Assembly (NCBI GenBank): GCA_001643675.2
Contig: LSRY02000006.1
Span: 620,001 to 684,000, forward strand
DNA: 64,000 nucleotides
Source of the DNA: Monocercomonoides exilis PA203
Taxonomy: Eukaryota > Protista > Preaxostyla
Reading direction: 5' to 3'
Below, in pieces: positions 1-64,000 of this stretch. Position 1 is the first letter of the stretch, and each line of letters starts with the position of its first letter. The notes below the pieces were generated by a model. That model had not been told where the DNA came from. It saw only the letters and a list, made by a program, of their open reading frames with translations, and did no database searches. The translations under genes were made by a program, and so were the position numbers.

Positions 1-763
1 GCTGTCGACGCATCGCACGCACTACTCATCAGCCACCTCGCTCACACGCTCCTCGTCCACATCCTCGCGATTTGGCCAGCAGAAGCGCGATGTGCGGAGA
101 GGCAGCGATTCTGCGCTCGGTTTGGGCGGGCGGAGCTCCAGTTTCTACAGCGGGAAGGACACTGGACGCACCACACAGAGGAGCCGGAGCACAGCCAGTG
201 GGCGTTCGTCCATCGAGCCGAAGAACAGATTTGAGAAAGATGACGTTATGGAAAGGCTGGCAAAGCCGAGACGATTCTATCATCTGTCGCCGCCTCGCTT
301 GGCCAAGCCCTCGCAAGCAGAGTCATCTGCAGCGCCTTCAATTTCTTCTTCAGTTGCACAACGAGCATTTGATTCAAACAGGAAAATATCAAATGCCACA
401 TCATCAGCCAGCAGCAAAAGCGATGCTACGGGAGGCTTTGAAAGACTAAATGAGGCGCGACAAGCTCCTCAGTATCAGGCGCCGTCAACTCGTTCAAATA
501 CTTTTCCAACCAATTCATTCTCTTCACAGCCATCACACTTTACCACTTCATTTGGATATCCACCTCAGCCATCTCTTTCTTTCTTATCACCACAAATTAT
601 TCAAGCTCAAAATGGGCCTTCTTTCACAAATCTCACTCCTCCTTTGTCGTCCTTTGCAGCATCAAGACCTCCACCTGCTTCTGCATATTCCACTTCCATG
701 TTTTCACAACCACAATTAACAAAAACTCTCTCTTATCCATCCACTCAAGGCACATCACATTAG
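1..763 (+). CDS. 3' end of a gene starting upstream of the window; Ser/Pro/Thr-rich low-complexity C-terminus, hypothetical protein
   Basis: The frame of ORF 92..763 is open back to base 2 and is coding-like in GC. It ends in TAG at 761-763, followed by an AT-rich UTR-like stretch with AATAAA. Confidence 0.7.
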   Translation, partial: LSTHRTHYSSATSLTRSSSTSSRFGQQKRDVRRGSDSALGLGGRSSSFYSGKDTGRTTQRSRSTASGRSSIEPKNRFEKDDVMERLAKPRRFYHLSPPRLAKPSQAESSAAPSISSSVAQRAFDSNRKISNATSSASSKSDATGGFERLNEARQAPQYQAPSTRSNTFPTNSFSSQPSHFTTSFGYPPQPSLSFLSPQIIQAQNGPSFTNLTPPLSSFAASRPPPASAYSTSMFSQPQLTKTLSYPSTQGTSH

Positions 764-1113
764 CTTCTTATAAAAACATTTTGTCTTTTTGTATGTTTCA
801 TGCTTTCAGCTTTTTCTTTGTATTTTAATAAAAGTTTTTAATGCACAATCAAGCCAACAATGCTATGTGTTATCATTTGCTTATTTTGTTTCAGGGAATA
901 ATTTTTGAGTCAAGATGAACTGAATGAAAACATAATATTTTTGAATATTCCATTTCACTTGATCCAAAGTACTGAAAGAATGCAATTAACAAAGAAAAAT
1001 ACAAAGAAAATCGAGCACAGTATTTGAGGCAAATAATATTCAGATTTATTTGAAATGCGAAGTGAGCAAATTTTTCATTAATATGAAGTTATCATAAGAA
1101 GCATTTCTGATAT

Positions 1114-1147
1114 TTACTCATCACTTTCACTTTCAAACACAACACCG

Positions 1148-1196
<49 letters not shown>

Positions 1197-2214
1197 ATTC
1201 TTCTTCGATTTCTTCATCTTCCATGTCTTCGTCTTCGCTGCTTTCGTTGTCATCATCGCTAATTTCGCTTGATTGGCACTCAGACTCATCCTCGCTTTCT
1301 TCGGAGGATATTTCTTCATCTGAATTTTTGTTTCCTTTTTTATGTTTCTTTTCATTTTGCTTGTAATTTTTTGATTTATTGGAAGAAGTAGATTCATTTC
1401 CTTTTTTTGCATCATTCTTTTCTTTTCGTTTTTTTTCAATATCTGATTTGTTGGATTCAACCGAATTATCCACTTTTCTCCGTTTTTTTGAAGATTGCTC
1501 CCGGATATTTGACTTTGTCTCGCTGCTTTTCGATTTTAGTTTGCTTTCAAGCTCATGTTTTTTTGATTCTTTTAATTTTTTTATCTTTGCTTTAGTGAAT
1601 GTTTCAATATCCTCTTTTATCTCGTCCTCTTCTTTTTTCTCATGGGTATCGTCTTCAAAATTGCTTGAATCATCCTCATCAGACTCTTTGGCATCAAGTT
1701 CTTTTGATTTTTTATCATCTTTTCTTGCTTTCTTTTGTTTTTCATTATTTTTGTACATTTCATTTTCTTTCATACTTTCTTTCTTTGAAGAAAATTGTGT
1801 ACGAGATAACTTTGAATTAGGGTCATTTGATTCAACGTTTTCCATCTTTTTCAAACGATCTTTCCTCCTGTTAATTTGTTTTTCTCGTTTCTTCCTAAAA
1901 AAAAAAAAGAATTTGCAATTGAAATGGGCAACTCAAAGTTACAAACCTTAGCTTTTCGATTTGCTCGGGTGTTCGAAGGGAATACTTAAGCGCTTTAATA
2001 AATTTAACATGTTTCTATCACAAAATTCAACAATGTTAAAGAAAAAGAGTAAAAAAACAATTCATCCGACTTTTGATTGTAAATGTTTAATAACATCTTG
2101 ATCATTTAATAATTTCACGCGTGGTTCACAAATGGCGCATGTCCTTATGGAAACAGAATCCGGATACTGCGATATACAAGGATTTTTCAAAAGTTTTTTT
2201 ATTTCTTGATCCAT
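1114..2214 (-). CDS. U1/matrin-type C2H2 zinc-finger protein with long Lys/Glu/Asp-rich tail (3 exons, ~330 aa)
   Basis: Exons 2214-2071, 2014-1947 and 1894-1114 are joined by GT-AG introns of 56 and 52 nt. The product reads MDQEIKKLLKNPCISQYPDSVSIRTCAICEPRVKLLNDQDVIKHLQSK|KHVKFIK..., in frame with ORF 1114..1854. The CxxC...H-LQSKK-H motif spans intron 1. Confidence 0.75.
1148..1195. repeat. (TCA)n microsatellite encoding poly-Asp on the minus strand
   Basis: Perfect tcatcatca... run inside the acidic tail of the zinc-finger gene. Confidence 0.95.
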
Positions 2215-2400
2215 TTTTTAATATGGGTGTATTTTTCTCTCAATTAAGTGATATAACAGATAACTCTCCTTTTGCAGAAATTGAATGAATTTTTAAAGGG
2301 GATTAATTTATTTTCTTTTGGCAATAAATAAAACTCCTTGGAAAAAAAACAGTATTTTTTTAAAGGTTATCCTTTTTTCTGAACTGTATTTTCACTCTTA

Positions 2401-2403
<3 letters not shown>

Positions 2404-2437
<34 letters not shown>
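2404..2437. repeat. 34-nt poly(T) tract
   Basis: Directly visible homopolymer upstream of the zinc-finger gene. Confidence 0.95.
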
Positions 2438-3261
2438 CGGAGTGACCGACAACAATAAAAAATGGCAAATCGTATCGCACGGGTCGATGACCCAAATATT
2501 CAACATTTGCGACATTTCAAAAAGAATAACACATATAGAAATATTTTCATTTTTTCATCAAATAATAGATATTTGACGGAAAGAAGCACACTTTTCGAGA
2601 ATCCAATGAAATTTTGGAAATGAATTATTCTATATCGGAATCGTTTTTTGCATGTCAATATGAAACGACCTTTCTCGGTTTGAAACTGTCTTTTCGTCAT
2701 AACTTAGTGTTTTCGATTTATTCTAATATTATTTCGGAACTATTTTTTTCTTTCACGAAAGAAAATGCTTTACTCAGTGAATTGAACAAAAAACAAAACG
2801 ATGGGATCAATTTATTTTTTATGAATCAAAAATAATTCGAGAAAAATTACATCGTTTATTGTTGAAATTTGTAAAAAGAAGAAATTTCTAATTATTAATT
2901 GATATTTGTCTAATTTTTTTTTTTGAAAAGTTCTTTTTGTTGAATTTTCAAATAAATAAATAATATCATATTACGATCAAAGCTCTGTTCCCACTCATCA
3001 AATTTCTCTATCATGTAAACAGAATCTAAGCTATGTTATTATTTCCATATTAGTGAATTTTCGTGATTGAAAACAGAAATTAAATCAAAATATGTAATTT
3101 TTATTTTATTTGAAAATTAAACAAAAGGAACTTTTCATAAAAATTTAGACATTTATTATTTGAAAATAATTAAAGTCAAATCAAGGCAACAAAAAACGTG
3201 AATAAGCAACAATAATCGAGAAAGACATAGCTAACAAAAAATAAAAACGGTGAAAGAATAA

Positions 3262-4430
3262 TCAGTTTTCTTTATTGCTTTTTTCATTGGTGATGATTTC
3301 ATCAGTTGAAATTTTTCGTTGTTTCGAATGTTCGTTGCACATGTTCTCTATTAGCGAGGTTTTTCGAATTCTTTTTATTTTTTCTTTGAAAAAAGCATTC
3401 GATTCTGACTTTTTTTCTTTTTGCTTTTCTATTTCTAATTGATTAAAAGCTATTGATTTTTTCTCAAATAATCCATCATCTTTGCAAAAATCATATGCTT
3501 TATTATTTTGATTTGTCAGCCAAACTGCAATTTCGATATCTAACTTTTCATCATCTAAGCAGTTTCTATTCCTGTTTGCACATTGCTTCCACTGCCGCTT
3601 CATTCAAAAGAAAAACCATTCAACATTAATCCTTTTCTTTGCTAATCTTTCATTTTATGTTATTTCTTCCATCGTTTAAGCATTTTTGATTGGTGTTTTG
3701 ACTTCTATTGCTTCAACAGCACATTGAAATCCTCTGTCTTCCATGACTTTCCAATGTTTAATTCCTTCATCAAATCCATATTTATTTCTTTCGTATTCTG
3801 ATATTTGCAAATATTCTTTTCACGGCTGTAAGTCTCGTTGTAACAATGAGAAATCATGCATGTGACACTCTACAACTTCTAAAGCAAACAATGCTTCAAA
3901 AGGATAGCTGGAAGCAACTGAAACATGGATTTTCAATCCATAACCTTTAAGAGTCCCATCTCAGAGCAACTTCTGATTTTCAAAACAGCAAGCTGGCTTG
4001 TCTGTTCTTATTGACGTGGGATCTACAAGAAGATCCACAGTTCCAAAAGATTCGTCTGAATCAGTATATTTAGGTCTTCTTTTCTCCATGTTCATTTTTC
4101 TCAAAAACTTTTTACAGGAATGAATGTATTGAAATTATTGCATCAGAAATAATGTGGTTGCTTCTGTAAAACCAAATTCCAATTCTTGTTTGTGTAGTTC
4201 CAGAAGACAGCCATTCGAGGAAATAAAGCATTTTGTCAGCAAGCGATAAAGAACCTTTTGTTCATTTTTTCGGATTCTGGTTTGTTTCGTTTTCTAGTTC
4301 GCAGATGATGCTGTATATTTGTTTTTCGGTTAATTAATATCTATCAAATGATTTTTGTTTGCGTAAGTGACCAAATAGCTGTCACTCTGGCTCAGGATCT
4401 GATAACTCCCTAATTTCACTGTTCATAATT
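3262..4430 (-). pseudogene. Decayed IS5/PIF-Harbinger/ISL2EU-type (DDE_Tnp_4) transposase
   Basis: Manual translation from 4089 downward gives LLVDPTSI...*DGTLKGYGLKIHVSV...HMHDF...VMEDRGFQ...KTPIK...NERLAKKRINVEWF/MKRQWK. This is the DxT / K-x-H-V / HD / DRGF / N-x-x-L-x-x-x-R-x-x-VE order of DDE_Tnp_4. Four in-frame stops and a frameshift near 3605. The 5' boundary is approximate. Confidence 0.75.
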
Positions 4431-5280
4431 TTCTTTTCAACGCTATCTTTATATTAATCAGCTTTTAGAAGAGTCAAATCAAACGTGTCGTTTGTTTCTT
4501 TTCTGCAAACATCAGATCATTCAAAAAAAAATTTTTTTTTCTTTGCATTATTCAAACTTGAACCTTTCCATTTTATTTTTTGCTGTTGAACAAGATAGTA
4601 TTGAGGGATGTTCCTGAACTTCAATTGGACCAAACATATTACGAAATTCTGAGAAGCAGACACGGAAGCTGAAGGATGGAATGAGAGTGCTTGAGAAGAG
4701 AAGTTTATATCAAACTGAGATGGAGATTGAATATTGCTTTGAACGGAGTTCATATGTGAACTTTATTCAGAGCAATATCATTTGACAAAAAATAAAAAAT
4801 AAATTATTTTTTGATTACCACAAAGATAACGAACAAAGAATGCTACAGACCAAATATATGGATCAATTCGAGGAAGCAAACTCATTTCCAGTTGTTGAAT
4901 TAATATCAAAACAAACTGACAAAAGAAAAGCCCTTTTTTCATATGGTGATGTCTTCTAATTATGCATATTGGCAAAGTGTGAAAAAATGTGTCTTTTTCA
5001 AAAAACATATGACTTTTGGTTTGCAACTAGTTCTTGTTTGAAATAACATTTGCTACACTCAAATGGTTTTTCTTTTCTTAAAATATCTAATTAAAAACTT
5101 TTTTTGATCTTTTCATTTTATTTTATCTTCATTTATTATATGATATGGGTAATAAATAAATAAGAAAATTTTATAACTTTTGCTGCAAAATAACTTGCAT
5201 GTCTTGGCTTTTATTTTTGCATGTAGATTTATTTTTCCAATTCTGTTTCACACTCTTTTCCGAACAGAAGTCTCGCAACA

Positions 5281-8200
5281 TTGAAAATCAAAATTCATTT
5301 GTATATCCAAGTTTGCAAAACATTGGATGCATTTATCAATGCAACAACAAAAATACTGCAAATGAAAAAACATGTGAAGCATATTTTTTCATACGAATTA
5401 CCACATATATTTGAGCAGAAGCGCAGTTCTTTGCTAATTTCGACAAATGCAATCAACTCTTCTGTTCAATTCGAAACAGTTGCAATGGCTCAACATTCGA
5501 ATTCATCGATTGTGATTTCTCGAAGATTATCGAGAACTTCCCTCAAACGTTGTATTCTGTTTCCTTCAAGAGAAAAAAAGAATGCACTTTTCACATGTGA
5601 TGAAAGCGAGCTTCTTCTTGAGAGCATTTCCCTTCAATTTTCATCCGTTTCCAATTCACTTTATTTTGTATCAACTTCATTGCCGATATCTTCTTCTTCG
5701 CCGTCCTTGTCCTGTTGTCCGTGTATCATATCAATCTCTGATTCAATTCTGTCGTCTACAGAAATATTGAATGCTCCTTTGTTATGCACTGAAAGTGATA
5801 CACAAGCATCGATGCAAAGATGTCTGTTTTCAAACATCACCGAATTGTATGACAGAAATGAAGTGAAACACAAAAACGGCTTATACTCAACTTCTTTTTC
5901 GTCGTGTGTCTTTTCAAGCGTTGAAGATGTTTTCTATGATGGTATTTCTTGCTCCATTAATTCACCTTCATCCAAAAACTTTGCATCTTCAAACTCAACA
6001 TTCTCAAAATGCTGCCGCACAAAAAATGAACCAACTCGTTACAATACATCTCAAAGGTATTTCATTGGAGAAGTTTCGTTTGTAAATTCACTTTTTGAAA
6101 AGTGCATTGCAAACGATAACGTGAACATAAGAGGAGGAGGAATATACTGCACTGGATCATCATTGACGCTATCGGTTGTGAACTGCAGCTTTTTTTCATG
6201 TAACGCAAAGCAAGATGGCGGAGCAATTTTTATTTCTACTTCGAATTTGAAATCAATCTCAAATTGCTATTTTGAAAATAACACTGCCAGCTTTGGAGGA
6301 GGAACATACTTCGCATCAATGCCAGATAAAGTTGTTATTGAAAAATGCACATATTTTGGGAACATTGCTCTATCTTGCGGTCATGATGTTAGATTTTTTG
6401 TTATGCAAAGTTTAATAAACAACGCAATTATTGAATCTTGCCTTTTTATCGGTAGGAACACAAGCACAAAAGGCAGTAATTATTTTGACCCTGCACCAAA
6501 AAATTTATATTACAGCAACTGCTATTGGTGTGATTATCACGCTAATTCAGGGAGTGGTGCTCTTTACATGGATTGTCACGAAAGTTGGGCTTCAACACCA
6601 CCAAGGTTCCTTTTCTTGTTTTTTCACAACAACACAAGCGGGGATAATCACGGACATGACTGTTGGCTGAATTCTTCATTAAACATCACCAACCCATTTG
6701 CTTATTCATTTTCAACAACTCCTGCAAAGAGAGTGTATTTCATGGGAACATCAGAAAGCAAGGAATTCAACAGTTGGATTCCACAAGGAACAATGATATA
6801 TTCAAAAACAGGAGGAGCAGACACAGAGGGATGCGGATTGAGTGCATTGTCCACACCGTGCAGTTCATTGGAATACAGCCTTTCTCGGCTTCAAGAGTTA
6901 CGAACTGGTCTTGTGAACATGCTGCAAGCAAAATTTCAACCTGAAGTACTGAATATCGGAGAGATGACAGTCACAATGAAGGGAGATGGAAAAGATGCCA
7001 CAGTGATCAGCACTTCGCAAGTTCCGCAAAGTGCCTCCTCCGTGATTGTTTTGTCAAGCGGCTCTCTTTGCTTGACAAACGTGAGTGTGGAGATTGAACC
7101 ACCATCCTCCTCACTGACTGTATTTTATTCATTGGCTGCTCTGGCACATCCACAGGGAAGGATTCAACTCGAAAACATCCTCATTTCTGGATCTGAGGCA
7201 AACAACAATGTTGTTCATTCTGTTTCTTTGCTCAATGTTCAAAATGGTTATCTTGGTTTATCCAGCTGCACGATATCCGAAATAGCTGTGGATACTTTAC
7301 CTCTCATTGCATTCCAAGCTCCAGAACAGTTGGGAATGAAGAACGTGCTGATGGAAAGTATCTCACGGAAAAGCGGAAATGGAGGTATTATGGAGATGGA
7401 TGTTGAAGAGCAAGAGATTTTCAGATTCGACAATGTGACTTTCAGGAACTGCATCTGTCAACAGGGGAACGGAGGAGCTATGTTTGTTGCTCTGAAAACA
7501 AACAGCATGTTCACTGTTGGGCAGGATGTTGCTGTTAACTTCAATGAATGTTGTGTTCCGACAGATGATCAATCGAAGGGAAAAGGTGGGGCACTCTATA
7601 TCAAGGTGTGCTCAGATGAACCACTGTTTATTCTCAATGCCCTATCATTTGAGCGATGCAATGCCTGGAAAGGGAAGAATGTGTTTGTGGAAGCAGTGAA
7701 TCTGGGAACGTGTGTGAATGAAAATACTATCAAATTCGGACGAGATGGGATGCTGGATGACGATTTGATGGGTTTCGAAAACAACGATACATCGCATTTG
7801 ATTCCGCTGAGGTTGTTTCTGAGTGGGGCTTTTGTGCCTCCAGTGCATGTGGGAGGACCAAACAACAGAGATTTCAGTGGATGCGGATATGCCAGTTATC
7901 CGTGCTCAACATTAAAGCATGCAGTATCATTGAGATTTTCAGCTGCAGATAGATTGCTATCCCTTCATTCTCAGTTTGTCTGGAACGAAGAGATGACACT
8001 TGATGGTTTCGCTTGGAATATCTGCTGCGAGCAAGAAAACACATCCATTTCATTCAAACCAGTTGCGCCCGTTGAAGGAGATGGATTCATAGCATGTGCT
8101 TCTTCATCTCTCTTCCAAAACATTTGCTTCACGCTTTGCGACCAACCAGAGTTTTCATTTCGTTCACTTCTTGTGTGTCTCGGTCCATCTCTGTCAATTG

Positions 8201-11200
8201 CAGATTGTTCGTTAAAGATGGAGAATGATGATTCAGTTCTGACAAATTCATTTGCTGAAATCAGAAAAGGGACTTTTTCAATCAGCAATTTTCACATTCA
8301 ACAACTCACAGCTGATCTGTCATCACCTGCTCTTTCTGAGCTTATTTGTGTGAGTGAGGATGAAGCATCTATCGATGCAAATGGACTCATATGCAAACAG
8401 CTCATAATGAGAAACAAAGGAGATTTTCTTCGTTTATCGTCAGGAAAATCATCAGAAATCAAAAACAGTGTTTTTGAGGACGGGAGATATGCTGATGGCT
8501 GTTGTGTGCAATGGACCAATGGCCAATCACTGAAAGTGAGAAATACTTCATTTGCAAGCGAAATTCGAACAAGTGGCAATGGCTCTTGCATAAATGTGAA
8601 GGGAGCAAGTGAAAATTTCAAATCGATGATGATCACGAACTGCTCCTTCGACAGCTGCTCTGTTCAGGAAGACGAAAGCTGTGGAGGTGCGATATGCGGA
8701 GCAGAGGATGCAAAATGTGGGCTGACAATCTCTGATTGCATATTTCACTCGTGCACAGCTCCTGAAGGATTGCTGGGAAAGGGTTATGGGGGTGGGATAT
8801 GCCTGTATTGCAGCAGCGAAAGCGATGATTTGTTCTCAATCGCTTCTCCTGTATCTTCTCTCGAGTATCCAAACAGCGCTGCAATCGGAAAGGATTTGTT
8901 TATTCAGTCACCGAATCTCACAAACACCCTCACAAACAAAACGCTCCCGTTTGCTGTTGGCTCTGCAGATCTGACAGATGATTCAATGAGAGGATATGAT
9001 GGAGCAGACAAAGTCCATGCAATACCTCTTGTCTATTTTTATCGTGTCATCACAAATGAGGTGTGTGCATCGGAAACAGGTCAAGATGTGGCACCCTGTG
9101 GATTTGATACATATCCATGCAGATCTGTCTCATTTTCGTTCAAAAGACAGAACGGAAGCAAAAGCAATGTTGTTCTTTCACCTCTTTTCACTCTGGCTGA
9201 AAGCGTTGTTGCAGATGGAGAAAAAACATACACAATCGGCGGAGTGGCTGAAAGGAGCATCGTGATTGTGCAAGGTGCAAAATCACCAGAAGCAGGTTTG
9301 TTTTGCTCGAGTATTTCCTTGGGCTTTTCAGTGATCATAAATAGCATTGCCTTCAAGCTGCCAACAACTATCCAGACACATTCCTCGCTTATGCATCACA
9401 AAGGATCAGGAAATATGCGCGTGGAGAATTGTGAATTTGAACCTCAAGAAGCAGTGGAATCCCATTCATTCTCGCTGATCGCAGCAGAGTCGGGAGATAT
9501 CACAATCAGTGATTGCTCTTTCAAGAACATTGCTTTTGTGGCTGCTTGGATTGTGAGCTGCAGTGGCTCTTCTCAAACGCTGATTGATAAAGCAACCATC
9601 ACAAATGCAACAACTCTGACAGGAAGCAGTCTGATCACAGCAACCACCTCCACGGCAGAGTTGACTGTGAGAGATTCATCATTCACATCCGTGGCCAAAT
9701 CCAACTGCGTCGCAATCCAGACAGCATTTATCCAAGCTCTGACTTTGAACAACACAAATATCGAGAATATTGAGCGCAGCAGCAACAACGGAGGTGCTGT
9801 GGAGTGCACTGTGGGGAATGGCGGAAGTGTGGTAATCGAAGGCGGAAGCATGAAAAAATGTGTTTGCGAAGGATGGAACGGAGGCGGCCTCCATATTTCT
9901 GTGGAAGCAGGAGGGAATGTGCAGGTGGGGAACACATCGTCTGCAGAGACAGCCATTGAAGAATGCAGCTCGAAAGAAAATGGAGGGAAAGGAGGGTATG
10001 GTGGAGGGATAATGCTGTTGCTGAATGAAGGGGCACAAAATGTGATCATCAAGAATGTGCTGTTCACGTTGTGTTCAGCTCCTAAAGGAGGAAGCAACAT
10101 ATTCATGGAGGCACCTGTGCTTGAGAATGTTGCAAAGGCAACAGTTTTGGCACACTCGTTCAACACATCTGTGGAGGACATGCCTGTTTTGGAGGAGCTT
10201 GGAGGCTTTGATGGAAGCAACAAAAGAGATGTGATCCCCTTGGTTCTGTTCTTTCGTCGGCTGAGCTCAACTGCACATGTGTCTGGAACTGGGATCGACT
10301 ACTACAAATGCGGATATGCTGATTTCCCTTGTCTGACAATCCCGTTCAGCGAGAGTCTGATGAAAGAGAGCAGTGGAGTGATCTTGGTGGAGAGCTCGTT
10401 CAACATTAATGACAAGATAGAATTGAAGACGAAAAACATGAGTATCAAAGCCAAAGAGAGCAGAAGTGAAATCAGAGTGGGTGCTGGAGGAGGCGGAGCA
10501 AGCGGAGGAATGATCGAAACATCCAAGGATGTGAATATTGAACAGATATCATTTGTGCATCCTTCATCTTTGGGAGAGGCAATTTCATTCCTGTTTATGT
10601 GCCTCAATGAAAGGTTGTGCATTTCAGATTGCCAAGTGGAAATGGAAGCAGCATCGGGGCTGACATGTTCGTTCAGTCTGATTGGAGTGCTTGGAGGAGA
10701 ACTGAAATGTGAGCATTTCTCAGTGTTAAATTCCAGATATGGCTCGGTGGAAATAATTGTTCTGGATGGAAGTGGAACGAACAATGCTGTCAAGTGCAAC
10801 ATGAATGATGTGAATTTCACCGATATCACATCTCGTTCAGAAAAGGGAATGATGAGTGTGAAATCGGTGCAGGAGTTTGGAATGGAAAACTCGAAAGTGC
10901 AGAACACAAACCAAATGAACTGTCCTTTCTTCAGCTTTGAAGGAACAGCGAATATAACAATGAAGAACAGCACTTTCAGTGAGATAAGCAGACAGAATGG
11001 GTTTGGAGGATTGATGAATGGGAGAGTGAACGAGAAAGAGAAGATCGAAATAACAAACTGCACAATGGACATCTGCAATTCTACTTCGGAAGATATGTGC
11101 GGTGGATGTGTTCATGTGGATGTGGGTGATTATGGAACTTTTCTATTCGATGGAAACACTGCAACAAGGTGCAAAGTGTTTGGTGATCGCGGTTTTGGTG

Positions 11201-14200
11201 GAGGGCTGTATATCATTTTGAACACACTGAAGTCGAAATATTCGCTGAAGATGATCGAGTTCAGTGAGAATGAGGCAAATAGGGGAAAGAACATTTATAT
11301 TGTCTGTCCAACACCAAGAGAGGCGATTAAGCCGACTCTGTTTGACAAATCAGCAGATGAAAACATGGAAGAGGAGGAGCTGTGGGTGTATGACACATCA
11401 GGAAGCATGCCTGATGGCGAGTCGCTCCGGAGATATCTCTTTGCCTCTGATGCTGAGATTGTATTTCTCGATACAACAAACGGGACAGATTCTCCTGAGT
11501 GTGGCACTGATCTGTATCCGTGCCAAACAATGGACACTGGCTTCACAAAGATGACTGATAATCAGTCTACGCTGCATATTCAAGGTTCAACGGAGCTGAA
11601 CCGTGATGTGAACAGAGCTGGAAAGTCTCTCACTGTTCGGGGGAAGGCTGGACATTCAACGCTGAACATCGAAACCAATGGGCATTTTGGGTTGTCTGAA
11701 GGTTCGGAAACGCCCAGTCTAATCTTCAATAATATCAGATTCGCACTTCTCGCACAATCAGGCAGAAGCGAGCTGATAAATGCACAAACAGGAACATTGT
11801 TCCTGAAAGACTGTATCTTTGATGAGAGCGAGAGATCAGATGCCAAGATTGAATTCTGGCTTCTTGAATGCAGAAGGGCTGAGGCATCCTTCACAACTGT
11901 CATCATCAACACTCTGAGTTTCACAGAATCTGTGGGAATCGCAAGAGTTACTGAAGGAATTATTGAAATGGAAGATGTGAACATCAGCGATATCAGCTCC
12001 AAAGGAAATGGACTGGTTCAGGGTTGTGAAGGATCTGACCTTTTGCTGAGAAACATCAAAGCAGAGAGTTGTGTTGTTGAAAATGGGCAAGTGGTGAGTG
12101 TTTCAGGCAAAGCATCGTTGTCTATCACAAAAAACAGCGAATTTGGAACATGCGAGAATTTGAATGGAAATGGAGGTGCTGTGAGTGTGAAAGGCTGTGC
12201 AAACGAAGAGTTTATATTTGCAAATATTTCTTTGCAGAGCTGCACTGCTGATGAAATGGAAATGAAAGGAGGAGGATTCTTCTTTGAATTCACAGAACAA
12301 TATTCGAGAACATTCTCAGTAATGGATTGTTCTTTTGGGAGCAACAAGGCAAAATTCGGAAAAGATGCGTTCATCAGCTGTTTTGATTTGAACAACTCAG
12401 TCACTTTAGATCAATTTGCAAGGTTGAGTGGAGATGGAGAAAATGGCACAGTGGAAATGATGGGGACTGACAATGTGAATTTCAAGAACGAAAATGTGAA
12501 TCTGACGCTGTTTTTGGTGCAAGGGAAATTTGAAGTGGCGGAGGTTTCGCCAACAGGGTTGGATGTTCTGGGCTGCGGAAGCTCAGAAAACCCTTGTCAA
12601 TCGCTTTGGAGAGGATTTCAAAATCTGGTTCCTGAAACTCGTGAAAGGCAGATACGCATCAATGTGAGTGCAATGGTGAATGATTCATACGATCTTCATT
12701 CATTCCTCACGATTTCATCTTCGACCGATAAAACAGCAGAACTCTTGATAAACCCGAAAATTGAAAGAGGAGAAGAAACATCAGTGTTCAGCAGCACAAT
12801 GTCTCTCACGTTGCACTCAATATCACTTTTGATGCCTCAAGCATTCGAAAACGGCCAAACTATTGTTTTTGAATCCAACTCCCCATCTGGCATGCTGGAT
12901 TTCCAATCTTCATCATTCAATGTGGAGAGAGAAGGGGAAATTGCATATCAGCTTGTGCACATGGCAAGTGGTTCGCTTTTGTTGTTCAACTGTTCTGTTT
13001 CCATTTTCCGCTTTTTCCAAACACCATTTGTTGCATGCGGATCGGTGCAGCTCAGCAACTGTAACATATCAAAAGTGTGCACATCAGGAAGTGTTGAAGG
13101 AGGGGCACTACGTGTGTGCTTAACGAATAGCAACAACGCTGCAATCAATGAGACAACAGCTTGCAAGTGCACGTGCGAAGCGAAGGAGGGAATGGGTGGA
13201 TTCATGTTCTTGAACAGCACGGACTCATTGGAAGAGAAACCATTATCCATCATTTCCTCTGTCTTTGAAGCCAATGAAGCTGCATTGGGCAAAAATATTT
13301 TCGTGCAAGCATCTGATCTGAATACAACAGTTACAGAGGATGTATTTGCCTTCGATTATGAACAGCTTAAGGACAATCCAGATCTGTTTGTTGGAAGCGA
13401 CAGATATCAAAACAATGTGGATTTGTTTGTGTTCTTGATCAGATTCAAGAGCGATACTGTGTTTGTTTCATCATCTGGATTCGATGTGAAGCGGTGTGGG
13501 AGCGAGTTCATTGCATGCAGATCATTTTGGAAAGGTTTTGGCCAGATAGATCAGGCGAAACAAGAAAAAATCATGCTCATCGATCAAGCAGCAGCAGTCA
13601 CGGATCAATATGATGTTTCGAATTTCACAATAAAATCAATAGTGAAGATGGAGCTTGAAGAGGCATCTTCTTTGTTGTTTGAGACAGCCAATGAAAGCAA
13701 TGAGATTTGCTTTTTTTCTAATTCCTACAAGCTGTCTGTGGTTGATCTTGCTCTGAAGATGAGAAAAGTGGAAGAAGGGGCGAAGGTATGTATGATAAAA
13801 AATATTCAAGGCACCCTATCACTGGAGGACTGTTCCTTCGAAACATCAGCAGACAATGCAGGAGCATCATTCAGAGCAGATGTGTTGTTTGTGATGATGA
13901 ATAGCGGAGAGTTTTTTGTGAAGAAGTTGAAAGTGAAGGCAAGCGTGAGAAAAGATTTGTTTTGCATCAACTCTGGATGCTTGTGCAATTTTGATGGAAT
14001 GGATGTGAAGGAACTTTCGTCTGATCGCGGATGTGTTGTGAATGTGGAGCAGCAAGAGAGAAATGCAAATGCTGAACAAGCACATATCTCTTTGAATGGC
14101 TCACTATTTTCCTCAGTTGTCCGTTCAGATGATGGCAGCTGTGTTGTCAAAAGCTCTTCAAATGTTCCTCTTTCACTGGATATCAATGGCTCCACATTTG

Positions 14201-17200
14201 AGTTTTGCAGATCACCTGAGTCTGAGAAAGGAGGAGCAATTTTTGTGAACTTGGCGTCTGATGGGGTGTTCAAGTTGAGCAGCTCAAATGTGGTTCAATG
14301 CGGATGCTCGTCGTCAGCTGGCAGAGGAGGTGGAGTGTATCTATGTGCGAAAGAGGAAGGATCATTGAAGTTTGTGTTCAAGAACTCCAGCTTCGACTCC
14401 AACAGCGCAAAGACTGGAAAGGATATCTTCATCGAATGCAGAGACATTTCTGCTCAAGTGAATGAGAGCCAGTTTGCGATGGATCTGAGAGAGGGATACT
14501 ACAACCGTGTCAACGCCATCTGGGGCATTGATGACAAGCATCAGAGCGAGATTGATCTGATGGATTTCATTGTGGTGTATCAGTCCTCAATGATATTCGT
14601 TTCTTCGGCAAATAACAAGAATGGCGAAAACAGCAGGAAGTGTGGAACCACAAAAGTGCCTTGCTTGTCTCTGGGATATGGGCTCAGCCATGTTGTGACT
14701 GATGATGTGCCCATGCTCGTTATTGATACGGAATGTGTTCTCCAAGAAGAAGTGGATCTGACTGATGTATCAATGAGGCCGCGCTCATACGAAGGAGGAA
14801 GGATTGTACTTGTTGGTGGAATTGCTCCAACGAGAAACAGCTTGATGAGAGCGTGGGAAAGGGTGAAGATTGAGATGCTGAACATCACTCTTCCATTCTC
14901 AAATTCATTTGCCCATCTGTGTCTCTTGGAGATAAGCTCAGGCATTTTCGAAATGAGCAGGTCGGTTGTCAGCACCTCAGACGAATCAAAGCATGCCAAA
15001 GCAGAGTGTGTATTTTTGTGCTCAGATGGAGAATGTGTGCTTTTCGATGTGACAGTTTCGCTTTTGGACTGTTCATGCGTTGCGGAATGCAGTGGTGGTG
15101 CTCTGAACTGCTCCAGCTTGTTGTTGGCTTCGCTTGATGTTTCACAGAACTGCCTGCAAATATCTGGCAACAGCGGAAATTGCACTTTTGCAAACATATC
15201 GACTCATGATATCCAGTTGGATGATGGATATGTGATTGCAGTTTCCAGCCAGTTTCATCAGCAAAACTCAATAGCGACTGAATTTCGAAAACATCTGTCG
15301 ATATTTCTTGGTTCGCTTTCTGCAATCACTGGAAAATCAGATTATTCAGGAATCATTTATGTTGAAGGCAGCTCACATCAGATCGAAATTAACAGCTTGT
15401 CAGTTGAAAATATGTCATCCAAGGCAAATATTGGAAGTCATGCCTCTTTTTCTCATTGCTCAGATATTTCAATGGAATCATGCTTGTTCAATGGAGATAA
15501 ATCTTTGAGAAATTCAAATGCACCAATGAATGAAAAAACGAACATTTGCAAATGGAATGGCTCATTAGTGGACCTTTCAGATTGCACAGCAAAGATCAAG
15601 GATTCATCAATTGCGAATTCCAGTGAAGGAGGATTATCAGTGAGTGGAGGTGAGACGGTCATTGACGCTGGTCTATTTGTGAATAACAATCCATTGATTG
15701 GAAAATATCCCTCAGCTCGGAGAAACATATTGTGTTCGGATTCTGCTCAGCTGAATATCATGAGTCTGAAGGGAGGAGATGGGGTTTTTCCCAATTCATC
15801 GATGTGGATTCTGAATGAAGGATGCAGTTTGAAGGGGATTGTTGAGGAGCGAGCATCGCCATTGTTCATCCCCACATTGCGATGGGTGGGGACAGAGGAG
15901 AAGGAAGGGGTGCTGGATGTTGTGTTCAGGGGCACACTTCTTCTGCCATGCAACCTGTCGTTTCGGGTTGTTTCGTCGGTGGGGGATGTGGAGCAGATGG
16001 AGACACACGAGATAAGTGAGTCTGGGTTTGTGAGTGAAGAGGAAGTGCATGGCACAACTGGGTTGGAGATGGTCAGAGGAGCAGAGGCGAGAGCAGAAGT
16101 GAGGGTGTGCATCTTGTTTGGAGATGGCCATTCTCCCTCGGCAACTGAGTCATTCATCCTGAAGAACAGGAGCGAGACTGATCCAAAGGGAGATGAAAGG
16201 ATTGTTGAAGGAGGAAAAGAAGGGAAATCATCATGGGCATTGATTGTTGTTATTTTTTCAGTTTTGTTTTTAATTGTCCTGATTGTATCTATTATCATGA
16301 CGATTCGATGGAGAAAGGCAAGGAATGAAGCAGAAGATCTGAGAGAGATTGTGAATGAAAACATCAGAAAAGATCCGAAGGCGTTTGAGATGGTGACGAT
16401 GGAGATGTCACCTGAGGAGCAGTGGAGGAGAGCAGAGAGGGAGGCAGAGAAGAAGAATGATGAAAGGATAAAGAAAAGAGTGTATGAGAAAAGCTTGGGA
16501 CACTCAGAGTCATCGGAGCATCTTTTATCTGAGAGTGGATCGACTGAATATATCTTGGGAAGAGATTCAGACAAGATCCCTCAATGGATTCTGGAGAAAG
16601 TTGAGGAAGAAGGAGAGATTCAAAAGAGATCACCATCGCCATCCATCTCATCCACTTCAACCACGGACACTTCAGACACTGACACAACATTTGTTCGAGG
16701 GGAGGATTTATGCCCAACAACATCATCCATGTCGAATCTGGTGGATGCAATGGCATGTTCATCTCCTCATGAGAAATTGATTGTGGATCTGAGGGATTCT
16801 TTGTTCATGCTTCTTCATGGAAGGAATAAGACAAAGGAGATGGCGATTGGCACTCTGCAGGAGAGGGAGCAGACAGCTGCTCAGATCCTGTTCTGGGTGG
16901 CAAATGGAGCACTTCACTCATTTGATGAGATGGAAAACGGATTATCTTCACTGGCCAATCTGAGTCCACACATTGTGTTGTTCTCCGAGCACATGGTGAT
17001 CTGCATTGTGATGCACTCTGACTTATTGTCCGATGATGACTCAGATTCTTCATCCATCTCTTCGTCAACTGTTGTGACTTCTGCAAGTGATGATGATGAT
17101 GATGACTCTCTGCCCTCATCAGCGTTTGAAGAAGAGGATGACTTCAAAAAAGAGTGCCTGAGGTGGATGGCGCCTGAGTTGCTGATCAACAAGAAGATGG

Positions 17201-17574
17201 GGGCAACCAAGGAGTCGGTGGCATTCTCGATCGGGATGATGCTGTGGGAGTGCCTGACTCTTCAAATACCGTTTGGTGATTATGAGGCAGAGGTGGCGGG
17301 GCAGAAGATCGTGAATGGGGAGAGGCCAGTCCTGGGCAGCGCGGGGCAATCGTCGTTCTGCTCTGTGGTTGAAAACTGCCTCAACAGCCTTTCGCAGAAG
17401 CGCCCATCCCTCGCAACCCTCAAAAGAGAGCTCTTCCTGCATTTTCCGCCGGGAGCGATGGTCCTCACAGCCTCAGATGCCATCGATCGCACAATGCACA
17501 GCCAGCAGTCTGGAAGAGGTGCATCGAGTGAACTTGCTTGCAGCGAAAGCGAAATACTTGGAAATCGCTACTAG
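5281..17574 (+). CDS. Giant (~4,100 aa) type-I membrane protein: repeated beta-helix/Pmp-like ectodomain, single TM helix, degenerate tyrosine-kinase-like (pseudokinase) tail
   Basis: Uninterrupted 12.3-kb ORF with GGA(I/V) and FxxNxA motifs and eight G-x-(D/N)-x3-CG-x4-6-(P/A)C modules. TM WALIVVIFSVLFLIVLIVSIIMTI-RWRK at ~16230-16310. Kinase C-lobe motifs RWMAPELL and FSIGMMLWECLTLQIPF are present, with no HRD/DFG. The track start is a TTG; the true start may be ATG 5199 via an intron. Confidence 0.9.
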   Translation: MKIKIHLYIQVCKTLDAFINATTKILQMKKHVKHIFSYELPHIFEQKRSSLLISTNAINSSVQFETVAMAQHSNSSIVISRRLSRTSLKRCILFPSREKKNALFTCDESELLLESISLQFSSVSNSLYFVSTSLPISSSSPSLSCCPCIISISDSILSSTEILNAPLLCTESDTQASMQRCLFSNITELYDRNEVKHKNGLYSTSFSSCVFSSVEDVFYDGISCSINSPSSKNFASSNSTFSKCCRTKNEPTRYNTSQRYFIGEVSFVNSLFEKCIANDNVNIRGGGIYCTGSSLTLSVVNCSFFSCNAKQDGGAIFISTSNLKSISNCYFENNTASFGGGTYFASMPDKVVIEKCTYFGNIALSCGHDVRFFVMQSLINNAIIESCLFIGRNTSTKGSNYFDPAPKNLYYSNCYWCDYHANSGSGALYMDCHESWASTPPRFLFLFFHNNTSGDNHGHDCWLNSSLNITNPFAYSFSTTPAKRVYFMGTSESKEFNSWIPQGTMIYSKTGGADTEGCGLSALSTPCSSLEYSLSRLQELRTGLVNMLQAKFQPEVLNIGEMTVTMKGDGKDATVISTSQVPQSASSVIVLSSGSLCLTNVSVEIEPPSSSLTVFYSLAALAHPQGRIQLENILISGSEANNNVVHSVSLLNVQNGYLGLSSCTISEIAVDTLPLIAFQAPEQLGMKNVLMESISRKSGNGGIMEMDVEEQEIFRFDNVTFRNCICQQGNGGAMFVALKTNSMFTVGQDVAVNFNECCVPTDDQSKGKGGALYIKVCSDEPLFILNALSFERCNAWKGKNVFVEAVNLGTCVNENTIKFGRDGMLDDDLMGFENNDTSHLIPLRLFLSGAFVPPVHVGGPNNRDFSGCGYASYPCSTLKHAVSLRFSAADRLLSLHSQFVWNEEMTLDGFAWNICCEQENTSISFKPVAPVEGDGFIACASSSLFQNICFTLCDQPEFSFRSLLVCLGPSLSIADCSLKMENDDSVLTNSFAEIRKGTFSISNFHIQQLTADLSSPALSELICVSEDEASIDANGLICKQLIMRNKGDFLRLSSGKSSEIKNSVFEDGRYADGCCVQWTNGQSLKVRNTSFASEIRTSGNGSCINVKGASENFKSMMITNCSFDSCSVQEDESCGGAICGAEDAKCGLTISDCIFHSCTAPEGLLGKGYGGGICLYCSSESDDLFSIASPVSSLEYPNSAAIGKDLFIQSPNLTNTLTNKTLPFAVGSADLTDDSMRGYDGADKVHAIPLVYFYRVITNEVCASETGQDVAPCGFDTYPCRSVSFSFKRQNGSKSNVVLSPLFTLAESVVADGEKTYTIGGVAERSIVIVQGAKSPEAGLFCSSISLGFSVIINSIAFKLPTTIQTHSSLMHHKGSGNMRVENCEFEPQEAVESHSFSLIAAESGDITISDCSFKNIAFVAAWIVSCSGSSQTLIDKATITNATTLTGSSLITATTSTAELTVRDSSFTSVAKSNCVAIQTAFIQALTLNNTNIENIERSSNNGGAVECTVGNGGSVVIEGGSMKKCVCEGWNGGGLHISVEAGGNVQVGNTSSAETAIEECSSKENGGKGGYGGGIMLLLNEGAQNVIIKNVLFTLCSAPKGGSNIFMEAPVLENVAKATVLAHSFNTSVEDMPVLEELGGFDGSNKRDVIPLVLFFRRLSSTAHVSGTGIDYYKCGYADFPCLTIPFSESLMKESSGVILVESSFNINDKIELKTKNMSIKAKESRSEIRVGAGGGGASGGMIETSKDVNIEQISFVHPSSLGEAISFLFMCLNERLCISDCQVEMEAASGLTCSFSLIGVLGGELKCEHFSVLNSRYGSVEIIVLDGSGTNNAVKCNMNDVNFTDITSRSEKGMMSVKSVQEFGMENSKVQNTNQMNCPFFSFEGTANITMKNSTFSEISRQNGFGGLMNGRVNEKEKIEITNCTMDICNSTSEDMCGGCVHVDVGDYGTFLFDGNTATRCKVFGDRGFGGGLYIILNTLKSKYSLKMIEFSENEANRGKNIYIVCPTPREAIKPTLFDKSADENMEEEELWVYDTSGSMPDGESLRRYLFASDAEIVFLDTTNGTDSPECGTDLYPCQTMDTGFTKMTDNQSTLHIQGSTELNRDVNRAGKSLTVRGKAGHSTLNIETNGHFGLSEGSETPSLIFNNIRFALLAQSGRSELINAQTGTLFLKDCIFDESERSDAKIEFWLLECRRAEASFTTVIINTLSFTESVGIARVTEGIIEMEDVNISDISSKGNGLVQGCEGSDLLLRNIKAESCVVENGQVVSVSGKASLSITKNSEFGTCENLNGNGGAVSVKGCANEEFIFANISLQSCTADEMEMKGGGFFFEFTEQYSRTFSVMDCSFGSNKAKFGKDAFISCFDLNNSVTLDQFARLSGDGENGTVEMMGTDNVNFKNENVNLTLFLVQGKFEVAEVSPTGLDVLGCGSSENPCQSLWRGFQNLVPETRERQIRINVSAMVNDSYDLHSFLTISSSTDKTAELLINPKIERGEETSVFSSTMSLTLHSISLLMPQAFENGQTIVFESNSPSGMLDFQSSSFNVEREGEIAYQLVHMASGSLLLFNCSVSIFRFFQTPFVACGSVQLSNCNISKVCTSGSVEGGALRVCLTNSNNAAINETTACKCTCEAKEGMGGFMFLNSTDSLEEKPLSIISSVFEANEAALGKNIFVQASDLNTTVTEDVFAFDYEQLKDNPDLFVGSDRYQNNVDLFVFLIRFKSDTVFVSSSGFDVKRCGSEFIACRSFWKGFGQIDQAKQEKIMLIDQAAAVTDQYDVSNFTIKSIVKMELEEASSLLFETANESNEICFFSNSYKLSVVDLALKMRKVEEGAKVCMIKNIQGTLSLEDCSFETSADNAGASFRADVLFVMMNSGEFFVKKLKVKASVRKDLFCINSGCLCNFDGMDVKELSSDRGCVVNVEQQERNANAEQAHISLNGSLFSSVVRSDDGSCVVKSSSNVPLSLDINGSTFEFCRSPESEKGGAIFVNLASDGVFKLSSSNVVQCGCSSSAGRGGGVYLCAKEEGSLKFVFKNSSFDSNSAKTGKDIFIECRDISAQVNESQFAMDLREGYYNRVNAIWGIDDKHQSEIDLMDFIVVYQSSMIFVSSANNKNGENSRKCGTTKVPCLSLGYGLSHVVTDDVPMLVIDTECVLQEEVDLTDVSMRPRSYEGGRIVLVGGIAPTRNSLMRAWERVKIEMLNITLPFSNSFAHLCLLEISSGIFEMSRSVVSTSDESKHAKAECVFLCSDGECVLFDVTVSLLDCSCVAECSGGALNCSSLLLASLDVSQNCLQISGNSGNCTFANISTHDIQLDDGYVIAVSSQFHQQNSIATEFRKHLSIFLGSLSAITGKSDYSGIIYVEGSSHQIEINSLSVENMSSKANIGSHASFSHCSDISMESCLFNGDKSLRNSNAPMNEKTNICKWNGSLVDLSDCTAKIKDSSIANSSEGGLSVSGGETVIDAGLFVNNNPLIGKYPSARRNILCSDSAQLNIMSLKGGDGVFPNSSMWILNEGCSLKGIVEERASPLFIPTLRWVGTEEKEGVLDVVFRGTLLLPCNLSFRVVSSVGDVEQMETHEISESGFVSEEEVHGTTGLEMVRGAEARAEVRVCILFGDGHSPSATESFILKNRSETDPKGDERIVEGGKEGKSSWALIVVIFSVLFLIVLIVSIIMTIRWRKARNEAEDLREIVNENIRKDPKAFEMVTMEMSPEEQWRRAEREAEKKNDERIKKRVYEKSLGHSESSEHLLSESGSTEYILGRDSDKIPQWILEKVEEEGEIQKRSPSPSISSTSTTDTSDTDTTFVRGEDLCPTTSSMSNLVDAMACSSPHEKLIVDLRDSLFMLLHGRNKTKEMAIGTLQEREQTAAQILFWVANGALHSFDEMENGLSSLANLSPHIVLFSEHMVICIVMHSDLLSDDDSDSSSISSSTVVTSASDDDDDDSLPSSAFEEEDDFKKECLRWMAPELLINKKMGATKESVAFSIGMMLWECLTLQIPFGDYEAEVAGQKIVNGERPVLGSAGQSSFCSVVENCLNSLSQKRPSLATLKRELFLHFPPGAMVLTASDAIDRTMHSQQSGRGASSELACSESEILGNRY

Positions 17575-20500
17575 CAGCAGGGCACGATCAAAGTGGGATT
17601 GGCTCTTCAACTGCCCATTTTTCTCGTATTTCTGTCTGCTTGAAGCACATCGCGTCGCAGCATTCCTTATATTTCTTTTCTTTTCTTTTTTTGATGTTTT
17701 GTGCCAAATGGCTTTTGTTTTTGACTTTCCCATTTTTTTCCCCTGTTCCATTTGAATGTCTTCACATCACCATCCATCCTTTTCCTGTTCATAGGCTTGG
17801 AGCAACCCTTCATTTCCCAGTGCTGCTTCTTTCCTGCCATTCCATTCCTCATGTCTTTTTGAACTTCCACAGAAAAATCCATTAAAAAAATAATCTCGAC
17901 AATATTGAATCAAATACGATATCGAAGCTTTTTGTGCAAGAGTGAGAGAAAATCAGCTTTCAGAATAAGATGAAGCAAACGAACAAAAGCGATTCCAGAT
18001 AAATCTTGAATGGATCACGTGCCATTTCTGCCCATTCCTGAATTCTTCCATCGAGCCACAACACATGCACATAGAAAGAAAAATGCATTTCTTTTCTCTC
18101 CAAAACAAAGATCGGGCAAGACTCGCATTGCCGCTCACACATCAAGTGATTGTTTGAAATACTGTTGAAAAACACAAAATCCTTCTGGCTTCCAAAACCT
18201 CCAGCTTTGCTTTTCCCCTTCGTGTTATCGCAATTCTGCGTCCTGCCACCAATAAATCAATAAAAATGACTCGCCTCAAGTCCGTTTTGCTGAGCGCTTC
18301 ACGAAAACACTTTTGACCCAATTTTCAGGAATGAAAATCGAAATGCCTCCTCAAATCAAAAATAACAAAAATGTTTGGCAAATGTTTTTTTTTCTCTATT
18401 TCTGCTTCGCTGTTGACTTTGCTTCTTCAGATAGAACGAAGCACTTTCAAGAGAAAATAAAAGGTTGTCTGATGTGTATTGAAATGAGTGATGCTCCATT
18501 TCATGGATTCCATCCATTTGAGCCTTTTGAGCCAAAACCCTCAGATGACCAATTGATTGGAAATGCACCAAAAAAAAAAAAAAAAGAAAATTGAATATCC
18601 CTTCGATCTTGCTGCCTCGTGTCGGGTCGAGCATTCCCAGCTTCGCAGATGCCTCCTCCAATGAGCAACTCCCTTGCTTTGCTGCTTTTCACGCCTCTCC
18701 AAACCGGAAAGTCAAAAACAGATATGTGACGAAATCCCCCCGTTCGTGCGCCAGACCCAAAGCATGCTCCTCCTGAGCCGTTAGCAAACAATTCGAGCAG
18801 TGCATTCAACAAGTCGGCCAAAAAAATAAAAAAATGATGATGTTTCAACTCGAATCGTGGCTTCTTCATCGCTTGTTTGGGTCGCAATTGCAGAGCACAA
18901 AATCAATTATAACATCTTTATTCTTGCCGTCCCTTTTTGCTCCCAAAAAACACCACAGCCACTTGGGCGCCTCCAATAGTTTGCTTTTTCATCCATTCCG
19001 CGAAACGCAGCGTTATTTGCCAATAAAACGTCCACCACTCATTTCCTCTCCGAAACAAATAGCATGTGGCAGTTGCACGAAAAAATGATCATGTCCGTGC
19101 AGCAACACTTGCATCTTCTTTTTCTTCAAATGGTTTTTCTTTTTTTCTCAAGCAATCCAAAAAAAGTGAGTTCAACAACTGCAAGTGTGGCACTGCTACT
19201 CACATGCAATAAATGCAGAATGGCTCCCATCCTCGACATTGGATCACTTTCCGTTTCCTTCAGCAGGCCCAATAAAAGGCATCTTCAATTATTGTCAATT
19301 TATTCATCGTCACATGAATGTTTCTCTGTTAATAATTCCATTCCCCTGAAAACAAAATCGCATGCACCATCGTCGCTTCAAGCGCATTTTGCATGTCTCG
19401 GCTGTGCTCGGTGAAATCTCAATTTCATGGCTAAGACTAATGGCGGCATAAATCAACCCCAGCGCAGCATCACTTCGGCTTTTCGACCCATTTCCAGAGG
19501 CGATGGCAACCATTGGGCAAATATAATCAAAGAGAGGCCTTAGCCTTTGCAGTTGCAAAAATACTTTTTCGATTGATCAATCTCATTAACTATTTTATTT
19601 CAGTCAAAAAAATAAAAAATATTTTCTGAGTGGACATATTTTTCTTTTTTGGAATCAAACTAATTGATTGAAGTTGTTTGGTTAATAACTTGAAGCGTTT
19701 CAGTTGAAAACTGTTTCAAAAATTAAAAAAAAAAATTTGAATTTTATTCAATTTTCATTGAAAAGTCATTATTCGGTGATTGTTGTTGAAATGATATTTT
19801 TGTATTTCCATTTTGGAGAATAGATTGCCCCCTTCAGCTGATTGTATTGATATTCCAATGTGTGGCAAATGGCTCTGTCCAAAGTTATTAATTACAGAGC
19901 AAACCAACGAATGCTGCAAACAATAATAGAAGTTTGCGTTTGTTGTTTTCCCCATCTGGGACAAAACTTCGAGTGCAACATTCCAATATTTATTCGAAAA
20001 TTTTTGTTAAAAATAATTCGATATTACATCAGAAAGAATCGCCCAATTGTTTCGATTTCGATGTTGAACTGAAAATGATTTATTTTATTCAGTTTTTTGG
20101 AACTGGCTCTTCATGCCTCACAACAACATGGAACAAATTGTAATGAATAAAAAAACAAAAATGACCCTGCTCATCAACGATAGGCACAGTTGTGATCTAT
20201 GACTTGTTGGAACTTAAAATTTATCAGAATGAACAATTTTTTTTTCTCTCTCCCAGAAATTTTATCGGAAATGACTTTTCGAAAATAATTTGACAATTAT
20301 AACAAGCGAAACACAAAAATCACCAAACGAATCTTTTTCGTTTTATGGAATGTGTTAGAAATGTTCCACATAACCATTTTTATTTCCTTCAAAAATAGAC
20401 ACACACCAATAATTATTATTCAATTGTTGAAAACCGATGCCATCACACAAAAACCAGGGAATTCAACATATTTTTTTTTTTTTTTTTGAATCCTGAAAGA

Positions 20501-21024
20501 AACACTTGGAGGCAAACACAAACAATGGTGAAAGCTTCAGATGTTTGTCCTTCTTAACAGTTAGGAGTGGGCTTTTTTCCCCAATTCGTTTTATTGTTGA
20601 TAACTTTTCACAGAACATAACAATATCAAAAGTGGCAGATGAAAACACAACAAGGATATCATTCAAACAGAGAAAATGATAATGAAGCTAAAAATTATTA
20701 AACATGTTTGTGTGTGATTGTTTTTGAAATCATAACTTTTTTCGGTGTGTTCATTTTTTTGAAATAAAACCTTAAATAATCTTGTTTTTTTATTCAAATG
20801 AAAAATGGATAACAATCATTGATAAAGACAATGTTTTTCGACTTTATTTTTGAAAAAACAGAATTTGAAAGGAATTGTTAATTTCCAGTTTTCATTTATC
20901 GATATTTAATGCAAATTTCAAGGTTGAAAATATTGACAGAAAAAATATGGATTCAGTAATAATTTCCCATATTAATTTCAAAATAGATAGAAAAATTCCC
21001 ATTATTTATCAAAAAAAAGTTATT

Positions 21025-21064
21025 TAGTCGATGCAAAAGCAGATCCTATGTGCGAAACCCGAAC
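21025..21064 (+). repeat. Left terminal inverted repeat (degenerate)
   Basis: tagtcgatgcaaaagcagatcctatgtgcgaaacccgaac versus the reverse complement of 32864-32903, cagtctgtgccaaagccgatccttggtgcgaaacccgatc. Confidence 0.75.
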
Positions 21065-21377
21065 AAAGAGAGAAAGAGAGAGAGAATGCAATAATTTATA
21101 GAAGTTGTTAAATATTTCTTCAATGAAAGACGAAATATATTCTTCTATTCGTTGAAACCAGGTATTTGGCAACATATTTAGTAATTAACCAATAAAACAA
21201 TAAACTCAGAAAATGAATTTTGTTTTTGTTTTATTATTGATATAGTTAAAAATAATTGATATGAAGCAATTTTTCTTAAAGAAATTTTGAAATTTATTCG
21301 TCAAAATGGTGTGAAGACTAAAGTTTTATGCGGCAGTTGCGTTCAGAGTGGAATGTTTCTCGAATGCGTTTCTCTTT

Positions 21378-21893
21378 CTAATTAAATGAAGGAGAAATTT
21401 TTCTGGGAGGGTGAACAAAATATTTTATTTCGTCACTCGAAGTTGATTTCACTTCTTTTTCATCGTCTTTGACTTTTTCAATCATTCTCTTTTCTTTTTT
21501 TCTCGAAAACTTTTTTTCCTTTGCTTGTTCTTTATTCAACATTTCATTAAGTTCTTGTCGACTATGTTTATTCCCACGTTTCTTTTCAGAAGAAGATGAA
21601 GTTGGTTTTCTAATTTTCGTATGCTGCTTTTGAAGAAAATGAAAATCCTCTTTTGTTGATTCAATTTGTTTCATTAGCTCTGATTCATCCATCTCATTTG
21701 CTCCTTCTGTTGTATTTTCGTCAGTTGTATTTTCGTCAGTTGAATATTTTCTGTGATTAACGATCAATTTTGTAGGTTCTTTTGATAATTCAGAATCTTT
21801 CAGAGATGAATGTTTTGAAGGTTGTGAAGAAGATAGTTGGCAAAATTTTTTTGAAAAGTTCCTCGACTTTAATTTTGTCCCACAAAAGATCAT
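21378..21893 (-). CDS. Lys/Glu-rich hypothetical protein divergent from the Sola2-like transposase
   Basis: 171-codon ATG-started ORF with purine-rich coding bias, 58 bp from the transposase ATG. No recognisable domain. Confidence 0.45.
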   Translation of the reverse strand: MIFCGTKLKSRNFSKKFCQLSSSQPSKHSSLKDSELSKEPTKLIVNHRKYSTDENTTDENTTEGANEMDESELMKQIESTKEDFHFLQKQHTKIRKPTSSSSEKKRGNKHSRQELNEMLNKEQAKEKKFSRKKEKRMIEKVKDDEKEVKSTSSDEIKYFVHPPRKISPSFN

Positions 21894-21951
21894 ATATGAT
21901 CAAAAAATTAAAAGATGAATATTACCATTATTATTACAAAAGAAACAAAAA

Positions 21952-24900
21952 ATGACATTTTCAGAATTATCGCCAAGTCGAAAATCACAAATATGTGATC
22001 AACTGGATATTTATTTAAAGCAAATATCTAAAAACGAAGAAAATATCTTATTGCAGTATTATTTGGAACATTCTTTAAAAGGAAAAGAAGTTCTGCAATA
22101 TTTCAATGAAATATTAAATGGTTTCAATATATTTCTTGAGACACATATTTATCATTTTCCTTTTTTTTTGTTTCAATCAAAGAGAAATTCAATAAAACTT
22201 TACTATACGCTGGATTTCTATTTGATATTTTGGATAAGAAAACCAAATCGCTTTTGTTACAAACATTCCTGAATGCAGTTGAAAGTTGCGATTTACAAAA
22301 AGCAGGATGGAATTGTTCTATTAATCAAATCAAACATGCAAAAAAAATGCTTAGGATGAATGGTTATTCGATTTGTCATTCGTCAAAACCCTCTCTTCCA
22401 AAGACAAAAAGACGTTTGATCATTTTGTTTTTTTTAATCGTTTTTTTAACAAATATACTAGCTTTATCTTTGTATTCTTTTTTGTTTTGTGAATGGTGGC
22501 TGAAAGAGCACACAACAGAAAGTTGTCAGTCTTCGTTGAAAAAAAGAGACAAAATTGTTGATCATTTAAGTGATGATGACTTGAATTTTCTGACAAATAA
22601 AACAACAACGAACACTTCAGAAAAATTCAATTTTAACATGCAAAAAGAAGCAAAAGAAATAAAAAACAATAAATTGATCTCTATCAAATTCTTTACAGTT
22701 AAAAACAGGAAATCAGAAAAATTATTCAATAAAACAAAACATATTCACGTCTGTTTCTCAATTAATTCACATGAACATAATAATATATAATTTAAAAAAA
22801 TTTTTTATTCAGACTTCAGAATATACACATAACATAAATCATTCATCATCATTAATTCATATTACAAACTCTACAAACAAAAATTATCAAACATTACAGC
22901 CGCTTAATTCATCATTCTCCTCAATTCCACTCATTTCCCACTCATATCCACAATATTACACTAATTTCTCAACTTTCCCTCTCACTCCTCACTCATTTTC
23001 ATCATCTTCCCCATCTTCCTCCACTTCTCCCCTCACTCCCCACTCATTTTCATCATCTTCCCCATCTTCCTCCACTTCTCCCCTCACTCCCCACTCATTT
23101 TCATCATCTTCCCCATCTTCCTCCACTTCTCCCCTCACTCCCCACTCATTTTCATCATCTTCCCCATCTTCCTCCACTTCTCCCCTCACTCCCCACTCAT
23201 TTTCATCATCTTCCCCATCTTCCTCCACTTCTCCCCTCACTCAACATTTTACATCTTCAAATTTATCATTTGATTCTTGTTCTCTTAACGCTATACAGGA
23301 ATGTAATGAATATGTGTTAAATCCTTTAACAAACAATGAATCAAATCATATTCAACACTCTGTTCAATATGTTAGAGATGGTACATTAGAAGATAATATT
23401 CAATGTGAAGATTCTATCGGAAACGCATGCGATTCAGAAACAAAACATTTATCACAATTAATAAACCACAACAAGAAATTATTTGAATTAAATGTATATA
23501 ACAAAACCGATCATAAAATGATATTGAGCAGAAATGTATGGTTAGAAGATGAAGAAAGAATTTATTTTGGAACGAAACGCGAGTTATGGAAACAAATGAT
23601 GAAAGAAATAGGCGTTAAAATGAGTTTTTCAACATTCTTTAAGATGACAAGAAATATAAAAAAATCTAAAAAGAGAACAGATTATTGCAATTTGTGCAAC
23701 AGAAAGGAATGTTTGGAAAATAGAATGAAAACTCATTCATTATCAAAGAAAGAAAAAGATGAATTACACATTTTGAAGATTCATGAAATTATTCAAAAAA
23801 AGCAAAGAGAATGTTTCCATAATAGTTCTGATCAATTGAAGGATGGGGAGGTCCTGGTTTTGCTTGATTTCAAACAAAACTGGACACTCCCCATCAAACA
23901 AACGCAAATAAGCAGAGATTTCTATAAAAAGAAAGAAATTTCCCACCTTGGGATAATTGCGTATTTTATTCAAAACAAAATAATAGGAAAAGAGTGTTTT
24001 CACTTTTTTTTCACTGTTTTATCAAAAGACAGTAGATACGCAATTGATTGTCTTCAAGTCTCTCTTTCAAACATCTTTTCCAAAACACAATTCCACTCAG
24101 GATCATGCCTGAAAGTGTGGACCGACTGCGGTCCCCATTTCAGGAATGGAGCATTCCTCCACTTCGTGCTCCATCCTTCTTCTTCTGTTTTTAAAAAATT
24201 CTCATCCACTTCGCTTTCCTTCTTTGCTGAAGGTCACGGAAAAAGCGAAGTGGATGGAGAGTTTGGGGTCCTCTCGAGAGAAGCACAGAACTCTCGAGAG
24301 GACATCTCATCTGTAGATGAGCTAATCTCTTTTTTCAAAAAAAGACTCAACTCATCAACAGATGAGATAGGAAGTGCCTCAATCAACAGGCACTTCCTCC
24401 CATACACCCCTCGGCTTCAGGTGAGAGTCTCACCGAAGCTGAGGGTTAAAGATTTAAAATTAAATCTTTTATGGAGCAGCGAAGAAGGAAGAATTCTCGC
24501 TGCTCCATACAACGAAGAAGAAAAAACTGGATGGAATGAAATTGATGTTGCTGTTTCTTTCGAAAGAGCAAAGAAACAAGCAACAAGCAAGAAGTATTCT
24601 TGTGTTCCCATTCCCACTGGGAAACAAACGCTTGCACTTATTCTTGGAAGATATGAAGGAGAAATAGAAAAGTGCAAGCGTTTTGAACTCCCGATTAACA
24701 AAGAAGAAGCAACAGAAGAATCAGACGAAGAAACAGGTAATTTTGATAATGAACCAAGATGTACTTTTTCTCAAAATGTTTGCCAATGTGATGTTATAGA
24801 CGAAGAAAGAAGGAAGAAAGCCGTTATTCTTTCTGATGAAGAAGCCGAAGACGATGACGATGACGTAGAAGAAAAAGAAAAAGATAATGAAGAAGACATT

Positions 24901-24990
24901 GATGATGAAGAAGATTATGAAGATGAAGAAGATTATGAAGATGAAGAAGATTATGAAGAAGAAGAAGATAATGGTTGCAGTTCCACTTAA
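21952..24990 (+). CDS. Sola2-like DDD transposase, apparently intact, intron-containing (~954 aa)
   Basis: Exons 21952-22120, 22183-22413, 22462-22748 and 22813-24990 join in frame through GT-AG introns of 62, 48 and 64 nt. Motifs: TDYCNLC...H (Zn-binding), LLDFKQN, SKDSRY, VWTDCGPHFRN and FFAEGHGKSEVDGEFG, matching the DFxxN / SDxxxxF / HGKxxxD pattern of Sola2-type transposases. Acidic tail. Confidence 0.75.
22978..23241 (+). repeat. 51-bp coding minisatellite, 5 full copies plus a partial (PLTPHSFSSSSPSSSTS)
   Basis: Near-perfect tandem units cc(c/t)ctcactcc(c/t)cactcattttcatcatcttccccatcttcctccacttct, all in frame. Confidence 0.95.
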
Positions 24991-25137
24991 TTGATATCTT
25001 TTCAGACATTTTGAGTTCATCAGATTTTGACGACACGCATCGACTTGCAACTTTATTTATTTCTTTTCTCCATTTCAATAGTTTATCGTTTCATAAACAA
25101 TTGTTCAAATAAAGCAACCAATTAAATATTTTCATCA

Positions 25138-28100
25138 TTATCTTCTGTCTTTCTCTTTTTGGTTCGCTATCTGTTTACGATCCTTCTTTTTGATTATCTC
25201 GTGAAAGCAATCCGATTCCAACAGCCTTATTTTCACCAGCATTTCAATCTCATCCAAATCTCCGTCAAAGTTTCTGTCTGAATCGTCGTAGTCACTGTCG
25301 TTTCTTTTCCAATGGTGATGAATTCTGCTTCTCCCCATCTCGTCCATCTTCATCGCTATTTGTATAATCCAACCGCTCGGACCGTTGTCTCTCTTGTTCC
25401 CCTATTCGCCTTCATTCAGAATCTTCTCCAGCTGACTCAGCTTTCTTTTGTCTCCTTTTGAAAGATTCCCTCTTGATTCAGTGAGCAGTTGCTCGCTCAT
25501 CATCTCCAACAGCATTTCTGCTGCTCTTTCGCGCTGCCTTGGCTCTTTTCCGAGTCACAGTCTGCCATCTCTGTGTCTTCGTGACTTCAAATAACTCAAG
25601 AAATGGGGCAATGGAGGAGAAGGAGGGAGGGCTTTCTGGGTGAGCGTGAACACGGTGGAGAAGAGAATTCGCAACGCAGCTCAGAAATCAGCGTTGAGGA
25701 ACAGAGAAGAAGGATGTCAATGTTGATGGAGAAACGTGATCGTTGCTGCTGTTCATCGAAGCTACCATCGAAGATGTGAGGCAGGACAAAGTGTACAGCC
25801 TCGTTCGCGAAGAGGCTGTTCCATTTCTCAGACGAGAAAATGGAAGGTCATCATCATCGTCTTCGTCATTGTCTTATGAATACGTCGACGAACGCTTCGA
25901 AGTCTTCAAACTTGTGTCTATTATTTCAATGTCTTCTGATTGGGTAGCTGTGTTTGCTTTGCTCGTGGCTTCTTCGACAGAAGCTTCATCCGCTTTCGAT
26001 AATTTTTGCTCTTCTTCTGGCTCTTTCTGAGTTTGTTGTGATGGTAATTGATCCCCTTTGCTGAGAATAGAGCTTTCCTCATTTCCCTTTTCCTCCTCAG
26101 TTTTCTTTGTTAGCTCTTTTTCCATTAGCTTTGCGTCATCTTAATTTTCTTTCAATTCATCTTTTGGCTTTTCATCAGTTTTTATTTCATCATTTTTGGA
26201 ATCGTTTTCTGCTTCTGCAACCTTTTCTTCCTTCTTCTCTGCTTCCAAAATGCTGGCAATTGTTGCAAGAGGAATACAAGTTGTAGTGTCAACTGGTTGA
26301 ATTGTTGATTGAATTCTTTTGTCGTTTTTGTCCAAATCGCTTTTTGTTGCTCTTCATTCATTTCTCAATCCATTCCATCTTCACAACTCCTTATCTTTTG
26401 GTATACTTTTTGTTTCACTTTCATCATCTTCTTTTCATATGGCTCTTTCTTTGGAGAAGTTGACAAAGATAGTTTGTTGATTCTCTTTCTCAGCTCAACA
26501 ATTTGATCGATCATTTTCTGGAGCTGTTTTTCAACTGAAGTGTGTTTCTTCTGCATTTCTTCTTTTTGCCGCTTCAGTCAATTAATCACTTTCTTTTCCT
26601 CTGCTTTAGCTTCTCAGGAAATTGGCTTCCATCGCTCTTCTTTTATCTTCATCTTTACTCTTATACTGTCGTTAATCTCGCAGAGCTGGCTCACATGCTG
26701 CATCCATTTCAGATGAAGTGTCTGCTCCTTTCTGAGCTTCCGCATCAGTCTTCTTTTCAGCTCTTGTTTTCTGTTCCGCTCTGCTAATTTTTGCTGCCTG
26801 ATGGTTATTCTCTTCTCCATCTTTCTGACGTGTCGTTCCTGGCGCACACATTCTTCGTCTGACTCTGAATATTCTGCAGCCTCTTCCCACGGAAGCTCAA
26901 CACATGAACGAGTGGAACAGATGGATGAAGTTGACTCATAGCTTGTTGAGAATGAGCGAGAAGGAGAAGTGTATGATGAGTACGAAGATGAAGGTGATAA
27001 GGAATTGCGATCTAATAAATTGAGCATGGAAGATCTCGCAAGCAAGCCAGTTTCTTTATTCGATGTAATTTGGTTGTCTCTGACATCGCTATTAAATATC
27101 CTTTTCTAAAGATGGTGAAATTTGGTTCTTCGCTTTTGAAATTTGCTTCCGTTTCGATTTCTCTTCTGGGAAAACAGCTTTCTTCGCATGAGAAGCAGAA
27201 TTTTGTGTTTTCTGTGTGCTCTTTCTTCTGATATCTCTGCCGTTCAATTCGGCCACCGATACAACTTTTGCTTCTGTTCAAAGGCCAGAGAGTTGAGAAT
27301 CTTGAGCTTTTGGTCAAAGCTCGCTGGTATCTGCATGTGGATCAACATTTTGTGCTCTTCTCTGAGGGGTGCGAATGACCCCACGTCATTCTGTCTTGTT
27401 CCATTATTCTTTCTGCCTCTTTCTGCATTGCTCGTCGCATTGGCCAATCTTGTCTTCTTTTGACAACACGCTGAATTGTCTCTCTGTTTTCTTTCAGCTC
27501 CTTCAGCCTTTCAAACATCTCCCATCCTTTTATCCTCTTCTCTCCATTCGATATTTCTTTAAAAATCCTCACCGGCTTAAACATTCCAATGAGAAATTTT
27601 GTTAGTGCTTGAAGTTCAGCCAAACGTTCAAAGAAGCAATGATCCGGATTGATTGAAAAAATCTCTGTGATTGAAATGCGATCGTCCAACGAAATGTGCT
27701 TCTCTTTCACAGCATCTTTGATCCACTCCCAGGCTTCGGCTTCTGTTTCCATGCACCAATACGCTCCAGGATATAGTGGAACAGTCAACTCCATCGCCTT
27801 TGCTGCGATGTACTCTCCTTCCACAATCTCTTTGAGCCATCGTTTCGCTCTGAGTTGGCTTTCCAACCCCACTTCTGCTCTGTTTGGAGTATCTGCGGGC
27901 CATTCAATTCGTCGGCATTCAACAACAACTGCAAAGTCATCCACTGAAAAATGGCAAATTGCGATGGCGGAGGAACAAATGGACGTTTCAGAGGCAAAAG
28001 TTGATTTGAAACAGATTCAATTGTTGAAAGTGATGCTTTACCGGTATTTTTTCTATCTTCTCCATTCTTATTGCTTGAAGAAGAAACATTTCCATCAAGT

Positions 28101-30404
28101 GAATGAATGTTCTTTGTGCAACTTTGGAGCAATTTAGAGAGAAGAACAGTTGTGGTGGCATTCGTACAAAGCAATGAATAATTATTTGTTTCGAGCAAAA
28201 GTGCTTAATTTGGTGAAGAAAGAATCACATTGTTCACAAAAGTGCCCGAAGGAATACTGCTCAAAGTGTGCAAATAATAATGCTCACAAAGTGGAAGGAA
28301 TGGATCTTGCCGCAAAGCAGTTATTTGTTCATTGTTTCCAACATCTTCATCGTTTGGTTATTTCAAATTTTCTGATTATCTAAACTTTTCGATTTCATTA
28401 TTCATTTTCGATTCAGACACTGTCTTTTCTTCTTTTCCTGCTGTAAATTTTTTTCATTAGCTTTTGTCGATTCTTCTTTCTCGCTGGATGCTCCGCCATT
28501 TGATATCTGTGATTCAACAGTTGCAACTTTGGAAGTTTTGCACGAAGATTCGCTCTCGTTTATTCCATCTTCTTTTTCTTTTTCTTCTTGTGGCGTTGCC
28601 TGTTTGGTGTACATGTTCTTCCAATAGTAATTCATCTCTTCGTTTGAATTTGTATCGATCCACTTCAATTTGGAGACAGTGATCATCGAAGAAAGCTTAA
28701 CAATCTCTTTGATGATCGGCTCCAACGATATCTTCGAAGAAAGAACCTCAGAAATAGAAAGCGGAAGAGAAAAAAGAACATTACAGAATGTGTGTCGAGG
28801 GCCAGCCGTAAAAACAAAAATGATAAAATCACAGACATATCCAGAAGGTGAAGAATTGTGCGAGCGAGTGAATCTGTGGATTTCATAGTCATCTCTGCTC
28901 TGATTCTGAACAGTGGGATGTATTGCACTTATTTTTGTATGCTCTTGAATGTATTCTTTTGTTGGAATCTGACAGTAATTATTCGCACATAATTCTGAAA
29001 CCTCTTCGTTTGCAAGTGCAAATCTGCTAGCGGATTTTACTTCATCGTCTTCAAATGACTTCTTTTGTGAACCAAAAAACTTGCTCGAAAGTTTATTTTT
29101 AATACTCGACAATTTTTGTTCATTTTCTTTCTTTCTCTTTTTCGTTAAGTATTCCTGCAATCTTTTCATGTTGGTCTCACGTATTGTTGACACTGGCGGC
29201 TCATCAACTTTGCTGTAGACAACTTAAAGCGCCTTGCCTTCCCACATCATCCATCTTCTTTCTCTCCATGTTATGTTGTCAAAATGACTTGCATTGCTTG
29301 TTTGAAATGCCAAAAATGAATCCAAATCATATCCAGTTCTCTTTCTTTTCCTTTCTCTTTCTTTTTCTCTTTCTGTATGACGTTGATCCCACTCGTTTGT
29401 GTATTTCATCACTTCAGCTTCTGTATTCCCAAAAACAGGCTCAACAATCAAACATTCTTTTCCACAGTTGCTATTCAACCATTTAATTTCATTCTTTTCT
29501 GCTTCATTGAAAGATGTCAAAGCAGTTTCATTGCTTTCTTGTTGACTTATTTCGGCTTTCTTTTTTTCAGACAACTTGTGTTGCATTTCTGAAAGAGTTT
29601 GTAACGCTTTGATAGAAACTGAAGAATTCGACTCTGGAAAGTTTGTTTGCAGATAACGAGGATGCTGTGTAATAAACTCGTTATGATCGCTCGTCCGCAG
29701 AACAGTGGAGCCTTCAAAACTGCGACATTGGCTGATTGGTCCTCTCTGATATTTGTAGCTTCCATTAAGAAAAGTGTTTGAAGGCAAGTCTTCCAAATTG
29801 TTGCAGAATAATAAATTTTGGCTTCAATTGTTTTTGTTTCTGGTGTAATTCCCACGGAATTTGAGATTAGAGTCCAACATTTCTTCGATTGCTTCTTTGC
29901 TGCATTTAATTAGTGATTCTGCTCTGTGCCAATGTTCTTGAGCGCAACACCATCGCCATCGGAATCCAGTAAATCTCCAAAAAAGAATGAAAATTCTTGT
30001 GAAGCTTTCTGCCTTTTTTGATTCAATTTTGTTTTCAGTTTCTTCCTTCAAATGTTCGTTTTGTTCAAAACGCTTTCCAAACGATCTGCCAAATAAACTT
30101 TTTCTTTCTTTTCGTTCTCTTTCTCAGTTCCGTAACTTTGTTTCTGCTTTTCGTAAAATTGGTTCTTTCTGTTTTGTGTCATTGTTAGTTCCAGTCATTC
30201 CATGTGATTGTCATCGCCAACACTTTCGTTGGTTCCACTCCAATTCCATAACCCCATCATCATGTCATGCCGCCATCTTTTTGTCTTCTGCTGAACTTCT
30301 TTCATAAAAGTTAGCATCTTTTCGCGAAGTATTGATTCCATTCTTTTTGTGCGAAACATATTGTTAAAGATGAAATTCTTCAAAAAAGTGTTTCTTTGAT
30401 TCAT
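25138..30404 (-). pseudogene. ~5.3-kb decayed coding region of unknown function (chain of co-oriented ORF fragments)
   Basis: Several minus-strand ORF pairs are in the same frame and separated by stops: 29224..29796/28402..29193, 27342..27944/27012..27317, 26614..27045/26365..26556 and 26141..26335/25874..26125. Frameshifts lie between the pairs. Coding-like composition throughout, with no obvious AT-rich intergenic gaps. Confidence 0.55.
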
Positions 30405-31152
30405 TGGCTGTCACAATGTTCATGAACGGAAAAATTGAAGAAAGAACAAGTACAGATGAAGAACTAATATGATCGCTTTATCCAGAAATTGAGTGAGATG
30501 TTGAATTGCCAGCATTTGGTGAGAATCCTTATGCCCATTTATCATCAATTGTCAATTTTCCCTTCCTTGAAACTGCTCCCTCATCCTTCAAATGAGTTCG
30601 AATTCATATCTCCATATTCCTTTATCTTTTTGTGACTTGGAAACGCTGTTCTATTGCAAATTATGTATCCATACAGAAAGTTAAAATTGAAAATTTCAGA
30701 AAAATTACACAACTCAAAATAAAACAACAAACCATTCAACTTTGTATATTCATTGCTCATTTGAACATATATAAGCAATTATTGGAGAATGAAATGCAAT
30801 TTTTCGTTCTGTGCATTGCAAATTTCAGTTCAAATATAAATAAGGATCATCAACAGAAGAATAAGTTTTCAACAAAAATTGATTCATGATATACCTTGAA
30901 CATTTTTGAACTCAGTGATTCCAACATGAACGAAGAAAAGATGAAGCATATTCATTGTTAATCAGCTATTTAAATTTTGATCATGGAAACAGAATATATA
31001 ATTTTATGTTTAAAAATGTTTTTTCTCATTTCGAAATTTGCAATAAACTAACAAACATTATTGTGAAAGTTTGTTTTATTAATAAGAATAATGGTAACGG
31101 TATGATTATTTATTAACTACCATGGGTCAAATTTTTGATCTGATGTCACTTT

Positions 31153-32546
31153 TCAAAAAAATTTAGCCAGTTGTTTATTGCTTTGAGGAGAATAATTCCC
31201 AAACAACTCTTCTCTCCAATCTTGCGAGGAAATAGAAGTTTCAGAATTGCAATTGTGAAAGTGGATGGGGGATCCAGATATGTGATCCAAAACTGGGGCA
31301 GCTGCAACAGGCCATACGCCTGTTTTTATGAACGCTACTTTTATAGTCGAAGGCATTAAAGCAGCAGTAACTGCTTCAGGGAGTGTGTCGACATGGGAAG
31401 ATCTGTAGGAATGTATCGAAAACGGAACAGGAACGTGAAATGTATTGTAAACAGTTATTTTCAAACGAGAAAAGATGCACGAGTGGAACGGCTGTAATTG
31501 ATGGGTAATATTTTGTGGAAAACACTTCATAATAATGTTGTGTTCCTCTGCAAAATCTGCCACAGAATCGTCTGAATGAGTTCCATGATTATCCATCAGG
31601 AACAGGGCTTTATGCACAGTGGATGGCTTAACTTTGGACACGATCCATGGAATCCTGCTATTGATCATGACACTTCTAAAAATCTCTTTAGTAATCCATC
31701 CCCCTGAGGAAGGAAGAACTTCAATATTGAAAGATGAAAGTTAAGAAAATTCTTCGGTTAAACATTTTGTTGGCCAAAGAAGAAATTTTTTTAGAGAGAA
31801 TCCATCTGCACATACACATAAGCACAATGTTGAATTTGGCACTTTTGGAGGAGCTGGAGAAGATGGAGGAATTTGATTTTTTATGACAAACAACCAGTTT
31901 GCTTGTGCTTTCACTTTTATTCAACGAAGATCCATCAAAATTAAATATTTTCGATGAATCAATGTTTCTACTGCTAATAACATCAGACAATTCTCCAAAC
32001 CATTGTCTCACATTCTCTGGCGATTGAGCTTATTTTTTTTAATAACTCAATAAATCTCGATTTTGTTCAATGTGTAATTTCACTTCTGTTTTATAGCTTA
32101 AATGCGCATTTTTTGTTGAGTTTTTTGGCTCTTCATTTTCACAGTATTCTTTTTCAAGAATATCCGCACACTAAGTTAAATATTTTTTTCCAAGGAAAAA
32201 AAAACCAAAAATAAATCAAACCATGTTTAGGACATTATGAACTTTAATTGTTTCTTTTTCTGATAATTTCACAAGGACTTGATTTTTCTATTATTTTGAC
32301 CTGGAGCGCATTTATTGTTAGAGGATGCCCATTTTCTCCAACATCTCTTCCTTCCTTCTATGCTTTAACCACTCTGAATAAAGCACCTTTCGAAATAATG
32401 TTTTCGCCAACAACGATTTGCCATTTCAGTTAATAATCACGGAGTGTAGCAAATATCTTTTTGGTTGTCGAAGGAATGGAACGTTATTTGTTGGATGCGA
32501 GTTCGCGATGAAGTTGAAGAAGAGAAAGATATGTTGAGTTACTCAT
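31153..32546 (-). pseudogene. pogo/Tigger-family (DDE_1) transposase pseudogene
   Basis: N-terminal HTH-like ISKGALFRVVKA*KEGRDVGENGHP, then IFNFDGSSL, GGWITKEIF, LFLMDNHGTH and FPQNITHQLQPFH (QPxD with D>H). Multiple stops and frameshifts. Confidence 0.85.
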
Positions 32547-32859
32547 GACATGTGGGGTATGATCAAATGAATAATCGTTGTAACTTTTGATTTGTGATGT
32601 ATTCGTTATTTATATATATATATAATATATTTTAATTCGCAATAAAACAAATATAAATATTTGGATTTATTTTTATTTGTTGTGAACACAAAAAATAAAA
32701 GAATTCATTGGTTTCAAAAACATCAGCCAAAATAATGAATTGTGTTCTTGTTTCTTTTAATTGATTAATGATTATTCCAGATGCAACTGTCTTGGATATT
32801 TTTTAAAAAAATTCAATATAGAGATTATTTTTCAGAAATGAACATGATCAATGTTTATG

Positions 32860-32903
32860 CAAGGATCGGGTTTCGCACCAAGGATCGGCTTTGGCACAGA
32901 CTG
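32860..32903 (-). repeat. Right terminal inverted repeat with two internal 19-bp direct repeats, flanked by TA (32904-32905)
   Basis: caaggatcgggtttcgcac-c-aaggatcggctttggcac-agactg|ta. It lies ~360 bp upstream of the pogo transposase ATG. Confidence 0.8.
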
Positions 32904-33134
32904 TAATTAGAGACTTAGGTCCGATTATGATTGATGACATAACACAAGAAAGTATTCAAAAATTTTTTGATGCACGAAAAAATGTGATTATTTGCAGTCT
33001 TGATTATAACCGAGGTGGTTATAACCGAGCTTCGCTGAAGAAATATTACCACAAATGCTTTATATAACAGCCTGTTGTGTGATAAATTACGCAAATTGAT
33101 GATGAATGAATTTTATTACAAAAAAGAAAAGAAT

Positions 33135-33513
33135 TTACTTCATAGTTTTTTTATTTTCACTTTTTCTCATCATAACTCCTTTTGTATCTGCTTTGTCTGC
33201 TTCAACTATCTTTTTTTCTTCCTTCGTATCATCATTAACTTTTGAGCTTTCCTTATTTTCCGTATCTTTATCATCTTTTTCCTTTTCAGTGGATTGCACA
33301 GCAGGTTCCTCATTTTTCTTTTTGCATGCACAGAGAATAATTATCGCAATAAGAACAACGACACCAGCACCTGCCGCACAATACATAAACAACGGCGTGT
33401 ATAAGAAATCAAATGGTGAAGCAGCTCCATTTGGCTTTAACTATAAAAAATAAAAAGAAAATTGTTTTTGTAACGCAAATGATAACAAAACAAAACAAAA
33501 TTTCAAGAATATT

Positions 33514-33563
<50 letters not shown>

Positions 33564-33915
33564 AGAGAAAGAGAAAGAAAGAAAGAGAGAGAAAGAGAGA
33601 GATAGAGAGAGAAGCATCAGATAAATATAAAACCGAATAATCAGGAAGATGCAGCTCAATTAAAAAAACCACACTTTTCCGCTCTGAATCTTGTCCAAAA
33701 ACTCGAACATTTTATTCTTTGTCCAGTTTTGTGCAGTTTCTGGACTTGCCGATGCTGGTAGTGTCCAATTGGTACTGAAAAAAAGAACATAATTCAATGG
33801 ATAAACAGATAATTTAACATAATGTCATCAACACAACATTAACATCGTGAAATAACCAGTAAAAATGAATGACGCAAGTACATAACAAAAACAAATACAT
33901 CCATCCAAAGGCACA

Positions 33916-33950
<35 letters not shown>

Positions 33951-36216
33951 ACAGAATTCCAATAAGAGCATACTTGTTCTTCCAATTCACCACGAACACA
34001 TCAGGGATTACCTTCGAAGATATGTTGAAGATTGCTGTGAAACCTGGGAAACGTGTGTGATCAACAACAATAAACGTGTAAAAGGGCACAGCGGGCGATG
34101 CCTTTGACAGAGCAGAGCGAGGAGGATGCATCGTGTTTGCGCTTTCAGCCAAAGGAGGGAGGGCATATGTCTCGTATTTCAGTGAAACATCGTGGAAGGC
34201 TTCAATAAATCTGTGAACATCACATACAAAAACAAACAAAAAAAAGAAAGAAAATCAAAATTATATGAAATGAAAACGAATGATGGAATTAATTAAATAA
34301 AAATAAGCAATAAACGAAAAATAACATTAATACGCAGAGTTTGGATTCACAAAAAAATAAAAAAGTTGAAAAGCAACGAAGATTTCATTTTTCATTTTCA
34401 CAGTCTCTTTTTTAAAATACATCATAAACACTCTTTCGACACATTCACTGCAAACTTTTTGGATCTTTTATTTTTCGTCCCATTTACAATTGCAATCACA
34501 GTCTTAACATCATCGATCTTTGTCTTCTTGGCCATATCCACTGCAAACGAAGCAAGCTGGGCGTTTTGGTACACGTTGTAGAAGCGGAGAAGATGGTCGA
34601 ACGACGGAATAGTGAACTCCTCTTCAACAGCCCCCTGCTGTTGCGCTGCTGAGGAAGGCCCATAAGATGCAACCTGGTTATGGCTCGGGCACCGATGGTT
34701 GTACGACGTTCCGTTTGCAGTCACAATCAGCAACGACGGAGGTGTTGGTGGTGTAGATCGTGTCGCAGATTCTGCAATTGTTCAATTGCGTTTGAAAGAA
34801 AAAAAATTTCCCCCCAAATATTTCACATTGAATTCAAACAGAAGTTTCACAAGAAGATAAGCAAGCAGTTAATGGAATATCAAATAACATTTAACACAAA
34901 CAAAGAACAGGCTCACCATATTATTCACTGCAATTATTAGAATTCAAACCGTTTTCAGACAATTTGATGCTCACTCCATCGTACTTTGCCTTTTCCCTCA
35001 AATAATGCTTCACTGCCTTGATATATTTCTCCTTCAGCTCGTCTGTGACGCCAATTGCGGAAAGCGCATCATTCACTGCTTTGTCATTAACTTCCACATC
35101 AGGAAGTGTGTATTTATCCAGCTTCTTCTCCTGCTTCTTCTTTTTCAGTCCTGCTTCTATCTTATCTTCGTTCTCTGTATTTTCCTTGTCTGGGATAAAC
35201 GTGTCCTTTGTCGCTGGCCAGCACAAGTGATAGAAGAATGGAAGTTCAGCGTGGTGCACTGTCGCCAATCGGTCGAAATGGTAGTTCAGCATTGGTGATA
35301 TAAGCACAAACGATGCCCTCTCACGGTGCTTCTGCAGCTCGCGTAAGAGTCGAGATGCATTGAGAAGTGAATATGAAGAAGTTGTCAAATGTGGGAACAA
35401 TAAACGAGGAACAGAAGAAGAGACAGGTTGAGATGATATGAAGTCATCGCCGTCTTCAGTTCCATCTCCATCAAAATTTGAAGGATCATATGATTTTCGT
35501 CGATCATCAATATGTGTTGTCACAGTCACAACAGCTGAATTACTCATTTTATCAGCAAATTGCAGCATATTTTGATATGTGTAATCATATTCAAAAGCTC
35601 CAACGCTTGTTCCTTGAAATATAACCAACCAAAACAATAAAAAGCAAAAGAAATACAAGCATAATTTTTTTGAAAACCATTTACATAAAATTTAACTTTA
35701 GGATATTCATTGATGTCCATCATTCGACAATCTTCGTCATATTGCTCGCAATCAATTTCACCTGCTTTGATATAATCTGGAAGCTCATCAACCATTTTGT
35801 AAAATTCTGGTTGCATTTTTTTGCATTTCGGGCACCTAATAAAAAACAATGAAAAACAAGGCAGAAAAGAAAACATACCATCCTGCGAAATATCGCTAGT
35901 ATTCACAATTTCAAAACAGATAAAGAGTTTTAAAATCATATAAAAATTCATATGTTTTTTAAAATAAGACATTGAAATAAAGTCAACATCATAAACGTGT
36001 GCTTCCATACCACTCTATTTTACAAATATATTAATCAAATATAAAATAAATGTATACAAATAAGAAAAATTTGCTTTTCATGTGATAAAAGTGCTCATAC
36101 GCCCAATATCCTTCTGAAATAGTTTTCTGTAATTTTGGACCAGTAATTAAAACAGGCTTTGCTTCAGCATTGTAAAACAATGACTGAAAAGCCAATAAAG
36201 AAAAAAATAGAAACAT
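33135..36216 (-). CDS. TMX3-like thioredoxin/PDI-family type-I membrane protein (9 exons, ~638 aa, WCPKC active site)
   Basis: Exons 36216-36101, 36014-36011, 35895-35879, 35835-35678, 35612-34950, 34771-34456, 34210-33974, 33774-33675 and 33440-33135 join in frame through GT-AG introns. Signal peptide MFLFFSLLAFQSLFYNAEA; YWAVRYFAGWCPKCKKMQPEF...IDC...INEYPKVKF; C-terminal TM (MYCAAGAGVVVLIAIIILCAC) and Lys-rich tail. The 34950/34771 junction is the least certain. Confidence 0.8.
33516..33612. repeat. (GA)n / GAAAGA microsatellite in the last intron of the TMX3-like gene
   Basis: Directly visible purine repeat. Confidence 0.9.
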
Positions 36217-36401
36217 TTATCTAAATTGATCTTCAAGATAATGATATTATGGAAAACAATCAATTTTCGATTATCCTTTTAAATTCCTCAAAGAATGTGC
36301 AAATGCCTTGAAACATTCTAAAATAATAAAATGATATATAAATTACGGAAAAGTGGAATTATAAAAAGTTAGTTGCGAATGCACAACTTTGAGTCATTTC
36401 A
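36217..36401. promoter_or_regulatory. Putative bidirectional promoter region (185 bp between divergent ATGs)
   Basis: Head-to-head start codons at 36216(-) and 36402(+) with an AT-rich spacer. No specific motif identified. Confidence 0.45.
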
Positions 36402-38590
36402 ATGTCAGCAATTGGATCTTCAACAACAGTGCTAATTGAAGACGAAACATCCAACGATGCAAAGGATATGCAGGCTGTCTTCGATGAAGAAGAGAGTTTG
36501 ACCAAACTTATTTGATTCATTTTGAACGATTTTTCAATTTTGACTTTTTTCTGAATGAAATTTTTTGTTCAGTCCTTGACGACAAACCGAGAAGCATACT
36601 ACTAAATATATTGAAACAAGTAACATCTGGCACGGACCTTACGCGTGTTTCAAGTGCGCTGGCTTTTATTTCAACTTTCGTTTAAATATTCTTTTTATAA
36701 TGACAAACAGTGCCTGCTTTCATATCCGAACCACGTTCTTTTATTGAAACAACTGCAAATCTCTTTTCGCATATGGCGTTCTTTCGGGAAGCAATTGCAA
36801 TGGATGATCCTGTAGATCGTATTGCACATTTAACACGATTTTACATCTCTGGTTTTCACATACGTCCTCGCGGAGTTAAAAAGCCATATAATCCTATCCT
36901 CGGCGAAGTTTTTCGTTGCTTTTGGGATCATCCTGATGGAACTCGGACGTGGTATATTGGGGAACAAGTTCAACATCATCCTCCTGTTTCTGCCATGTAC
37001 TTCGAAAATCTGGATGCTGGATATACGATTGAAGGAGAAATTAAGATTAAATCAAATTTTACAGGAAATTCAGCTGGAACATTTATGCTGGGAACAATAT
37101 TTGTGCATTTGTTGCGTAGAAGAGAAACTTATACCATCACATACCCGGTCTGGTATGCACGTGGGGTTGTGGTTGGCAAAATGAGAATGGAGACCGTTGG
37201 AAAAACTCGCATTGCCTGCGAGCAAACAGGACTGGAGGCGCTTGTAAACTTCAAAGCAAAACCAACATTCGGCGGCAAGTACAATCAAGTCAAGGCAGAA
37301 ATATTTGAAATGCAAGGAGGAGCAACTCCGATGGGAGAGATCAAGAAAAGCGTCAGCGGGTCATCATTTACAACGCCATCACCTTCACCGTCATCGGCGT
37401 CCAGATCAGCATCATCACCGTCACCGTCATCGTCTGCATGCACTCCATCTCCTGCTTCTGTTGCTTCCGAATCCCCCTCGTCAACACCGTCTCCTTTTTC
37501 CACTACTCCTTCTTCTGTTTCATCAGCTTCCTCATCTTCTCCTTCTTCTTCAGCTTCCTCGTCTACTCACCACTCTTCCAGCAAAAAGAAGGACAGCAAG
37601 CGAAAGCCGCTGGTGACGATTCAGGGCGACTGGACTTCTGCGATCTGGGCAGTTGACCATCGGCAGCCGCCTCACTTAACACCGCCTGTCACTCTGTCTG
37701 CTGACCGCACAGAGGAATTGGCGTTTGCAGGTGCAAGCAGCTCACACAATGAATCATCGCAGTCATCATCATCTTCTCCTTTTCCTTCTCCTTCCTCTTC
37801 CTCTTCCTCTTCCTCCTCTTCTTCTCCCAGTGGAAAGTCTGCTGCATCTTCATCGCTTCCTGTTCCCTCACCGCTTGCCGGCACAAACGCCATCCTGTTC
37901 TTTGACGTGCGCACATCTCCCTTCACATCGAAGCGAGCACTTGCTGTTCCACACCAGGAGTGGTACGAATCGCGTGCGGTGTGGAGAAGCCTCACCGACG
38001 CGATGCGGGTGAAGGACTATGAGAAGGCGCTCAAGGAGAAAGCAGCGGTGGAAGACGAGGCGCGCAGAAGAGCGAAAGAAAGAGTGGCGAAGAAAGTTGG
38101 CTGGAGGCAGCGGTATTTCCACTGGGACCCTGCACCACACACGGCTGAGGAGAGGAAAGAGTCGCCGAACGGGCGGTGGAGGTTTAACTGGAGCATCGAC
38201 TGCGCCAACTCGACGGAGGAAGAGCTGAACCCGTGCGGGCGCCGCATCACTTGCTACAATGTGCCAGATATGGCTGTGCTGATGGAGACAGCTCCTGCCT
38301 TAACACACGAGCATCTCAAGAAGGACGAAGACACGAAAGCGACAGACTTCCTCACGCTCGACGAGGCGGTGCAGGCGATGGAGAAGAAGGGGCTGGGAAA
38401 TCTGAGAGCGAAATGGCCGATGGGCCCTCCGCCGTGTGAGAGAGGGCATGAACATATGCAGCACCAGCAGTCGCTGCCTTCGGTTTCGGCTGAAAAATCG
38501 ATTGAACAGACGAAGGAACAAAACGAATGCAAGGAGCCTGCCTGTGATTCAATTCATCCGGCACATTTAGAAGGAATTGCTTGCACTTAG
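36402..38590 (+). CDS. Short oxysterol-binding-protein-related protein (ORD only; 3 exons, ~684 aa)
   Basis: Exons 36402-36495, 36573-36653 and 36711-38590 give GTDLTRVSMPAFISEPRSFIE, KKPYNPILGEVF, EQVQHHPPVSA (OSBP signature EQVSHHPP) and ESRAVWR...ALKEKAAVEDEAR. Confidence 0.92.
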
Positions 38591-39003
38591 AATACTAACG
38601 TACTTTATGTTTTTCGTTTTACAATGTTTGATTAAACAACAGAATTATTGCTTTTATTTCAATTTTTCCTGTGATTTCTCATTTTTGTGTACGGATTTAT
38701 CACGATTTGGAATTTTTTTAAAAATATTTTTGCGTTATTGTTTTGTGTTGGACACTTTTAATGAAGAATAATTTTTATTTTTGTTTAATTTTTAAGGAGA
38801 AATTTAATTATTACATATTTGAATGCGTTTACGTGAAGAACAAAACTCAATACCTTCATAAAAACGTTTTAGCAAATATGCATATAAGATAACAATGCAA
38901 TTCTGTTGGATGCATAATAAAAAAAGATTGATACCATTTTATTTTTATATTAGATCAACACCCTTTCATTGGAAGTTTGATCGTAATTCGATATTCGATC
39001 TAC

Positions 39004-42000
39004 ATGACAAACGAAGAAAATTGTATTTATTTTTGGATAACTTGGAAATAAATTGTTTTATGCTTAATTCTTTTGATAATTTTCCTTTGCTCATTTGTAG
39101 ATATAGAAGAAGATCTCATTGCTAAAGGAACAACCAGCGTTGTATATACAATTCGAAACAAAAAGGATGGACGCATTTACGTTTGGAAAAAGTCTCAACT
39201 TGAGGCGAAAAGAATCGTTCCCCGACAATTTCAGCTGTTTCAGTTCCTCACGCAATTGATGACGAAAATTCATTCGCCATTTATTATTCGAATGCACGCA
39301 TGCTTTTCCAGTAATTCCTTTTTTCATATTGTGTTGGATTACGGAGGAAGAAGAACCTTACGCGATGAGATCATTTCTCGACAGAATGAGAAAAAACCTT
39401 TTTCTGAACAAGTTAGCCTTTCTTCTCTTATTTCTCTAAATTTGAGTGCAAATTTGAATATTTTAATTTATTTTAGGAAACATGGGCATTACTTGCTCAA
39501 ATGATTCATGCGGTGGCAGATTTGCATGCTGCAAAATTACACCACGGTGCAATTTGTCCGGATAGTTTTTTCATAACAGACGAAGGATATCTGAAAATGA
39601 GTTTGATAGATCATTAAAGTTAATTATGTACTATTTTTTTTTCCTGAATGTGGTGAATTTTTTTCAAAAAAACTTGAATGATTGTTTTCCACAGAGACAA
39701 CAAACATCAAACATAACAAAGAGCAAAATGTTCCAGAGAAAGCGGGACAGAGGTATCATGCACTTTCGTTTTGCTTTTTCTCTTTATAATGTTTTTTGTT
39801 TTCAATTATTTATGATTTCAGTCATTATAGACTTCAAGAGCAACCAAAGTGTGTATCCAAGAATTCGTTCATAAATAATTTTTATTCTTTTGATTATTAT
39901 TTTCATGTTCATTCAAAACTTAAAATACGTTGATTTTATTAAAGGCCACCAAATCCTTCTGATATTTTCGCTCTTGGAGTCATTACACACGAATTACTAA
40001 CTCTGTCTCTTCCTTCAATTGTTGATGATACAAAATCAGTAAACGAAAAGAAAGCGCAAAATGCTGTTCCACAACCTCCCAAAGGAGTTTCATCTGAACT
40101 GTGGGGACTTATTTGGGAAATGTTGAAAGTAGTATGCTATAATTCAAAGTATTATTTTATTCTTATTTCGAGTTTGCTGAATGTATTTCAGAATTTTTTT
40201 GAATGAAATTATTTTTTCTTTCTTTTTTTCACAATTTAAAAATTATCATTTTTATTTTTATTTAACACAAATTTATAAATTGTTTGCTTTCTTCAAATGT
40301 ATTTTATGAAATCATGGTGGCATCATCTTCATCAACAGCAACCAAACGCTCGCCCCAAAAGCGAATTCATTTTGAAACTCCCACAAATCAAGAATCATTT
40401 GAAAGAACTGAGTATCCAGTTTCCATCTCTCGGAACTTTCGATATGGATACACTGACATTCGCAGTGCAAGAGAATCAGAACTTGAAAGAGAAAGAGAAA
40501 GAGAGCCCCAAAGAGAAAGAGATGGAAAAAGACAAGATTCTCCGTGCTCTTGCTGAGAAGGAGAACGAAGCCAGATTGGCCGAGCTTGCCACGCCTCTTC
40601 CACCAGAAGATACAGATGACTCAGCATCGACCATCAAATCTGACATTTTGAATCGCTCAATGATCGACATGTATTCAGATGTGCAGTTGGTCAATCTGCT
40701 GAATGCATGTGTGGAAGTGAAGACACCACAATTGCTGATGACTCAGAAAGATGCCAAGCCATTGAAATCTGAATCACCTACTGAAAAATCGATTGAATCG
40801 CTCTCTTCGCGCACTCTGAATGAGCCTGTGATTTCGAAGCTGGTGAATGATATGGTCACCAAATTCTGGGCGTTTGCCAACGAGAAGCAGAGGAGCGGAC
40901 ACATTGAAGAATTAGACGGAGAAATTCTTCAGAAGAATTTGAATCGAATTGCGAAGTTGTTGATGGTGAAAGCAGCAATGGACCAGCTTCATGCGATTGT
41001 TGATCGCTATGCTCAGCTGAAGTCCGCCGAAGAAGAGCGCGAGAAGACAGAGAAGGACAGCAAACTTGGACACGAAGACGACTCCCGATGGAAACGCAGG
41101 AAGAAGAAGAAGGCGGGCCAGAGCGACACCACCAGCGATACGGGGACGTCTCCTTCTGCCTCGTCGCACATGATGCCTCAGCTGGAGACAGAGCCTCTGC
41201 CTTCACCTTTTATTGCATTTGACTGGGCAACGGTTGTGTGCTATGATGGGCCGCTGAACATGGCAGATCACAGAATATTTATTGAGTTTTTGTATGATGT
41301 GTATTGCGTTGGGTCTTCAGTGAAGCTGCTGCTTGAGAAAGCGATTGAAGCAGAAAGAGAAGGAATGATAGCAAATCTGATGGATGGCAAGCCATCAAAA
41401 TGGAGCGATGGCTATAATTTTGACAAAGCCATGTCTGTTTTGACACTAGGGAATGGCTTACCACCACCTCCTCTGTTTCCACTTCATCGTGTATTCACAG
41501 CATCGGCTAAAAAAGTTTGTGAAGCAACAGCTAAACAGTTTCAAAGCTTAGCGATAGCAACTGCGAGTTCTTCGACAGTTCCGTCATCATCATCATCATC
41601 TTCTTCTTCTTTACAGCCACAGCCATTATCATCATCAACTCAACCTTCAACTCCTTCAGCACCAGAACATCAACCAAGTCTTTTGTGGCGAAACACGAAA
41701 GCACAGCTGGATCTGATCAAAGGAATGATCAGCGACACACAAGCAGAAAAGCCATTCTTCAACCTGAGGCTCTTTCAGCTGGATAGAATAATCGAGGAGA
41801 CCATCAGAATCTCCAACAGCAATAACGCAAACACCGACACAAGCGCATCATCATCTTCTGCTGCTGCTGCTGCTACACTTTCTTCATCAACCACTCCTTC
41901 CGATTCTGCTTCTTCTGCATCTGCCTCAGCTTCAAGCACCTCAGCCACTAATTCTTCTTCCACTTCACCCACTTCAACTTCATCTTCGTCTTCTTCATCA

Positions 42001-45000
42001 ACCACTTCATCTCCTGCAGACACACAAAACAAGATTGAATCAAAATTGAATTTAGATATTGAAAGGCGGAAATCAGCCATCAAGCCGGCGCGTTCTCAAG
42101 AGCAATTAGCTGAATTAACAGCTCTTGTTACAGAAGAAGTTACATTTGCACGAGTAACTCCTTCATCTGTTCCGTTGTGCCCCATTGAGACTCTTCCACT
42201 GTTTGCCTCTCATTCCGTTCCTGATACCTTTGCTCTCTTTATCTCTCGCTACACCATCGGGCAGGGCTTAACGAAACGCATGTACAACATTTTCCGTTGT
42301 CTGGATGTTCTGCTCACGCTTATTCTCATTGCGAACGATGACTACCAAAGACAGCAGCAGCAGGCTGCCCAGGCGCCTGTACAGTATCGCATCTTTGATG
42401 CTGCCAAAGGGACAGTCACTGAAAGCTCACGATTCATTTCTGATGCAATTTTGGTAGGGATATTCACCATTTCACTGATGCGAGCAGATATTTTGGTCAC
42501 TTTGAAGTCACTTACCAAGGATTGCCTGATGTCTTTCCTTGAAACTGGAATCGAATCCATTTCGTATCTTTTCCAGTCTGCAGCGAAGAATCCAAAGGGA
42601 TCTTTGATTGTGCCTGGCCAGCCGCTCTCTCCTGAAATCATAAGCGAGCGAATTTCAGTGTTTGATACGTTGAGCACTCCAATAAGCACTTTTTGCATGT
42701 TGAGATGGATTAATGAAGATCTGCTCTTATTGGCAGTGTCCGAGATGATAACGATGGTTAAGCTCAGATATCGTCATATCCCCACACCCCGCAACACACG
42801 TTCTGACCCCCGTATCCTCACAAACGAGGCAGCACTGCTGTTAAGTCTGCTCTGCAGAAAAGAGCAGATATTCTCGAGACTGATGTCTCCTCCAATCAAA
42901 TTCAAAAAGATCCCCCAGCAGCTGGCACAGACCCCGCAGATATGGACACAGGCAAGCATTGCTGCTGTGCTTCTATCTGTTTCACTTGCTGATTTTGAGA
43001 TAGATCCAAGGGCTGCATTCCACCAAGCCCCATCATCTAATGATTCAGCTCCTTCATCCACATTGATATCTACATCATCTAGTTCATTTTTACCTGGTGA
43101 TGCACCAATCCCACTCTGCGATCCGCCGATCAGTGCAATTAGTTGGCTCCGCACAACAATGCTGCGTGATCCAGAGATCTTCTTTTTCTCCAGCGTGCAG
43201 ATTCTGACCACGCTATTTGTACGGACGCGACGTGCTGTGTGCTTCAGCCGCCATTACCGCCGCACTTCCGTCCAAGTTCCAGGAAAGACCGTGCAGGAGA
43301 AGAAAGACGAGCTGGACATGCCGGACGAGGGCAGTCTGAGCCGAGAGGATTTGGAGCTTCGTGTGAAGCCATCAGACATTCTTTCCGATGCGCATCATAC
43401 GCCTGTACCGCCAGTGTTTTTCAGCGACGAGCTTGTGCCAGAATGCCTGATATCGACATTGGTTACTTGTGAGGTAAAGGACGATACTGTCGAGCATGTG
43501 CCTGTTGTGTCTTCACATGCATTGGGTTTGCTTCTACGGTTTTTGAATGCGAACACCGCATTTTGTTCACAAGGACCGTTAAACACTTTAAGAGAATCAA
43601 GAAAAATTCTGATTGCTATTTCAAAACTAGCTGTATCCCCTGCTGTTGATGAGCTGACATTCATCATGATCGACGATCTCCACAAACAGCAAGATTCAAA
43701 AGTTATCAAAAAACTGAATGAATGGAAAACTATCCCAGCTGTGCTTAGCACACTCAGAATTCCAGATGATCGTATCAGAGCCACCTGTTTGTGTGGAAGG
43801 AGCTTTGAAAGAACTGTTTTGAATTATGTGATTACCTATCTTATCGATATCTACAAAGATTTCATTGTGAAGGGGACATCTGCCAACAAGCCAATTGCAG
43901 TTGCTATTGGAACTATGATTGCCAAACACATCATTGAACCTCCTGAGGCAAATGAGGTACTTCAACTTACATCCAAAGCGCTTCAAACGAAGATCCAAAG
44001 CTCACAATTCACAATGGCTGTTCATCTTGTCCAACAGCTTCTTACAAATCTTAGTGATTATCCAGACTTTTTCCGTAGCCTTCTCAGCAACCAGAACATC
44101 CTTCAGTTCAACAAGTCATTTGTTTCCCAACTTGAATATAGACTAAAGAGTCTTCAACCGAAAACAGGCGAAGCTGAAAACAAGCAAGACATTTCTAGTG
44201 ATCACGCTCATTCATCAACAGAAGTCAAACAGAACAGCCAAGGTGCAGAAGGAACAATAACAACTGCACAACCGTCTTCTTCTCAGCCACAAGCTCAAGG
44301 CGCAATTAACGTGTTGAATGGAGCAAGCAATGCTGGTGCTGTTCCAAATGGGAATGGTAATCAAAATATTACAGCTGCTGGAGACGGAAGCGCGGCCAGA
44401 GGCACTCCTCCACAGATGGTGAAATCTTCTTCTTCACTCGCTCCCGCTGCAAGGGTTGCAACCGCAGCCAATGTTGGAGGGCCGACTGCAGCAGCTGTGA
44501 CACCTGGAGGACAGTTGATTGGTGCAAGCGGAACTAATCTTGCTCCTCTAGATGTTGGTCTGCTTAATCGAGGCATTGCCATTCACGCAAATACACCCAC
44601 ACACTTTGGTCACTCTATTTCTGGGTTACCTCCACCAGCGACTATAAAGGATCAAAGAATCATCGCAACAACAGTTGCCCAACCTCTTCCTGCTCACACA
44701 ATTTCTCATCCTTATCCAGCACCATCCCCACATACAATTCAATCACAAGCAGGTCCACCTGTACCGAGCAGTTCATCTGAAGGAAATGTGTCTTCACATC
44801 CTCAATCTGCTCCTCCTCAACAACAGCCTGCCTCGACAACACAACAACAGTTCACTCCATTCATCACACCAACACAAGTCTTTGGACCAAATCATCCACC
44901 AAATACAATATTTGACAGTGCAAGCAAAGCCACTGGTGCTCAGAGGGAAAATGCACCATATCCGCAACATTTCAATAACAACATTCCTCTTCCTGGAATG

Positions 45001-48000
45001 CCAATGTCAAATTCACAAGGCCCAGCTGCTGCCACGCCACCACAGATGCCAACGCAACAGTTGCCTGGCAGCTCACCTACAGGATTTCCACAAGCAGCAC
45101 ATACTCAGCCTGCATCTGCTCTCTCAGTTAACAGCGCTCCATTTACTCCGCATTTCAACACTCCCGGCAGCAATGGAAGCACTTCAGCCAACGGAGCGTA
45201 TCAGCGTGATCCGTTCATTCCTCAGGGGCAAGGCTTGCCAGGAGCAGCAGGCGTTGCTGCAGGAGACTCCTTACGTGAAATGGGAGAAGTGGGAATGTCA
45301 CCACCGCCTGGCCCTTCATATTCACCAAAGAGTTTTATTCCGCTTGCACAGAGAGTTCAAAATAGCGAGAATTCCAAAAGATCTTTTGCGGATGCACTGC
45401 GTAAATCGCAGTTCACAGTTACATCAAACATTGAGCTTCTGCTGATGTCACCAGAGCAGAGAGATGTTCTAATACCAATTCCACCAGATAACATGCAAGG
45501 CCAGCTGATGAAGATTATGAATACAGTTTCACGAGACAATGTGACAGAAAAAGCACAGCATCTGAAGAAACTGTGCAAAGAATACTCTGATTTTGTTGCG
45601 AAATTTGTTGTGTTGGTGAAAGCAACTCAGTTTGAGAACCAAGCCAAACTTTATTCTGATCTGGTTGCTGAGACAAAAGACTCACAAATCAGAAGAAAAG
45701 TGGAAGCTGAGCTGTTTTCAGCTTGTTCTGTGCTAATTCGTTTTGACCATTCTTCGTCCGAAAAAGGCTACGAACGCAACCAGTTGGCTGCGTTGGGATC
45801 ATTTTTAGGCTATTTTGTGATATGCAACAACCGACCAATACCAAGTTCCCAACTAGACTTAAAAGCTGCTCTTATTTATGGACATCAAACAGGAAGACTT
45901 CATGCTATTGTCCCATTTGTGCACAACATACTCATTCACTGCAAGGAGTCTTATGTGTTCCGCAATCCGTGCCAGCCATGGCTGTTTTCAATTGTTGAGC
46001 TTTTGAGAGAATTGTATCAGTTACCAATACGTAAGTCGATCAAATATAAGATTGAAGCAATCGAAGATGGATTAGGAAAGCTGCAGCTCGATAGCTCCTA
46101 TCGAAGAAGCACGACATGGGCGCTTGATGCTGCTATGGAAGACGAAGAAGGGTTGGATTATCATCACGATCGCTTATATTCGGGGAGCAGTGAACATAAA
46201 GACAAGAAAGAAAAAGAAAGCTCAAAGGGTAAAGATTCTGAAAAGGAGAAAGAGAAAGACGAGATTAGCGGAGAAGATTCAGCACCCCTTTCTCCTGTTG
46301 AATATCCTCAGGGGCCTTTCCCTTTGACCACAAAGAAGTTGGACACATTGACAAAATATCCGCTTTTGTACAATCCAAACTGCGAGGTGGAAAAGAAACT
46401 GAAACAGTCCGATGACTCAGATCATCCATTGCCATTGAATTCGACTGCAGCAACATCAGAATCTGCTTCTGCTTCGTCATCTTCATCTTCATCTTCCTCT
46501 CCTTCTTCAGAACAAGCAGCATCTGCGGAAAGCGATAAAGCAGCTGAAACAGAAGGTGAATTATTAGATTCATTTGCAGCAAACACATCTCCACTCTTCT
46601 GTGATTATTCCCCTCCTTCGGAAATTATTCAGGCAATCAAAAACAAGCAAGTTGCTTTTGCGCCCCATCTTCCTGAGCCAGTTTCCCATCTCATTCAACT
46701 CGAGCTCGATAGCCTGAAATCACCCGTCCGCACAGCAGTACCTCCTTCAGAAGCATTCAGCCCAGCGGAGCTGATGATCCCTGCTGAGCATTTGCCTTCT
46801 TCTGTTTCCTCTGTCATGGAAGGAAGCCTGCTTCCACCTGCACTTGCAAAGCTTGTATTTTCTACTTCTGCTATTACTACTCCCACAGCTTCTGATATAC
46901 TAAAAGAAGCAGAGGTGCTGCAAGCACAGCTGGCAAAAAGAGAGAACGAACGAGACATTGAAAGGAAAAAAATACTTGCTGCAGAAAAAGCGAAGCTTGA
47001 AAAAGCAGCAAATCTCAGAGAAAAGAAGAAAACAGAACTTAAGCGCTTTGCCAGTTTGCATCCTTATCATGTCTTTGAGCTTCTTTGCGAAGGATATCCG
47101 TATGATGCCGTTTTGCCTTCCATCCTCGAAGAAGTTGCAAAAGAATGCGATGGTGACAGTTTTGTACCAATTAGCACATTAGCTCGAATGGGTTCCTCTT
47201 CTTCAACACCAGAACCGATATCTGAAAGTAGTTCGAGAAGTTCCTCTGATTTATGCGTGGGATTTGACAGAGATTCATTGCTTTGTGGAAATCATCGTCC
47301 AATTCCTCCGCAATTATTGAGGTTGCGTCGCCGCCCTGATGTCAGATTCCTGAAAGCAACTCATTTTGTCTCTATATTTACGGAGGACGCAGAAGAAGAG
47401 TTTCCTGATAGAGCACTTCCTCCATTGATGCATCCACAATCGCCTTTCATGTTATTCCTGTTTACACAAGTGGTGGAAGTTATGCGAAATATACCCATCG
47501 ATCTTTTCAAGTATATTTGTCAAAAGGCAATCCCTTCAACTATTATTGGAGTGATGTATATGATCTTATCAGAACATTCAAGCTATACTGGAACAGAAAA
47601 AATATCGGTTACACGATCTCAAACATCAAGTGATAATGCAACAGAAATAAATGCTTCAAGCACTGAAAATGAAAGACCTGAGCCTGTAAATGAAGCAGAG
47701 AAAGCAGAATCTGATTCTGCTTCATCATCATCATCTGCTGTGGATAATCGTTCAAAGGAGACAAAGCTTAATGAAAGTACAACTCAACTTACAATTAGCA
47801 CTGAGGCATATGCAATCTGCCAGGATGTGTGCTTGGGACAGACATTGCTCTTTGCCAAGGAGTATTTTATACAGCACGGTGTGCAAAAATTGATTGAGAC
47901 ACTGAAGCTGCATATTCGCGAAGATGTAAGAGACCACGAAGATGTGGAGCATGATATGATAGAAATTGCCAGCTTTGCAATAAATGCTGTGTGTGATGAT

Positions 48001-51000
48001 TACATATACTTGACTGCAGACATGGTGTGGAAGCAGGCTATGGCCTTCTTGAATTTCGTGTTAGGTGAGCATTTTTCGGTGAGAAAAGATGCAATTCGAT
48101 ATTTAACTGAAATGGCTAAGAAATACAATTGTGAAGATGTTTTAACACACGCATTTGCAGATCCATTACGATTTCATCCAGAAAAAATGATTATGCTTCC
48201 TCCTGAACTGAATCACACAATGAATTCGTCAAATCTTGTTCGATCTTTAAGTACTATAAATTCAATCATTCCTGAAAACGCAATCAAAGTCAATTCTCAT
48301 TATATTATAAATACGCTCAAAGGAAACGAATCAAATAAAAAAGTTGTGATCACACCTCTCTCTTCAATGATGGATCAACGACAGCTTCTTGCCTCCAGAG
48401 AAGGACGAAATATCGATCTGTCAATTCTATCGTCGAATTTGTTGCGTGTATTCGCATCAGCCATTTATCGCGATTCTCACAATATGCTACCAGCCACTGA
48501 ACAATACAAATGGGAGGAATACCAGCAATCACTTACGACAGTCAGAATCTCTCTTCCTGCGCCTAAGTTGGACCTGTTTTCAGGCAAGAAAGGAACAGAT
48601 TCCCAGTCTCCTTTGACTTATTTCCACGGCAATTGTTATACCAATCCATTTACTGTACTTGAGCTTCGAAGGCATCTTGAGAATGTACGAAATATCACAG
48701 CAGAACGCTTCAGAAAACGGCTTATTGAGTTTCACACAAGACTAAACATGATTTTACAAAATGTTTACAAAATTGCACAGCTAAGCGTGGACTTGGATCT
48801 GATTGCTAAAGAGCAGGAGTTAGTGCCGCCGAATTATCCAAGTCTAGAAGATGTTGCAAAGAATGTTAGACAAATGCTTCAAACAAATATGCAGCGGGCT
48901 CTGGATAGTCCTTGCCAGTTTAGATTTTTAAAATGCTATTTTGACAAGGCTAAAAATGAACAAATTAAGATTCATCTAGAAGCCCACAAATTGCAAAGGA
49001 TAAAGACGCTCTCGACAGATATGAGAATTTTTATTGTTTTTCTCACTCAGACATGGGCATTGGAGTACAATAACTGCCTTCGTCGTGCTGTAGAACTCAC
49101 ATATCAGCAAATGGTACAAATTCAACGCCAGCAACAGGTCAATGTGGGAGACATTGGCACTCGCCAGCCAGTTGCTAATTTCATGGCACAATCATTGTTG
49201 ACCGCAGTGAATGGAATTGTTACTGCAGTTCGAGATCGTTTTCTATTTTCAGCTGTACATCGTCTCACACGAGATTTGTGTAATGGACCTCCCGCCTCAG
49301 TACGAGTATTTTACGCTCCTCCAATCTTTTCGTTTCACAGGCAGCTTGTTGAGAGACAGCACTTTACGTGGAAGGATGTGATTGAGCAGTACTCATCACT
49401 AAGAGAAAAGAATGAGTTTACTCCAAAAATATACAATTCTTGTATTCCTGCGTGTGTAAACTTCTCTGATGGAGCTTATCCTTTGTCTGCATTCCCCACA
49501 TTTAACTCACGAAAGCTGGATCATGATCTATTTTTCACACAACTTGGCCACCAGCTTCAAAAAGCGGGTGATCGTTCACTTAAACATCCAATGCAGGATC
49601 TATCACAAATGAGGATTAAATCCATTTATGAAAAATTAAACATAAAACTTGATTGGGAATCTGAAGACGATTTGTGGATGGAAAACGATGAAAAAGAGGC
49701 GAATTGTAGAAACCAGCGGCTTCCGGACTCTCCTGTATTTGCTGCAAGCGCTTTTTATAGGAATTTGGAAGATGAAATCAAAAAATTGTTTAAAGGATGT
49801 ATTGAAGAGGATGTATCTGCTCAGGCTGTTGATTCGGCTCGTTCGCATTTGACATTCAATCTTTCATCATTTATTGAAGAAGGAACGGATACGATCAAAG
49901 AGGAGGAATTCATTGTACCACCTATTATCCGCAATACACGTTATGCATTGGGGTATATTCATTCTCCAGCAACTGAAGTGTTTATCGTTGATCCTTATTT
50001 CAAAAATCTCAACAACGAAGCTCTAAAGACAGATGGAAGACCTGTTGGAGTGCCAATGACTGAAATTCCGAAACTTGAAGATATCGTTGCTAATTGTGGG
50101 AATCTTGCTCTTTTGCTTTGCACTACGCTTCCACAAGAGGAGATATTTCCTAAAGACGCTGACAAAGCATTTCGCTTGTTGCATGTGCATGCCATTGAAG
50201 CGCTTTCATCATTCTCTCCTCAGATTGTACATACAGCTATCAGGGAAACTCTTTTATACCAAATAGCTTCTTCTGCGTCATCGTCTCCTGAGATGGCTCC
50301 TTATCTACGGTTTGGAAGTGCCGCATTACTTCCCTATGATGTGTTCAATTTACCAATTGAACATCAACTAACAAAGAGTGAAATGGCATTCCACTCCTTT
50401 TATGACGAGAAGGTACCATCGGATAAGATGCCACATCTAATAAGAAACATCGACCATACAAATGCTACAACAATAATCACAGAAGCTCGTATTGACTCTT
50501 TGATATCTTCGTTATACATGCTTTTGGAAAAGGGTCTTCTTGATGCTCCTCCAGTTCTGAATCTATTTACATCAATTCTAGCTTCGATGTGGAAAACAAC
50601 ATTTTATTTGTATCCACTGTTTCCTGAAAAGAAAAAGAACGACAAGAAAAAAGGTCTCAACAGAGAGATGGAAACGTATCACCTAGACGAGCACTCGAAG
50701 GATCTTCTTTTAGATCAGACTTTGGTGGAAAATACTGTAGTTGGCGCCATTCCACATTTGATGATGCTCATTCGCCAATCATTTGAAGATGCATCTCCTC
50801 TTCCCAGCCAACGAAAACTGTCTCCTGCGGAAAGACCTTTTCCTTGTGACATTGACATTCCCAAAGAGAAAAAGCAAGCACCGGTTGTGTTGATGACACT
50901 TGTTCCATCTCTTGTCTTATATTTCCACGCATCACTAAAACTTATGAAATTCCTAAATGAACTCTCTTACTATTCATTTCTCGTCACAAAGAAGCGATAT

Positions 51001-54000
51001 TCTCGTAAGGTTGAAGAGAAAGCACGTAATTCATGGACAAATGATTTTGATAGAAGGGAAAGCATGTCATATTTCACACAATCAGACAGGTTCCAGCGTG
51101 ATCTGACAAGTAACTTTGCAAGCGATTTGTGGAGTTATCGTGATAAAGAAAACGACTTCCTGCAAGTAGCTCCTCATCCACTGCTGATATATGCAGTACC
51201 TTTGATTCAGCTGATCATCAAAATCGTGCATGATTGGATTAAGATATCTTCTTCAATAACATGTTTTTCTCAACTGACAGTTGCATCCGGACCTTTGAAC
51301 GACTTAACAACAATTACCGATTTTCTGCAAGCTAAAAATGTTGGATTAGAAAACGTCCACGTTCAGCACGAGCTGTTTTGCGATTTATTGAAAAGCCGGC
51401 AAACAAATCCAAGTTCTCCAACATATCCACACGACTCTGATGAACGATCACCCGCTGTTCGTCTTTCAATTGCTTGGAAGCAAATAGATCTCGTTCTGAT
51501 AGAGTTACCGAAAATTATTGATACATCACTGGCTATTTTAGCAGGCAGGGTTGAAGATGCAGTTAGCCTTATTCAGCGCAATTTACCTTTGTCTCTTTCT
51601 AATGCTGCTGACACAAAAATTGGTGAAGCAAAAAGTGGTGCAGTTAGCTCATCGTCAAACGAGATAATTCATGGAAGTAATATTAATGAAAGCAGCACGA
51701 AAGGAACAGAAGAAGAAAACTTGGATGATCCATCAAGCTCTACACAAAGTTCAGAATCCATTCAGAAATTACCTTCTACGAATTTTGATGCAAATTTGAA
51801 GAGCTTCTTTGTTGGATTGAGCGATCAACTTTGTGTTGTTGATCCAAAAACGAAAGCAATTTCGCTCCTAGGCGCACTACCAAACATGGAAGAAAGAAAA
51901 CGGAAAGTTGAACTTGAACCTGTCATTTTCCACAAGGTGATAACACAAGACAACATAGCAACTTTTGTGAAGGAGGCTTATAGCAACTGGATTCGAACAA
52001 CACCAACATGCACAGAAAGGAATAAGCTTATTCAGACAACTCAAATATTTGTGAACTGGGCAGATGAGCATCTTCTCCTCGTTGATTATCGAAATCTTCG
52101 CCACTTGGCTTCATTACTTTTGGATAAGGCAAGCGATCTTAGAGCTGATGTCGCAGAAGAAAAGATCAATCCCGAAAAGGCACAAAATTCGCAGACTAAA
52201 GAGATTCTCTCTGAAAGACTTGTATTCTTTTTCCAAATGATTATCCAACGTCAACCACACACTGAAGTTGCTCTTAGTCGCCGTATCAAAGCGATATTCC
52301 GTGAAGTTATGGCGGCTGTTGAAGGTCTATCATTTCGCATGAAAGAACAGGGGAAATTGCGAGATGTCAACGGATATATATTCACTACCCAACTTTCAGT
52401 AGATCCAAAATTGAAACCTGCTCCCAACAACTCCCCAGCACTTGATGAGTTGTATAGCGAGCCAACGTTCGCTTACCATCTTGTTTGCAGTCAGTTTCAC
52501 GATTTAGCTTTTCCCATAGTCGACTCATTCTTTTCGAGTCTGCCTAATCCAGTCAAAGATTTTACTGAAATGGATGCTGCTCGTGTTGTAGGTCAGACTC
52601 CGTTATTTATATCAACCATTAACATGAACTTCCTTGAAAAGAAGGATAAGCTAAACGAACTTGAATTAAAATTAAAGAAGCAAAGAGAGGCTGAATTGAT
52701 TGAACAAAGCTCAATTTTCGTGTTTTGCGATGTGCTGTGGCAGATGGACGATAAGGAAATGTTCACATTTGCTTCTGAGTATCTTGTGCTTCTTCGTCAG
52801 CCTTATATGATGAATAGAATGGCATCAAACAGATATGCCTATACTGGAGGAGATAATGTTTCACAGGCTCCAGTTTACCTCTTCTTGGAGAATGATCTTT
52901 GGTCACGATATGCTCATATTCTTGCAAAAGGATTTCATGCATTGGCTGCATCTCCTCCAAAGCAGATACAGGAGAAAATACTTGCATCAGCCAGTTTACT
53001 TATTGATGATTTATGCAAAGCATTCCCTGACTTTGTTGCAACGAGCATTCCTTACTTTGTTGATTCGATTCCGCACAGCTTAACTGATATACTAAACAAA
53101 ATTACTTCCACAGTTCTTGTTTCTCAACGCATACCAAGCCATTTTCCAAATCCTACTCTTCCTTTGAAGTCTTGGTCGGTTTTGCAAACGCCAGAGCTAT
53201 CTATTCAAAATGTGCCAAGGGTGAATTATCGATTAATTACAAAGCATTATTTGGAGGATGTAGATGCATATGTTAGCGAATATCTTGCACCAAACGTAGA
53301 TGAGCGAACAAAGATTCGAGATCGACTTGGAATGATTCAGAAGCTTCTCAATTACACTGTTGACACGAAATCTTCAACTCTCATACCTCCTACTCAAAGT
53401 GCTGATGAAACGTTGCCTCGAGCCAGCTTCCTTGAAAAGTTAACCAAAGAAGATAGCAATTTGATGGAGGACTTGTATCAGATGTTGACAATAACATCAG
53501 GCATTCCTTTCCCATATTATTTATGCGATGAATTTGCTCTCAATAATGTCGCTCGATATATTTTGTGCTATGTTCTTGATCGCTCAGTTATTCATCCTGG
53601 AGTCACACCGCTTGCTAATCGGCTATTTCCTTCAAATTGCTTTGGAAAAGAAAATGTTGTTATTTCTCCTTTTGCAATTTCTGGTTATTCGATTTTCTTT
53701 GCTTTGTGTAAATCTCTTCCTGAGCCTCTTATGATGATATTAATTGAAAGTATTTCATTTTCTTTAACGTGCCCAAGCCCAACTACTGCTCTAGCTGCAC
53801 ATTCTCTCTTCTTTATTGCAATGAATGGAGATGTAACTGCACTCACCACCAGACTTTCGGAAAGCCCTTCTGAATCAAAGCCTTCTTTGTTTACGCCTGC
53901 CGATCTTAAATCTTTGGTTCTGCCATCTCCACCGACTCATTCTCAATCGAATGATTTCTGTAACTCTCTTCCAATTATTCAATGGACTATTCTTAAAGTT

Positions 54001-54144
54001 CTTATCAATCGTTTCAAAACTCCAAATTCTCCTCCTTGGGGTGTTTCTGCTGCGCTTCTTGAGCTTTTGAATGAAACGAGCTTCTATCAAGGACCATTGT
54101 TTGATGAAATTAGAAAACAGGCTGATAAAACAAAAACAGAATAA
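39004..54144 (+). CDS. NOT1: CCR4-NOT scaffold NOT1/CNOT1 homologue with N-terminal NEK-like pseudokinase domain (7 exons, ~4,843 aa)
   Basis: The last exon (40339-54144) holds a CAF1-binding MIF4G-like block at ~45478-46065 (PPDNMQGQLMKIMNTVS...LGSFLG...NRPI...LDLKAAL...IVPFVHNIL...VFRNPCQPWLFSIVELLRELY...IKYKIE). It also has a TTP-binding-like block (~43800-44110: QLLTNLSDYPDF) and a Not1 C-terminal-like block (FPDFV...DSIP...LTCPSPTT...ILKVLINRF...PPWGVSAALLEL). Upstream exons 39004-39022, 39101-39411, 39477-39600, 39695-39752, 39822-39848 and 39945-40131 encode kinase subdomains I-X and splice in frame. Confidence 0.8.
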
Positions 54145-54373
54145 ATAGACAATACATTTCGCATCTTCACCTAAAATAGGTGTTTTCATATTTTTTTCGT
54201 TGTGTTTTATTCAATTCTAACCACTTCAAAAATGTGCATGTATTGACTTCAGGTAATTGTCTTTAAATAAAATTATAAAAATAATCAGTAAATGGGTTGA
54301 ATTAAAAAAGAAAGAAAGAAAGAAAGAAAAATAACTCAGCGTTTTGCTGTTTTAATTGGAAAAAAAATATAAA

Positions 54374-56383
54374 TTATAAAAAACTTCTAATCCATCTATT
54401 TGAATGTGGCTGCGAAATTTTTTTATTTGGGTGCAAAAAAGTATCAGTTAAAGATTTGGCTTCTTCTTTTGCCTTTTCTTCCATTTGTTGCTTTAACAGT
54501 TTGCGTCGAAGTCTCTCACGTTTGTCGGGGTTGCCAGGTTTCTGACGATTTTTCCTTTTCTTCTTTAACTTTAAAGTATCAAAGCACCAAATCTTATCTG
54601 ACTCTTCTTTCCATTGCGTGAGTAACTGACTGTGAATATTAAATCGAATTAATTTTTGAGAGTGTTCTCTTTGCTCGAGATGGTTTTTTGTGCAATTTTT
54701 GGGGAGAAATGGAGAAACAATGATGATATCATTATCACAATTATCTGTTTGAAAATAACCCGAAGATCTGCTTGAAGATGAAGCGTCGGATGAACGTTTA
54801 TGAAAAGAGATTCCTCCAAAAGGATACATGAAGCAGATCGATTCGGCCTCATATTTCTTGTGCAGCTCTTCTGGAAATGCTGATATCAATTGACCTAACC
54901 GAGAATATTCGAAATTTTTGAGTGAGGGTTTTGCTAATGGTTGAAAATGATGTGAATTATCTTCATAAAGTTGATTTGAATAAATTTCATGTTTTTCAAG
55001 AGCTTTGCTGTTTTTCTGATTCAATAATTCGTGATAACTTTTCGCTCCTTGAGGATTTAACGGAATTGAAAGTGATTGTGTGGAATTGCATTTCATGTGA
55101 TCTTGCGTGGATTTACTAAATCGCTGATTCATCTTCATTTCTTCATTTGGACAATCCTTTCGTTTTCTCCTCTTAAAAGCCGACTCAAAGTCAACTTCAC
55201 TTGTGATTCTTTCAATGAAGTTCATTAATTCTGTGTTTTCTCCAAAATTAGACTTGTTTTTCACTTTCTCTTCCTTTTGTTCAATACATTGCTTCAATTT
55301 TTCTCTTTCTTCTTCAGATAGGCAAAGGATGTCTGCTTCGCTGAGTTTTTTCTTCAGTTCTTCGAGTGTTTCATTCGATAGCTGGCTAAACTGAAGCTCG
55401 TTAAAATTACTTTTCTGGATGCACAGTATCTTTTCTTCCGCTTCTTCCCACATTTTTTTTTCTTCTTCACTTGTAATCCAGTTTTTCACAATCCATTCGT
55501 GATACTTTAAATAATGTCTTTTTGCATCCTTTATCTGTTTTCTAGTAAGTTCTCTTCGGACTCTTATGTGCTCGCTTCTCGAGAATTCAACACTTTCTCT
55601 GTCAATATCAAATGCTCCTTCATTGCTCTTCGAAACATAGCTCACGTGTGCAGCAGCAAGTTCAGCATCTTCTCTCTCCCATGTTTCAAGCAACTTAAAG
55701 CGATGCAGACGAGCAGCCTCAAGCCTTAAGCCATCTTCGTCGTTAAATCTAGCCTCAAAGCCAGACTTTGATTTTGTTGATCGCGAAGATGACCATTTTG
55801 AAGCAGTATTAAATATATTGTCTTCTAGACAAGAAGAAGAAGAAATAGAAGATATGCAGGCAGGTGAATGAGGTGAAGATCTTACAGTAATCGAGCTTTT
55901 ATCGTCTGAATATGAAAATATTTTTGATCTTGTAACTACTGAACATGAAATCAAACTTGGATCAATTGTTTGATTGAAGTAATCCTTTGATGAAAAAAGC
56001 AATTCATTGAAGTGTTTTGAATTACTATTATTTTGATAGCTTTTCTTTTGTTTCGCAATTTTAAAATTAGCATGGTAAATCCTCTGTTGAAAAGCATTCA
56101 TCTCAAAAGATTCTCCAATTGAATCATATTTCCAACGACTTCCTTTCAAATGCTTAGGAAACGTTCTTTTGAGTTCATTTTCCACTGGAAAAAGTAGATT
56201 TTCATTCATTTTATTTGCATCTGCGCTTGAAGAGAATAATGTCCATTTGTCGTCAATTGATTGCAAAGAACTATCTGTTTGATAAATTGATTTTGATTCA
56301 CTTCCAGAATACGATTGACGAAGGTGAGTTTGAAGATTTGATGTTGATTCCATTGCATAATCTTTTGTTGCGGCAGATGACAA
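54374..56383 (-). CDS. Hypothetical protein (~670 aa, charged, coiled-coil-like segments); true 5' end uncertain
   Basis: 2-kb ORF convergent with NOT1. The track start is TTG; first in-frame ATG at 56353, and a probable splice acceptor near 56399. No domain recognised. Confidence 0.75.
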   Translation of the reverse strand: MSSAATKDYAMESTSNLQTHLRQSYSGSESKSIYQTDSSLQSIDDKWTLFSSSADANKMNENLLFPVENELKRTFPKHLKGSRWKYDSIGESFEMNAFQQRIYHANFKIAKQKKSYQNNSNSKHFNELLFSSKDYFNQTIDPSLISCSVVTRSKIFSYSDDKSSITVRSSPHSPACISSISSSSCLEDNIFNTASKWSSSRSTKSKSGFEARFNDEDGLRLEAARLHRFKLLETWEREDAELAAAHVSYVSKSNEGAFDIDRESVEFSRSEHIRVRRELTRKQIKDAKRHYLKYHEWIVKNWITSEEEKKMWEEAEEKILCIQKSNFNELQFSQLSNETLEELKKKLSEADILCLSEEEREKLKQCIEQKEEKVKNKSNFGENTELMNFIERITSEVDFESAFKRRKRKDCPNEEMKMNQRFSKSTQDHMKCNSTQSLSIPLNPQGAKSYHELLNQKNSKALEKHEIYSNQLYEDNSHHFQPLAKPSLKNFEYSRLGQLISAFPEELHKKYEAESICFMYPFGGISFHKRSSDASSSSRSSGYFQTDNCDNDIIIVSPFLPKNCTKNHLEQREHSQKLIRFNIHSQLLTQWKEESDKIWCFDTLKLKKKRKNRQKPGNPDKRERLRRKLLKQQMEEKAKEEAKSLTDTFLHPNKKISQPHSNRWIRSFL

Positions 56384-57730
56384 ACATGAAGTAGAACACT
56401 GAAATACAAGACTATAAAGTTAATATTTTTTTAAATTTAACTGAAAAATGATCAGGTACTTGCGTTTTTTCCTTTAATTGTTTGTTATCATTAGTGTTTG
56501 AAGAGATGTTGTTTTTTTCATGATTAAAACTTATGAAATTTTTTTCTGATGTTCGTCCCAAAACGGAAAATGGAGTGTAAAAATCATAAAAATTAGTACT
56601 TTCTGAGAGAATTATAAAAATAATTTCAATTTTTATATAAGTTAAAATAAATTTCTAATGAAATTAAAAAACAAACGCTCTTCCGAAATTGTAGAAAACG
56701 TGAAAGATGCATATGATCTTATCATAAGAAATCTAAAATGAATATCAAATGGAAGAAATGTTATGAAATTTCATTTAAAGAATGTAATGTTTATTTTTTC
56801 ACAAAAAAAAAAAAAAGAAAAAGATTCAGAAAAATAGCGTCCAGTGATAATCTTTATAACTTCATATATATTTCCAACCGCAAAGCAAACTTTTTAATTT
56901 TAAATTTGAATCAGATTTTTTAGCAAATTCACATTCAAATTAATTATGGGAAAAGTTCAATCTTAAAAACTGTGAAAAGTCAATTATTTTAATTTTTAAC
57001 AAATTGTTGAGAAGGTGCATAGTAATTTCTCTGATTTATTGTTTTTTCAAATGAAGTTATTTTTCAATGTGACAAATATTTTTTGAAGTTTTTTCTTTTT
57101 TGTTTTTTTAATGAGTGAATGGAAATCCAAATGCAATTTTTTTTATTGTGCAAATTTTATCTTTCAAAGTCTAAACAGCGCAAAGAAAAATAAGAATGAA
57201 TTTCTGAATTTTTAATTAAAATTATTAAATTACGAAAATATCTTTTTCTCAGATAAATATTTAATAAATGCATATCACATTTATAGATTGATTGTGTATG
57301 AAAACTGTATTTGAAATTTTTGAGATCAAATACGAAAAATTCACAACAAATATGCATTCTATATTTCATAAAAAGATGCAATAAATAAAAACTTCTTACA
57401 CAAAAATGAATAAGCGTTAACTTAAAAAGGTTTCAATTCATAAATGAAGATAAGTCTGCGCTTCAGTTATATTTATTCTTTGGAGGTCTGACGTAACAAA
57501 AGTTTGGCTTTCAAAAAAATTTCCTGGTGAATAAATTTCTGTTAGGCATCTAAGATGTGAGCATATTCCAGAGTTGTTTCTTTGTATTCAATGAAAATGA
57601 ATTTTTCACTTATTCATTTCTATTACACAATATTTAATCCAATGCAAGTTCAAACCGTTTGCTGTCTTTTCTTTGAAGACAGTGAAAATGTTATTGTTGC
57701 ATTTGATTAATTCTTTTTTAATCGTTGATT

Positions 57731-60700
57731 TCATGTGATAATCTCTTTTTGTTTCTTTTCATTCTTCTCAATTGCATCTTTCATCTTCTCATAACTGAGT
57801 TGTTTTCTCTTTTCTTTGATTCTTTTTGATGAATTCTGTGAAAATGTTTCTAGCGATTCAGAGATGAATTGTGCTTCATCGTTCGTTTTGTTAACTTCAT
57901 TTTCTGTGTCATCCTCTTGGTCAATCGCATCTGACATCGTTAGAATCACTGCTCCAGCGGGAAAATGCAGAAAAAGTTCCCTTTTCAAATCATCCAAAGA
58001 AATACGAAAAGAGCGTTGTGACTTCCAACATTTTTTAATAATCTCTCCCAATTCACTTTCATGAATTGGTACTTCACTTGGCCTCTCCCCATTCACAATC
58101 TTCTGCCCCGCCACCTCTGCCTCATAATCCCCAAACGGAATCTGGAGCGTCAGACACTCCCACAGCATCATCCCAATCGAGAATGATACAGATTCCTTGG
58201 TTGCTCCCATCTTCTTGTTGATCAGCAGCTCAGGTGCCTTCCACCTCAGGCACTCCTTTTTGAAGTCATCCTCATCCTCAAAGGCTGATGAGGGCAGAGA
58301 GTCATCGTCATCATCACTTGCAGATGTCACAACAGTTGATGACGAGATGGGAGATGAGTCTGAATCATCATCGGACAATAAGTCAGAGTGCATCACAATG
58401 CAGATGACCATGTGTTCTGAGAACAAAACAATGTGAGGACTCAGATTAGAAAGAGATTGAAGAGGATTTTCCATCTCGTCAAATGAGTGAAGAGCTCCAT
58501 TTGCCACCCAGAACAAGATCTGAGCAGCTGTCTGCTCCCTCTCCTGAAGAGTGCCAATTGGCATCTCCTTTGTCTTATTCCTTCCATGAAGCAACATGAA
58601 CAGAGAATCCCTCAGATCCACAATCAGCTTCTCATGAGGTGATGAACAGGCCATTGCATCCACCAGATTCGACATTGATGAAGTGGTTGGGCAAAGATCC
58701 TCTCCTCGAACAAAAGTTGAATCAGAATCAGCTGTTGAAGTGGATGAGATGGAAGGTGATGGTGTTCTTTTTCTTGTCTCTTCTTCTTCAACCTTCTCCA
58801 GCATCCATTGAGGGATCTTGTCTGAGTCTCTGCCCAATATGTATTCAGTCGATCCGCTCTCACTCAGCAAATGCTCTGATGACTCTGAATGCTGCATATT
58901 CGTATCATATATTCTCTTTTTCATCCTCTCATCATTCTTCTTCTCTGCCTCTCTCTCAGCTCTCCTCCACTGCTCCTCTGGAGACATCTCCATCGTCACC
59001 ATCTCAAACGCCTTCGGTTCCTTCTTCACTGTGTCTTCCACAATTATCTCCAACTCTTCTGTTCTTCTCTTTTGCTTCCTCCATCGAACAATAAATACAA
59101 TAGCAACAAACAGAACAAGCAATAATATACACAAAATGATCACAATTACAACCCACAATGAACTCGTTTTTGCTTCTCCTTTCAATATATTTGAATCAGT
59201 ATTTTCACGGAGTCCAGTTCTATTCTTTATTACAACGCAATCCGTATACAGAGGGCTTTTTTTGAATCCATATTTTAGCCTGACAAGCACTTCTGCCTCA
59301 TCTTCTGCTTCTTTGATTAAATTTGAACCTACTATCCCTTCAGCTTCTTTCTCCGTCAAATACCCTTCCTCCCCAAACTCGTATGTTTCAATTTGATTTT
59401 CTTCACCTTTTGAGCTTATCACCTGAAATGATAGATTGCACGGATGAAACATCTTTCCGAAAAATCTCAGTTTTGTCCATTCTCCAAAATCTTCAATCTT
59501 GATATCCTCAAAAATTGGCATAAATAGACCCCAACCCTTTTCAAATCCAGAGCCAACGAGATCGCATCCATCGTTAATTATCCATTGTAATTTGTTATCA
59601 TTTGCTATTCCTCCTTCCTTCGTATCTACCAATCCCAACTTTTGTGCATTGAAGCACAAAATGTTCCTGCGTGCTGATGAATATCCCTCAATGTTTGCGT
59701 TATTTCCTGAAAATTCCCCTTTTTCTATCGTTGCATTTCCTCCCGACAATGACATTCCACCTTTTGGCGAGTTTTCTATTTTTGCTTCTTTCATGTACAT
59801 ATCACTGCTTGAAAAATCCACCAAAGAACCGTTCCATTTGCAAATAGCATCAGATTTTGTATTCTGAATACTCGAATCTACCACAGAATTAGGTCCCTCA
59901 AATGAGCAATAACTAACTGTAACATTTTTGCACAGGCTAAATGAAGCAATTGATCCTTTTTCCAAATGAGAAATGCAATCCCTAAACGAGCAGTTATCCA
60001 TTGACAATTCCGGCGCCTCATTATCGTTGACCATAATAGAAGATGCCACATCCGAAGAAGTTGTAATATTTTCGAAAAACAAACAAGATAATATTGCCTT
60101 TGAGTCATTTGATAACGCAAATTCGCAACAAGTTCCTTCTTGTAACTGTATTCGAGAAACATTCAAATTTCGCACAGTCACCACGAGAGAATTTTTAAAA
60201 GCAAGCAACGACTTTTGACTTGCAATATCATGAACGAGGCTGTCTTCAATTCTGGCTTTAGCATTTGGAGAAATGAGAATCATCGGTCTGGCCAAACGGA
60301 GAAACGAAAACTCGCAACTTTCCAATAATAAGCTGCCGCAATCAACAGATATAATATTGAAGCTTAAATCGTTTTTAACATGGATCGAATCATTTGGTTC
60401 AACTGAAAAAAGCAAAAACGAAATCGTCAATGTTCCATTCATCTGTCCAATTAAAGCTTTGGTATCAGAACAAAACGAGGGGTTGAAAATAAATGAAAGA
60501 TATTCCAATTTGACTTTGTCGTAAGAAGTGATTAAAGAATTATTCTCACATTCAATTGTATTAATAAAATGTATTATGGCTTTTTTTGGATGATCTAAAG
60601 TCCGAATTAAAACGCTTATAATGGAAGTTGCAGACTGCAAATTTGTTTCCTCTACGATCAATAATTGAGAATATTTTGTTGGGATTATGTGGGAAATGCC

Positions 60701-63700
60701 TGCATCCAACGAAGTGCACGGACCGCTCAGGCTGCCGCATTGTCTGTTATTTGTGTTATTACTCGAAACGCTAGAGACAAAAATTGTTTCGCTTCTGAAC
60801 AAAATAACTCTTGGAAGTAAGTCTTGTTCATCTTCGTAAGATTCTCTGGTACAGCCCCATATCGAGAGCTCTTTGCTGCTTATTCTTCGAAAATCAAGCT
60901 GGAACTGCCCCTCATCAATTTGAGTTTCAATGTTTTGACATTTAATAAAAAAATCAAAGCCACGATATGCTCTGTTTCCAGATAATGTTATATTAGAAAA
61001 TACAAATTGCAAAGGATGATTATCGTCGGTTTTTCCGATTAGAAACATTCCGCCTCCTCTTCCAGAATATGATACAAAGCATTCTACAATTGTGGAATTG
61101 GCACAAACAATCTTAAAGTTCTCGTGGAGTTCCAGCAGCATGCAACCGCCTTTTTGTGAAACTGTCGAACCACAATCTTGGAACGTTGAGTTTACGATAA
61201 TTATTCCGTTGTTTCTTCGTTTTCCTGCCTGGATGGCAGACGGATTATCAGAGAAATTTTGGTGGATGCGAAGAAATTTGCATGAAGAAAAGCAAATGTT
61301 GCAATTTTCTTCTCCAACGAAATTGGAATGATCATTTTCGACTTCATCGCTCAAAATGAATGCACTTTTCGAAGAAAGTTTAACATCTTCAATATTCGCA
61401 TTTTGTATTTCAACGAAAGCAGAAGGAGAAAAATCGAAAAGGGGAACTGACGAGGAAATGGCAGTGAATGAGGTCTGATAAAGAGTCAGCCATCCTTTTT
61501 TGACCACAAAAAGCTCAAAATGAAGCGATGTGGAATCCGCTTCGAGCTGTACAAATTCGCATTCTTCGATTGTTAAATGACTCATATCTTCTTTCAGTGA
61601 AATAAAGGCAATTGCTTCATTGCTAAAAGCGTTCGGGAATTCGATATTCACTGATTTGATAGAAGAGTGAGCATCTACACTAATCACGTTGTGCGTATTT
61701 CCATCCAAGGCTCGTTCGCAAACTAAATGCGACACATCTTCTCCTACAGAAGCAACTTTTGTGGCATTCAAAATAACTTCACAATTCAGAATTGCTTCGT
61801 CAAATATTGAAAGAGATTTATTCTCTTTTCCTGCTATTCTCTGAAGTGAATAGTCAAATGAATGGCACGGGTAAATATCAAATCCGCAAGCTTTCATATC
61901 AGCTCCATTTGATGATACAAATGCCAAAGATCCTATTTGCATCCAATAAATCACCAAAGGAATTATATATTCTTCATCTTCTCCGTCACATCCCTCCAAT
62001 GACTCTTTTGTGAGCGTCTCCATCATGTTGGCAACAAATGGCAAAGTTTCATTTGTGATACTCCGTGGCAAATCGACAGCTTTGATGAAAACATCGTTGC
62101 CATATTTTGCTTTGTTTGGAGATTGTGGAGGAAAGAGTGGAGCAGAAATGCAAAAGCATGAATTTGAAGAGACGAGATTGAAGTATATTCCACCTCCGTA
62201 CCCGGAAGTTTGATCTCCATTTGGCGCGATGCAATTGCTAAATTGGCACTCGCTTATGAAAACAGATGAATGCTCATCAATAGAGCAGAACATACCGCCA
62301 CCTCCAGCATCTTTTTCTTCGACGTTGCATTTGTCAAAATTACATTTGCTAACTTTTGTGCTTCGAAGTTCAGATTCAACACTATCACTGCTGACGAAAT
62401 GAAGGCAACCTCCCATCCCTTTCACCCTGGAAATTGTTGAAAAATTGCATTCTGTGATATTAATTTCATTACCATTCACAACGCTAATCAAATTTCCAGT
62501 TGAAATTTTAAGAGATTCAAAGTAACAGAAGCTCATTTGTATTGAAGCATCACCGTTCGATCCATTCGCAGAAAATACAGCGCCTGTGTTGACAGTTCCA
62601 TGACGAAATTGGAATTCAGATATGAGAAGCTTCCCTCCTTCTACGCTTCCGAAAACAAAAGAAATGTATTCTTCTTTCAACTGGATGGCACACCTATTCA
62701 AGCTTAATGAATCCGAAAGGCATAAAAATATCAATGAATGAGATATAAGATTTTGTGGAAGCAAAAAGGTTATTCCTTCAAAGGATGTTGACTTTTGAGA
62801 TGTTATCAGAGCATTTCTTTTATTGATTGTTGTATCCGTGATTGGACAGGCTATTGAATCTTCCATGCTACCAATTGTATACTCTTTCTGAGAGAAGAAA
62901 AGCTCTTCTTGAATGCAAAATGAAGGATGCAAAATCAAATTTTTCGTTATATTGGCAAAGCGTTGTTTCAATGCAGCCAAGATGGACGAACAAGGATATG
63001 TTTCACTTCCGCAGCTGGAAAAGTCCCAAGCTCCAATTCCACCAACATAAATGACAGAAGAATAATTATCCCACAGATAAAGCACCAAAGGAATTGTAAA
63101 AGCGTTGTTGCTTGTCGACCGCTCGTATCCATTGAGGCGAGTGAAATCATTTAAATCGGGATTGGAAGAAATGGAATCAACACTGACAACTTGAGAGAGA
63201 TCATCAGCAACAAGAAACAAATCTTTTCCTTTTGTGCCTTGGCATTGATCGAATAACAATTCATTTAGAACAAATGACGAAGCATTCGATCCAACTTGCA
63301 AGAAAATTCCTCCACCACATCCAGCATTTGTCACAGTGGTAGCTGTTGCAACACACTTCACAATGGAAGTTAAAAGTTGCTCTGAGTCCGTGTTCACACA
63401 ATGCTTTGAAGATAAAGAACTAGCATTTCCAATAAAAAAAGAAGAAGCTCCACTCATTGCTATCCACAGGCCTCCTCCATCTCCATTCAAACTCTTGCAC
63501 TCGGAAATGGTGCCTCCAATTATCTCTAATTTTCCTCCTTCTTCCAAAGTGCACATGATTGAACCACCTTTTGAGTTTTTCTTTTCAAAGCCAGTGATTG
63601 TGTTGTTTGTTAGCTCTATCAAAAAAGGAGCATTTGCGAAGATTGCTCCAAGAGAGAGATCTTTATTGTCCTGAGAATCTGTTGAAGCACTTAACATCGA

Positions 63701-64000
63701 ATTCATCAGCCTGAATGTGACCTTCCTTGAAACAGAAAAGATATGAGATGATAATCTTGACGACACTTTTTCTATGTGAACAGAAGAGAAAGAACAGACT
63801 GAATTTTGGCCATTGAAAACAAATAATGGATTACTTCCAAAAAGTAAGGATGTTGATTTAAAAAAAGAAACGTTGAGTAATCCTGCATCAATTTCTAGAA
63901 ACGAAAAGGTCATGATGGAGTCAGGATCTTTTGCGCTGATTGAACAAGAAATGATCTCAAGAAGAGGAGATGATGACTTCATGAACAATTGATGAAATGG
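57731..64000 (-). CDS. Second giant type-I membrane receptor-like pseudokinase (5' part beyond window)
   Basis: ORF of more than 2,085 codons running to the window edge. Same CG...PC modules and GGG(I/L/M) motifs as 5281..17574, TM LWVVIVIILCILLLVLFVAIVFIV-RWRK, and a cytoplasmic tail nearly identical to that gene. Confidence 0.9.
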   Translation of the reverse strand, partial: PFHQLFMKSSSPLLEIISCSISAKDPDSIMTFSFLEIDAGLLNVSFFKSTSLLFGSNPLFVFNGQNSVCSFSSVHIEKVSSRLSSHIFSVSRKVTFRLMNSMLSASTDSQDNKDLSLGAIFANAPFLIELTNNTITGFEKKNSKGGSIMCTLEEGGKLEIIGGTISECKSLNGDGGGLWIAMSGASSFFIGNASSLSSKHCVNTDSEQLLTSIVKCVATATTVTNAGCGGGIFLQVGSNASSFVLNELLFDQCQGTKGKDLFLVADDLSQVVSVDSISSNPDLNDFTRLNGYERSTSNNAFTIPLVLYLWDNYSSVIYVGGIGAWDFSSCGSETYPCSSILAALKQRFANITKNLILHPSFCIQEELFFSQKEYTIGSMEDSIACPITDTTINKRNALITSQKSTSFEGITFLLPQNLISHSLIFLCLSDSLSLNRCAIQLKEEYISFVFGSVEGGKLLISEFQFRHGTVNTGAVFSANGSNGDASIQMSFCYFESLKISTGNLISVVNGNEINITECNFSTISRVKGMGGCLHFVSSDSVESELRSTKVSKCNFDKCNVEEKDAGGGGMFCSIDEHSSVFISECQFSNCIAPNGDQTSGYGGGIYFNLVSSNSCFCISAPLFPPQSPNKAKYGNDVFIKAVDLPRSITNETLPFVANMMETLTKESLEGCDGEDEEYIIPLVIYWMQIGSLAFVSSNGADMKACGFDIYPCHSFDYSLQRIAGKENKSLSIFDEAILNCEVILNATKVASVGEDVSHLVCERALDGNTHNVISVDAHSSIKSVNIEFPNAFSNEAIAFISLKEDMSHLTIEECEFVQLEADSTSLHFELFVVKKGWLTLYQTSFTAISSSVPLFDFSPSAFVEIQNANIEDVKLSSKSAFILSDEVENDHSNFVGEENCNICFSSCKFLRIHQNFSDNPSAIQAGKRRNNGIIIVNSTFQDCGSTVSQKGGCMLLELHENFKIVCANSTIVECFVSYSGRGGGMFLIGKTDDNHPLQFVFSNITLSGNRAYRGFDFFIKCQNIETQIDEGQFQLDFRRISSKELSIWGCTRESYEDEQDLLPRVILFRSETIFVSSVSSNNTNNRQCGSLSGPCTSLDAGISHIIPTKYSQLLIVEETNLQSATSIISVLIRTLDHPKKAIIHFINTIECENNSLITSYDKVKLEYLSFIFNPSFCSDTKALIGQMNGTLTISFLLFSVEPNDSIHVKNDLSFNIISVDCGSLLLESCEFSFLRLARPMILISPNAKARIEDSLVHDIASQKSLLAFKNSLVVTVRNLNVSRIQLQEGTCCEFALSNDSKAILSCLFFENITTSSDVASSIMVNDNEAPELSMDNCSFRDCISHLEKGSIASFSLCKNVTVSYCSFEGPNSVVDSSIQNTKSDAICKWNGSLVDFSSSDMYMKEAKIENSPKGGMSLSGGNATIEKGEFSGNNANIEGYSSARRNILCFNAQKLGLVDTKEGGIANDNKLQWIINDGCDLVGSGFEKGWGLFMPIFEDIKIEDFGEWTKLRFFGKMFHPCNLSFQVISSKGEENQIETYEFGEEGYLTEKEAEGIVGSNLIKEAEDEAEVLVRLKYGFKKSPLYTDCVVIKNRTGLRENTDSNILKGEAKTSSLWVVIVIILCILLLVLFVAIVFIVRWRKQKRRTEELEIIVEDTVKKEPKAFEMVTMEMSPEEQWRRAEREAEKKNDERMKKRIYDTNMQHSESSEHLLSESGSTEYILGRDSDKIPQWMLEKVEEEETRKRTPSPSISSTSTADSDSTFVRGEDLCPTTSSMSNLVDAMACSSPHEKLIVDLRDSLFMLLHGRNKTKEMPIGTLQEREQTAAQILFWVANGALHSFDEMENPLQSLSNLSPHIVLFSEHMVICIVMHSDLLSDDDSDSSPISSSTVVTSASDDDDDSLPSSAFEDEDDFKKECLRWKAPELLINKKMGATKESVSFSIGMMLWECLTLQIPFGDYEAEVAGQKIVNGERPSEVPIHESELGEIIKKCWKSQRSFRISLDDLKRELFLHFPAGAVILTMSDAIDQEDDTENEVNKTNDEAQFISESLETFSQNSSKRIKEKRKQLSYEKMKDAIEKNEKKQKEIIT

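Follow-up and report, generated by a model that had tools for sequence, protein, structure and literature searches.

NOT1 is the scaffold of CCR4-NOT, the main mRNA tail-shortening machine, and its C-terminal Not1 domain is the docking site for NOT2/NOT3. To our knowledge, and in the literature searched, every eukaryote studied so far has NOT1 as a scaffold of helical repeats only. Poly(A) shortening is tied physically to a pseudokinase in the PAN2-PAN3 deadenylase, in which PAN3, a subunit of its own, binds PAN2. In Monocercomonoides exilis, a protist that lacks mitochondria, a kinase-fold domain and NOT1 are joined in one transcript by splicing. The protein keeps the module order of yeast Not1, human CNOT1 and Trypanosoma NOT1 (TTP-binding HEAT, MIF4G CAF1-binding and C-terminal NOT1 domains); however, it differs from them by its N-terminal kinase-fold domain, by a missing DUF3819 match and by being one of four diverged paralogues, and it is about twice the typical NOT1 length. 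The likeness to PAN3 is an architectural analogy only: the M. exilis pseudokinase is a covalent part of NOT1, and the protein has no match to the Pan3_PK profile (PF18101) at E values up to 0.01.

The window analysed is a stretch of 64,000 nucleotides of contig LSRY02000006.1 (positions 620,001 to 684,000, forward strand); the gene within it is laid out in Table 1. Six small exons and one giant exon, separated by introns that are all GT..AG, make up a single reading frame of 4843 amino acids, and the spliced model is identical to a public protein of that length (P0001). A sequence-only reading of this DNA had proposed this structure, and every one of its exon coordinates holds, as do the donor GTATGC at 40132 after LIWEMLKV and the CAG acceptor ending at 40338, which is the first AG downstream of about 60 bases. 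The giant exon opens with QPNARPKSEFILKLPQI in phase 0. Unspliced past 40131, the kinase frame meets a stop some 70 bases beyond the donor, as had been claimed, and an ATG in frame with the giant open reading frame lies at 40297, inside intron 6.

Table 1. Features of the kinase-NOT1 gene, in positions of the window; joints are exon-exon junctions in RNA contigs, and A1 is the alignment of 40 related kinases.
Feature	Position	Strand	Support
5' untranslated leader	38971..39003	+	RNA contig starts at 38971-38982
Exon 1: start codon, 6 codons (MTNEEN) and one base	39004..39022	+	Joint 39022/39101 in four RNA runs; translation equals P0001
Exon 2: kinase N-lobe (degenerate G-loop AKGTTS, beta3 Lys36, alphaC Gln54 for Glu, hinge)	39101..39411	+	Pkinase 1.7e-8, profile 5-96; alignment A1
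Exon 3: alphaE and catalytic loop HGAICPDS (HRDLKxxN in relatives)	39477..39600	+	Joints 39411/39477, 39600/39695
Exon 4: DFG site KTT, without Asp; activation segment	39695..39752	+	Joint 39752/39822; low pLDDT
Exon 5 (27 bases): P+1/APE remnant SHYRLQE, Glu177 retained	39822..39848	+	Joints 39752/39822, 39848/39945
Exon 6: kinase subdomains IX-X (SDIFALGVITHELLT ... LIWEMLKV)	39945..40131	+	Pkinase 0.0057, profile 177-245 of 263
Intron 6 (207 bases, GTATGC...CAG), inside kinase domain	40132..40338	+	Joint 40131/40339 in four runs, zero depth inside
Giant exon (exon 7)	40339..54144	+	
Giant exon start: kinase subdomain XI (QPNARPKSEFILKLPQIKNH), Arg247 and Pro248	40339..40398	+	Pkinase gain; R247 invariant in A1
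Linker, about 1100 residues: charged helical, then Ser-rich low complexity, then possibly alpha-solenoid	40399..43800	+	
CNOT1 TTP-binding HEAT domain, P0001 residues 1399-1516	43807..44160	+	PF16417, 3.7e-7, 30.0 bits (cut-off 27)
NOT1 MIF4G / CAF1-binding domain, P0001 residues 1956-2152	45478..46068	+	PF16415, 4.8e-41, 141 bits (cut-off 33.4)
NOT1 C-terminal superfamily homology domain, P0001 residues 4359-4571; weak	52687..53325	+	PF04054, 1.7e-5, 24.4 bits (cut-off 22.7)
Stop codon of the 4843-codon reading frame	54142..54144	+	

The RNA evidence consists of assembled contigs from four runs, all of one study. All six joints are present in these contigs, including the decisive one at 40131/40339, and in each run one contig covers about 38971 to 41575, where the blocks flanking that joint measure 187 and 1237 letters. 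RNA depth is zero over 40142-40275, within intron 6, and the depth of the bin at 40276-40409 is consistent with coverage beginning exactly at 40339. The claim that the kinase and NOT1 parts are one gene is thereby borne out. Upstream, depth is nil over 38802-38935, thus separating the transcript from that of the preceding oxysterol-binding-protein gene. Other contigs of 12.5-12.7 kb start at 41640 and have the length expected if they are colinear to just beyond the stop codon; positions were compared up to 42400, and from there on we infer colinearity from the length. Since assembled contigs lose rare isoforms, a minor kinase-less transcript may start inside intron 6 at the ATG mentioned above.

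Judged by profile comparison, the predicted kinase domain is complete only across the joint 40131/40339. On the whole protein, Pkinase matches residues 9-255 with an E value of 4.8e-21 (profile 3-259 of 263), crossing the joint; exon by exon, it matches exons 2 and 6 (Table 1). The first 20 residues of the giant exon raise the score from 72.0 to 82.8 bits (+10.8) and the coverage from 245 to 259 of 263 profile positions, and the invariant subdomain XI pair, Arg247 and Pro248, is encoded there; the giant exon thus supplies the missing subdomain XI, as had been read from the DNA. The AlphaFold2 model of the domain (pLDDT 84, pTM 0.85) has disorder only in the activation segment, with a confidence that owes partly to the alignment of active kinases, and in Foldseek at least 500 kinase structures match it at E values up to 0.001. 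The near-full Pkinase match and the bilobal model thus point to a eukaryotic protein kinase fold.

The sequence of this fold supports a pseudokinase call, that is, a probably dead catalytic site in a domain whose fold-defining residues are preserved. Compared with the 40 kinases of A1, in which a column counts as conserved when at least 90% agree, 19 of 38 conserved columns are kept and 19 are changed. The replacements E54Q, R134G, D135A, K137C, N140S and D153T, each at a residue invariant in the aligned kinases, cover the alphaC Glu, the Arg and Asp of HRD, the catalytic-loop Lys and Asn, and the DFG Asp; Q54, A135, S140 and T153 thus stand against E, D, N and D in 40 of 40 relatives. Retained are K36, H127, H133, E177, D186, G191 and R247, together with one G-loop glycine, G16. 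The alignment therefore recovers the changes from which the sequence-only reading had called the kinase dead, namely AKGTTS, HGAICPDS and the lack of DFG.

The affinity of the domain, previously described as NEK-like, is less sharp. NEK7 leads the Foldseek matches (1.2e-16), NEK1, NEK2 and NEK7 rank among the closest solved structures by sequence, and one M. exilis relative carries the automatic annotation Nek4; however, Wee1, CaMKII and Aurora follow within one order of magnitude in Foldseek, and CDPK2, CaMKII and NEK1 all reach about 1e-12 by sequence. NEK membership is therefore probable rather than settled, because CaMKII, CDPK, Wee1 and Aurora score almost equally. The closest M. exilis paralogues show 35-42% identity in exon 2; they retain HRDLKPEN, and their introns after PFSEQ and before subdomain XI match those of the fusion gene; an intron at the position of intron 6 is found in the paralogues on contigs C36 and C69. 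NEK kinases and the M. exilis family (contigs C36, C15, C17, C30 and C69) have in common with the fusion protein a W..Q before the catalytic loop and FIT after it, whereas the fusion protein has lost the catalytic residues and runs into NOT1, without a NEK tail.

The Pkinase, CNOT1_TTP_bind, CNOT1_CAF1_bind and Not1 profiles all match the spliced protein, as expected from the first reading, and the NOT1 domains on it all exceed the Pfam cut-offs. On the giant open reading frame alone, the matches are 4.2e-41 (CNOT1_CAF1_bind), 3.4e-7 (CNOT1_TTP_bind) and 1.5e-5 (Not1). The C-terminal Not1 match is barely above its cut-off and no single stretch passes alone; the C-terminus also aligns with the NOT1 paralogue on contig C55. 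The N-terminal CNOT1_HEAT profile is not among the matches listed on the protein. DUF3819, the CAF40/NOT9-binding domain, has no match on the protein or in the genome, the latter a weak negative from an exon-by-exon search whose controls were silent, and divergence instead of loss may account for it. The linker has no paralogue in the M. exilis genome; in the protein atlas, residues 850-1400 have only weak, generic ARM/HEAT-like look-alikes and residues 263-650 have none.

The genome holds four giant, deeply diverged NOT1 copies, so this one is not the sole copy, and only this one bears the kinase: kinase domains beside the other three were rejected, none lying within about 10 kb. CAF1-family and NOT2/3/5-family genes are present. 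PAN2 and PAN3 are apparently absent, as neither PAN2_N nor Pan3_PK has a match in the genome, but these are weak negatives from exon-by-exon searches with silent controls; the UCH_1 profile hit 71 unrelated ubiquitin-hydrolase-like places and is uninformative on PAN2.

No orthologous kinase-NOT1 fusion was found elsewhere in the searches made. When residues 1-640 were compared by HMMER with 1.84 billion representative proteins, only the protein itself fell below 1e-30; the best 150 matches were otherwise ordinary kinases, with identity of at most 31% and length of at most 1876 residues, and included no second fusion. Word-index searches for long proteins, made with the first 600 residues, with the kinase region and with the CAF1-binding region, returned the protein alone, a weak result because one of these searches also missed the three NOT1 paralogues of the same genome. 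A metagenome scan with residues 243-660 gave no match. The literature search found no paper linking Monocercomonoides with CCR4-NOT or NOT1; the 2019 M. exilis genome paper mentions neither NOT1, CCR4, Nek nor pseudokinases, and the parts seen of a cross-eukaryote survey of mRNA decay describe no kinase-NOT1 protein. The sequence-only reading had taken the architecture to be undescribed, and indeed no paper found discusses it; but NCBI, UniRef and EukProt already contain the identical protein, named there as putative CCR4-NOT subunit 1 of M. exilis and carrying precomputed kinase Pfam hits. Both the gene model and its kinase hit are therefore public, and in that sense the architecture has been seen before. 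The present analysis establishes gene structure, splicing, domain content and catalytic-residue loss, for a fusion known from one species so far.

We read this as one spliced gene for a 4843-residue pseudokinase-linker-NOT1 protein, and consider it probable that the pseudokinase part acts as a docking or regulatory module without catalysis of its own. Transcription from about 38971 and six splicing events yield one product, running from a NEK-like pseudokinase (residues 9-255) through a linker of about 1100 residues, specific to this lineage, to the NOT1 scaffold. Most likely, a kinase of a lineage-expanded family contributed its last exon, encoding subdomain XI and the kinase C-terminal tail, which became continuous with one of the four NOT1 paralogues; after the fusion, phosphotransfer chemistry would have been lost and the kinase fold retained. 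The pseudokinase would then dock or regulate non-catalytically on a specialised CCR4-NOT complex, and would keep a binding partner of the ancestral kinase near the deadenylase. A more specific proposal, by analogy, is that this NOT1 paralogue took a PAN3-like role where PAN2 and PAN3 are undetected, its pseudokinase binding nucleotide, poly(A) RNP or a signalling partner and so steering or gating one of several specialised CCR4-NOT complexes; this we regard as quite improbable, although, if true, it would be the first case of a pseudokinase sensor built into a deadenylase scaffold.

Other explanations have to be weighed against the docking module. It is possible, though on balance doubtful, that the fusion is real and its kinase a functionless, decaying passenger of fairly recent origin, kept for the promoter, start codon and first exons. 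Half of the highly conserved kinase columns are changed (19/38), three NOT1 paralogues do without a kinase, and the fusion may be young because no orthologous fusion appears among the best 150 matches in 1.84 billion representatives; yet the six short exons are all in frame with canonical splice sites, the changes sit at catalytic and activation-segment positions while the fold-holding H127, H133, E177-R247, D186 and G191 persist, and the domain retains 82 bits against Pkinase and yields a confident model. An atypical active kinase, phosphorylating CCR4-NOT subunits or bound factors through displaced catalytic residues like WNK or CASK, would profit from the retained K36 and G16 and from the intact AlphaFold2 fold, but six catalytic residues are replaced together, by Q54, G134, A135, C137, S140 and T153; atypical active kinases usually lack just one or two of these residues, and we hold this to be very improbable indeed. 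That a truncated kinase gene and a NOT1 gene were joined by read-through or in a chimeric contig is scarcely credible: the single study behind the RNA contigs and the in-frame ATG at 40297 speak for such an artefact, whereas the exact GT..AG joint was found independently in four runs with zero intron depth, only the giant exon completes the kinase domain, and paralogues have the same intron. Two separate genes with read-through were thus rejected by the RNA joint, the shared paralogue intron and the Pkinase gain across the joint.

A NOT1 with its own pseudokinase, shown here to be expressed, would offer a natural experiment on what happens when mRNA deadenylation is coupled to an interaction domain of the signalling type. 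It would also illustrate cleanly how a kinase gene particular to one lineage can turn into a pseudokinase module when it is fused by way of its last exon. Together, the fusion and the four very diverged NOT1 paralogues hint that an oxymonad may have several specialised CCR4-NOT complexes.

The kinase exons and the giant open reading frame of the window belong to one gene, as the sequence-only reading had proposed. The window is C58:620001-684000 of a genome of 82.3 Mb in 101 contigs. A plus-strand frame of 4615 codons runs from 40297 to 54144 and is preceded by short open stretches, with AT-rich segments bearing GT..AG ends between them. The seven-exon translation is identical across 4843 residues to a public protein, P0001, which carries the organism name Monocercomonoides exilis. 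RNA evidence came from assembled contigs of four runs of a single study, placed on 38400-42400. In each run, one contig extends from 38971-38982 to 41575 and contains all six joints (39022/39101, 39411/39477, 39600/39695, 39752/39822, 39848/39945 and 40131/40339), all GT..AG; since these joints are spliced, contaminating DNA cannot be their source. The last joint, 40131/40339, has flanks of 187 and 1237 letters. RNA depth inside intron 6 is zero over 40142-40275, and in the 40276-40409 bin it is as expected if coverage begins exactly at 40339. A minor kinase-less transcript may nevertheless exist, because contigs drop rare isoforms. The upstream oxysterol-binding-protein gene has a separate RNA contig, ending near 38773-38784 and followed by a depth-free gap.

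The RNA contigs are interrupted at a serine-rich repeat, marked as a skipped repeat, and contigs of 12.5-12.7 kb restart at 41640, in agreement with the 12.5 kb from there to the stop at 54144. This length suggests that the giant exon has no introns, the contigs being placed up to 42400. Two odd joints, 40504/41846 and 40504/41978, have non-GT..AG ends and 20-letter sides and look like repeat artefacts.

Features of the window and related loci in the genome (G000)
Feature	Location	Strand	Open frame	Remarks
Oxysterol-binding protein gene	window 36710-38590	+		Oxysterol_BP 3.1e-59; upstream neighbour
Serine-rich low-complexity repeat	window 41576-41639			inside giant exon; interrupts assemblies in all four runs
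ORF directly downstream of NOT1 stop	window 54374-56383	-	669 aa	opposite strand to NOT1; no Pfam match at E <=0.001
C58 NOT1	window		4621 aa	TTP_bind, CAF1_bind, Not1; Pkinase gained by splicing
C55 NOT1	G000:C55:399494-413587	+	4698 aa	CAF1_bind, Not1
C6 NOT1	G000:C6:536719-552309	+	5197 aa	TTP_bind, CAF1_bind, Not1 (below cut-off)
C2 NOT1	G000:C2:1407837-1427735	-	6633 aa	CAF1_bind (partial), Not1 (below cut-off)
L007, close relative of fused kinase domain	G000:C36:323883-327188	-
L013, close relative of fused kinase domain	G000:C69:1495889-1499176	-
L010, close relative of fused kinase domain	G000:C30

The giant exon completes the kinase domain, and three independent grounds support this. 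The gene model was searched against Pfam one exon at a time, and whole-domain analyses were done on P0001. Pkinase matches exon 2 (39103-39411) at 1.7e-8, covering profile positions 5-96, and exon 6 (39946-40131) at 0.0057, covering 177-245 of 263 and ending just before subdomain XI, which had been predicted to lie in the giant exon. Indeed, adding the first 20 residues of the giant exon raises the Pkinase score from 72.0 to 82.8 bits and extends coverage from profile position 245 to 259, so that residues 9-255 of P0001 match positions 3-259 of 263. Of the residues coded after joint 40131/40339, Arg247 shows no variation across 40 aligned related kinases and Pro248 almost none. Finally, the paralogues on C36 (...VVAMLRR / intron / DPKTRPTSEEVLHHPLI) and C69 (...VISMLSL / intron / EPTDRPSALDLLYHPLI) have an intron placed as in the fused gene; being interrupted at the same spot, they identify intron 6 as an old kinase-internal intron. 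The intron after PFSEQ is also common to the fused gene and its closest same-genome paralogues. The giant exon opens as the kinase's own last exon, and the NOT1 fusion point must lie further downstream, within a linker of ~1100 residues for which no relatives were detectable.

The domain had been read as catalytically dead, and the alignment agrees. The 40 relatives have 38 columns with a conservation of at least 90%; P0001 keeps the residue in 19 of these (among others G16, K36, H127, H133, G169, E177, D186, G191, S229, R247 and P248) and changes it in the other 19. The changes include G14A, E54Q at the alphaC Glu, R134G and D135A in HRD, K137C, N140S and, where DFG would stand, G152K and D153T, besides several residues of the activation segment and P+1 region; at the six catalytic positions, every one of the 40 relatives has E, R, D, K, N and D. 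The AlphaFold2 model of the domain is a confident one and has a pLDDT of 84 and a pTM of 0.85, with disorder only at residues 152-182. Judged from alignment and model together, this is the classic pseudokinase pattern, the predicted fold being kept and the chemistry apparently lost; a domain with atypical kinase activity seems very unlikely.

The origin of the kinase is less sharply defined, and the label NEK-like is reasonable but unproven. Foldseek places NEK7 first (1.2e-16), but its hits to Wee1, CaMKII, Aurora and NEK2 are no more than an order of magnitude weaker, and when the sequence is compared with solved structures the scores are ~1e-12 for CDPK2, CaMKII, NEK1 and NEK2 alike. The consensus of the 40 nearest database kinases (IW..FIQ, HRDLK.ANIFL, GTPYY.SPE) is one that we take to be NEK, and automatic annotation gives one M. 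exilis relative the name Nek4. The fused domain is not matched by the Pan3_PK profile, which has no hit on P0001. Its closest relatives, L007, L013 and L010, share two intron positions with it and form a lineage-specific kinase family that, with HRDLKPEN retained in M. exilis paralogues, is apparently active.

The giant frame itself is NOT1, matching CNOT1_CAF1_bind (4.2e-41), CNOT1_TTP_bind (3.4e-7) and Not1 (1.5e-5), all over the Pfam cut-offs. It is not the sole copy: the genome holds four NOT1 paralogues, each a giant single open frame, and the CAF1-binding domain of the window copy is only 35-44% identical to those of the other three, none of which has a kinase within ~10 kb. The genome also has two CAF1-family loci and a NOT2/3/5-type gene, and the PAN2_N, Pan3_PK and DUF3819 profiles had no match in it, which are weak negatives. 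The UCH_1 profile matched 71 places in the whole genome, and many of these lie in open frames that span 4000 to 10690 aa. Very large proteins appear to be commonplace in this genome, so the size of this one is not special.

The gene model is not new, as the identical protein is public in NCBI, UniRef and EukProt, where it is named 'putative CCR4-NOT transcription complex subunit 1' and its precomputed Pfam domains include PF00069 and PF07714. The suggestion that the architecture is undescribed is in keeping with our literature search, which found no paper mentioning this protein; within their limits, database searches found no second protein of this architecture.

One mRNA and one reading frame carry a kinase fold without catalytic residues together with the NOT1 modules. 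The pseudokinase-NOT1 fusion is confirmed as an observation, and its interpretation is supported, with qualifications. We propose that a kinase of a lineage-expanded family was joined, via its last exon, to one of the NOT1 paralogues. The kinase domain was probably retained for docking or regulation on a specialised CCR4-NOT complex; the main rival, that it is a functionless passenger, is less likely. The presence of four NOT1 scaffolds hints that the genome encodes several specialised complexes of this kind.
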